Part shown: in pieces, positions 1-64,000 of the stretch
Layout: the number at the start of each line of letters is the position of its first letter
How positions within the stretch are numbered: the stretch's first letter is position 1
Assembly (NCBI GenBank): GCA_951406725.2
Contig: OX597821.1
Location: 79,546,001 to 79,610,000 of the forward strand
Direction of reading: 5' to 3'
Source of the DNA: Octopus vulgaris
Taxonomy: Eukaryota
Length of the DNA stretch: 64,000 bases
The notes under the pieces: generated by a model
The model's database searches: none
What the model was told of the DNA's origin: nothing
The model's input: the letters and a program-made list of their open reading frames with translations, nothing else
Translations under genes and position numbers: made by a program

Positions 1-639
1 ATGATACTATAGAGCAGAGCTATCAGATGCTGTACAAATGGTTCACAAGTTGTGATCCAAAGAAACGTACAGCGGAAACAATAAAAGCAGCTCTTGAAGA
101 AGCTCAATGTTTTAATGCCCTTCAATGTCTATCGTTAGGTATAAAATAACTTTCTGTGTTGTTGCTGTTCTTATTTAGTCCAAGATCTACCTTCAACGAC
201 AGAGACTTATCAATAGATAACTTCCATCTTTATCCTAACTATAAAGAACCCATAACCACATTGTCCAATGTGTCCACCTTTAAGGTGATAAGTTGTGAAT
301 TGAAGAGCATTTAGCTACGAATTCCATTACATCTATATACCTCATAAAATCTCACTGAATGATTTGGCTCCCTTGTTAGAGATTAATTTTTGAAATAAAT
401 ATAAACTTTGTATGTGGATTTATAGCATGGCTGTGAAGGTGTTTGTTTTTGTGGGCAGAAAAGTACTTCTATATACATGCATCATGTGTAATTCTGTATG
501 CGTTTGCGTGTGAATGTGTGAATCAATGCTGTGTGTGTTAAAGTAAAAGAATGTATCGTCTGAGCTGAGGAGTAGTGAGGAGACGAAACAGGAAAATGTC
601 TTCTGGATTGTGATGGTGACGAGAATGTGGTGAAGCAGT

Positions 640-900
640 TTGTACTTTTACACCAAACGTGGTGATATGTCAAGAGTGGGGTTACCTATGGAACAGAAAT
701 AACATGCTACTGGGGGAGGCTTTATTCTTATTCGACGTAGCAGCAGGAGGTTTGAACGGGTCGTGTGACATGTCCTACACCAGATAATTGGACTCAACAA
801 GGCCATGGAGGATGCAAAGGGGCTAGCACCGGACGGCCAGAGATGGAGAGCATAGGTGCATATGGTCAGTTCTGCGAATGATGACGTCTTTGTCGCCACC
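640..900 (+). mobile_element. Degraded RTE-type LINE 3' coding remnant
   Basis: Translates to ...AMEDAKGLAPDGQRWRA*VHMV, like the DRxxWR C-terminus of RTE ORF2. Confidence 0.35.
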
Positions 901-1224
901 AACCTGGGCTGATCCCACACCCATCAAACAAGACCACCAAGTGAGCAAGGGAGATGATTATCGTTATGAAGGTAGATGTCCAACAAGTGTTATGTGAGAT
1001 GGACAGGCGCGTACTGAACGGTCTATGTGAAAGATAGGGAATTTTTTTAAAAACCGACCTTTCTAGCAATAAATGAAGTAAGTGCAGACAGCTAGAAAAC
1101 TCAACTTCATATCAGACAGATGCCCTGCACCGCGGGTTCCAGCCCAGCACGACACCATGGTACTCCTTGCATTCATAGTTGTGATTCAGATTCCCCGCCA
1201 ATATTTGTTGTAGCTGCAATTGTC

Positions 1225-1960
1225 GTACACACACAAACGAATAAAAACACTCAGTCGCTCACACACACGCAAACACAGAAATGAAAACACTCTCACACAC
1301 ACAAACACTAAAATGAAAATACTCACACACACAATCACAACACGAACAAACAAACACACACACAAACACAGTTAAACACTCACACACGCACACACTCAAA
1401 CACACATGAAAATCACTCACTCACACACACATTCCCACACGCACACACTCGAACACACAGAAATGAAAACACTCACTCACACACACGCACAAACACAGAA
1501 ATGAAAACACACAGTTCCACACTCACAAACGCACACACTCGAACACACAGAAATACATTCACTCACACACACGCATGGAAATGAAAATAGTCACATATAC
1601 TCACACACAAACGGATGCGCGCACACACAGAAATGAAAACACAGTTACAAGCTCACACGCCTAGAAATGAAAACACACATGTACACACTCACTCACTCAC
1701 ACACACACACGCTCAGACACAAACATTGAAACAGAAACACTCTGTCACACAGGTGCGCGCAAACACAGACGCAGAAATAAAAGCACACACACACACATTG
1801 GCTAACGCAAACACTTATACAATTTCTTCAGAATGTCACGGTTTTAAGGTCAACATATTTAAAGCATAAATACCTACAAGTGTACATCTTTGCATGTATC
1901 TATGTGTGTGTGTGTGTTCGGACGTATATGTGTTTGTGCGTGTTTGAGCACAGCCCACAC
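1225..1960 (+). repeat. CA-rich cryptic minisatellite element (units like ACACACAGAAATGAAAACACTC); inverted relative at 4500-5090
   Basis: Recurring degenerate units, plus a unique tail (GAATGTCACGGTTTTAAGGT...TATTTAAAGCATAAATA) found reverse-complemented at about 4560-4620. Confidence 0.7.
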
Positions 1961-2071
1961 ATACGCCGCCGTAACGTAATGGTTCGGGAAAATAGAAAAA
2001 GTTAGAATAAGTACTAGGCTTCAAAATATTAAGTCCTAGGGTAGGTTTTGTTTGACTAAAGACGGTGCTCG

Positions 2072-2111
<40 letters not shown>

Positions 2112-2317
2112 TACATATATATGCAAACATACATATATCCATATATACATATATATACAAGTATATATATATGCAAACATACATATATCAATGTATATAT
2201 ACATGTACATATATATATATACACACACACATACATATACATACATAGATATATACATATATATATATATATATATACATACATATATACGTGTATTTAC
2301 CCACACACGCATATATC

Positions 2318-2365
<48 letters not shown>

Positions 2366-2415
2366 TTACATACATATATACATATATATATAATTATCAA
2401 TATATATGTATATAC

Positions 2416-3362
2416 AACATGCGTTCAAGACAATGCCAAAACCATGGGAGAGATGTTGCAGAAACAATACTTCTAACCCAGTCTGTTGTCCCAGTTTTCA
2501 AAAGAGGAAACAAATCGCTTGCCGTGAATTACCGTCCAATCTCACTCACCTCTCATATCATTAAGGTATTTGAGAGAGTGCTGAGATCGCGTATGACTCA
2601 CTTCCTTGAGAGTCATAATATGCTGAACTCTAACCAGCATGGATTCCGTAATCGAAGGGATTGCCTGATGCAGCTACTGCATCATTTTGATGACATTTTG
2701 AGAGCCTTGGGAGAGGGCTCCAACACTGATGTCATCTACCTTGATTTCAGCAAGGCCTTTGACAGGGTTGATCATAAGATCCTTTTGAGAAAACTGTCCA
2801 ATATTGGTGTCACTGGAAAGCTGCTGCAGTGGATCAAAGGCTTCCTGTCTAACAGAACCCAACATGTTGTAGTCGAAGGAGTCAAATCCAGCCCAGCCAA
2901 AGTCAGCAGTGGTGTCCCACAAGGCACTGTGTTGGGCCCACTTCTCTTCATCATCTACATAAATGATATTACTGACACCATCAAACACAGTAACATCAGA
3001 ACCTTCGCTGATGATTCCAAGCTCCAGAAGGTCATCAACGGCGTGGATGACCGGTTAAACCTTTAGTCAGACCTACTGGCTGTTGTCTAATGGGCGGAAA
3101 AGAACATGTTGCTAAACGAAGACAAATTCGAACTGATCCACTTTGGAAGGGAGGACGCTCTGAAACTTCCATACTGCCTTCCTTCTGGAGAAATTCTCAT
3201 GGCGTCTAACAACATCAGAGACTTGGGAGTAACAGTGGACAACAACATAAGCTGGGCTACACATATAAGCAGCAAAGTTGACATGGCCCGCAGAATGTGT
3301 TCCTGGATTCTTAGAACCTTCCAGTCGAGAGATTCCAACACCATTATCCTTCTCTTCTCCAC
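2416..3362 (+). mobile_element. CR1/L2-group LINE reverse transcriptase fragment, internally deleted, flanked by (TA)n
   Basis: Motifs [32 protein letters not shown] and FADD. In-frame stops near 3064 and 3088. Related to the copy at 8170-10712. Confidence 0.93.
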
Positions 3363-3372
3363 AGCATGTATT

Positions 3373-3452
<80 letters not shown>

Positions 3453-3869
3453 CATAAATACATGCTGTGTGTTTTCATTTCTGTGCGTGAGAGTGTGTAA
3501 CTATGTGTTTTCAGTTCTGTTTGTATATATGTATACGTTAATATATTTGCTCGACTAAAGGCGGTGCTCCAGCATGGCTGCAGTTAAATAACTGAAAGAA
3601 GGCAACAGAGTGACAAAGTGTATATTACCATAACTAAATATTTAATGGAGATAACTACAAAATATCTTCTATAATTACATCCCTTGCATATTATAATTTA
3701 ATAAGAATAATACAATATGCAAGGGAGCTAACTCTTGAACATATTTTGTAGTTATGTTTTAAGTATGTAGTTAACGGGAGATAACTGCCTGCAAAATACA
3801 TTCTAGAGTTATTTCCCTTGGATATGATTATATTAGTACTATTAACTCTACAAGATATTTGTAGTATAA

Positions 3870-4032
3870 TGATGGCTTGACTGTGCCCATGCCTTTTGTC
3901 GAGCAAATCGACAACAGGACTTATTCTATGTAAATCTAGTATTATACCATTGGTCCCCTTTGCCGAACCGCTAATTTACGGTAATGTAAACATACCAGCA
4001 TCAGTTGTCAAGCGGTTTGGAGGACACAGAAT

Positions 4033-4119
<87 letters not shown>

Positions 4120-4290
4120 TCATATATACGACGAGCTTCTTTCCATTTCCGTGTACCAAATCCACTCACAAAGCTTTTGTCTGTCCGATGCAATAGTAGA
4201 AGACTTGCCCATGGTGCCACGGACTGGGACTGAACCAGAAACTATGTGATTGGTAAGCAAGATACTTACCAGACAGCCACTCCTACGCCT
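3870..4290 (-). mobile_element. Abundant SINE family A (tRNA-like head, internal TA/TG microsatellite)
   Basis: Shares GGAGTGGCTGT...GGTTCAGTCCC...TGGGCAAGT...GAGTGGATTTGGTA...AGCGGTTCGGCAAA with many copies in the window. Confidence 0.75.
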
Positions 4291-4499
4291 ATATATTTAC
4301 ATATACATATATACGACAGTAAGCAAGCTACTACTCATACACACACTCCTGTTTGTTACTCTGACAACAAGTTGAAGGTGAGCTCTGATTGGTTGTATGC
4401 AAATGAGTTCATGAATGGGGTCCGGAACTCTCGTTGGAGAAAAAACTTTCACGGTTGGGTCATATGAGACGATGCGACCACCTTGAGTATAGGTGGACT

Positions 4500-5090
<591 letters not shown>

Positions 5091-5724
5091 ACACCTTTCC
5101 ATATCACTAAATCAACAGGAATTCAATTTATTGCATATTTAGCAACTTCAGATATTGCACATATTTTTCTCACATGGAGACAATTTCAAAAGTTGATAAA
5201 ACAAATTCTCATACTGGGGTGAAGGCTGCTGACATTCTAACGTTTCTTTGCCGAATTTCTACAATGTTTCCGGTGATTCGTTTTTATATCTTGATTTTTT
5301 TATTTTTCATGCAATTTACGCATGCTTGCACGCGTGGTAAACACAGTTCACGTCAAACAGCTGACTGGGTAAAGTTCACTATTCAATGCATGGGATAAGG
5401 CCTAAACAAACACATTATCGATTTTTGCACTTGCGAGATGAATTTCAGAACAGAAATAGTGCAGTTCAATTTTCATTCGCCTAAACTTTAAGTGACCCAA
5501 TTTTGGTGGTTCTACTATTTTTTCGCTAGGAGGATATGTGCCAGGAAGTTAAACACACAGACACATACACAGATGCACACACAGCCACATAAGTTGAGTT
5601 TTATATATATAGATATATATATAGTTAATCCAAACATGAAAACACAAAGAGAAAACACAACAATGCGACGACATGGAACAAGTATAGTATTATTGGACGC
5701 TCAGGAAAGCAGGAAAGAAGGAGG

Positions 5725-5759
5725 GTTTAACGTTTCGAGCGGAGCTCTTCATCAGAAAC
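5725..5759 (-). ncRNA. Minimal type I hammerhead ribozyme motif in a probable Penelope-like terminal remnant (about 5620-5830)
   Basis: Minus strand reads GTTT-CTGATGA-A-GAGC-TCC-GCTC-GAAA-CGTT-AAAC. Core boxes, stem II, stem I and a palindromic AACGTT in place of stem III. Confidence 0.65.
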
Positions 5760-5827
5760 ATAGGAAAAGGAAAGATCCAAAGAAGGGAAGACAGAGTGAA
5801 AAAAATCGCCAACGGTACACACTAGGT

Positions 5828-5880
<53 letters not shown>

Positions 5881-5883
<3 letters not shown>

Positions 5884-8168
5884 ATGGCTGCCCCCTCGTT
5901 ATCGAATATGGCCATTGCACGAAGATTAACTGTTATTGGTGCAGAGATTGACCAGTTTGACATCATCGGCAAATAGAAGGGTGTGTTGCGTGAGGTCGTC
6001 GGGCAAGTCATTTATGAAGACTAAGAACAATAAGGGCCCAAGCAATGAACCTTGAGGCACGCCACTGCTCGCACTGGAGACGTCCGTCAGCGAACCATTA
6101 ACTTGGACTCGGAAGGAGCGGTCTGAGAGGAAGGCACCAACCCATCGTACAATATCCGGATGGAAACTATATGCTTGAAGCTTGACAAGTAATAGGCGGT
6201 GGTTTACCGAGTCAAAAGCTTTGGCAAAGTCGAATAAAACGATGTCAACAGCGTCACCATCATCGAGGATACGCATCACCAATTCTTCCATTACCAGTAA
6301 GTTGGTCAAGCATGATCTCTTCGGCATGAAGCCGTGTTGGGAATCAGAGATAGAGGCTGTGTTTTGGAGGTGGAGCAACATACTTTTCTTAAGGATGGTT
6401 TCGAACATCTTGCTGATTATTGAAGTAAGGGAAACCGGTCGGTAGTTAAGCGGGTCTTCGCGGCTCCCTTTCTTGAAAATTGGGCAGATTATCGCTGTTC
6501 CCCAGTCCGCAGGTATAACACCCGTCGCCAATGACATATTGAATAGACGTGTTAAGGGCTCGCAAATGACCGGAGCCAACGCTTTGATAACCCGTGGGTG
6601 TATGCCGTCAGGGCCGTGATCCTTGTTGACATCGAGGCCTTGAATAACACGTTTGACTTCGTCCCGCGTGATGACCAATCGAAGCATTGGAGGTACCGAT
6701 CTATCAAATGGAGGGGGTTCACGACCATCATCTTGTTTGAAAATAGTTGAAAAAGCCTCGGCAAATAACTGACTCTGTTGATAAGAGTCCTCAATCGATA
6801 CGCCTGCCTGTTGAGTCTACCAACGTTGCAATCTGTTTGTTCAAGCGGGAATTCCGTTGGACATGGGCAAAGAAGGTTTTGGGATTGCGATTGGCGTTTG
6901 CCGCGATTCCGTATTCATATCTGAAGCGTTCTTCCTTTTCAATTTTCACGGCTCGGTCTCGTTGAGTTTTGTACACCTCAAAAGCTGCAGTCGAATCTAG
7001 ATTTTTTAATTCAGCCCAAGCTGAAGTTCTCGTTTAACCTTCTTCGTCACCCAGGGCTTGTGTTTCTTCCTCTTGGGAAGCCCAACGGGAACTGCCTGGT
7101 CAGTCAACCAGATTACATATGCTTTGAGGGACGACCATAGTTCGTCAACTGAGGACATCGTCATCAGGGATCGCCAGTCCAGAAGCGCGGAAGCCTCGGT
7201 TAGAATTTCAAGATTGATTGCAGAGAAGACTCTACGTGGCAGCAAAGTAGTCGTGGGCGTAGAAAAAGTTGTGTGCATGTCGAACTTCAGGACCGCGTGA
7301 TCATTCTTGGCAAGAGGGGCGCACACAGATAAGCCTGACACTGATCTTGGATAGCGGGAGAATACCAGATCCAGCATAGATGGCTGCTGCCCAGACCGAT
7401 GCCTTGTCAGATATTCAACATGTTGCGATAGAAAAAAATCTTCAGCCACATCAAGAAGGGCCTGGCCGAACCGGGAAGATGATGTACAAATTGATGCGTT
7501 GAAGTCTCCTAATATCAAACAGTCATGAGAAGCTGAAACGAATCTTATCACTTCGAGTAAATGAGCATCGTCCTGGGGGTCGGCAAGAGGCGGCCTGTAG
7601 ACAGCTAACACGGGCAGGCAAAACCTGGATAGGCTCAGCTTGCAATAGACGGCATCGAATTTTGTTGTAGGTTGAGCATTAGTGGGTAGAATACCGCTGG
7701 ACGGTTTGAGATCAGATTTAACATACTCAGCAACACCTCCACCTCGCCTTTTTTCTCTGTCACATCTGAAGATGGCGTAGCCCTGTAGGTGGATTTCTGA
7801 GTCCTTTACTGCTGGAGTCAGCCAAGTCTCGGTGATAGCTATCACATCTGGGGAATCACGCCAGTGTAAATAACTCGCTGAACTTTGGAAATAAGGAGCA
7901 CGAGTTGGTATAGACGATGCTGAGCTGTGAAGTTTGAGGGGCGGGAATTATGGAACAAGCAGAATAAGGAGTGTCAGAGGTAGCATCGTTGTCGGGAGTA
8001 TCTACTTTACTTCGATTCGCCCTCGATTCACTTTCCCTGTCAGCACTACAGCATGCGACCAGAGGTATGACTTGCTTATTTGTCCATCTTGGATGCGTAA
8101 ACCCTTCTCTCCCATCTGAATACTCGTGTGAACTGGCCCACAAATACTCTGAAGCTAGGCAAGTGCTC
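5881..8168 (-). mobile_element. CR1/L2-group LINE (ORF1 C-terminal remnant, APE endonuclease, RT), frameshifted and 3'-truncated just after FADD
   Basis: EN motifs IAITETWL, RGGGVA, ILGDFNA, LDLVF and NDH (7006-7845). RT motifs GPDGIHP, NYRPVSLTS, DFAKAFD, GVPQGS and LFADD (5926-6687). ORF1-like GEKGLRIQDGQI at about 8080-8115. Confidence 0.92.
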
Positions 8169-8169
8169 T

Positions 8170-10709
8170 ACATCAGATAGAGCAGCAGCAGAACTGCTCT
8201 TTAATCTGATGGATGAATACTTCCTGACTCAGATAGCGCTCGAACCAACGAGACAGAATAAAAAGATCTTGGATCTGGTATTGACCAATCACTCTAGCTT
8301 CGTTCACAGCATTTCAGTTGAAAAAACTCTCCTCTCAGACCACGACATGGTACTCTGCAATTTTAATTCCCGACATATAAAAACCAAACCAACCAATCTC
8401 ACTCCATGGCACTCATTTGACAACATAAACTTCCACAAAGCGGACTGGGGAGAAATCAGAAAGGATCTGTCTTCCATCGACTGGTCTTTTACTCTCAATT
8501 CCTCTCATATTGAGACCGCATGGCAGCACTTTGAAAACATTGTCACCTATACATGCTCTAAACACGCTCCCACGAAATCTACTAACACAAACAGAAACCG
8601 GCTTCCTAAAAAGAAAAAAAAACACTCATCAGGCGCATCAAATGACTCTACAAAAATATCAACCAATTAAAATATTCCCACACACAACATCCACATTCAA
8701 CAACAATGAAAAGGCTAGAGCTGGAAAAACTTCATCTGCAGACCGACATGAAAACCTCCATTGAAAATCAAAGAGCTGTGGAGGAACAGTGGGTAATCAA
8801 AAACATCAAACAGAACCCAAAAGTGTTCTATTCTTACGCAAATAAGCATAGAACCACTGTCTCACCCATTGGGCCATTGATTGATGATAACGGCATTCCC
8901 CAACACGATGCTAAAGAAATGGCAGAAATACTGCAGAAACAATACTGCTCTGTCTTCAGTGTTTCCACTGATATTGACGTAAGAGAAGCGAACGAAGTTG
9001 ACTCCCAACATAAAATCTCAGACATAAGCTTCACTGCCACTGACATCATAGCAGCAATAAATGAGGTCAAATACTATTCTGCTGTAGGCCCTGATAGATT
9101 CCCCGCTAGTCTCCTGAAGGAATGTAGACACCAACTTGCAGTCCCTCTGACCAACCTCTGGAGAAATTCGTTAGACGCAGGTTATATACCAAAACAGTTT
9201 CTATCCCAGTCAGTCATCCCGGTTTTCAAACAGGGAAACAGATCCCTCGCACTCAACTATCGCCCAATCTCACTCACCTCCCACATCATTAAAGTGTTTG
9301 AAAGAGTGTTAAGATCAAGGATAGCTGACTTCCTGGAGACCCACAAACTCCTAAATGCAAATCAGCATGGCTTTCGCTGTGGCAGGGACTGTCTAACACG
9401 GCTCTTACACCACATTGAAGATGTACTCAAAGCCTTGGGAACAGGTTCGAACTCTGATGTCATATATCTTGACTTCAGTAAAGCGTTCGACAGGGTAGAC
9501 CATAATATCCTACTCTCAAAATTGGCAAATGTTGGAATCCGTGGAAAAGTTCTACACTGGATTAAGTATTTCCTGGCGAATAGAACACAACATGTTGTAG
9601 TTGATGGAGTCCACTCAAGCCCAGCAGAAGTCACCAGCGGTGTCCCCCAGAGAACTGTCTTGGGTTCGCTACTCTTCATAATTTACATAAACGACCTTTC
9701 CAGTGTCGTACATTACTGCAAAGTGAAAATATTTGCTGATGACACTAAGCTCCAGCAAATCGTCAATGAAGAAGCAGACCGAACTCAACTCCAGTCTGAT
9801 CTATATGCTGTGAGTCAATGGGCAGACAGAAACAAAATGCAACTGAACGAGGGAAAATTTGAGCTGATGCATTTTGGAAGAAATTTCTCACTAAAACAGC
9901 CATACTCTCTTCCTTCAGGGGAACCGCTCACAGCCTCTAACAATATCAGAGACCTGGTATATTGTTGATGACGATCTCAGTTGGAGTGCACACATCAACA
10001 AAAAGGTCGATATAGCTCGTAGGGTGAGTTCCTGGATCTTAAGAACTTTCCGGTCCAGAGAACAAGGTGTCATCATACCACTTTTCTCCTCCTTTGTACG
10101 GCCACACCTCCAATACTGCTGCCCACTATGGTCTCCTCATACAAGACAAAACATCTCGAAGATTGAATCACCGCAGAGGGCACTCACTAAACGAATCGAA
10201 GGCATGGCTGCTCTCGATTACTGGGATCGCCTTAAAGCCTTGAAACTCTACTCTCTCCAGCGTCGCCGTGAGCGGTACATCATTTGTACGATGTGGAGAA
10301 TATACCGCCAACTTTGCCCAAACGACCTGAACATTAGCTTCAAGGTTCATCCAAGACTGGGACCACAGGCCATACGTCCCCTGCCCAATTCAAGATCACA
10401 GCATACATGTACACTGCAACATAATTTCTTTTCCTCAACAGGCCCTGCCCTATTTAACATTGTCCCGAAAGAGATCAAAGAGGAAAAGGATCCCATCAAC
10501 TTTAAACGGAGTCTGGATAGATTCCTTCAAAGAATACCAGATAAGCCACCCATAATTGGATACAACTCACCCAACAAAAACTCACTACTTGAATGGACCA
10601 TAAACAAAGCTTGACTTAAACGGGGTTCAAATAATCCTATTAGGTGGTGCTATTAAGTTAGACATGGCCTGGACCAATCTTTGGTCGAAACATATCTAAG
10701 TTTATCTAA

Positions 10710-10712
<3 letters not shown>
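8170..10712 (+). mobile_element. 5'-truncated CR1/L2-group LINE (EN C-terminus, RT, C-terminal domain, 3' UTR) with two frameshifts
   Basis: ORFs 8128-8670 (PTR..ILDLVLTN..SDH), 8706-9968 (RT, IFADD) and 10024-10614 (LYSLQRRRERY...). The 3' UTR has hairpin GACCAA-TCT-TTGGTC and ends in TATCTAAGTT x2, then (TA)n. Confidence 0.95.
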
Positions 10713-10767
<55 letters not shown>

Positions 10768-11173
10768 CATTTACATTTATTTATATTTACATTTATATTT
10801 ATATACAAGCACATACATATGCATGCCCGGTTTGTACGACCAAGTGGTGTAGATGAGCTGTGATCTTTGTGGGTCCTAAAGTGTCTTGAGACCTTCCTTA
10901 GATTTTCAGACCTTCTGGCATACAGAGTATTGAAAGGTGTGCACAGACATATAGGCAGAGTAGTTGGTGGAGGTTCGTTTTGTATGGTTTCGCAAATGAG
11001 ATATGGTCCAGAAATAGAATTTTCAGAAAATATGCTCATTCAAAACTTTCACTGCAATTTTGTTTGCCATTCAACTCGGTCTGATGCAAGGGTTTCTATG
11101 GCTTTTGGATCAAGTCCAACTGACACTTCATGTGATTTCCTTACACAGTCCTTAATATACCTCTCTTTCTCTC

Positions 11174-11216
<43 letters not shown>

Positions 11217-11364
11217 GGTTTAAATAATTGAGATTCAAGTGAATTCTAATGAATTCACATGAATATGGTCCTTAACTAGGATGCACCGGAAATCTATATG
11301 GTGTTAACCATACGACAAGTGGGGTGATTACAAATAGGAAAAAGCAACAAGAATGGATTAAAAT

Positions 11365-11450
11365 CTCGGTACAATTGTTTCGTACGAGGACATCTTTAAT
11401 AAGCTACAAAAAATGCAGTAAATACAGATGGCTCGTACTCGTCAGCCGAA
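11365..11450 (-). ncRNA. Type I hammerhead ribozyme (inverted arm of the PLE)
   Basis: Reverse complement of 15486-15571. Confidence 0.85.
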
Positions 11451-11806
11451 AAAACATCAGAGAATTCCCAAACATCAAAAGGGGTAGATACCAAAGAGGG
11501 TGTAAGATTAACTGCATTGAAGAAAGTTCGATTCCTGGAGATCCGATGAAAGGTCTTAAACTTACAGAATTTGTGCATATCTATATATAGCTCATATTAA
11601 ATTTCTAATCAAGTTATGTGAAGAAATTTCGGATACAGTCATGCGAAATTTCTGAAAATCCGAGTAAGAAGCAAAATGAGTGTCATATCGTGTAGCGGAA
11701 AATCTGAGTAAGAAGCAAAGTGACTGTCATATCATGTAGAGGAACAGATTGTTATTGAAATTTACAAGAATTACAGATAAGTTCAATTCCTGGAGATCCG
11801 ATAACC

Positions 11807-14321
11807 CCACTTCTTCCCTTAAGCCTGTGGATAAATACCGATGAGGTTCTTAAATGGTTTAACTCCCTAACTAATACCAATAATCTAGCCTTCATTCAAT
11901 TCGACATAAACAACTACTACTCTAGCATTTCCCCTATCCTATTAAATAAATCGCTTATATTCGCGATAAATCGCTCCCTCATATCTAGAGAGGAAATAGA
12001 TATTATACTTTTAGCTAGAAAAACATTTATTGAGTTTGAGGGAAAATTATGGACCAGAGCTGATACCCCTAACTATTTCGATATTCCTATGGGCTCCAGT
12101 GATTCGGCTCAGGTGACCAACTTAGTCGGAGCATATCTACTTAAATGCATAAAGAGGGAGATCCCCGAATTGCAAGGTGGGTTATATAGAGATGATGCTT
12201 TGTTTGTTGTCCATACCAATAATAAATCACACATAGAAAGAATCAAAAAGAAAATTAATAGGTTTTTTAAAGATTTCAACCTTAGTATAACCTATGAACC
12301 AAGCATTAAAATAACTAATTTTCTAGATATTACTTTAGACCTTAACTCCAAACTACATTATCCATTTAGAAAAGAAGGTGAAATCACTAGTTACGTAAGT
12401 AAATTATCTAATTATCCCCCAAATATAATTGATTCCTTAGTTAGAAATATTTCCATGAGAATATCCAAATTATCGTCTAATTTTGATATATTTAACTCAC
12501 ACTCAGGACATTACAATGAGGCGTTATCTAGAGCAGGATATAACCAAAAAATTACATTTGTTGATATGAAAACCTTACAAACTCATAATAATTTAAGTAA
12601 TTTAAATAACAATAACCACATAAACAACAAAAACGATCAAGCCGAAAAGGTACGTAGATGTAGATCTAATACAACATCTAATCGTAATGATAATAAGTAC
12701 AAAGATAAATACATAGACCATAACATAGATAGCCCTGATAAGACAACCTTAAATAAAATTAAGAAACATACAATTAGTAACGTAGACAACAATAATGACC
12801 AAGCCAGAAATTATAGTAGAAATAGATTTACAACGGCAAAGTACCCTAATGATATTAAGAACATTAATAAAAACATAACAGTGAACACTTGTAATAAGGA
12901 TAAAATAAACTTGGATAAAACTAATAAACATGCAAACAAGAACATTAATAAATACAAAGAATCTGATGATAGTAGGAATAATTCTAACAACCCTAACTCT
13001 AGTGGGAAAAATTCTAACAGCCCTAACTGTAATTCTAGGAAATTTAATAAGAAGGACATAATATGGCTAAACATCCCTTTTAACTGTGCGGTTTCATCAG
13101 ATATTCAGAGTAGATTCAAAACAATTCTTGAAAAAAATTTCCCATCCTCTCATAGATATCATAAAATTATTTCTAAAAAAACAGTCAGAATTTCTTATTC
13201 AACCCTCCCAAATATGTCCACTTTAATAGCTAAGATCAATAATAATAACATAAAACTAGCCAGAAAAAATTTAAACCATAAAAATTAAAATACAATTGAA
13301 AGTTATAATAACAGTACTGAAAGTAATAATTACAACAATGATAATAAGGAATGTCATATAATAAATACAACCAATAGCTATAGAATTGTTAACAATAATA
13401 ATAACATAAATAGGAATGATTATGTTAATAATAGGAATAATACCAGGAATGTAAGTACAGTGAATGAGGACAACAATGTTATCAGCAACAACACTACACA
13501 TTTGGAAAACAATACCGACAACAATACTAACAGCATCAACAATATCAATAATGATAGTAGGGTTATAGAACCAAATGATAGTATAGGAATACCAACAAAT
13601 GATAATACTACTTTAGGTGATAACATTAACTACAATAATGATAGCATTATTTTAGATAACAGCACCAATAATATTAATAATGAAGGTAGGGCTTTAGAAC
13701 CAAATGAAAATGTAGGAATGCCAATAAATGATAATACTATTTTAGATAATAATATTAACTACAATAATGATGGAGTTTTTTTTAGATAACAACAATAACC
13801 AAAATCATGATAATTTTACCCGCAATGCTTCGAGCAACAATAGTATGAGACTTCTATCGTCAAGTTATTCTACTTCAGATTATAATTCCCCTAGATGTAA
13901 CTTCAGAATTAAATCTAAATGCCCGGCACCTGGTTTATGCGGGTTAAATAACATAATCTATAAATGCTCCATAACCACAGATAATAATAAATTCACTTAT
14001 GTTGGATGTACTGTAAATTTAAAAAAAAGATTGAATAACCATCTTTCCTCCTTCAGATTACGTCATAAAGCTGATAGCACCACTCTTTCTAGTAAAATTT
14101 GGGAACTAAAAAACAATAATATCAGATATAACCTTAATTGGGAATTAGTCAGAAGAGCAATACCCTATAAAAATAGCAGAGTAGGTTGTCAACTTTGCTC
14201 CATGGAAACATTTGAAATACTAATGTATAGAAAAAATAGGGAAATTTCATTAAACAGCAGAATTGAACTTGGAAAATCTTGTATACACGCTCGAACTAGG
14301 ACTCTTAAATATTTTAAATGA
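11807..14321 (+). pseudogene. Disrupted PLE RT-GIY-YIG ORF with long Asn-rich inserts
   Basis: Pieces 11807-13288, 13460-13789 and 13767-14321 in shifted frames. The start of the ORF is replaced by the inverted arm. Confidence 0.85.
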
Positions 14322-14956
14322 TATTTTAATTGACAACTGTATATTAAAATCACTTTGTATAAAATCACTTTGATTTATACATTACTCCTACATAGTACAT
14401 TATAAATTTAACTAGACAGATACGAACTAAATAGCTATGATTATATTCTCTCTCTAACTGTACTATTTAATACTTATTGTTTTAAGTTATTTGATTTATT
14501 TCTATTAGACTATATAAATAATTTAAATTTTGCTCTATTTTTATCTCCACTTCTTAGTCTATTTCACTTTAACCCACCTATATAAACAATTAGTTAGTTA
14601 AATCTCTTAGTTTCTTTTACACTAATAATTAATTCTGCTAATCCCAAACCTATTATAATATATTGTAATATAATATAATATAATATAGTATAATAATAAT
14701 ATAATTGTTTGGTTTCATTAAAAAACAATCCCTTTTTTCTTTCCTTTCTAATGACCTCTCATTGTAACCTGACAATCTATTAATAGTAACATTTATAAAT
14801 AAAGAAATAAATTATTGACCTCAGTTCGAATTTTGCACCAAGCAAGCTTAGATTTTTCTTATAGTATCAACTTGTGTCCATCCCCTTAGCTTCCCGTTCC
14901 CTTCTCTTTGATAGCATTAATAGCAGTAACTGATTAAATTCTAGTTCCTTCCTCTT

Positions 14957-15412
14957 CTCTCTGTGATTCTTGTAAATTTCAATAACAATCTGCCCCTCTA
15001 CAGAATAAGACTGTCATTTTGCTTCTCATCCGAATTCCCTGATATTTTCGCATGATTGTACCAAAAATTTCTTCACATAACTGGATTATGAACTATAGGG
15101 ACATGCACATATTCTGTAAGTTCAAGATTTTTTATCGGATCTCCAGGAATTGAACTTATCTGTGATTCTTGTAAATTTCAATAACAATCTGTTCCTCTAC
15201 ATGATATGACAGTCACTTTGCTTCTTACTCAGATTTTCCTCTACACGATATGACACTCATTTTGCTTCTTACTCGGATTTTTAGAAATTTCGCATGACTG
15301 TATCCGAAATTTCTTCACATAACTGGATTAGCAATTCAATATGAGCTATATATAGACATGCACAAATTCTGTAAGTTTAAGACCTTTCATCGGATCTCCA
15401 GGAATCGAACTT
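14957..15412 (+). repeat. Two diverged tandem units (about 200 and 250 bp) in the PLE 3' UTR
   Basis: TCTGTGATTCTTGTAAATTTCAATAACAATCTG...ATCGGATCTCCAGGAAT occurs twice. The second unit has an internal duplication of about 45 bp. Confidence 0.8.
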
Positions 15413-15485
15413 TCTTCAATGCAGTTAATCTTACACCCTCTTTGGTATCTACCCCTTTTGATGTTTGGGATTTCTCTGATGTTTT

Positions 15486-15571
15486 TTCGGCTGACGAGTA
15501 CGAGCCATCTGTATTTACTGCATTTTTTGTAGCTTATTAAAGATGTCCTCGTACGAAACAATTGTACCGAG
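15486..15571 (+). ncRNA. Type I hammerhead ribozyme in the PLE 3' terminal region; predicted cleavage after GUA (A15566)
   Basis: TTCGG-CTGACGA-GTACGAG...CTCGTAC-GAAA-CAATTG-TA-CCGAG. Stem I, extended stem II and short palindromic stem III are all present. Confidence 0.88.
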
Positions 15572-15588
15572 ATTTTAATCCATTCTTG

Positions 15589-16777
15589 CCACATGACCAT
15601 ACCAGCGCAAACGTCTCTCTTGCACACCACAACTGATGCTTCTTAGGTTCAACTTTTCTCTCAAAGTACTTACACTCTGTCGAGTATGAACACTGACATT
15701 ACACATCCATCGGAGCATACTGGCTTTATTTCTTGCGAGCTTACGCATATCCTCAGCAGTCACGCCCCATATTTCACTGCCATGCAGCATGGCTGTTCGT
15801 ACACATGCGTCATACAGTCTGCCTTTTATTCTGAGTGAGAGGCCTTTTGTCACCAGCAGAGGTAAGAGCTCTCTGAACTTTGCCCAAGCTATTCTTACTC
15901 TAGCAGTTACACTTTCGGCGCACCTGCCCCCGCTACTGACTTGGTCACCTAGGTAACGGAAGCTTTCAACTATTTTTAGTTTTTCTCCCTGGAATGTGGC
16001 GGAAGTTGGTCTCAGAGCATTTTCAGTGTTTATTGCTCCTGAGCATCTGCCTCATACAAAAACTATCTTCCTAGTTAGCCTTCCTTTGACATTGCTGCAC
16101 CTCTTATGTGTCCATAGCTTACACTTGGTGCATCTTATAGAGTTTCTACCTACACCTTTTCTACAGATTGAGCAGGGCCAGCTACCTGAAGGCGTTTGTG
16201 ATTTGTCTACCTTCCTACTTATTAGGACTTTGGTTTTGGCTAGGTTGACTCTAAGGCCCTTCGATTCTAATCCTTGCTTCCACACCTGAAACTCTTCCTC
16301 CAGTGGGCTGAGGATTGAACCTTGGTAGACCCCTACTTCTACCTAGAATTCTTCACTGTACTCGTTGCCAACCCTCACCTTACTAGCAGCGTCCCTGTAC
16401 ATGGCTCGCACAGCTCTCACTAACCATTCATCTATCCCTAGTTTCCTCATTGACCACCAGATAAGGGATCGGGGGACCCTGTCGAAGGCTTTCTCCATGT
16501 CAACGAAAGCCAGGTACAGGGACTTATCTTTGGCTAGGTATTTCTCCTGCAGCTGCCTTACCAGGAATATAGCATCAGTGGTACTTTTCCCTGGCACGAA
16601 CCCAAACTGCATCTCATCTAAACTAACTCTCTCTCTAATTAGTTGGGCTATGACCCTCTCCGTAGCCTTCATTACCTGATCCAACAGCATGATACATCTG
16701 TAATTATTTGTATATAGGGCGTCACCTTTACCTTTGTAGCAGTTGATTATTATGCTGCTACACCAGTCATTGGGCAT
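15589..16777 (-). mobile_element. RTE-clade LINE RT fragment with a Cys-rich (PHD-like) insert; catalytic YADD region deleted
   Basis: PNDW..YKGKGD..NYR, QFGFVPGKSTTDAIF, FVDMEKAFDRVPR, GVYQGS|LEEEF, FRYLGD, RRLRWYGHV. Confidence 0.92.
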
Positions 16778-16842
16778 TAAGGAATGGGCCAGTCGATAAT
16801 ATCGAGCCCAGTGCTCACTTGGTATTTATTTTATTGACCTTG

Positions 16843-17231
16843 AAAACTACCGTCCAAAAAGAAAAGATTCGAATGTGTTTACAAAATAACTTTTTCTCTT
16901 GGTTTTATTGAGAAAATTCTGTAGTCTGTAAGATATTTGTCGGTTTTTTCTTCAATTTCTGCAATTTCAATCAATCAATGACGTCTATTGAGGTGAAAAC
17001 ATTCTGTGCAGTATGAATATGTCCCTCGTTTAAGAAACAGATTGGGTTTATTTACATTTCTGAAGGAAAAAAGATACCCTTCCTCCCCACCCCTAACCCT
17101 AACCCTAACTAACCCTAACCCTAACCCTAAAACAGATTGAAATGCAATAGATCGATACTAGGGTCATAATTATGGGTGACAATTTCATATGACACCGCTA
17201 GAAAAAAATGGCGTTCAAACCGAAAAGATCC
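16843..17231. mobile_element. Non-autonomous DNA element carrying a short (TAACCC)n tract; a related fragment lies at about 59660-59870
   Basis: (CCCTAA)n at about 17091-17130. Similar end motifs (CGTCCAAAAAGAAAAGATTC / CGTTCAAACCGAAAAGATCC). Shares GAGAAAA...AATTTCA..AATCAATGACGT.TATT with 59770-59860. Confidence 0.45.
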
Positions 17232-17445
17232 GATAGTTGATTATACATCGACTCCAGTACTAAACTAGTATTTATTTTATCGACTGCGAAAGGATGAAAG
17301 GCAAAGTTGACTTCGACGGAATTTGGACTGAGAACATTAAGACAGATGAAGTACTGCAAAGCATTTCGCCCGGCCTACTAACGATTCTACCAGCTCGACA
17401 ATCATAAGAACAATAAAGTACTGTCATCCTTTTGATTCTCTCATT

Positions 17446-17770
17446 TAAAGACTCCGCCGGTTACGACGACGAGGGTCCCAGCTGATACGATCAACGGAAC
17501 AGCTTGCTCGTGAAATTAACGTGCAAATGGCTGAGCATTCCACAGACACGTGTACCCTTAACGTAGTTCTCGGGGATAATCAGCGTGACACAGAGAGTGA
17601 CAAGGCTGACCCTTTGAAATACAAGTACAACTCATTTTTGCCAGCTGAGTGGACTGGAGCAACGTGAAATAAAGTGTCTTGCTCAAGGACACAACGCGTC
17701 GCCGGGAATCGAACTCACAACCTTACGATCATGAGCCGAATGCCCTAACCACTAAGCCACGCGCCCTCAC
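17446..17770 (-). mobile_element. Young full-length tRNA-derived SINE with 13-bp target-site duplication
   Basis: A box TGGCTTAGTGG and B box GAGTTCGATTCC. TSD TGATTCTCTCATT at 17433-17445 and 17771-17783. Nearly identical to 55282-55609. Confidence 0.9.
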
Positions 17771-18309
17771 TGATTCTCTCATTATCACTTCGGTAACTAC
17801 GGTGGTCTGTTAAAACATGTTTGAGTTGTCTCCCTTACAATAGAAAATCATAATCAAAATATATTACAAGTCATTGGTCTCTTCCCATCACAGTTCCTAA
17901 TTAGATTTCGAAGCCCGACATTAAATATATTCACTCCAATTAACTTACAAAATATTTACTTCAAAGTTATTAAATTTTTTTCCTTCTCACTTCGCCTCTC
18001 TTTCCTTTCCAAGTGGAACTTAACAAAAGTTGATGGAAGCCTGACTAAACAGGACGGTGTCTTTCCTTTATCCTTTCAACCTCATCAACCATACAACCTC
18101 TTTCGCCATAGCCTCTGGACAAAGGAACGCAGCCTAAGTTCAAATTCTGTCAAGGTCGGCTTTGCCTTTCACCCTTTTGGAGTCAATAAATTAAGTACCA
18201 GTTGGGCACTGGGATCGATATAATCGACTTTCATATTTGCCTGATATTGCTAGCCTTGTGCCAAAATTTAAAGCTATGTGTGTCTGTTATATAAATAATA
18301 TAAATAACC

Positions 18310-18615
18310 AAAGCCTTGGGCCGACCAAAGTCTTGTGAGTGGATTTGGTAGACGGAAACTGAAAGAAGCCCGTTGTTATATATATATATATATATGCGTG
18401 TGTGTTTGTGTGTCTGTGTTTGTTCCCTAGCATTGCTTGACAACCGATGCTGGTGTGTTTATGTCCCCGTTACTTAGCGGTTCGGCAAAAGAGATCCGAT
18501 AGAATAAGTACTGGGCTTACGAAAGAATAAGTCCCGGGGTCGAGTTGCTCGACTAAAGGCGGTGCTCCAGCATGGCCGCAGTCAAATGACTGAAACAAGT
18601 AAAAGAGTAAAAGAG
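18310..18615 (+). mobile_element. SINE family A, 5'-truncated
   Basis: Family body and tail CGACTAAAGGCGGTGCTCCAGCATGGCCGCAGTCAAATGACTGAAACAAGTAAAAGAG. Confidence 0.8.
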
Positions 18616-18825
18616 TATATATATGCACGCACACGCACATATATATATATACATATATGTGCATACATTGGTACAGGATATCACCAACTGTAAACAACGA
18701 GTGAGGTACGCAAACAACGAGAGAAAAAGTGGAAAACAGAACAAGTAACACATTTTTTCTCCCTTTGCGAATTTAATGCGTTTGTTTTCTTACTTCAAAC
18801 TGTTTATAGTTGGTGATGTCCTGTA

Positions 18826-20545
18826 AAAACAAAATAAAATAAAATAAAATAGAATGAAATGAAATAAAAAAATAAAAGAAAAGAAAAGAAAATAACAAAA
18901 AAATTAAATAAAATAAAATTAAATTAAATTTTTTAAAAATAATAAAATAAAAAATAAAATGAAATAAAAACAATAAAATAAAACAAATAAAATAAAATAA
19001 AAAAAATAAAATAAAATAACAAAAAAAAAGATAAAAATAAAAAAAATACAAAATACAAAATAATAAATCTTTTAACTGAAAAAATAAAATATAAAAACAA
19101 AAAACAATCATAAAAAATAAAATAAAATAACAAAAAATAAAATTAAAAATAAAATAAAAAAATAAAATAAAATAAAAAATAAAATGAAATAAAATAAAAT
19201 AATATAAAAAAGTAAAATAAAATAAAAAATAAGATAAAAAATGAAATAAAATAAAATATAATATAGTAAAACAAATTAAAATAAAAAATAAAATAAAATT
19301 AAAAAAATAAAATAAAAAATAAAATAAAATAACAAAATGAAAAACTAAAAAGATAAAAAATAACAAAAAAAAATTAGAAATAAAAAATAAAAACAAAACA
19401 CAAAAATAAAATGAAATAAAATAAAATAAAATAGAACAAAAACAAAATAAAATTAAAACCATTAAGTAAAATAAAATAAAATAAAATAAAATAAAAATAA
19501 AATAAATTAAATAAAATTAGATAAAATAAAAAAAGATGAAAAATAAAATAAAATAAAAGATGAAATAAAAAATGAAATAAAATAAAATAAAATAAATTGA
19601 AATAGAATAAAAATAAAATACGAAAAAATTAAAATAATTCAAAAATAAAAAAATTAAAAATTAAAAAAATTAAAAAATAACAAAAAAAATAAAAAAATAA
19701 AATAAAATAAAAATAAAAATAGAAAATTAAAATAATAAAATAAAAAATAATTAAATAAAATAAAATAACAGAAAATTAAATAAAATTTAACAAATAAAAT
19801 TAAGTTTTTTTAAAAAAGAGATCAAAAAATTAATGAAATAAATAAAATAAAATAAATTAAAAATTAAATTAAAAATAAAATAAAATAAGATATTTAAAAA
19901 ATTAAAAGAAAATTTTTTTAAAAATATTTAAAAAATATAAAAACAATAAGAAAAAATAAATAAATGAAATAATATAAATTAAACAAAATAACATAAAATA
20001 AGAAATAAAATAAGAAATTAATAAGAAATTAATAAGAAATAAAATAAGAAATTAAATATATTAGAGGATATTTATTGAAAAATAAATTAAAATAACAAAA
20101 TAAAACTACAATAAAAAATTTTTTTTATAAATAAATAAAAAAATTTTTAAATAATAAAAATTTTAAAAGATAAAATAGATAAAATAAAATAAAATAAAAT
20201 AAACAAAAAATAACACAAAAAATAAAATAAAATAAGATTAAATAAAAATAATAAAATAAAATAAAATAAAATAAATAAAATAAAATAAGATAAAATAGAA
20301 TAAAAAATAAGATAAAATAAATTAAAATAGAAAATAAAATAAATAAAAAATAATAAAATATTGAAAATAGAATAAATAAAATAAAATAAGATAAAATAAA
20401 ATAAAAAATAAAATAAAATAAATTAAAATGAAAAATAAAATAAATAAAATTTTAAAATAATAAAAGATTGAAAAAAATAAGAAATAAAAAAATGTTTTTT
20501 ATCTTTATTTTTATTTTTTATTTTATGTTATTATTTTTTATTTTG
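18826..20545. repeat. Degenerate (AAAAT)n tract, switching to T-rich at its right end
   Basis: About 1.7 kb of almost pure A/T with a 5-bp period. Confidence 0.95.
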
Positions 20546-23500
20546 ATAGAGTGACATAGGCGTAGATAGACGAAAATAGAGTGAGGTAGGCGGAGATAGA
20601 GTGAGATTGGCGGAGGTTGCCGGAGTTTGCCGGAGATAGCCGAAGATTGCCGGAGTTTGTCGGAGACTGCCGGAGATAATTGGATATAAGCCGGAGATTG
20701 ACGGAGATTGACGGAATAGCAATTTGGGAGATTTCCCAATAATTCTGAATGTTAAAACACCTGGGAGAGAGTGAGATAGAGTGATAGTCTGAGATAGAGG
20801 GAGATAGGCGGAGATAGAGTGAGATAAGTGGAGATTGGAGAAGATTGCCGGAGATTGCCGGAGATTGCCGGAGATAGGCAGAATAGAATTTTGGGAGATT
20901 TCCCAATAATGCTGGGTGTTAAAACACCTGGGAGAGAGGGAGAGTGTATGATTGGCGGAGATTGGCAGAAATTTGCGGAGATACTTGGAGATAGGCGGAA
21001 TACTATTTTGGGTGATTTCCCAATAATGCTGGGTGTTAAAACATCTGGTAGAGAGTGAGATAGAGTGATAGACTGAGATAGGTGGAGATAGAGTGAGATA
21101 GGCGGAGATTGGCGCAAATACGCGGAGTTAGGCGGAGATTGCCGGAGATTGCCGGAGATTGCTGGAGATAGGCGGAATAGCATTTTGGGAAATTTACCAA
21201 TAATGCTGGGTGTTAAAACACCTGGGAGAGAGTGAGATAGAGGGAGGTAGGCGGAGATAGATTGAGATAGGCGGAGATATAGTGAGTTAGGCAGAGATAG
21301 AGTGTGATAGACGGAGATTGCAGGAGTTTACCGGAGATTGCCGGAATTTCTCGGAGTTTGCCGGAGATTACGGAAGTTTGCTGGAGTTTGCCGGAGTTTG
21401 TCGGAGATTGGCGGAATAGCATTTTCGGAGATTTCCCAATAATGCTGGAGTGTGTGAGATAGATTGCGATAGGCAGAGATAGAGTGAGATAGATGGAGAT
21501 AGAGTGAGATAGGCTGAGATAGAGTGAGATAGGCGGAGATAGAGTGAGATAGGCGGAGATAGAGTGAGATAGGCGGAGATTGGCGGAGATCGCCGGAGTT
21601 TGCCGGAGATAGGCGGAATAGCATTTTGGGAGATTTCCCAATAATGCTGGGTGTTAAAACACATGGGAGAGAGGGAGAGAGTAAGATTGGCGTAAACGTG
21701 CGGAGATTGGCGAGCTTAGCAGAAATTCGTGGAGGTAGGCGGAGATAGGCGGAGATTGGCAGAAATTCGCGGAAATAGGCGGAGACTAGCGGAGATAGTT
21801 GGAATGGCATTTTGGGAGATTTCCCCATAATTCTGGGTGTTAAAACACCTGGGAGAGATAGAGTGAGATAAGCGGAGATAGAGTGAGATAGGCGGAGATG
21901 GGCGGAGATAGATTGAGATATGCGGAGATAGCGTGAGATAGGCGGAGATAGGCGGAGATAGAGTGAGTTAGGCGGAGATAAAGTGAGATCGGCGGAGATA
22001 GGCGGAGATTGGCGAAGATTGGCGGAGATCGCCGGAGATTGCCGGAGATAGGCGGAATAGCATTTTGGGAGATTTCCCAATAATACTGGATGTTAAAACA
22101 CCTGGGAGAGAGGAAGATTGGCGTAGATGGGCGTAGATTGGCGGAGATTGGCAGAAATTTGCGAAGATAGAATGTGATAAGCGGATATAGAGTGAAATAG
22201 GCCGACATAAGTGCGAGATTCGCGGAGATAGCCTGGGATTGGCGGAGTTTCACGGAGATTGCCGAAGTTTGACGGAGATTCCCGCAGTTAGACGGAGATT
22301 GTCGGGGTTTGCCGGAGCTTGCCGGAATTTGCCGGAGTTTGTCGCAGAAAGCCGAAGATAGCCGGAGATTACCGGAGATTGCCGGAGTTTGCGAAATAGC
22401 ATTTTGGGAGATTTCCTCATAATGCTGGATGTTAAAACACCTGGGAGAGAGTCAGTTAGAGTGAAATAGAGTGAGATAGAGTGATAGGCGGAGATAGGCG
22501 AAGATTGGCGGAGATAGGCGGAAATAGGCGGTGATTGGCAAAGATTGCCGGAGATTGCCGGAGAGTGCCGGAGATTGGCAGAAATTTGCAGAGATAGGCG
22601 GAGATTGGCGGACATAGGCGGATATTGATGGAGATAGGCGGAATAGCATTTTGGGAGATTTCCAAACAATGCTGGGTGAGAAACACCTGGGAGAGAGTGA
22701 GATGGAAGGAGATAGGCGGAGATAAGCGGAGATTGCTGGAGATTGGCGGAGTTTCCCGGAGATTGCCGTACATTGCGGCAGTTTGCCAGAGATTGCCGGA
22801 ATTTCCGAGACTTTGCCGGAGATAGCCGGAGATTGCCGGAAATAGTCGGAGATGGCCGGAGATTGGCGGAATAGCATTTTCGGAGATTTCCCAATAATGC
22901 TGGGTGTTAAAACATCCAGGAGAGTATGAAATAGAGTGAGATAGAGTGAGATAGGCGGAGTTAGAGTAAGATGGGCGGAAATAGAGTGAGATAGGCGGAG
23001 ATAGAGTGAGATAGGCTGAGACAGAGTGAGATAGGCTGAGACAGAGTGAGATAGGCGGAGATTGCCGGAGATTGGTGGAGATTGCCGGAGATAGGAGGAA
23101 TAGCATTTTAGGAGATTTCCAAATAATGTTGGGTGTTAAAACACCTGGGAGAGAGAGAGAAAGAGTGAGATTGGCGGATTTTTCCGGAGATTGGCGGAGT
23201 TTCTTGGAGATTGCTGGAATTTGCCGGAGATTGCGAATAGTACCGGAGACCTCCGGAGATTTGCGGAATAGCATTTTGGGAGATTTCCCAATAATTCTGG
23301 GTGTTAAAACACCTGGGAGAGAGTTAGATAGGCGGAGATTGAGTGAGATTGGTGGAGATTGGCGGAGATAGAGTGAGATTGATGGAGATAGGCGGACTAG
23401 CATTTTGGGAGATTTCCCAATAATGCTGGGTGCTAAAACACCTGGGAGAGAGTGAGATAGGCATAGATAGAGTGAGATAGGCGGAGATAGAGTGAGATAA

Positions 23501-23829
23501 GCGGAGATAGAGTGAGATTGGCGGAGTTTGCCGGAGATTGCCGGAGATTGGCGGAATCTGGCGGATATATCCGGAGATTGCCGGACATTGCAGGAGTTCG
23601 CAGGAGTTTACCGTAGTTTGCCGGAGTTTGCCGGAGATTGCTGGAGATTGCCGGAGATTACTGGAGATTGCCGGAGATTACCGGAATTTACCGGAGATAG
23701 CAGGAGATAGCTTGAGATTGGCGGAATAGCATTTTGGGAGATTTCCCAATAATGCTGGATGTTAAAACACCTGGGAGAGAGTGAGATAGAGTGAGATAGG
23801 CGTAGATAGAATGAAATAGACGGAGATAC
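20546..23829. repeat. Complex satellite: conserved block of about 55 bp separated by runs of 10-mers (GGCGGAGATA / GCCGGAGATT / GAGTGAGATA)
   Basis: About 15 copies of GCGGAATAGCATTTTGGGAGATTTCCCAATAATGCTGGGTGTTAAAACACCTGGGAGAG. Confidence 0.95.
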
Positions 23830-24409
23830 AAAAAAATAATAATAAAATAATATAAAATGAAACAAAATACAAAATTTTTTTTTAAATAATTAAAAATAAG
23901 ATAAAATAAAATAAAATTAAAAAATATAAGAAAATAAAATGAAAAATAAAATGAAATAAAATAAAATAAAGAAAAACTAATCAAAATAAAATGAAATGAA
24001 ATAAAATAAAAAATTAAAATTAAATATAAATAAAATAAAATAAAATGAAATAATATAAATAATAATACAAAATAAAATAAAATAAAGATTAAAAGAAAAA
24101 TTAAAATGAAATAAAACAAAATAAAAGAAGATAAAATAAAGATAAAATAAAAAATAATATATATATTCTATTTTACTTTATTTTATTTTTATTTTTGTTA
24201 TTTTATTTTATTTTTTAATTTATTTTATTTTTTTATTTTATTTTCCTTTTATTGTATTTTATTTTTCTCTAATTTTTATTTAAAAACATTTTTTATTTTT
24301 AAAAAAATAACATAAAATAGAAAATTTAATAAAAATAAAAAATAAAATAAATTTTTTTAATTTTTATTTTTTTATGTTTATTTTATTTTATTTTATTGTA
24401 TTTTATTTT
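23830..24409. repeat. (AAAAT)n then (TTTTA)n low-complexity tract interrupting the satellite
   Basis: A-rich to about 24160, then mostly T-rich. Confidence 0.9.
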
Positions 24410-24880
24410 GATAGAGTGAGATAGGCGGAGATAAAGTGAGATAGACGGACATAGAGTGAAATAGGCGGAGATAGAGTGAGATAGGCAGAGTTAAGAGTGA
24501 GATTGGCGGAGATAGGTGGAATATCTCGAAAATTGCCGGAGTTTGCCGGAGTTTGCCGGAGATTGCAGGAGATTACCGGAGATTGTTGGAAATAGCCGGA
24601 GATCACCGGAGACTGCCGTAGATTGCCGGAGATAGCTGGAGATCGGCGGAATAGCACTTTGGGAGATTTCCTAATAATGCTGGGTGTTAAAACACCTGGT
24701 AGAGTGTGAGATTGGCGGAAATAGAGTGAGATTGGCAGAGATTGGTGGAGATAGGTGGAATAGCATTTTGAGAGATTTCCCAATAATGCTGCGTGTTAAA
24801 ACACCTGGGATATAGTGAGATAGATGGAGATAGGCAGAGATAGAAAGAGGTAGGCGGAGATAGTGTGAGATAGGCCGAGA
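24410..24880. repeat. Second block of the complex satellite (2 more conserved blocks)
   Basis: Same 10-mers. Conserved blocks at about 24646 and 24757. Confidence 0.92.
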
Positions 24881-25006
24881 TTTTTTTGAAAATTTTCATC
24901 AATATTTTTGAAAAGTTTTTTCAAAATTTTCATCAAAATATTTGAAAGGTTTTTTGAAAATTTTCATCAAAATTTTTGAAAAATTGTTTTGAAAATTTTC
25001 ATCAAA
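24881..25006. repeat. About 33-bp minisatellite (TTTTTGAAAATTTTCATCAAAATTTTTGAAAAG); also at about 31712-31816 and 32019-32230
   Basis: About 4 units here and about 6 units at 32019-32230. Confidence 0.85.
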
Positions 25007-25670
25007 TGCAACTAATGCTTTTGGCAAACTCTGTCATCACCTATGAAATGAAAGGGGCATCGAACTTGACACCAAAGTACAGGTCTATATATATCCATTC
25101 TTACTATTCTCTTGGGTGGCTCAGAATTGTGGATACCCTTTAGATGACACATTAGCCAACTAGACATCTTCTACAAAGACTGACTGAGGACAATCTGCAG
25201 TTATTCACTAAAAGACAAAGTCTCTAATGCCAACTTGTTTAGCAAGTGTAATATTGGTGGAATTGAGAGCTTCCTTATACAATCACAATTGTGCTGGGCA
25301 GGCCATGTTATCAGTATGAGTGACGAAAGAATACCCAAAGTTTTCATGTACAGCCTGTTTGAGAATGGACACAGGAATGCTGGTTGACCATGGCTCGAAT
25401 ATAAGGATAAGCTGAAGAGTAGTGCTGAAAATAGCTCACAAGACCTTTGAGCGAACAGCTTTGGTACAAACAAAATGGAGATCAATGTGTCAAAATGGTA
25501 TTAAAAACTTTGTTGCAACCAGCATTAACAGGCTTCAGGGTGCAAGCCAAAGGAGAAAAGCAGCTGCAAATATGCAACCTGCACTGATCTGCAATCTTCA
25601 TGCTTGCAACACTTGTGGCCTTCTTTGCAAGTTGTTGGTGGGACTTAAATGTCACATTTGACATAAGCAT
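25007..25670 (+). mobile_element. Old RTE-clade LINE 3' coding remnant with a C-terminal zinc-finger-like motif
   Basis: AFGKL..DTKVQVY..KVSN..QLCWAGHVISMSDERIPK..KWRS..CNTCG...GLKCH, with stops and frameshifts. Confidence 0.75.
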
Positions 25671-26798
25671 TATGACTGACAAAGAAAAAGTATATTGTTG
25701 GAGCCTCATACATCGAAACTGACTGGAGAGTCCATCATATATATACATATATAATATATTTCTCCTCATTTGTACATTCAAACATATATAGATATATACG
25801 GCACAGGCATGGCTGTGTGGTTGAGAAATTTGCTTTGCAACCACATAGTTTGAGGTTCAGTTCCACTGCAAGTGGGTTTAGTGGAAAGAAACTTTGTAGA
25901 AGACTATCTTGTACATGTATACATGTGCGTGTGTGTATGTGTCTTTGTGTCCCCACTCCCACCCACTTCTTCACAACCGGTGTTGATTTGTTTATGTTGC
26001 TGTAACTTAGCAACTTGGCAAAAGAGACTGATAGAGTACGTATCAGACTTTAAAAATAGGTATTGAGGTTGATTTGTTTGATCAGATGTTTGAAGGTAGT
26101 ATCCCTTCATGGCTGCAGTCCAATGACTGAAGCAAGTAAAAGATAAAAAGAATAGATAAAAATATTATGTGTGTGTGTGTGTGTGTGTTTAAGCTCCAAA
26201 GCAGATGTAGTAGAGATCATGCAGATACATTCTCGTATATATGAGAGTGTCTCCATGTTTGCATGATATAAAAGAAGGTTGCATTAAATAATGCAACACT
26301 GAATAAACTATTTATGGCAGAAGAAAAATATGACAGGATGATCATAAATGGAATGCTTTTGATGATAAGTTTACACATTGGCAGGTTGACTTGAAGGTTA
26401 AGCAACAATTGTAATAAAACAACTTCTGCCATCTAATTTGTTTCAATGGAAATAAATTCAAAACTCTGTGAAATGACATTACCCAATTACTAACATTTGT
26501 ATGATGGAGACAAGATAAAGAAACCATTGTCTCTATAAATATATGTTAGTCTGTGCTTTGAAATATTTTTTATTATCATTTGTGAAATTCCAACCTACTC
26601 ACTATGTTATTGTTACATTAACAGAAACAAAAAAAAAGCCCCTATGTGGTTGCTTAATCTGCAAGAAAAAGTACCAAAATCTCCTTGGAAGTGTTAACAC
26701 TAACATCTTTATAAAAAGAAAGGCCTGTTGAATAAGTGGTGCAATTAAAAGCTGGGGGTAATTACTGCTGGAACAATTTTGGTTACAAGTCAGCTTAA

Positions 26799-26979
26799 CC
26801 TTTTAGTATTGAAACTGCTCAGGTCCAACCAAAATATTTTGCATGTTTCATGTTCAAACCAACCAAAGAATGTACAATCACAGCATCAACATCTCAAAGG
26901 TACAAAATAATGCCTGATTAATTCAAAACAATGTCAATAAATAAGAATTATAATATAATTTAATCTGAATGCTAAAGGG
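26799..26979. mobile_element. TTAA-flanked MITE (piggyBac-like ends); relatives at about 46275-46428, 52039-52257 and 59528-59660
   Basis: TTAA|CCTTTTAGTATT...AATGCTAAAGGG|TTAA terminal inverted repeats. Confidence 0.7.
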
Positions 26980-27149
26980 TTAATCATGGCAAGCCTAGGG
27001 CTAAACAGTAACGTTACTTTGGAGAGTCCATGCCATTTTAGTTGTCTTCTACTAAATTCTAATCACAAACCATGAAAACAGAAGTGAGATGAACCATAAT
27101 TAATAAACATTTTGTTTCTCTCTCTCTCTAATGCAGTGCCTTAGCTGGA

Positions 27150-27530
27150 ATACTCTTTTACTTCTTTCAGTAATTTGACTGTGGTCATGCTGGAGCACCA
27201 TCTTTAGTCAAGCAAATCGACCCCAGGACTTATTCTTTGTTAGCCTAGTACTTATTCTATTGATCTCTTTTGCTGAACCGCTAAGTTACGGGGATGTAAA
27301 CACACCAGCATCGGTTGCCAAGTGATGTTGGGGGCACAAACACAGACACAAAAACATATACATACACATACATATATATGACAGGCTTCTTTCGGTTTCC
27401 GTCAACCAAATCCACTCACAAGGCTTTGATCGGCCTGAGGCTATAGTAGAAGACATTGCCCAAGGTGCCACACAGTGGGACTGAACCTGGAACCATGTGG
27501 TTGGTAAGCAAGCTACTTACCACACAGCCA
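27150..27530 (-). mobile_element. SINE family A, near full length
   Basis: Collinear with 40533-40940 and 51020-51420. Confidence 0.8.
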
Positions 27531-27855
27531 AAATTTCCCCTCTTCTACATAACAAAATAATTTAATACAGTTTCATAGTCATCATCATCATTGTCGTCGT
27601 CATCATCATTGGTTTAGCATCCACTTTTCCATGGTTGCATTAAATGGAGTTTATTAAAGCAGATTTTCTATGGCTAGATGCCCCTCCAGTCATCAACTTT
27701 CTCCCGTTTGCAAGTAAAATAATGTTACTCCATTGCTAAACATGTTTTCACAGAATATTAGAAAGAAATGACACTGCTTACATGATGATAGTGACACTCA
27801 TTTACACTTAAGCCACAATGTCAAGGCAAAGAGGCACAAACATACACATACTCAC

Positions 27856-28485
27856 ATCATCATCATCATCATCGTTTAACGTCCACTTTCCATGCCGACA
27901 TGGGTTGGACGATTTGACTGAGGACTGGCGAACCAGATGGCTGCACCAGGATCCAATCTGATCTTGCAGAGTTTCTACAGCTGGATATCCTTCCTAACGC
28001 CAACCACTCCGAGAGTGCAGTGGGTGCTTTTACATGCAACCGGCATGAGGGCCGGTCGGGTGGTACTGGCAATGGCCACACTCAAATGGTGTTTTTACGT
28101 GTCACCTACACAGGCACTAGCAATGCCCTCGTTCGAATGTTGTTTTCCACGTACCACCAGCACAAGTGCCACTAAGGCGACGCTGGTAACGATCATGCTC
28201 AAATGGTGCTTTTTACATGCCACCGGCATGGGGGCCGGTCAGCGGCACTGGCAACGATCACGCTCGAAAGGTGCTCTTAGCGCTCCACTAGCACGGATGC
28301 CAGTCATGCAGTGCTGTCACCGAATTTGATTTCGATTTCACTTGCTTCAACAGGTCTTTGCAAGCAGAGTTTAGTGTCCAATGAAAGAAAGGTACGCCTA
28401 AGAGGGCTGGTTACACCACTGACATAGGCCACAGGTTATGGTCTCACTTGGTTTGCCGGGTCTTCTCAAGCACAGCATATTTCCA
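27856..28485 (-). mobile_element. RTE 3' UTR/tail element ending in (GAT)n, with tandem subunits of about 70 bp
   Basis: Family motif GGAGTGGTTGGCGTTAGGAAGG..TCCAGCTGTAGAAAC...GGACGTTAAACGATGATGATG on the minus strand. Confidence 0.8.
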
Positions 28486-28508
28486 AATATCCACACACAC
28501 ATACACAT

Positions 28509-28547
<39 letters not shown>

Positions 28548-28866
28548 TGAGACCCCCTTCGGTCATGACACAGACCATGGGATTGCACCTTGAAAGTTAC
28601 CCTCCCAGGCACACAAGTCCACGCAAGGTTGTTTATGGAAGCAGTTGTCCATGCATACCAGCCTCCTTGCTGCATGCCACTGATGTTATCCAAGAGAAAG
28701 ACAAAGGCCGATACAGCTTGGCACCTGTGACGTCGCAACTCATTTCTACAGCTGAGTGAACTGGAGCAACGTGAAATAAGTGTCTTGCTCAAGAACACAA
28801 CACGCAGCCCGGTCCGGGATTCAAGCTCACAACCTCACGATCGTAAGCTCGACGCTCTAACCACTG
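28548..28866 (-). mobile_element. tRNA-derived SINE, same central domain as 17446-17770 but a different tail; also at about 55930-56252
   Basis: TGTGTTCTTGAGCAAGACACTT..CACGTTGCTCCAGTTCACTCAGCTG..AAATGAGTTG followed by CGACGTCACAGGTGCCAAGCTGTATCGG. Confidence 0.75.
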
Positions 28867-28890
28867 ACATATATATTTGTCATCTCTCTT

Positions 28891-28953
<63 letters not shown>

Positions 28954-29002
28954 AGGAAGAGGGATGAGAAAAGAATAAATAACTATCTTATGAACCTTAT
29001 TA

Positions 29003-29081
29003 GCTTACAGCTGTTTCCGCTACAGCATACAGTGAACTCATAGTTGAGCATCTTAAAAATACCTTATAGTTTCATCAGAGC
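29003..29081 (-). ncRNA. Degenerate type I hammerhead motif (probable PLE terminal remnant next to (TA)n)
   Basis: Minus strand GCT-CTGATGA-AACTATA...TGTAGCG-GAAA-CAGCTG-TA-AGC. The base of stem II is imperfect. Confidence 0.5.
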
Positions 29082-29229
29082 ATCAAATAAATAAATTGTA
29101 CTGAGCCTCGTGGAGCTTAGGTGTTTTTGCTCAATAAACACTCACAATGCCTGGTCTGGGAATTGAAACTGTATTCCTACAGCCGTGAGTCCACTGCCCT
29201 AACCACTGAGCCATTGCGCTTCCACAGTG

Positions 29230-30010
29230 GCAGATATTGCTCAATGCTAGGCCAAGTTCCTTGGCATGGATTGATTTCTCCCAGACAGGACATGCATATT
29301 CCACAGAGGAATAGCATGAGGCCAGAGCAGGAGACCCTAATGTGTGTGCAGTGGCTCCCCATTTGGAGATGACTAGTTTCTGCTGAATGTTGCTTTGGGA
29401 ACCAACTTTTAATTTCATGTTTTCAACAAGGAGAGAGAGAATACAGTTCGAGGTTACTCCAAAGTAGACAGGAGAGATTCAGTGCTGCAGGGGTGTTTCC
29501 AGACCACTGATATTAAGAGGAATGAATGGCTTCATGATTCTAAATATGAAAGGAGCAGACTTGAGTCACAGGGTTGGCATATAGGCTGTTGCATTCATAA
29601 TAAAGAAGTTATCATCAAGGGTTCACCTGAGGTTTGCTTCTACTACTGTTTCCACAAAGGTGGCCAGCATAAATAAACCACTCAGTTTTCTGGTTCATTG
29701 GCTGGTCATTAGTATAGATGTTATATAGTACAGAGCCTAGTACACTACCTTGTTGTCGCTGGTAACTTTGCTTATTGTTCAAAACAACAAAAAGGCACCT
29801 GTCTACAGGGAGGTTCCAATGACGGTCATAAGCAGCAGGTCTTTTGTTAACTTGAAGCTCTTTTGTTGAAGGAGGTGGTCATTCACAGTGTCTTGCATGG
29901 CAGAGAAATCAACAAAGGTGGCTTTTGTTATGAGTCCTTTTTGAAACCCATCTCAGTATGCTGAATGAGATTCAGAAGTTGATTTATGGTGGGTCTGCCA
30001 GATTAGAATC
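29230..30010 (-). mobile_element. Degraded Vingi/Ingi-like LINE RT remnant
   Basis: TFVDFSAMQDTVNDHLL, NDQP..FIYAGH (decayed YADD) and KWGATAHTL..ALASCYSSVEYACPVW. Confidence 0.6.
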
Positions 30011-32261
30011 CAGCTTGTTGAGCTAGAAGTATTCATGTTGTGATCTCTGTCAGTTCTTGGTATCACTTGTGAATTCTACCAACACAAAACACTTCATAGC
30101 TATGTTGTGTGTATGTACATGTATATGAATGTGTGTCTGGGATGTGTGTTTGGAATCAATTTGCTCTCTCTCAAAGCTCTCCTTCAATTAGAAAAGGTGT
30201 GCCAAATTTATGCTGATCGATAGGCTCAGAAGGAAGTGAGCCAAAAGATGTGTAACAAAAGTATATTTATCATTCAGCTGTCTAGCTTTAAATACCCAGA
30301 AATTGACTCATATGTGTGTGTAGGATTTATGTGATATTTGCACTGGTTGGGTGCCTCACACAATTCCTTACATAGTTGTTGAAAGGAAAAATAGCAGGAA
30401 CACGAATCTCCGAACAAATAACAATAATAATTTATTTCGCCGAAATAAACATTTTATCTCTGGACATCAGTAGCGTGGATGCCTGGGTGGAAGCAGCAGG
30501 GTTAGTAGTTAGATACAGAATACAAAGGCATTTTCACAGACTCGCAACATTGCTCGCCGTCAGAATGCCAGCTCCACATAGCTGGTCACAGTCGCGTCCT
30601 GTCTGGTCGGAAACCACGGGACTAAGAGAGAGAATAGCGATCAAGCCTAGCTGCTGGTGATGACTGTGCATGCACACGAGGGACTTTCGGAAGACTGATA
30701 CTTGCGCATGCACATGAGGGATTTCCGGCAAGCCTTCCGGAAGACTAATACTTGTGCATGCGCAGATGAAAATCACAAAATGGTGTCTGAAACCTGGCAT
30801 CACTGCATGTGTTTTCTACAAGTGGTCACATGATGGTGTATACATCAATCAAGACTTTCTGGCTTTACATGGGCTATCATCCAATCACGTGACAGACCAG
30901 CCTAGCATGGGAAAATTATGTTTGTTCACAGGAGTCCCTAATCAGCTTTAAAAAGAGGAATCTTTCCCACTATTCTTCAGTGAGATGGGAAGCACAATTG
31001 AGTTCCTATTTTGGTAAGGAGAAGAAAGTTATTTGGCAGATAGCCTTGACGTGCTGTTGTTCCGTTTAGTCAAGCACACATCACCAAGTTCCAACTGCAT
31101 GGGTAACCATATGTATATTTTCTTCAGACAGTATCATTCAGTATGTACCAAAGTTTTCGGTACCGATTCATTTAGTGGTTGAATAAAGTGGGGAAGTCAG
31201 TTGCAACTCGTTTTCTGGTATTTCTTTCTGCTGTTATACCTAACTCGTTGGAACCAAGAAATTATAATTTTACCAGGGCCAGAGCTACGCCTACTCAACC
31301 TGAAAAAAATTATATCGTTGCTGGAACCTATTCCCATGCGATGTTGTGATTGGTGAGATTTTGTTGATCATATATGGATAGTATTCTAGCGAATTACGAC
31401 ATTGAGTGTAGTGATGTGACTGCTGAACATTGTCATTACAGCTCTCTGGTTCCAGATATTTTACCTAATCCCAATTGACACTACGTTATATTAGTTATAT
31501 TCTCTATTTGCTGGTGCTATATCTTTGAGCTACTTCTTAAAAGTAAATTAGCCTTATTAACGGGATCTACTTTTAAAGAGTTTGCATGTGTGAGATTAAA
31601 AAAAAACCTTGTGTTTTCTTTATTACACAGCGTTTGAGCGTCAAACAAAATGCTTTGCAGTATTTGTTCTGGGTCTCGTTTATGCTCTGAGTTTGAATTT
31701 CGCCCAGTTCCGTTTTGAAAAATTTTTGAAATGTGTTTTGAGAATTTTCGTTAAAGTTTTTGAAAATTTTTTTGACAATTTTCATCAAAGCGTTTGAGAA
31801 TATTTCTGAAAATTTGATGCCAGCGCTGCCTTACTGGCTCCTGTGCTGGTGGCATGTAAAAAGCACCATCCGAATGTGATCAATGTCAGTGCCTCCTGAC
31901 TGGTCCCCATGCCGGTGGCACATAAAAAGCACCCAAGACACTCTCAGAGTGGTTGGTATTAGAAAGGGCATTCGGCTGTAGAAACCTTGCCATGCCAGAT
32001 GAGATTGGAACCTGGAGCAAATTTTTGAAAGTTTTTTGAAAATCTTCATCAAAATTTTAAAAAAATTTTTCTGAAAATTTTCATCAAAATTTAAAAAAAA
32101 GTTTTTTTGAAAATTTTGATCAAAATTTCTGAAAACTTGCATCAAAATTTGGAAATTTATTTGAAAATTTTCATCAAAATTTTTGAAAAGTCTTTTCAAA
32201 ATTTTCATCAAAATTTTTGAAAGTTTTTTGATGATTATATATATGTGTGTGTGAAGAAGTG

Positions 32262-32898
32262 TCACACCCTCACAGTGGAAGGAACCTGTGAAAGAGGTGG
32301 ACCAGGAAGATATGGGATGAGGTGGTGAAGCATGGCCTTCAAACATTGGGCCTCACAGAGGCAATGACAAGAGACTAAGACCTTTGGAGATATGCTGTAA
32401 TTGAGAAGACCCGGTGAGTAAAATGAGATCACAGCCGTGGCCAATGCCAGTGTTGCATAACCAGTCCATTTAAAAGTAGTCTTGAATCATTGGGCAACAT
32501 GATGTGCTTGAGAAGACCTGTTGAGTCAAGTGGAATTGAAATCATAGTTGTGGTCATTGCTGCCTGACTGGCACCCATGCTGGTGGTATGTAATAAACAC
32601 CGTTGGAGCATAGGTCAATGCTAGTGCCACCTGACTGTCTCCCATGCTGGTGGCACATAGAAAGCACCATCCAAACGTGGTTGATGCCAGCGCTGCCTTA
32701 CTGGCTCCTGTGCTGGTGGCATGTAAAAAGCACCCAAGACACTCTCAAAGTAGTTGGTATTAGAAAGGGCATTCAGCTGTAGAAACCTTGCCATGCCAGA
32801 TGAGATTGGAACCTGGTGCAACTTACTGGCTTACCAGTTTACAGTTAAGCTGTCCAGTTCATGCCAGCATGGAAGGTGGACATTAAATGATGATGATG
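32262..32898 (+). mobile_element. RTE LINE 3' end: ORF2 C-terminal remnant joined to the (GAT)n-tailed UTR
   Basis: LTVEGTC.RG.PRK.WDEVVK..LGLTEAMTRD*DLWRYAV, continuous with the abundant tail element. Confidence 0.8.
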
Positions 32899-32910
32899 TG
32901 TTTGCATGTC

Positions 32911-33032
<122 letters not shown>

Positions 33033-34899
33033 CATACATATATATATGTGTGTGTGTGTATGGATATGTATATATTCTGGAAGCATTATGTTTTGGATTC
33101 TCCACTCATTATAGGCAGTCCCTACCTCATGCATTATGCCTGCCTCTTCCCCCTCTCCTCGCCCCAGCAAGCGTTTTGTCTTTACTACTTCTGTTGTACA
33201 CCACCACCACCGATCTTCTGTATCCTTCTATCTTCACCAGCTCATGGCTCTTGTCTCATCCACCCTCCAACCCTACCCATTTTGTCAGTCTTCCTCCCCA
33301 CTCCTCATTCACTTCCCCATACAATCATGCAAACCACCCACTCACCCATATTTGCTCTCCTTGTGCCTTGTGCTGGGGCCACCTGGCCATTATCTATGTC
33401 TTGCAGCTCCTCCTGATAATTTTCTCTTTTCCCCGCCTCCTTTTCCTTACTAGACATGAGTAATCATGCAGATCATTCTGCAGGAACCTACTCTCCCCCA
33501 GCTTTTCTCATAGTAATCCCCTCATCCTCTAGCATGAAGCTGAAATCCCCACCCACAAAAGGGCTTGTTGTTTTGCAAACTCCATGATGACCTCACTTGT
33601 GCATCCAGTCAACATTGTGAAGTGGTTGGCATTAGGAAGGGCGTCTAGCCATAAAAAAAGACCAAAGCAGACACTAGAGCATAATGCAATCCTTGCACAC
33701 ATCAGATCCTGTCAGACCATCCAACCCATGCCATGGGACATAGATGTGAAATGATGATGATGATGATCTTCTTAATATATATATGTTTGCTTGTCCCCCC
33801 AACATCGTTTGACAACCGATGCTGGTGTGTTTATGTCCCCGTAACTTAGCGGTTCGGCAAAAGAGACCGGTAGAATAAGTACTAGGCTTACAAAGAATAA
33901 GTCCAGAGGTCAATTTGCTCGACTAAAGGCGGTGCTCCAGCATAGCTGCAGTCAAATGACTGAAACAAGCAAAAGAGTACCGTAGATGAATGATACCTCT
34001 GTCATCTATCTTTGTCACTGTGCATGCCTTTCTCTAAGGCCTCCCACCCTACGAATCATTTCCCTATTCTTGTTTATTTATTTATCTACTGCCACTTCTA
34101 TTTCTTTCACCTCTCCGCTCCCATATGGACATTTACAATTGACAACACTTACACCCTTCTTTGTCATCCACTACATTCATCTCTGTTCCTGTCTCCAACC
34201 ATCTGTCATTCTTCTCTCGCATAGTTATGAACTTATTCAAACATCCTTCCTGGTCCGCAGTCTGTATTTTCTCCTATTCTCAACTTCTTGTTCCTTGAAT
34301 GTATGTTCTGATGCCTAATCACCATCATCTTTCTTTTAGCTACTTTTGCCGACCCGTATATAATTGTTGGGTAGACATGTTTCTCCTCTGAAGCAAGAGG
34401 CCTGTGCCCCTGTCGTATTTTAGTCTCTCAACTCCTGGCATAAAGTCATCTCTCTCCTACAATCCCTGTCCTGTGAGTTATTTGGTGACTTCACTAGAGC
34501 TGGAATGAAAAAAAAAATAGGGGTCATAAAATTATGATACCTATTTCATCAACAGTTGAAACTTGATCACAATTTGTTCACGGAATACGGTTGAAACTAG
34601 AGAGAACTTAAAATAAATGAATATATATATATATTTACAGCGAAATGAAAGCTAAATACGAATATTTTAAATGGTGTACAATAAAACTGAATATTTCAAT
34701 TTTTTGCCTACTATTTGATAAAAACCGCTATAATTAATGTTTATTTATTTTGTTAACGTCGTCTCAACAAAAACCGATATATTTCTTCAAGTAAGAATGT
34801 AGCTAGGGCAGATAAGATTTTGATAGTTATAACACCTGTCGCAGGTGGAAAACCAGGAAAGAAGTTGGCGAAATATTGAAAATTATTGTTGTGTGTCGG

Positions 34900-35128
34900 A
34901 AGAGATTTATGATGATGATTCTCATTACGATGGAACCAGGAAGTAAATAAACTTACAGATATCACAAATGAGTATCATTGTGGAAACAGAAGAATATAAT
35001 TTTTAAATGCTTTTCACAGAAATTATTGACCCCAAAACTTTTGGCAGTTCATTGTTTTGTGGTGTCACCGCCGGTGTAAGCGGAACGAGTGCGCACGCCA
35101 TTCTCTCTTCCGCAAAGACGAGCTAAAA
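34900..35128 (+). promoter_or_regulatory. Putative STX8 promoter / 5' UTR
   Basis: Repeat-free, CpG-enriched stretch before the ATG. Contains ETS-like CAGGAAGT (about 34937), TGCGCAC (about 35089) and a pyrimidine run TTCTCTCTTCC (35101-35111) resembling a TCT initiator. Confidence 0.45.
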
Positions 35129-35145
35129 ATGCCTTCCGATCCTTG
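35129..35145 (+). CDS. STX8: Syntaxin-8 coding exon 1 (MPSDPW, last codon split)
   Basis: AAAA-ATG CCT TCC GAT CCT TG followed by donor GTGAGT. Splices in frame to 43297. Matches the recalled vertebrate STX8 start MAPDPW. Lies in a locally CpG-richer, repeat-free segment. Confidence 0.88.
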
Positions 35146-37706
35146 GTGAGTAGAAACCTGATTTTTATCACTATTATAAACGATCCTGCAGTATTTCCTT
35201 CTGAATCTTAGTAGTTATTTAAGCAGGACAGTTTCAGCTATTTTCGGTGCTATTACAGTTCTTCTCTTTTTTTTTGTGCGTTTTAGGCGTCGCCTTCGTC
35301 CCGTGATTGTTTATTGTTGTTGATAAAACAACAATCTCGTGATCATGTCTAGTAATCTCTACACATGACACTAAACTTGCTTTAAAGTCTATATTTAAGA
35401 GTTCATGTTCCACACACAAAACCTTCTTTAGAGCTATTCTTTAACAGTCTAAGTCCGGATAACAAAATTGTTATTAAAGACGAAGATCCATTATATTTCA
35501 GTAACTGTTTCACAAGTCTAATTTCCTTTTAGCTTAACTCCAAACTTATATTTATTTACCATTACAACTCTTGTGTAATCTGTCTCTGGTGATCATTACA
35601 CTGTATTAGTTTATTTATTGTTGAAATAATATCGACTCTGTTCATTGTCATTAGCTGAGATAAACTAACGAAGGGATCCACTGTAAACAATTGCTTTACC
35701 TGCTTGGAATAGTGGATGGATCTCTTTCATATCACACCCTACAAACTTAGAAAAAGAACATATTAGGGGCGGGGAATCGAATGAATAAATAAAAAAAAGA
35801 AACACGAGATGTTCATAGTTTGAACGCATTTCATAAGTTCGATCGATCGATCAGCGCTGAGCTGGATCTGAACAACAACTATTTCTTTACCACAACCAAA
35901 TAAAGGCTCCCATTGTATTTATCCATAACTTTCGATATAAGGAACGTTAACATCTTAGGGGCAAGGAGCAATTTGAGAAGTCTGGGCTCAGCTGTGCCAT
36001 GCTAGTCATAGCATTTTGGATGTTGGTACAGTTCGGCTTTAGTCCATGACTTCTTATTCCGCGTTTTAGGAGCAGCCTTGTTTCTAAGGGATCTTTCATC
36101 CAGGAGGCGTCACTCAGCTGATCTGGTTGCTGTTTGTCGACCATAAAATTACATCCTCTTGGAATTATAATAGAATTATGGTTGTTGTTATTCAATTGTC
36201 CAGCTTCTCACCCCCAGTCAACTTTGATCAAGCAGATCTATGGTCAAAAACATTCCAATCCTGCACTTTTAACAGCATCTAGGAATACGTTGTTTAATGT
36301 ATCCCCTCTAAGGCGGCGAGCTGGCAGAATCGTTAGCACACGGGGCAAAAATGCTTAGCAGTATTTTGTTCGTCTTTATGTTGTGAGTTCAAATTCCGTC
36401 GAATTTCACTTTGCCTTTCATCACTCCAGGGTCGGTAAAATAAGTAGCAGCTGAGTAGTGGAGTCGATGTAATCGACTTAACCCTTACCCTGAAATTACT
36501 GGCGTTGTGTCAAGGTTTGAAACAATCATTTAATTTATCTTCCTCTTTGAAGGCGTGGGGTCTGATTTGAGGAAGATCTGACCGATATTCCTAGCAGGTG
36601 TAGTAATCCCAAGAATCCCAATTAAGTTCAGATGAATGACTGTAGTGGAAGTAAACAGGATTGTGTATCATTCATGTCTTTCGCAAGGACATGGACGATC
36701 TCAGTAAAGTTATAATGACTTTCGCCGAGAAATATAAAGTTTACTGAAGACAATATAGGGAGACTTACGACTTCCGTTAGACAAGTTTTTTTTCAACGAT
36801 ATGTCATGTAGAAGTTCAAGAATAATCAATAAATTAGATAAACACACGACTAATTGTATATAAATCAATGTATAAACAGTAGCGTTTTGTAATATGTTGC
36901 TATTGTAGGGGAGGCTGTTCACACTTCATGCATAAATTTATGTTATTTACCTATCTATACTCGCGCGCGCACTTATGTGTATGTATTATTGTATATTTTA
37001 ATGGTATACTTAATTCTCTGTGACTCAGCTAGATGTCAGAAACTGTGATACACCTTCAAGAACATTATTAGTGATAAGTAGCTATACTATCATCACCACC
37101 ACCACCACCCCCACCATCATCATCATCATTATCACCACCACCATCATCATCATCATTTAACACTAGCTTTTCCAAGCATGCATAGGTTTGATGGAGTATA
37201 TTGAGGCAAATTTTTCTATGGCTACCTTTCCTGTCACTAATCCTTACCTGTTTCAAAGTAAGGTAATATTTTTGCATAGTAAGATATGTTTTTGAAGAAT
37301 ATTGGAAATGAATGACGTTTATTAACAACAATCAAGTGATGTCAAGACAAAGAGATACAAACATATACACAACTATGCACCCCACCACACACATATAAAG
37401 GGACAAGATTCTTTCAGTTTCTGTCTATCAAATCCCCTCACAGAACTTTGGTCAGTCTGAGGCTATAGTAGAAGACACTTACCCAAGGTGCCACATATGG
37501 GACTGAACCCAAAACCATATGGTTGGGAAGGAAGCTTCTTAACCCCACGGCCTTACCTGTACCTGTCTACTTGCTATCAGGAAACTGGAGCTAATAACCA
37601 CCCGTTTAAAGAATGCTTTTTGGTGTTTTGTGGATATTTTCATGACTGTGGTTACAAGATTTCTTTTACAAACAGATAGCTCTGGCTATATATATATATA
37701 TATATA

Positions 37707-39168
37707 TTGGGTCATCCCATAAATAATGCGTTTACGGTGGCACATAAAAAGCACCCACTACACTCTCGGAGTGGTTGGCATTAGGAAGGGCATCCAGCTG
37801 TAGAAACTCTGCCAAATCAAGATTGGAGCCTGGTGCAGCCATCTGGTTCACCAACCCTCAGTCAAAATCGTCCAACCCATGCTAGCATGGAAAGCGGATG
37901 TTAAACGATGATGAGGATGATGACTTCATTTATTTTTCAAAATTAAGATAAGTTCTTTTTTAATCTAAAATATACTCTCCTTCATTTTTTATGATGCCCT
38001 TCCATCCATCTGGTAGACTTACAAGGCTCCGCTTCCAAAATTTGCTTGTCTGTGATGAAAAATACTTCTCCAGTACTGTTCTGACGTTGTCTACAGAATT
38101 CATATTTTTTCTGTCCAAATGATTTTGAAGACTGCAGAATAAATGATAATCAGATGGGACAATGTCTGGCAAATATGGTGGGTGGGGCATTGTTTCCTAT
38201 TCACACTGCTCCAGCTTTTGGAATGTCATTCTTGTGAGATGTGGCCGAGCATTATCCTGATGGAAGAACATCTTTCGTCTTGAAACCAAAGACGGTAATT
38301 TTTCTTCTAGTGCTGACTTAAGCCATTCATGCTGCTTGCAGTAGATCTTCTTTGTTATCCTTTGGTTTGGGTTTAAAAGTTCAAAGTAGACTAAACCTCT
38401 CATATCCCATCAAACAGATAACAACACCTTACATGGGTGAAAATCCTCTTTAGCCTGGGGTACTGGTGTTTCTTCTTTCCCTACCCGCAATCTTCAGTGC
38501 TTGACATTTTTATAGAGAACCCATTTCTTGTCACCACACACTATTTAGTCCAAAAAAGGTTCATTCATGAGATGTGACCGCAAAGAAGAGCGCACATTTA
38601 CTCTCGGCATGCAATCAGAGTCAGAAAGTTTATGAGAAATCCATTAACCTAATTTGCTGACTTTTTGAATGGCACACAGGTGTTGATGAATGATTGAATG
38701 ACCAAAGCCGAGCTTCTCTGCTAGTTCCTCAATAGTTAGATGGGATTTTGTTCCACCAGGGTTTGCAGGATGTCCTCGTTGAGCAATACTGATATTCCAG
38801 GATGAGGCTCATCTAGGTTGTAGTTTCCAGCTTGGAATTTTCTGGAACCACTGTTGACCCTGGCTTACTCTTATTGTCCAATTCCCATATACTGCATTAA
38901 TATTCCTTGCACTTTCCATTGCATTATTGCCTTTATTGAATTCATGAAGTAAAATATACTGAATATTCTCCTTTGTCACTTCCATTATAGCTTTGAAAAA
39001 ATAACTATTAAAATCGAAGTGCACTCTTCAAAACTTGCACTAAGAATAAGTACAAGATAAAATTACTACCTGTTTTTATAGCAAGTTGATGCAGGTAGTT
39101 TATCCTGTCCTCCTCTGACTTTTAGTTGATGCAGTTGAAAAAACTGCGTTATTTATAGGATGACCCAA
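37707..39168 (-). mobile_element. Decayed full-length mariner transposon; an RTE tail (37731-37925) is inserted at the left TIR
   Basis: TA|TTGGGTCATCCCATAAATAATGC ... GCGTTATTTATAGGATGACCCAA|TA. Transposase remnants GDKKW, HQDNARPH and PHPPYLPDIVPSDYHLF. Confidence 0.9.
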
Positions 39169-39635
39169 TATATATAATATACATATATGTACTGGTGTAT
39201 GTAAAGAACACCATCCGAACGTGGCCAATGCCAGCGCCGCCTGTCGGCAACATGTAAAAAGCACCAACTGATCGTGGCCATTTGCCAGCCTCCTCCAGCC
39301 CCTGTGCTGGTGGCACATAAAAAACACCCACTACACTCACAGAGTGGTTGGTTGGCATTAGGAAGGGCATCCAGCTGTAGAAACACTGCCAGATCAGACT
39401 GGAGCCTGGTGCAGCCTCCTGGCTTCCCAGGCCCCGGTTGAACTGACCAACTCATGCTAGCATTGAAAACGGACGTTAAACGATGATGATAATGATGATG
39501 ATATATATGTTCATGTTTTTGAGTATGCATAGAAAAGTTCCTATTTTATTAGTCAGCTACAGCCTAATAATAGCAACTAGCAATAGCAGTTTTATGGGGT
39601 TGTACCAAGATGTGCTGATATAATGTTGAGTAAAT

Positions 39636-39639
<4 letters not shown>

Positions 39640-39691
<52 letters not shown>
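39640..39691. repeat. (AAT)n microsatellite
   Basis: About 17 perfect units. Confidence 0.95.
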
Positions 39692-40532
39692 CCATGGATG
39701 GAATTTATAAATATTTTAATGCATTGCTATGTGCATTTCCACAAATTACATGTTTCTTCTGATTGTAGTCTGAATTCCTGATCATAGTACAGTCCACAGT
39801 ATTCACAGACATCAGGTAGATCATATTCACGTGTTCAGTTCCTCAGGTGATATAGCATTAATGATGGAAGCAGCAAATGTATAGCTGAAGGTTGTTTATC
39901 AATTTTAATGAAAAGGTTGATTGGAATATTGTCGTCGTTTTCATCATCATCATCATTTAGTGTCCTCTTTCCATGCTGGCACGGGTTAGATGGTTTGACT
40001 GAAACTGGTAAGCTGGAGAGCTGTGCCAGGTTCCAATCTGATTTGGCATGGGTTCTACTGCTGGGTGCTCTTCCTAATGCCAACCACTCCAAGAGTGTAA
40101 TGTGTGCTTTTTACGTGCCACCAGTATGGGTGCCATTTACATAAACATTGGTTACGGCCATGACTACCATTTCACAGGTGCCATCCACATGGCACAACTA
40201 CAGTTTCGCTTGACTCAATGAGTCTTCTCAAGCACAGCCTATCGCTAAGGTCTCAGTCACTTGTCATCACCTCTGTGAAAACCAACATTTGAACATTATG
40301 CTTTATCACCTCATCCCTTGCCTCTGTGAGGCCCTAAATTTTGAAGATCATGCTACTAGCAATGACCATGACTACAATTTCACAAGTGCCACTTACATGA
40401 TACTAACAATGGCCATGACTACAGTTTCACTTGGCTTGATGAGCCTTCTTAAGCAAAGCATATTGCCAAAGGTCTTTGTTACTAGTCATCGCCTCCATGA
40501 GGCTCAACATTTGAAAATCATGACCATACCAT

Positions 40533-40940
40533 GTGCAGGAGTGGCTGTGTGGTAAGTAGTTTGCTTACCAACCACATAGTTCTGGGTTCATTCCCACTGC
40601 GTGGTACCTTGGGCAAGTGTCTTCTACTATAGCTTCAGGATGACCAAAGCCTTGTGAGTGGATTTGGTAGATGGAAACTGAAAGAATGAAAGAAGCCCAT
40701 CGTATATATGTATATATATATGTGTGTGTATATGTTTGTGTGTCTGTGTTTGCCCCCCAACATTGCTTGACAATCTATGCTTGTATGTTTACATTCCTGT
40801 AAGTTAGTGGTTCGGCAAAAGAGACTGATAGAATGAGTACTAGGCTTACAAAGAATAAGTCCTAGGATCAATTAGCTCGACTAAAGGCGGTGTTCCAGTA
40901 TGGCCGCTGTCAAATGACTGAAACAAGTAAAAGAGATAAA
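40533..40940 (+). mobile_element. SINE family A, full length
   Basis: Head GCAGGAGTGGCTGTGTGGTAAG..GGGTTCATTCCC through tail GAAACAAGTAAAAGAG. Confidence 0.8.
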
Positions 40941-40941
40941 A

Positions 40942-41270
40942 GACACCAGTGCAGTATTGTGTCTCTTGCAAACCACATCTGATGCCTCTTTTGCCCAGTT
41001 TTTCTCTAAAGACTTTTATGTTCTGTCATTTATGCACACTGATATTGCACATCCAGTGAAGCATACTAGCTTCATTTCTTTCAATCTTTTGAATGTCTTC
41101 TGTGGTCAAAGCCCACGTTTCATGACTGTTCATACACGGGCAACATACAATCTACCTTTCATTCTGAAGGAGAGGCTCTTTGTTACCAACAGAGGTAGAA
41201 GCTCTCTGAACTTTGCCCAGCCTATTCTTATTTTAGTAGCTATACTCTCAGAGCATTCACCTCCACTCCT
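40942..41270 (-). mobile_element. RTE LINE coding remnant (same family as 15589-16777)
   Basis: AGCTCTCTGAACTTTGCCCA..CTATTCTTA matches 15867-15900. Confidence 0.7.
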
Positions 41271-43296
41271 TTCTCAAAGTCACTTATTTTCATGAAAGTG
41301 GATATTATCCATGGATTGTACTCATGTATTTCTCTCTAGCCTCCACATACCGTCCATATTCTATACCCATGTTTCACAACCATGCAGCATCTCAGTTTTT
41401 ATACTTGTTATGTACAAATGAAACCGATTGTTTCTGATGTGTTTGTGCACTGCACACCCTCTAAACTCTCTTTCTTTCCTGATGCCAACAGGCTTTTCTA
41501 TCAACATTATAGAATTTTTCTGCCAGTGACCTCATCATCATCATCATTTAATGTCTGTTTTCCTTGCTGGCATGGGTTAGATGGTTTGACAGGAGCTGGT
41601 TAGCTGGAGAGCTGTCTGGGCTTCATGTCTGTTCTGGCATGGTTTCTATGGCTGGATGCCTTTCCTAATGCCAACCATTTTACAGAGTGTGCTGAGTGCT
41701 TTTACATAGCATCAGCATGGGTGCTTTTATGTGGCACTGGCATGAGTGCATTTCACATGGCACCAGCACCCATGTGCCTGCAAGATTAAGAACGCTTAAC
41801 TGAAGAGGGATGCAGGGGCATGCCTGTATGCAAGCATAACCACATATTTTCTTAGCTCGACGTGTCACCTTAAGCACAGCAAACTGTTAAATAATATAGT
41901 GTTATAAGCAACACTTACATTAAGAAAACTTCCACATTTACACCCTACATACTTCCAACTGCACACACTATGCAGTCATGCAACTCCTCCAAAATTCTGC
42001 TTCTCCACTCCATCTGCCCCATCTCCATCGCAACTAAGCAATAAACTTCAATTCTTATTGCTTTTCACTATAAATTTGTTTGACTATGACTTAATCTGAG
42101 GATACACAACAATGAGTTTTATTTTGTGCTAACAAAGGAAGTCCTCTCCATAGCTGCTCATCATACTAGATATACCAGCTTAATTTCCCTCAAATCACAC
42201 CCTACCATCTTCAGTTAGGAAAGGACATTTTGGAAAAACCTCCATCAAATCACACACTACTGGCTTGGAAAGGATGCAGCAGATAATGTATTCCTAAACA
42301 TACTCCTTAACGACAAGATGATTATAGCTGGAACAGCCTTGATCCTAGGTCTTCTTGATCGAGGCTGACTTGGGATTAAACAGTCATGAAATTTTGTAAA
42401 GTCTTTAAACTAAGTTTAACCCCTTTCTTACTGTATTTCTGTTGAATTATGCTGCCTTTGTTTTAATTAATTCTGAAAATAATTACAACTTTATTTAAAC
42501 AGTTTTACTATTATTAACCTTGTGTTTAGAACATAAATTATCATAAATGACATCTATTTGTAACCAGTTACATACTCATAAGAGATTTATCACTTTCAGT
42601 ATAAGAAACAGTGTGTAATACCTGGTTTCTATATCAGAGGTGATAAATCTCATCTAGAGATGTGGCTGGCTGTGAGTACACAAGATTCAAGAAGGTCAAA
42701 AGATATCTGATGGTCTTGCCCCATTATATAACTGGCACTCCATAGGTTATGATGAAATAGATGGTGTTTGAGATGCCACCAGGGAAAACCCACAAGATAC
42801 AGTAGGGTGGGGGTAATATAAGGGTTACAGAGCGGATATGAAGATGGTTCAAACCTTTTATGTATATATTTTTTATTTTCGTATTACATGGCCTGACTCT
42901 CTGTCAGTTTTGGCAATGAGCATTCAAGTTGATCCATCAGCAAAACAACCCGCTCACGATATTAACATGCAAGTGGCTGAGTACTCCATAGATATACATA
43001 CCTTTAATATAATCCTCAGAGTGATTCAACATGCTACAGAATGTGACAAGTCTGGCCTTTTGAATTACTGGTATGACTCATTGCTGAAGGACACAACACG
43101 CCATCAGGAATTGAACTCATAACTTTACGACATATGAGCTGATTACCCTAACCACTGAACCACATGCTTTTAAACACAGCATGTCTACAAGAGATTTTAT
43201 CTCAGACAAAAACTACAGTAACTATCCAGTCGGTGGTGTGTATACATTTAATATGATACATAAGTGACTATTTCACAAAATTGTTTGTATTTTCAG

Positions 43297-43396
43297 GATG
43301 AGCAAACATGACAGCTGTGCCAAGTTGGGCCATGAACTCTTTGTTGAACTCAACAAAAGAGATAAACATCCACGAACAAGTTCTGCTTACACTAAG
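43297..43396 (+). CDS. STX8: Syntaxin-8 coding exon 2 (100 nt; (W)MSKHDSCAKLGHELFVELNKRDKHPRTSSAYTK)
   Basis: Acceptor ttgtattttcAG, donor AAG|GTAAGA. Phase-compatible with exons 1 and 3. Aligns by eye with the N-terminal helical region of STX8. Confidence 0.9.
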
Positions 43397-44777
43397 GTAA
43401 GATTCTTCAAATGTCTTAGCACTTTTTTTTTTACAGTTACCATTGTTTACCATTTAACATTTTACCCTCATCTTTCATCTCTGTTTCCTTTCACTCTTGA
43501 AATTTGGACATTGTATTTTTTGCTTGTGTCATTGTTTTTTCATTCATCTTATTTTTAATTACTTTTTGCATTTATTCATCATCATCATCATCATCTAATG
43601 CCCTTTCTCCTCGCTGGCATGGGTTGGATGGTTAGACAGGAACTGGTGAGCTGTCCAGACTCTAGTGTCTGTTTTGGCATGGTTTTCTACAACAGGATGC
43701 CTTTCCTAGTGCCCAACCACTTTACAGAGTGTACTGGGTGCTTTTAATGTGGCACCACTCTGCACCCGATGAGAACAATATTGGTTTTTGAACAAGTAGG
43801 CCATAAAAAAAAATATAGAAAAATATATCAGGAGTGAACATGACTTGAATCTAATTCCAATCTGTTTCATGCTGCTATGCATCATTATCATCTCAAGCCT
43901 ACCAATTCTTGTGACTCTCTTTAATGAATTAAGTTGAGACAATAAGAGTGATGTCCCTTGGCTCCACTATCTGATATAGTGTCCTGTACAATACAGCACA
44001 AAATGTCAGAAATTGTCATTGAAAGAAAGAGATCCCATTCGGTCATGAATGACCATGGGATTGTACCTAGAAAATTAACCCCTGAGGCACAAGTCTGGGC
44101 AAGGTTATTTATGGGAAACCAACAGTTGCCCATTCATACCAGCATCACCTCTCCATGCCACTGATATTTGTTGTCGTTTAACGTTCACATTCCATGCTGG
44201 CATGGGTTGGACGGTTTGACTGAGGACTGGCAAACCAGAAGGCTGCACCAGGCTCCAATCTGATCTGGCAGAGTTTCTACAGCTGGATGCCCTTCCTAAC
44301 ACCAACCACTCCGAGAGTGTAGTGGGTGCTTTTACATGCCACCGGCACGAGGGCCAGTCAGTCGGTTCTGGCAACGTCCACGCTCAAATGATGTTTTTAC
44401 GGGCCATCTGCACAGGAGCCAGTCTGGTGGTACTGGCAACGACCACACTCAAATGTTATTTTTTCACATGCCACTGGCACATGTGCTGGTAAGGCAACGC
44501 TGGCAATAATCACGCTTGAATAGTGCTTTTTACGTGCCACCGGCATGGGGGCTAATCAATGGTCCCAACAATGATGAGTTTGATTCCCAGACTACACTGT
44601 ATGTTGTATTCTTGCTCAAGAATACAACATACAGTGTGGTCTGGGAATCAAATTCACTACCTCATGTTTGTGAGCCTGACACTAACTTCTGTGCTATGGC
44701 ACCTTAAATGACGATGATGATACTTGTTACTATCCTCATCATTTAACTGCTGTGGTTCTTAAGGGTGAACCTGTATA

Positions 44778-45297
44778 CTGTAAATCCTTGAGTATAATCC
44801 GCATTTTTTCCCCAAAATTTAAAGGTCAAAATCCCTAGTGCGTACTATATATGAGGTTAAAAATGAAATATTTTCTAAGCAATGCCCGAGTCTCCATTTG
44901 CTGATCGGCAATGTTTATTCAGACGCATTTTGTGATGTCGGGTGCGAAAATATCTTAAGCTAAGCCTGAAAGCAATGAAGTCATAAAAGAATCATCCATA
45001 ACTTGCAGTAAGCAACATTTATTAAAATAAAAGTATTCAGAACATAGAATAACATGTAACAAAAACAATTTGCAAACATATTTACATTCCCATATAACAG
45101 TTAAGGACATCCCCATTATTGTATTACGCAAGTGCGGAAGTGTTTGTTCGACTAGGTGTTGTTGGCTTAATTACGCACAATTCAAGTTCGAGAAGGGCTG
45201 CGTATTATACACAAGGTTTAGGTTTTTCAGAGGTACAGCCCCCTAAAAATCCCGTACATATTATACTCAAGGGCAGACTATACTCGAGGATTTATGG
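44778..45297. mobile_element. 520-bp MITE of Tc1/pogo type
   Basis: TA|CTGTAAATCCTTGAGTATAATC ... GACTATACTCGAGGATTTATGG|TA, with subterminal TATACTC repeats. Confidence 0.8.
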
Positions 45298-45857
45298 TAT
45301 TCACAAGTAAAGGATAATACAAATATTGGTTACAAATTTTGGTACAATGCCAACAATTTCAGAGAAGGAGCATAGGTGATTACATTGATGCCCAAGTATT
45401 CAACTGGCATTTTGCCCTTCCTAATGTCAACCACTATACTCTTGGAGTGGTTAGCATTAGGAAGCGCATACAGTTGTAGAAACCTTGCTAGATGAGATTG
45501 GAGCCTGGTGCAGCCATCTGGCTCACCAGTCCTCAGTCTAACCGTCCAACCCATGCCAGAATGGAATGCAGACGTTAAACGATGATGATGAATTTGAATG
45601 CAGAATGTAAAGAGTTGGCAGAAATGCCATCAAGCATTTTGTGCATTGTGCTAACAATCCTACCAGCTTGCTGCCTTCAAATGACACAAATAGCAAGGGT
45701 GGATAAAATATGGAATCTGTTCTTCAAGTTTTGAATGATTTGATGACTGATACAAGAACAAGCATTACAAATAGTATTAAACAGTTCTTGAGTAATGAAA
45801 GGAAATAAATTGATTTGTTTCTGGGAGAAGTAATGTCAGTGTTATATATACTACTGT

Positions 45858-46226
45858 GGAGGCGCAATGGCCCAGTGGTTAGGGCAGTGGACTCGTGGTT
45901 TTGATTCCCAGACCGGGCATTGTGAGTGTTTATTGAGTGAAAAACCTAAAGCTCCATGAGGCTCCAGCAGGGGCTGGTGGTGATCCCTGCTGTACTCTTT
46001 CGCCACAACTTTCTCTCAATCTTTTTTTCTGTTTCTGCTGTACCTGTATTTCAAAGGACCAGCCTTGTCACACTATGTGTCACGCTGAATCTCCCCCGAA
46101 GATCTACGTTAAGGATACACGTGTCTGTGGAATGCTCAGCCACTTGCACATTAATTTCACGAGCAGACTGTTCCGCTGATCGGATCAACTGGAACCCTTG
46201 TTGTCGTAATTGACGGAGTGCCAACA
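45858..46226 (+). mobile_element. tRNA-derived SINE: head/centre of the 52498 type, tail of the 55282 type
   Basis: GGAGGCGCAATGGCCCAGTGGTTAG...CTCTTTCGCCACAACTTTCTCTC followed by TGTATTTCAAAGG..CAGCCTTGTCAC. Confidence 0.75.
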
Positions 46227-46999
46227 ATATACTACTAGTGTTGTTGTAGTGTTGCATGTATTTTACATCTAATTCACCTTTTAGCATTTAAACTGGTCAT
46301 TTCTGGCCAATGTGTTCCACCTGTTTTATGTTCAAACTGGCCAGATCCAGCCTCTCAAACCTACCCTGCAGTGTCACTCTAAAAACAGACCACATTATAT
46401 GTGACAGAGTGATATGAACACTAAAGGGTTAAGAATAGCTATGGTTGCTATCAGTTTACTGTCATGAATGGCTTACTCACTTGTGTAAGACTTCTACATG
46501 TAAAGGACAGCTTTGACAACTATGCCTGTACTTTGAACTAATGCAGTACAACATGATTCTACTCCTAACCACTCAATTGTGAATTAGTTGTTAGATCTGC
46601 TTCCTGTTCAATTTAGCAAAATAGGTGCCTTGCTCAGAGGCACAGCTCAGTGGTAGAAGTAAGATCTGGACTTGTAACTTTGTGGTCAGTTGTCCATTAC
46701 CTTAACATCAGAGATGTTGTGTGGATATAAAATGCAGAAAGCTATAGAATACATCACAGCTCGAACTCCTTTGGTCATAGGTCAGCTTAGTCCAGGTTGC
46801 TCATGAACTAAAGGAGACTAGTATACTCTCCTTACTTTCTTTTCCTCCTGGGGTAACCAAGTATCTCCTCTATCACTCTATTTTAACCTCTAGACCAGAA
46901 CAAAGCCATCTCCCTCAGTGTCATTTGCTCTCCCAGTCTAGGGATTTTTCTGCTGCAAGTTTCTCAGTGACCCCACTGTTGCTGGTGCTAAAAAAGGAG

Positions 47000-47320
47000 C
47001 ACTCTGTCGGTTATGACGATGAGGGTCCCAGCTGATACGCTCAATGAAACAGCTTGCTCATGAAATTAACGTGCAAGTGACTGAGTAATCCACAGACACA
47101 TGTACCCCTAACATAGTTCCCAGGGAGATTCAGCATGACACAGAGTGTGACAAGGCTGGCCCTTTGAAATACAAGTACTACTCATTTTTGCCAGCTGAGT
47201 GGACTGGAGCAACGTGAAATAAAATGTCTTGCTCAAGGACACAACACGTCGCCGGGAATTGAACTCACGACATTACAATTGTGAGCCAAATGCCCTAACC
47301 ACTAAGCTACGTGCCTTCAC
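47000..47320 (-). mobile_element. Older copy of the 17446/55282 SINE
   Basis: Collinear with 17450-17770 but with more substitutions. Confidence 0.85.
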
Positions 47321-47928
47321 ATAAAAGTAGCTGGTGTTACATTAGAAGCACCCTGTACACACTGTTAAGTGGTTGGCATTAGGAAGGGCATCCAGCCATT
47401 GAAACTATGCCAAAGCAGACACTGGAGCCTGGTGCAGCTCTTGGCCTTACCTGCTCCTGTCAAACTGTCCAACCCATGCCAGCATGGAAAACACAGTAAA
47501 TGAAAATGATGATGATGAAGTTTTTTTTTTTTTGCATTTGGCTTCAACCTTCTGTCTTCATTTTTGCTCTTTGATAAATTCATCTTGTAACAGTTAAAGC
47601 AGCAATTTTTTTTTTCTTTTTAATGTTTGGTGCTTAGTTTCATCTTCCCTTTGTAAAGAGTTTTGCTTTGTTTTTTTTTCCTTTTTTTTTTACCCCCTTT
47701 AAAATATTGGGTTAACTAAACAAACCGCTAGAAGCAATGAGCAAGCCAGACCTCTGTCAGTTTGTGTGTGAAACAAGGAGGCTGCCTGCATTCTCTGTCT
47801 GTCTGTCTCTCTCCCTCTCTGTTCTTTTGCTATTTTACTTATGTCAGTTCTTTACTCCTTGTCTTTCTGTTCAACTAAATAAATAAATAAAATCTCATTG
47901 TTTTGTTGTTGTGTTTCTATGGTTACAG

Positions 47929-48023
47929 CTCAACTCACAGATCCGGACATCTATGAAGAAATTCTCCAGTGATGTTGCCCAGTTGAAACCAATGCTTATA
48001 CAACACTCAGCCTCGCACAGACT
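47929..48023 (+). CDS. STX8: Syntaxin-8 coding exon 3 (95 nt; LNSQIRTSMKKFSSDVAQLKPMLIQHSASHR(L))
   Basis: Acceptor ggttacAG. Ends at the U12-type donor GTATCCTTT. Reading frame is continuous across both junctions. Confidence 0.9.
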
Positions 48024-49864
48024 GTATCCTTTACATGTTTTCTTTCATTCATTCATTCAATTTCCTTCTTTTTATTTTCTGCACTCTTTATTCCTTTCTT
48101 TCTTTCATAATTTTTTTTTTTATTACAATTCTTTCTTTCTTATTCTTACTCTTTCCTTTATTTCTTTGCTCATTCCTTCCCTTCTTATGTCCTTCCTTGC
48201 ACATACCACTGTCGCTGCCGTTGCCACCGCCACCACCACCAGCATGAATAGTTGTTTGCTTTCCTAACCAATTTGGATATTTAGAGTAAGCCCTTCCACC
48301 CTACCCCAACTCACCCCTCGCCCCACATCCCAGTCTTTTAAATGCGTGAGCATAATGTATGCACACAACACACGCACACAAACACACAAATTTATATGTC
48401 TGTGTATGTGTGGTCATGCAAATAGCTAAATAACATAAATATCACACACACATGCACAAACACATGTATACACACACACAAACGCACATCCTCATCATCA
48501 TCACCTTCATCATTTAATGCGTGGTTTCCGTGTTGGCATGGATTGGATGGTTTGGCAGAATCTGGCAAGTCCAAACCAGACAACTGCATCATGTTCCAGT
48601 ATATTCTTTGGCACAGTTTCTATGGCCGGATGACCTTCCTTATGCCATATATAGATCTTTTGTCCTTTACTTGTTTCTGTAATTAGATTGTGTCCATACT
48701 GGGGCACCACCTTAAAGAATTTTAAACAAACAGATTGACTCCAGTACTTAATTTTCTTTCTAAGCCTGGTACTTATTCTATCAGTCTTTTTTGCTGAACT
48801 GCTAAGTTACAGGGATGTAAACACATCAACACTGGTTGTCAAGTGGTGGTGGGAGATAAATACTGACACAAAGAGACACACACACACATCATCATCATCA
48901 TCGTTATCGTTTAATGTCCACTTTCCATGCTAGCATGGGTTTCACGATTTGCACCAGGCTCCAATCTGATCTGGCAGAGTTTCTACCGCTGGATGCCCTT
49001 CCTAACGCCAACCACTCCGAGAGTGTAGTGGCTACTTTTACGTGCCACCGGCATGAGGGCCAGTCTGGCAGTACTGGCAACGGCCAAGCTCAAATGGTGT
49101 TTTTTACGTGCCACTGGCACAAGTGCTGGTAAGGTGACACTGGTAACACATTGCCAGTAAATCATAAATCCAAAAGCGAAGCACATTCTAAGTTATAGAG
49201 CAGTGGAGTATTTAAAGAATGTTAGTTATGGTTGGTTTATAGGGTTACCTAAAGTTTCATGTCCATAAAGCGCTTAGCTTTATACATGTGACATCAGGCC
49301 CAACCACATCGTTCTGGGTTCAGTTCCACTGCATGGTACCTTGGGTAAGTGTCTTCTACTATAGCCTCGGGGCTGACCAAAGCCTTGTGACTGGATTTGG
49401 TAGACGGAAACTGAAAGAAGCCCATCATATATATATATATATATATAAACTTACTTGGAAATGGGTGTGTGGTGTTTTCATTCAGTTTCCATCTACCAAA
49501 TCCATTCACGAGGCTTTGGTTAGCCCAAGCTTACAATAGAAAACAATTACCCAAGGTGCTACCATTTGAGCCTGAACTCAGAACCATGTAGTTTGGGAAA
49601 CAAGCTTCTTACCACACAGCCGCAACTACAAGGCCAACTGGTTGAAAGTGATTTGTAGATTGATATATAAACTTAGGAACAAAGTGCTCAAATCAAAGCT
49701 ACATGCACACATATGCTGTTTCTGCAAATCTGGATGTGAGAAAAGATATCACCTGATCTAAGAGGTTCAACTATTATTAAATGTCTTCGACAAGGGAGAC
49801 AAATCAGACTGTGACAACTAAGGTGGAATCGTGTTTTTGTCATCAGCCGGAAAAACTTTAACTA

Positions 49865-50427
49865 TTGGGTTGTCCGGAAAGTTCTTGCCGATTTGTAAAG
49901 GAAAGAAAAAGGTCAATAAATACTTGCCATGACATTTTTAATCGACCAAATATGAACCATTTTGTTGCAGAATGTGTCTCCATCTTTCCTTTAACTTGGA
50001 AATACCCTCTTCCCAGAACTGAGGTGGTTTAATGGCATAGAATTCATCAAGGTATCTTTTTACGTCATCCAAGGAATTGAAATTTTTACCATTAAGACTA
50101 TTCTGCAGAGACCTGAATAAGTGGAAATCCGAAGGAGCAATATCTGGTGAATATGAGGTGTGGGGTAATACACCCCAGCCGAGCTGCAGCAATTTTTGTC
50201 TGGTTCCCAAAGCATCAAGTGCCGAAAAAGAAATTTCTTATCTCCCATTTTAAAGGGTTACAGAATTAACACAGGTTATAGGAACATAAACCTTCCACGA
50301 AAAGATAGCTTAAACTGCGCTCTAAATGGCGGTGTAGTCAAATCCTATTTTATGGCCTCAACCATGTTCTAAAATAAGTCGAAAGATAAGCTACTATAAA
50401 TTGGCACAAACTTTCCAGATAACCCAA
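49865..50427 (-). mobile_element. Internally deleted mariner (second family)
   Basis: TIRs TA|TTGGGTTGTCCGGAAAGTT / AACTTTCCAGATAACCCAA|TA. N-terminal MGDKKFLFRHLML is fused out of frame to the C-terminus with YSPDIAPSDFHLF. Confidence 0.9.
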
Positions 50428-51019
50428 TAGATTCCTGCTGGTCAACCAACTTGTCTCGCTGTTGGACACTCATCTATCCAAATCTTAGTTTGCTTTTCGA
50501 CTTTCCAGCTGCACTAGATATTAATGAAACATACCGTTAAGAATACCCCTGATGCATCAGGCGATATGTTATGCGTAAGAAGGCCTGTTGAGTCAAGTAA
50601 AACCAATATCATAGCTGTGGCCAGTGCCCCCTGACTGGCTTCCATGCCGGTGGCATGTAAAAAGCACCCACTACACTCTTGGAGGGGTTGGCATTAGGAA
50701 GGGCATCCAGCTGTAGAAGCATTGCCAGATCTGATTGGAGCCTGGTGCAGCTGCTGGCTTTCCAGACCTCAGTCAAACCGTCCAACCCATGCCAGCATGG
50801 AATGCGGACGTTAAACGATGATGATGATGATGACTGTATCTGTTGAAGTAATAGAAATGACAGTGATACCGGAGAGAGGGAGAGTTGAAGAGAAGAGGCA
50901 ACGAGGCATTGAATTAGGAATGTATAGAAGTGGTTCTCAACCACTTTTTACCTTCGGAACCCTTTGATGGATGCTCATAGCCATTCAACGTTTATATAAA
51001 AAAAAAAACCTATTTTATA

Positions 51020-51420
51020 GGCGTAGGAGTGGCTGTGTCGTAAGTAGCTTGAACCACATGGTTCAAGGTTCAGTCCCACTGCGTGGCACCTTGGGCAAGT
51101 GTCTTCTACTATAACCTTGGACTGACCAAAGCCTTGTGAGTGGATTTGGTAGACAGAAACTGAAAGAAGCCCGCCGTATATATGTGTGTATATATATATA
51201 TATGTGTGTGTTTGTGAGTCTGTGTTTGTCTCCCCAACATCACTTGACAACCGATGCTGGTGTGTTTACATCCCCATAAGTTAGCTGTTCGGCAAAAGAG
51301 ACCAATAGAATAAGTACTAGGCTTACAAAGAATAAGTCTTGGGGTTGATTTGCTCAATTAAAGGCTGTGCTCCAGCATAGCCACAGTCAATTGACTGAAA
51401 CAAGTAAAAGGGTAAAAGAA
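51020..51420 (+). mobile_element. SINE family A, full length
   Basis: Same organisation as 40533-40940. Confidence 0.8.
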
Positions 51421-52496
51421 TTTATATTTATAATTGAATATTAGTTTCAAATTTTGGCACTAGGTCAGCAATTTTGTAGGAGGGGGTTAAATTGAATACA
51501 TTAACCCTAGTATTCAATTGATATGTATTTTATTGACCCTGAAGGGATGTAAGGCAAAGTTGACTCCCCACAGAATTTGAGCTCAGAATATAAGGATGGA
51601 TGGAATGCCTCTAATTATTTTCCCCCAGCCTGCTAATGATTCTGCAAGCTCACTGCCTTTTGGTTGGTGTTCAGAAGGGCATCTAGCTGTAAAAACCTTA
51701 CCAAAACTGACCTCACCTGTGCTTGTGCCACGTAAAAAGCACTACTCATCTCACCTGTGCATGTGCCACATAAAAAGCATTAAGTCCATGCTGCTGAATG
51801 GTTGGTGTAGGAAAGGGCATCTAGCTGTAAAAACCTTGCCAAAACTGACCTCACTTGTGCTTGTGCCATGTGAAAGGCACTACTCACCTCACATAAAAAG
51901 CATTAAGTTCACTTTGCTAAGTATTTGGGCTTAGGAAGGACATCTAGCTGTAAAAATCCTGCCAAAACAGTCACAGAAGTCTGGTACAGGCTTTTGTGGT
52001 ACCATCCCACCCATGCTAGCATGGAACACGGACATTAACCCTTTAGCATTCAGATTAGTCTGTCAAATGTAAAGCCTGTTTAATCACATTGTTTTAAATT
52101 AATTGTACAGCATCTTGTAACTCTGAGATTTTGATGATGTCCCTGTTTATTTTTAGAATGACTTTGTAGGGTAAGTGTGAGAGGTCAGAGCTGGCTGGTT
52201 TGAGAATAAAACAGGAAGACAATTTTGGCCTGATATGGCCGGTTTAAACACTAAAGGACATTAAATGATGATGATGATGATAAAATTGTATAAAATGTAG
52301 TTGAAGTATTTTGTGTTGTAGAAATATAACCAATTTATTGCGCATAAACTTTAACCACAAAATCTTAAATAGAGCCTGGTTGAGAATAAGTAGTGTAGAG
52401 TAAGAAATCGAGTGAAGATGTAAAACAAGAAGAGTTAAGATATGTTGGTTCTTCTCCAATAGGCTGGATGATTTTGGTTCTGTAGATTTTTATCTC

Positions 52497-52801
52497 GGAG
52501 GCACATGGCCTAGTTGTTAGAGCAGCAGACTCACGGTCAAGGGATTGTGGGTTCGAATCTCAGACCGGGCGATGTGCGTTTATGAGTGAAACACCTAAGC
52601 TCCACGTCGGCTCTGGCAGAAGGTAATGGCAAACTTCTGCTGACTCTTTCGCCACAACTTTCTCTCACTCTTTCCTCCTGCATCTTGCAGCTCACCTGCA
52701 ACGGACTGGTGTCCCGTCCAGGTGGGGAACCTATACGCCAAGGAAACTGGGAAACCAGCCCTTATGAGCCAGGCATGGCTCAAGAAGGAACAAACAAAAA
52801 C
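52497..52801 (+). mobile_element. tRNA-derived SINE with a distinct tail
   Basis: A box TGGCCTAGTTG and B box GGTTCGAATC. Tail CCTGCAACGGACTGGTGTCCCGTCCAGG...GAACAAACAAAAAC. Confidence 0.75.
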
Positions 52802-52820
52802 ATATTTTTATCTCATAAGC

Positions 52821-53454
52821 CTTTGATATGAATTTTTGCCTCAGAAATCTTTCATCTGGTTAGAATCTTGCTTTTGGAGTGACTCAAGTATGATGTCACA
52901 GATGTTTTATTTTATGTTTGTGCCCTAGTCAAACCGTTCAGCTCATACCAGCATGGACAACAGATGCTAAATGATGATGTATAATGATGGTAATAGTATA
53001 TGGATCCTAGTAAATCCTAATCCCCCTAAATTTAAGGATCATACACATTCATCCATGACTCTCCTGTCTTTTGCTGAAATATATTATACGTAAATCTAGA
53101 TCATTTGATGTATCTTCCTCTTTACCAAAGACAATCCTGATAATCCTAAAATGAACAACTGAAGATCAAATACTAGTCACTTGATTTAATATTCAGGGCC
53201 TCATATCTTAGAGTGCTGTAAAGCCATCAAGAGGAAGGCCCCAAAATGGTACACATTCTCTCCTATTACCATCATTATACATCATCATGATCGTCATCAT
53301 CATTTAGCATCTGTTGTCCATGCTGGTATGAGTTGAACGGTTTGACTAGGGCACAAACATAAAATAAAACATCTGTGACCATCATACTTGAGTCACTCCA
53401 AAAGCAAGATTCTAACCAGATCAAAGATTTCTGAGGCAAAAATTCATATCAAAG
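52821..53454. repeat. Local inverted duplication, arms 52821-52996 and 53263-53454, spacer 266 bp
   Basis: Arms are reverse complements apart from a few substitutions, a 1-nt indel and extra CAT-like units. Confidence 0.92.
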
Positions 53455-54419
53455 TATCTGAGCTTTTGATTGGTGGTACTTACACAAACAAACACTTTGC
53501 AAGACTCCATAAACACCATTCAAATTGAAAATTTCAAAGTTGCTACAAGTACTATTTTTTACATTCTCTAATAATCTCTTATGATAACCTCATGTATGTC
53601 ATCTTTGTTAACATTACATCCCCAAAACTAAACTTTATTTTTCAGGCCAGATAGAAGGCAGTGAGCTGGTAGAATCATTTGTATACCAGGCAAAATGTTT
53701 AGCAGCATTTTATCGGTTTTTACATTCTGGGCTCAAATTCTGCCAAGGTTGACTTTGCCTTTCATCCTTTCAGGCTCACTCCTTCTCTGAAACTACTGGC
53801 CTTGTGCCAACATTTGAAACCATATTTAAGATCAGAAAATACTTCAGTTCCAATCAGTTGCTAACCTTTTAAAGAAGTTTATGTATAATCATCCAAATCA
53901 TTGCAAAAAAAGGTACCCTCACAGAAACTTTGTTGGATGTCTGCAACAAGACAGTAAGGGCCAGCCAATTATATCAATGAAAGATGACATCATTTCCATC
54001 ACCAAAAGTCTAGTTTTGGGGATACAGTGGGGACATAGTGTTAACAAAAATGACATATATGAGGTTATCATAAGAAATTGTTAGAGAATTTAAAAAATAG
54101 TATTTGTAGCAATTTTGAAATTTTCAATTTGAATGGTGTTTATGGAGTCTTGCAAAGGGCTTGCTTGTTGGGTGCTTTTTATGTTGTACCTGTGCTTTTA
54201 ACATGGCACCAGCACAAGTGCATTTTATGTAGCACCAGCTCTGGTATCAATTCTGCTATGGCAGATGGGTCCTCTTCTTTGTTTTGTTAGATGCTGGCAT
54301 GTTTTGAGATATGTAAGCGTTAATATCCTTTCCTGAGTTTGTTTGTTATTCAGGCACTGAAATACTGGAAATATTTAATTTCCTTTTGTGTGTGTGTGTG
54401 TGTCCTTCTGATATGATGA

Positions 54420-54900
54420 AGTCTATTGAAGGCTGATTAAGCCTTCACTAACCCATATGAGTAGCTGAACGTTCTTCAAATGGAGCCAATAACAATACTG
54501 TATCATCTGCAAAAATCTACAATTGTTATTTGTTATTTTTTGAACTAAATGACTTGAGTCATTCCTTTTGGTGAATTTGATTGATTGATCAGCTGTGACA
54601 ATTCTTGTAGCATAAAGTAGCAGAGTGTCTCCTTGAAACACTCCTGCAAGAATTTCAAAAGAATCCATGTTCCTGAAAGTTTCCTATGGGCCACAATGTT
54701 CAATTTACAACCCCCAAATGTTAGTATTGCTTCCAGATTCCGATCTTCCATTCTTTCTAACAATTTTCATAAAGGAAGTATCTAAGTGTAGTAAATGAAT
54801 GTTCTGATCAGAATCCATTCTGGTTGTTTCTGAGAATTGGTTATAATCAACGCCTGATTCTTTGTAGTAACATATTGTTGTAAATTTTCACAAAGGTTAC
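54420..54900 (-). mobile_element. Highly degraded non-LTR RT remnant
   Basis: FEILAGVFQGDTL and a decayed FADD-like segment. Confidence 0.45.
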
Positions 54901-55281
54901 TAATACAGTTATACCGTATTAATTACCCAGTGGTGAACTTATTACCACCACTTCTGCTACTTCTGCAGTAATGACAAAGCATCTAACAACCTGCTATTTA
55001 GTTATAGGCTTGAAATATTGTGTTATGATTTCCGAAACAAGGGAGGCAATCATTAAGACGTAGTTATTTCCCTTGGCCCATAAACCGTCAAAGTTGCTCG
55101 AATGGTTGTGACTTTATAGCAGCGCCACTCAAGGTTTACCAGTTACATTCTACAATTACCTGGGAATTTACATGTTTCTAATAGCAAAGAAGGAATCCCT
55201 TTTAATTACTGGAGATATCGCGGCTACTATTGAATTTATGATTTCTAATATGGGTACAAAGCCTCCCAGTTTTGAAGGTGG

Positions 55282-55609
55282 GTGAGGGCGCGTGGCTTAG
55301 TGGTTAGGGCATTCGGCTCATGATCGTAAGGTTGTGAGTTCGATTCCCGGCGACGCGTTGTGTCCATGAGCAAGACACTTTATTTCACGTTGCTCCAGTC
55401 CACTCAGCTGGCAAAAATGAGTTGTACTTGTATTTCAAAGGGTCAGCCTTGTCACTCTCTGTGTCACGCTGATTATCCCCGAGAACTACGTTAAGGGTAC
55501 ACATGTCTGTGGAATGCTCAGCCATTTGCACGTTAATTTCACAAGCAAGCTGTTCCGTTGATCGTATCAGCTGGGACCATCGTCGTCGTAACCGGCGGAG
55601 TCTTTTTTT
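55282..55609 (+). mobile_element. Young full-length tRNA-derived SINE
   Basis: Near-identical reverse complement of 17450-17770. Intact A/B boxes and CpGs. Ends in a T run. Confidence 0.9.
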
Positions 55610-56269
55610 AACTACATGATTGGTGCTATATTTTATTGACGACCTTTGAAAGGATGAAATATAAAATCGATATCATTGAAATATTAAAAGGAAAAAATTA
55701 TTTTATAATAATTGTTGTAGAAAAAAAAAAGAAATTGTATAATGTTATGTTCACTATCTTAGACATGGCTGTGTGGTTAAGAAGCCCGCTTAGCAACCAT
55801 GCTGTTTTATGTTTAGTCCCTTAAGCAAGTATCTTCTACTATAACTCGAGACAACTAATGCCTTTTGAGTAAATTAGGTAGATGGAAAGTGTGTAGAAGC
55901 CTGACATGTAAAGGGTAAAAACCGACTTCAGTGGTGAATGACCATGGGATTGCACCTAGAAAGTTACCCTTTGAGGCATAAGTCCAGGCAAGGTTGTTAA
56001 TGGAAGACCAGCAGTTGCACATGTATACCAGCCTCCCTTCTGCATACCATCGATGTTATCCAAGGGAAAAGCAAAGGGGCCGATACAGCTTGGCACCAGT
56101 GACGTCGCAACTCATTTCTACAGCTGAGTGAACTGGAGCAACATGAAATAAAGTGTCTTGTTCAAGAATGCAACACACAACCGGGTCTGGGAATCGAACT
56201 CACTACCATATGATTGTGAGCCAGATGCTTTAACCACTGAGCCATGCGCCTTCACACACACACACACAC

Positions 56270-56336
<67 letters not shown>

Positions 56337-56360
56337 ACATATATATATATATATATATGT

Positions 56361-56400
<40 letters not shown>

Positions 56401-56597
56401 CAAAATTAGAGAATGGAGAAACATACTTAAATCAGTAAAACATCAACTATCCGATGATACTCAATCCATACTTTAATACACCATTACATATGATAAAGGC
56501 AATATATAAAATGAAATGAGATATACAGTAATAGTAAAAAGATAAAAAGATATAAGTAAAAATTTCAAATATAATATGCAAATAAATCAAAACTATG

Positions 56598-56629
<32 letters not shown>

Positions 56630-56884
56630 ATACATATATATATCATCATCATCATCATCATCGTTTGATGATGATGATGATGATATATATATATGTATAA
56701 GTATATTTGTGTATGCTTATGTTTGCCACCCCTACTATTTGCTTGACTACTGGTGTTGGTTTACTTACATCCCCTTAATTTTGCTGTTCAGCAAAAGTGA
56801 CTGATAGAATAAATATCAGACTTTAAAAGAATACTTTTGTGGTTGATTTGTTCAATTAAATCCTTCAAGGTGGTGCCCCAGCAC

Positions 56885-56920
<36 letters not shown>

Positions 56921-58730
56921 ATAGACATCCGATGTTGGTGTGTTTACGTCTCTCTAACTTAGCGGTTTGGCAAAAGAGACTGATAGAATAAGTACTAGGC
57001 TTACAAAGAATAAGTCCTGGGGTCGATTTGCTCGACTAAAGGCAGTGCTCCAGCATGGCCACAGACACATGACTGAAACAAGTAAAAGAGTAAAGAGTAA
57101 ATATTCTATCATATTTAATTGTGTTCCTTTGTGTTTTGAGCTTGAATTCGGCAACAAACAGCCTTGTCTTTCGTCTTTTTGGAGCTAATGAAATGTGTAC
57201 CAGTAATATAAAATATACCTCCTATAACCTGTAAATGGCTGGCCTTGTGTGGGTTTTAAAAGATTTGGCTGCTATTTCTAGCAGATCGAGTGACCATGTA
57301 GTGGCTTCAATGGTTTGAAATATGGGCAGTCATTAGAGCAGAAAAGCTAGTTCTGTTATTTATTGGTAGGTATCAGGTGGAAGCAAAATCTGAGCGAGTG
57401 TCAGTGGTTTCTTTTAGTTTATTTTTCACAATAGAAGGTTTTACACTCTGTTTCATTCCTTGACTTAACCACAATAACAATATGTAATTTCTCTGTCTTT
57501 TTTTTACAATCTGGAGGAAATTCAGATGTTTCTTCCACAATATTCCAGAATTATCTTCCTTATTGATAAGATAATGGGTTGGGGGTGGGAAAAATGGAGC
57601 TACTTTTGATTGAAACCATCATTATCATTGTCATCATCATCATCATCATCATTATTTTAATGTCCACTTTTCCATGTTCCCATGGTTCCCATGGTTTGGA
57701 CACAAGATGTAGAGGCAGGATGTCTTTCCTGTCACCAACCCTTATCTCTTTCCAAATAAGGTAATGTTTCCCCTCCTTAACAAGACATTTTAAGTAACAT
57801 CACTGTCTTCCATACATACAGGGCTTGTTCTTCCAGGTGCCGGTGCCACTTAAAAAGCACTCATGCCAGTATTGCATTAACGCACCCATGTCAGTGCTGC
57901 ATTAATGCACCAGTGAGTGGGGTGACATATAAAATCACGCCACACACTCTGTTAAGTGGTTAGTGTTAGGAAGGGCATCGAGCCATAGAAACCATGCTTC
58001 AACAGACGGTCGGGAACTTGGACAGCTCCTTGCTTGCCAGCCCCATGTCAAACGGTCCAGCCTATGCTAGCATGGAGACTGGACATTAAATGACGGCGAC
58101 GATGATGATGATGATTGGAAATGAAGCACTCTACCTGCATGGGTGGTGACACTTCATCATCATCATCAACATCGTTTAACGTCCGCTTTCCATGCTGGCA
58201 TGGGTTGGACGGTTTGACTGAGAACTGGCAAGCCAGATGGCTGCACCTGGCTCCAATCTACTGCTGGATGCCCTTCCTAAAGCCAACCACTCCGAGAGTG
58301 TAGTGGGTGCTTTTTACATGCCACCGGCACAAGGGCCAGTCAGGCGGTATTGGCGATGGCCACGCTCAAATAGTGTTTTTTATGTGTCACCTGCACAGGA
58401 GCCAGTCCAGCGGCACTGGCAATGACCTCGCTCGAATGTTGTTTTTCATGTTCTACCAGCACAAGTGCCAGTAGGGTGACGCTGGCAATGATCACGCTCG
58501 AATGGTGTTTTTTATGTGCTACCGGCATGGGAGCCAGTCAGCAGCCCTGGCAACGATCATACTCAGATGGTGCTTTTAACATTCCACTGGCTTGGGTTGT
58601 TTACAGATATGTTTTACTAATATGCAAAGTCAAGGCAAGGAGACAGTAACATACACACATGCACATGCACACACACACACACACACACACACAGTGGGCT
58701 TCTTTCAGTTTCCACCTACAAATTCCACTC

Positions 58731-59179
58731 ATTGAAACTCCGATGTCTGGCAGCTGACTTGGCAGACACCCATAAAATTATCAACCATCGCACAAACAAT
58801 AACTCTGAGCACCTCTTCAAACTCCACCCATCTAACACCCGTGGACATATTTATAAAGTAAGAAAACAGCACAGCTCCCATGACTTGAGGAAACATTTTT
58901 TCACGCTGAGAGTTGCTGAAGCATGGAACAAACTGCCGGCATCGGTTGTTAGTTGTCGGAGCACTGCATCCTTCAAAACTTCCATACTTCCTGAGATTCG
59001 CCAACACTACACTTGATTTTCTCCCCTCCATACACACACAAGCATGTATCTGACTCATACATTGTTCGCTTTCCAGACATTTGTACATTACAGCATGTAC
59101 TTTATATGCACTTTCTGACAAGTTGCGGTGCACCTGAGCACTGTGTACAATAATTTCATTATTATTATTATTATTATTA
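58731..59179 (+). mobile_element. CR1/L2-group LINE 3' end with (TTA)n tail, nested in a family A SINE
   Basis: NTRGHIYKV..HFFTLRVAEAWNKLPASVV..SFK. Splits the SINE sequence TTCCACTCA | AGCTTTGGT. Confidence 0.85.
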
Positions 59180-59399
59180 AGCTTTGGTTAGCCTAGAACT
59201 ACATAGTACAAAACAGTTGCCTGAAGTGTCATGCAGTGAGATTGAACTCAAAACCCTGTGGCTGGAGAGCAAACTTCTTACCACACAGCCAAACCTGCCT
59301 CTCTGTCCCCCTCCACCGCCTTATTTGATATTCTTTACTTTTCTCTCAACTTGAATGTCCAAGATATGATTCACTTGTTTATCCTTACCTGGTGATTAG

Positions 59400-59501
59400 A
59401 ACACAGAGGGAGGTTGAACGACGTCAAATTATGATTGATGAACTCTCCAGTAAACAAATGAAGCTGGAACTGGCATTCCGCAATGAAGGTGACAACATCA
59501 G
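59400..59501 (+). CDS. STX8: Syntaxin-8 coding exon 4 (102 nt; (L)TQREVERRQIMIDELSSKQMKLELAFRNEGDNI(R)); gene continues beyond the window
   Basis: Resembles recalled human ITQLEGDRRQNLLDDL...ASFKNEG. Acceptor gattAG with TCCTTAC just upstream. Donor CAG|GTAAGT. Confidence 0.9.
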
Positions 59502-60133
59502 GTAAGTCCATTTTGTCCTGTTTTTAACCCTTTCTCATTTAAACCTGCCGTATCTGGCCAAAATATATTCTACCCGTTTTATGTTCAAACTGATTAGATC
59601 TGACATGTCACACCTACCCAGCAATGTCATTCTAAAAATAAGCAAACGTATCATTGGGATCTCTTGCCCTTGGACGGCAGATTGAGAAATTAATTTTTTG
59701 TTACTAAACACTTTCAGACTTCGGACACTGGTAGAATGTGTCATATAAAACATCTTTTACTCTTAGTGTTGTTGAGAAAAGTTTATATTTTCAGAGTTAT
59801 TTTGTGTTAAAGTTGTCGTATTTTGGTAATTTCAGCTAATCAATGACGTGTATTCAGCTGAATAAAAGCACCATCTGATGATGATGATGATGATATATAT
59901 ATATATATATGACGGGCTTCTTTCAGTTTCCGTCTACCAGATCCACTTACAAGGCTTTGGTCAGCCCAAGGCTATAGAAGAAGACATTTGCCATGTAGTG
60001 GGACTGAACCTGGAACCATGTGATTGATAAGCAAGCTACTTACCATGCAGCTGCTCCTGTGCCTATGTGAATAATTTTTATTTTTCCTGCTACTTTTACA
60101 GACTTCCTTGACTTTCTGTCATCATCCAATTCC

Positions 60134-60494
60134 ATTATTACCTCTGCCTTAGTGAAGGCAGAGGTATTGTTTTCAGTTGTGTTTGTTTGTTTGTTTTTTT
60201 GTCAAGAACAGCTGGATGGATTCACATGAAACTTTCAGGGATAATTGGCCTCATGACTGGTATGAACTGATTAGATTTTGAGATCAATCCAATACCGGAC
60301 AAGGATTCTGGATTATTTTTCCTGTTTTTTTACTTAATTTTTGAGAGTGGTTGGATTCATTTTTAGTATTCTCGTTTATGAGAGCAGTCGAGATTATTTC
60401 AAATATTCTCATTTTAAAAATCATCTCCGGCTAATTATTGAGAGGACGTTGGTGTTGCCTTGGTGGAGGTTTGTGCTCTCTGAATGCTCTTGTT
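60134..60494 (+). mobile_element. Helentron-associated (HINE/DINE-like) non-autonomous element
   Basis: 5' ACCTCTGCC..GGCAGAGGT palindrome, (GTTT)n tract, and 3' sub-terminal CCTTGGTGGAGGT followed by a short terminal hairpin-like segment. Confidence 0.6.
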
Positions 60495-60944
60495 ATGAAT
60501 TTGAAATGAGTCTTTCATTAGCTGATTCTTCTAAGATTCCTCTGCTCAGCATCAATGTTAGAAACACCATCAGCTTCTTCACAATCCACCATGCTACAGT
60601 CCCATGACTTCACTGTATCTCTGGCTAGGATACAGTGGCTGATTGCATGTTATGCTTTGCCAATGGGCAAAACGTAGCTATGTGGTGCACCATTGTCACT
60701 CCATGGGGTATTTTGAAAATTAATACTACATGAGGAAGGTTGCGAAACAGCTGTAGTCTTACGGAAGTTACAGGTATAGATAGATATATATTCACCCCTG
60801 ACACCTCCTGACTTTATAGTTTTATGTATGTATATGTGTGTGTGTGTATCCATCCATCTATCTATTCATCTATCTATGTGTGTGTGTGTCTACACCTATC
60901 TATCTCTCTATTTAACTATCTATCTATCTATCTATCTATCTATG

Positions 60945-61005
<61 letters not shown>

Positions 61006-61724
61006 ATTCACATGTTTCTGTGTGGTGCAGATTACTATGCACATACGTACACATGCAAGTAAAAAAAAAAAGGAAGAAACAGAAAATAAGAGCAGAATCT
61101 CTGCCTCTGTTCAGAGCTGCCATGCCCTTCCTCTTACCTTCACCCTCCGCTCATCTCTCAATGAAGTGTATGTGTGTGGGAGGGAGTGGGGTTTGTTGGG
61201 AGAAGGGGAGTGGGAGTGGCATGGTATTTACCTTGACATTTTCAACACTTAGAGAATGTGGGAGGCTGTACACTGGAAGTTGTAACTTTTTATGTTAGGT
61301 GTGTGTGTGTTTGTAGGATGGGTGGTTGGGAGACTGGGGATGAGAGAGAGAGAGAAGGAAGGAAAGAGAGAGAGAGGGGAAATAGTGAATGTGAAAATAA
61401 TAGATATAGTGATAAATAGATAGCTAGATGGATTGTTAGATAAGATAGTTGGAGAGATAATCAGATACATCCACATGCATTGTGCACACACACACACACA
61501 CACACACTTGTAAAATATTTGTGAGATCTATCGTTTTCTATACATCTCTCTGTTGATCTATCTGTTTATATTTTATGTATTGATTAAGTCTTTTCTTGTT
61601 TGTTTTGCAAAATAGTGGTTTTGTCTCTAATTAATATTATATAATATTTTACTATAAAATTGGTTTTAATCCTAAATCTGATTTTTTCCCTGTAAATTTG
61701 GATTTATTCCCTAATATTTATTAT

Positions 61725-61772
<48 letters not shown>

Positions 61773-63483
61773 ACATATGTACATATGGCACGTAAAAAGC
61801 GACATCCGAACGTGGTTGATGCCAGCACTGCCTGACTGGTGTCCGTGTTCGTGACATGTAAAAACCACCAACCGATCATGGCCGTTTGCCAGCCTCCTCC
61901 GGCCCCTGTGCCGGTGGCACATAAAAGCACTCACTACACTCTCAGAGTGGTTGGCGTTAGGAAGGGCATCCAGCTGTAGAAACACAGCCAGATCAGACTG
62001 GAGCCTGGCACAGCCTCCTGGCTTCCCAGACCCCGGTCGAACTGTCCAACCCTGGAAAATGGATGTTAAATGATGATGATGATGTGTGTGTGTATGTGTA
62101 TCAAATGTTTAATCCAAAATCGTTAGCATGACAAAATATATCTGACTAAGAAATATAGATTAAATAATTCATTCACTCTCAGACTTATTTTTGAGTTCTT
62201 TATTCTTAGCAGCTGGACGTAGATTCTTTTGAACTTGTCACACATTGAAATGAATATATACATATATTTCTAGAGCATCCAGCCATAGAAACCATGCCAA
62301 ATCAGACTGGAGTCTGGTTCAGCCTTCAAGCTTACCAGCCCTGGTTAAACCATCCAGCCCATACCAGCATGGACAATGGACATTAAATGATGATGATAAT
62401 GATATATATATATATATATATCAGTGCTTAATGTTTGTTTTCCATACTGCTATGGCTTGGACAGTTTGACCAGTGCTGGCCAGTTGGAGAGCTGTGTCAG
62501 GCTCCAATGGTCAGTTTTGGCATGGTTTCTATGGCTGATGCCATTCATAATGCCAACCACATTACAAAGTGTACTGAGTGCCTTTTATGTGGCACTGGCA
62601 CAGATGCTCTTTATGGGGCACCAGCACCGAAAACGTTACCAAGTATCTTACATAACAAAAACCCCTTCAGCTGGGAGGGGAGCATGCATGTATGTGTACG
62701 TACGTATGTATGTACTTACATACGTACATACATATATATATATGAGTATTTTAGACATGCAGCTATATGCATGAGAATTCATACATAAAACAAAGCATAC
62801 AAATCTACACACACACACATACACACACTCACTCACAAACAAACAAAAATGCCCTGTGGATGTTGTTGAAATTCCAATGAAGGAGCGTTGGATCTAGGTT
62901 AGAAACCAGCTCTTTCTCTATTGGCATGAAATCTTGAAATAAAACTAAATAATGACATACATACACCTTCTTTTGATGGCTCAAAACATCCCATAGAGTG
63001 AGCAGAAGACCAAAGAACTGGTTTATAGACACATTTGACTTCTCTTTACCATTGTTACTCAACACAGAGTAGATTATTCTTCCTGAACTCTCGGCTGTTT
63101 TGGATGTTTTGTTATATTTTGGTGACCTCTGTATACTAATTGATGAAGACCGCATAAATATATTGATATTATTAGCAAACTTGCACAACATGAGATCAAG
63201 GATTTAGCAAAACTAATGTGGGACAAACATCCCTGGTGAATGTGGTAAATTGCATCTCAGGTTGTGGCCACATGAAGATATATATATTTCGAGCCCACAT
63301 GTGTCTTTATGCCAGGTGTTTGAAAAGCTAAAGCATAACAGAGGGACAAGCACCAGTGTGTGTTGTTGTGGAAGAGATTTGTGGGGTTGAAGGAGATACA
63401 CTACTTGACGTAGAGCAGACAAATAGAGATAGACCAATGCAATGAAAGAAAAAATAGTCTAGACTAACTGATATTTATGTATG

Positions 63484-63524
<41 letters not shown>

Positions 63525-63591
63525 ACACATATATATACATATATATATATATATACATACACATATATATACATATATATATATACATATA

Positions 63592-64000
63592 TCCAATGTC
63601 CAGCGACGTGAGGACCAAAGAACTGAGGTATTTCGGATTGCTAGACAGTGTGTGTGAGAAAATAGTGATGTTACAGGAGAGAAATGTGTCCGCATGGATA
63701 ATGGGGCACTTGCTTTTAATGTTGGTGAAAAGAAAGAGGCTTGGAGAAGCCATTATGAAAGACTGCTGAATGTGGAGAATGAATGGGTGGAGGAGAGCCT
63801 GCCAAATGTTGATCCAGTAGAGGGACCAGCTATCCAAATAGACAGCTCCCTTGTAGTTAAGGCAATTAAGGGTATGAAACCAGGTAAAGCCCCTGGCCCA
63901 TCAGGTATCACTGCTGAGATGCTTAAAACAGCTGGTTATGTGGGCTATGGCCTAGTCACCTGCATTGTAAACCAGGTAGTTCATAATGGAGTCATACCCA
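63592..64000 (+). mobile_element. RTE LINE fragment running off the window end (probably the same family as 15589-16777)
   Basis: [53 protein letters not shown]. Begins directly after (TA)n. Confidence 0.88.

What the first reader, a model, noticed from the sequence alone, without database searches (positions are those of the whole stretch)
11215..15588. Penelope-like element caged between two inverted 457-bp arms, each with an intact hammerhead ribozyme
Seen: 11348-11804 is a near-perfect reverse complement of 15132-15588. Both arms contain an identical hammerhead (CUGACGA / GAAA / GUA), and the left arm abuts the RT frame mid-domain. Known: PLEs carry hammerheads in their pseudo-LTRs and can have inverted terminal copies. 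Inference: a transcript from either strand would meet an active-sense ribozyme at its far end and could also fold into a panhandle of about 450 bp. That makes the locus both a bidirectional self-cleaving cassette and a dsRNA source. The left arm preserves about 130 bp of terminus (11215-11347) that is missing on the right, where an RTE fragment begins.
Basis: partly seen in the sequence, partly recalled or inferred. Interest (0 to 1): 0.72.

Follow-up and report, generated by a model that had tools for sequence, protein, structure and literature searches.

The report
Dead Hydra-clade Penelope, routine inverted arm
The two mirror-image arms with ribozyme motifs are real, but they are the common head-to-head layout of a broken Penelope-type jumping gene, seen at about a third of this family's ribozyme-bearing sites, and were likely made in one insertion event rather than kept as an RNA device.

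Summary
In detail: 457-nt arms, 8 mismatches, identical hammerhead cores. The interpretation mostly does not. The locus is a 5'-truncated, coding-dead Hydra-clade Penelope-like element (PLE) with an inverted partner arm. That layout is published (PMC8557442, PMC3846280) and common here: 26 of the first 74 hammerhead-bearing loci listed are such pairs. The family ends at two fixed points 117 nt apart, both abutting (TA)n, and 34 of 34 head-to-head pairs typed at both ends have one short and one long end. So about 119 of the 133 'missing' bases were never expected on the right; 14 nt and the TA flank were lost at an 11-nt microhomology with an older RTE. The hammerheads have a 2-bp palindromic helix III (dimer type; about 1% active fold as monomer), and the panhandle (-798 kcal/mol) would bury them. 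No RNA data could test expression. The best mechanism is priming from both target strands at two RNA start sites (inferred). The scan has noted this layout, and the short/long rule, on other DNA of this genome.

The parts
11178..11214 (.). (TA)n target tract at the left end
   Evidence: one search lists the TA run 11178-11213; family ends abut (TA)n
11215..11333 (-). Optional tail (about 119 nt) between the short and long 3' end; in full-length copies it is the 5' leader and continues 54 nt to the ORF start codon
11334..11347 (-). Last 14 nt of the short terminus, present on the left, lost on the right
11348..11804 (-). Left arm: inverted, 5'-truncated copy of the element's 3' end (pLTR)
11363..11452 (-). 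Type I hammerhead motif in the left arm (predicted cut between 11370 and 11369)
   Evidence: mirror of the right copy
11801..11804 (.). Head-to-head junction with 2-4 nt of microhomology
   Evidence: 2 nt against L069; family contigs fit from 11801
11805..13288 (+). 5'-truncated RT and thumb with first Asn-rich insert; lacks about 226 N-terminal residues; premature stop at 13286-13288
13289..13789 (+). Second Asn-rich insert with a 129-nt-period internal repeat; frame changes near 13780
13779..14321 (+). Linker and GIY-YIG endonuclease with CxxC and CxH; linker reads CNF instead of CNC in this copy
   Evidence: Pfam PF01541 E=2e-5
14322..15131 (+). 3' untranslated region with older degenerate repeats of the arm's 5' part (14960-15157)
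15132..15588 (+). Right arm (sense pLTR), ending 14 nt short of the family's short terminus
15484..15573 (+). Type I hammerhead motif: helix I 6 bp, helix II 7 bp plus long extension, helix III 2 bp with palindromic loop; predicted cut after 15566
15578..15588 (.). 11-nt microhomology shared by the PLE end and the RTE (one mismatch against RTE copy L082)
15589..16825 (-). Older RTE-like LINE fragment whose 3' end is missing at the junction
   Evidence: RVT_1 E=4e-14; related copies continue past the junction

Best explanation
The locus is a 5'-truncated, coding-dead Hydra-clade Penelope-like insertion whose inverted arm was likely made during the insertion itself, probably when both nicked strands of a (TA)n target primed reverse transcription outward-in from the element's RNA end. 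Shown: the family has two fixed 3' ends 117 nt apart; head-to-head pairs carry one of each; both arms stop at variable inner points and meet at 0-4 nt microhomologies or short inserts; the arms have drifted independently. Inferred: one strand primed at the long site (giving tail plus 457-nt arm), the other at the short site (giving the 3.8-kb body), from the same source RNA or source locus; the two cDNA ends were joined by end-joining; later, or at insertion, an 11-nt microhomology join to an older RTE removed 14 nt, the TA flank and the RTE 3' end. The hammerheads are passengers of the pLTR, predicted to need a partner copy (and perhaps the element's protein) to cut, and predicted to be buried by the panhandle in any transcript that crosses both arms. 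Confidence is about 0.9 for identity and by-product status, about 0.6 for the priming mechanism.
For: Exact genome counts: 479 hammerhead half-motifs, 302 short ends, 284 long ends. Of the first 100 listed hammerhead matches (74 loci), 26 loci are divergent pairs, 0 convergent, spacing 45-3805 nt. Of 199 listed ends, 34 of 34 divergent pairs are long+short (chance 6e-11 if ends were independent). In 36 fetched loci chosen by arm identity, 18 were clean head-to-head pairs, all long+short, counted by eye. Both end sites carry AT-alternating bases that match the target. Arms of one locus share letters seen in no other sampled locus in 8 of 24 arm comparisons, up to 8 letters. Window arms: 4 private changes left, 3 right, 1 at a polymorphic site. 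Hydra motifs met. PMC11167929 shows a PLE protein nicking and extending both strands from two internal RNA sites that bound the tail, with the ribozyme dispensable for insertion in vitro.
Against: The mechanism is read from end structures only. The partner arm was the nearest sequence in only 13 of 24 comparisons, and only 56 other loci were sampled. L068 looks short+short and L069 is complex. PMC11167929 found no homology between target and start site and no strand preference of the two sites, whereas here the ends show short AT homology and a strict one-of-each rule. No target-site duplication can be read in (TA)n, and this locus has lost its right flank. Clade assignment is by motifs, not by tree.
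Confidence: 0.78

Rival explanations
1. One reading: the locus works as a bidirectional self-cleaving cassette and selected dsRNA source.
For: Both cores intact and identical; panhandle predicted at -798 kcal/mol with perfect stretches of 113 and 117 bp. Geometry is as described.
Against: Intact cores are the family norm (80 of 84 full-length copies matched the core pattern). Active monomer fold about 1%. Panhandle and ribozyme exclude each other. Arms diverge independently. PMC4209133: single PLE min-hammerheads showed no cleavage, dimers low cleavage, and opposite-strand pairs were already seen.
Confidence: 0.06
2. The inversion arises by self-priming or fold-back on an antisense template, with the tail left by endonuclease resolution of a DNA intermediate (models in PMC3846280 and PMC8557442).
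For: Arms share a source. Two junction inserts look like fold-backs (L031, L044). A staggered cut could also give one long and one short end.
Against: Most junctions are asymmetric, not palindromes. Either end type sits on the longer arm. Two pairs have a long-end arm made of tail only (L052, L053). The two ends match RT start sites shown biochemically for another PLE (PMC11167929).
Confidence: 0.12
3. Two independent insertions into one (TA)n tract, or a later inverted duplication or gene conversion.
For: Convergent pairs across a TA tract exist (L049, L081), and L069 shows a local inverted duplication that includes 1 kb of flank.
Against: No TA lies at the junction 11804/11805. The arms are closer to each other (1.8%) than to the nearest other locus (2.6%). 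Independent events would not give 34 of 34 long+short pairs; duplication would copy the same end.
Confidence: 0.03
4. The inversion is an assembly artefact.
For: No displayed contig from other runs bridged the junction, which is uninformative for collapsed repeats.
Against: The arms differ at 8 sites split between both arms, have different outer ends, and follow a family-wide rule.
Confidence: 0.01

Closest known systems
Hydra clade of C-terminal EN+ PLEs, including Hydra-1_Obim (PMC8557442; passages, section 11 and supplement table rows seen)
   Same: RW[KR], DKT, CxCx5C linker, CxxC and CxH around the endonuclease end, C-terminal GIY-YIG, (TA)n targets, hammerhead in the pLTR; inverted 5'-truncated copy and one-sided tail as in its Fig. 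2 legend.
   Different: Longer (ORF 1072 aa with two Asn-rich inserts, unit about 4.7 kb, against under 3 kb); tail 117-119 nt against 30-40; Hydra-1_Obim is listed at 2507 bp with no pLTR, so it is probably another family (sequences not compared).
Adineta vaga Pen2/Pen2a-Pen5 (PMC3846280; passages and Discussion seen)
   Same: 5'-truncated copies flanked by inverted pLTRs, tail on one arm, Asn-rich inserts between RT and thumb or RT and EN, microhomology deletions.
   Different: Readable TSDs and a 31-bp tail there; the authors favour self-priming on an antisense template.
Poseidon of Anolis carolinensis, PAc (PMC11167929; main text parts 1-2 read)
   Same: Two internal start sites bounding the tail, both strands nicked and extended, AT-rich targets, hammerhead upstream of the start sites.
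   Different: Other clade; sites lie inside the ORF and are close together; no target homology reported; inverted insertions not discussed.
PLE min-hammerheads (PMC4209133; Results and Discussion read)
   Same: Type I, 7-bp helix II, short palindromic helix III, dimer-dependent, also seen as opposite-strand pairs.
   Different: Helix II here closes a 57-nt segment with a further stem; Rfam misses it.

Membership tests
EN+ Penelope-like element | Single ORF with RT and C-terminal GIY-YIG endonuclease | tested here: met
   1072-aa ORF in natural copy L069; GIY-YIG E=2e-5 in the window. Pfam gave no RT hit for the window fragment; RT motifs seen by alignment
EN+ Penelope-like element | pLTR from partial tandem or inverted copies, optional tail | tested here: met
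   L069, L070, L075, L086 tandem 5' pLTR plus tail before the ORF; inverted pairs
Hydra clade | RWK motif near the N-terminus | tested here: met
   RIRWR in L069 (K to R); pattern in 47 of 91 homologues; lost from the window copy by truncation
Hydra clade | DKG changed to DKT | tested here: met
   ADKT at 123 in L069; 87 of 91 homologues, DKG in 0 of 91
Hydra clade | CxCx5C linker; CxxC and CxH flanking the conserved E and N | tested here: met
   CNCRIKSKC 932, CQLC 1029, CIH 1060 in L069
Hydra clade | CCHH motif absent from the endonuclease | tested here: inconclusive
   No such motif evident by eye between GIY-YIG and the conserved R in the alignment; no reference Neptune or Poseidon sequences were aligned
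Hydra clade | Insertion into (TA)n | tested here: met
   302 short and 284 long ends directly followed by TA repeats
Hydra clade | RT phylogeny groups with Hydra references | not tested
   No named reference sequences were available as tool sequences
Neptune clade (my first guess) | DKG and CX2-5CxxC linker | tested here: not met
   DKT and CxCx5C instead (definitions)
Type I hammerhead ribozyme | Core CUGANGA, GAAA, NUH with helices I and II | tested here: met
   Rfam negative
Type I hammerhead ribozyme | Stable helix III as monomer | tested here: not met
   2 bp plus 4-nt loop; active fold about 1%; 8-nt palindrome kept in 65 of 70 correctly parsed copies, in two forms
Type I hammerhead ribozyme | Self-cleavage activity | not testable with these tools
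   needs an assay or raw RNA reads

The most novel reading that the evidence does not exclude
Every head-to-head insertion of this family uses the short start site on one target strand and the long start site on the other, because one ribonucleoprotein (likely a dimer) primes both strands 117 nt apart on one RNA, helped by 3-6 nt of AT pairing with the (TA)n target. One rule would then explain the three long-standing PLE oddities (inverted arms, one-sided tail, microsatellite targeting), and this family's wide spacing makes it easy to assay.
Probability: 0.5. Interest if true: 0.5.

Novelty: new member of a known kind. Interest (0 to 1): 0.2.

Why it matters
The locus itself is ordinary transposon debris. 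Its value is as one sample of a family whose strict one-short-one-long rule (34 of 34) constrains how Penelope-like elements build inverted insertions, a step still open in the papers read. Hundreds of such pairs could also be incidental dsRNA substrates where they lie in transcribed DNA, which matters in cephalopods with heavy RNA editing (recalled, not tested).

Tried and rejected
Rfam scans found no hammerhead. Neptune assignment rejected on motifs. 'RTE inserted into the PLE and removed the tail' rejected: the RTE lacks its own 3' end, the left flank 10790-11176 does not match RTE copies, and the junction is a microhomology. Single tandem RNA with fixed roles (5' pLTR gives long end, 3' pLTR short end) rejected: either end sits on the ORF-bearing arm. 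Lead that copies start at the ribozyme cut site: TA-flanked 5' ends at the cut 1, at two control offsets 0 and 2; no pile-up, but counts are tiny and inverted partners were not covered. Sequencing runs: no RNA holder listed; only contigs could be laid (8 run layings); no displayed contig bridged 11804/11805, and guessed-RNA runs held family contigs that continue into the full-length sequence, so nothing follows for this locus or for expression. One search's pattern misread 10 older copies; re-parsed (8 palindromic, 2 not). No long host exon was evident among window ORFs of 110 aa or more (by eye), so whether the locus lies in an intron is unknown. Literature: 'Penelope + twin priming + inverted' gave 2 unrelated papers (listing only); some searches gave the papers cited; Evgen'ev and Arkhipova 2005 and Arkhipova 2006 were not available, and they or supplements not seen may already state the end rule.

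Full report
Observation. The arms 11348-11804 and 15132-15588 are reverse complements over 457 nt with 8 mismatches and no gaps. Each holds a type I hammerhead motif: helix I of 6 bp, CUGACGA, helix II of 7 bp closing a 57-nt segment, GAAA, a 2-bp helix III with a 4-nt loop, and GUA with the cut predicted after 15566. Rfam does not detect it. The window lies at G000:C8:79546001-79610000 in a 2.8-Gb genome; homologue names point to an octopod, an inference.

What the element is. Natural full-length copies (L069, L070) have a partial 5' pLTR, a tail, and one ORF of about 1072 aa. The window copy begins at residue 227, has a stop at 13286-13288 and changes frame near 13780, so it cannot encode the protein. 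The ORF carries RW[KR], DKT, a CxCx5C linker, GIY-YIG, CxxC and CxH, the features given for the Hydra clade in PMC8557442 (section 11 read); my first guess, Neptune, failed. Two Asn-rich inserts (22% and 35% N) recall Adineta elements (PMC3846280, passages and Discussion read). No tree was built.

How common the layout is. Exact patterns count 479 hammerhead half-motifs, 302 short ends and 284 long ends, all lower bounds. Only the first 100 places of each were listed. Among the 100 hammerhead places (74 loci) 26 loci are divergent pairs within 6 kb and none is convergent; two have spacings as large as the window's. Inverted 5'-truncated partners with a one-sided tail are described as typical in PMC8557442, and opposite-strand hammerhead pairs in PMC4209133.

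The ends. The family stops at two points, 37 and 154 nt past the predicted cut, both followed by (TA)n. Among 199 listed ends in the range covered by both lists, all 34 divergent pairs are one short plus one long; one further neighbour pair is same-strand. Of 36 loci fetched by arm identity, 18 were clean pairs, all short+long, 3 had incomplete or complex inverted pieces, 1 was convergent and 14 were solo (by eye). Among 20 loci fetched by RT similarity, 5 more pairs obeyed the rule, L068 looked short+short and L069 was complex. The window's left arm has the long end. So the right arm should have had the short end: only 14 nt and the TA flank are missing. Related RTE copies run on through 15578-15588 with nearly the same 11 letters as the PLE end, the RTE lacks its 3' end, and the left flank is not its remainder. 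A microhomology-mediated deletion fits; whether it happened at or after insertion is unknown.

Mechanism. On each strand, read from the flank inward, the sequence is the complement of the element's RNA starting at one of the two end sites. That is what two target-primed cDNAs would leave. PMC11167929 (main text read) showed a PLE protein, predicted as a dimer, cutting and extending both strands from two internal sites that bound the tail. Of 23 junctions examined, 11 had 0-12 nt overlaps (10 of them 0-4), 11 had inserts of 1-44 nt, and 1 gave no clean call, which suggests end-joining. Arms of one locus share private letters in 8 of 24 comparisons, but the partner was the nearest sequence in only 13 of 24, mostly failing for short arms. 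Both end sites have AT-alternating letters that could pair with the target, unlike the anole case. These steps are inference; fold-back on an antisense template (PMC3846280) is not excluded.

The ribozyme and panhandle claim. The 8-nt palindrome across helix III occurs in two forms that differ on both sides (29 and 36 of 70 parsed copies, 5 imperfect). The varying pair cannot close in a monomer and fits a dimer; this is one inherited change, not many. The constrained active monomer has about 1% weight, the panhandle is -798 kcal/mol on both strands, and it covers the ribozyme. Each strand has one sense copy only. PMC4209133 found no cleavage for a single PLE min-hammerhead and low cleavage for dimers; PMC11167929 found protein-assisted cleavage that was not needed for insertion. 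Intact cores are the family norm (80 of 84), and the arm differences are split 4, 3 and 1 ambiguous, as expected from neutral drift. A transcript crossing the locus would give dsRNA, but then not a folded ribozyme. Expression could not be tested.

Verdict. Real, ordinary: a new member of a known kind, interest 0.2. The family-wide end rule is the only part with mechanistic value; I found it before the look-ups, and earlier unchecked notes of this scan report the same layout (1719 findings hold the search words) and the same rule in this genome. Papers seen only as listings; bioRxiv 10.64898/2026.07.22.740005 and PMC13282606 as passages, with nothing that changes the reading.

Noticed in passing
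L069:464-9340 (G000:C9:84174640+): A full-length copy whose inverted arm includes about 1 kb of its own downstream flank (2857-nt inverted repeat, 99%), then jumps into a hammerhead fragment and long end: a local duplication of host DNA, or an assembly issue.
   Followed up: partly
L049:2484-4153; L081:1674-2004: Convergent pairs: two short ends facing each other across a TA-rich tract, the opposite of the usual layout.
   Followed up: no
L031:6392-6419; L044:6532-6540; L046; L077: Junction inserts copied from adjacent sequence, two as fold-backs, as in polymerase-mediated end-joining (label recalled).
   Followed up: no
L052:6391-6438; L053:3446-3592: Long-end arms made of tail only; L053 stops about 10 nt past the short site, as if halted at the other primer.
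   Followed up: partly
window 11215-11333: The tail folds into two hairpins (-28 kcal/mol, no shuffle control), candidates for the protein-binding site.
   Followed up: no
window 14960-15412: The 3' untranslated region holds degenerate tandem duplications (77-90% identity) whose number varies between subfamilies.
   Followed up: no
window 17447-17770, 47001-47320, 55282-55605: A 324-nt repeat in three copies, two 99% identical in opposite orientation; a young short element, not identified.
   Followed up: no
window 20500-24900: Satellite-like array with a 10-nt period and higher-order units near 200-300 nt.
   Followed up: no
window 8101-10614 (+) and 5929-7947 (-): Decayed LINE copies; 8646-9965 has RVT_1 E=1e-26.
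   Followed up: no
P0049, P0003: Annotated octopod proteins that contain this element's RT: an 'ankyrin repeat protein' with 66% identity over part of the query and a 'GATA zinc finger' protein; misannotation or fusion.
   Followed up: no
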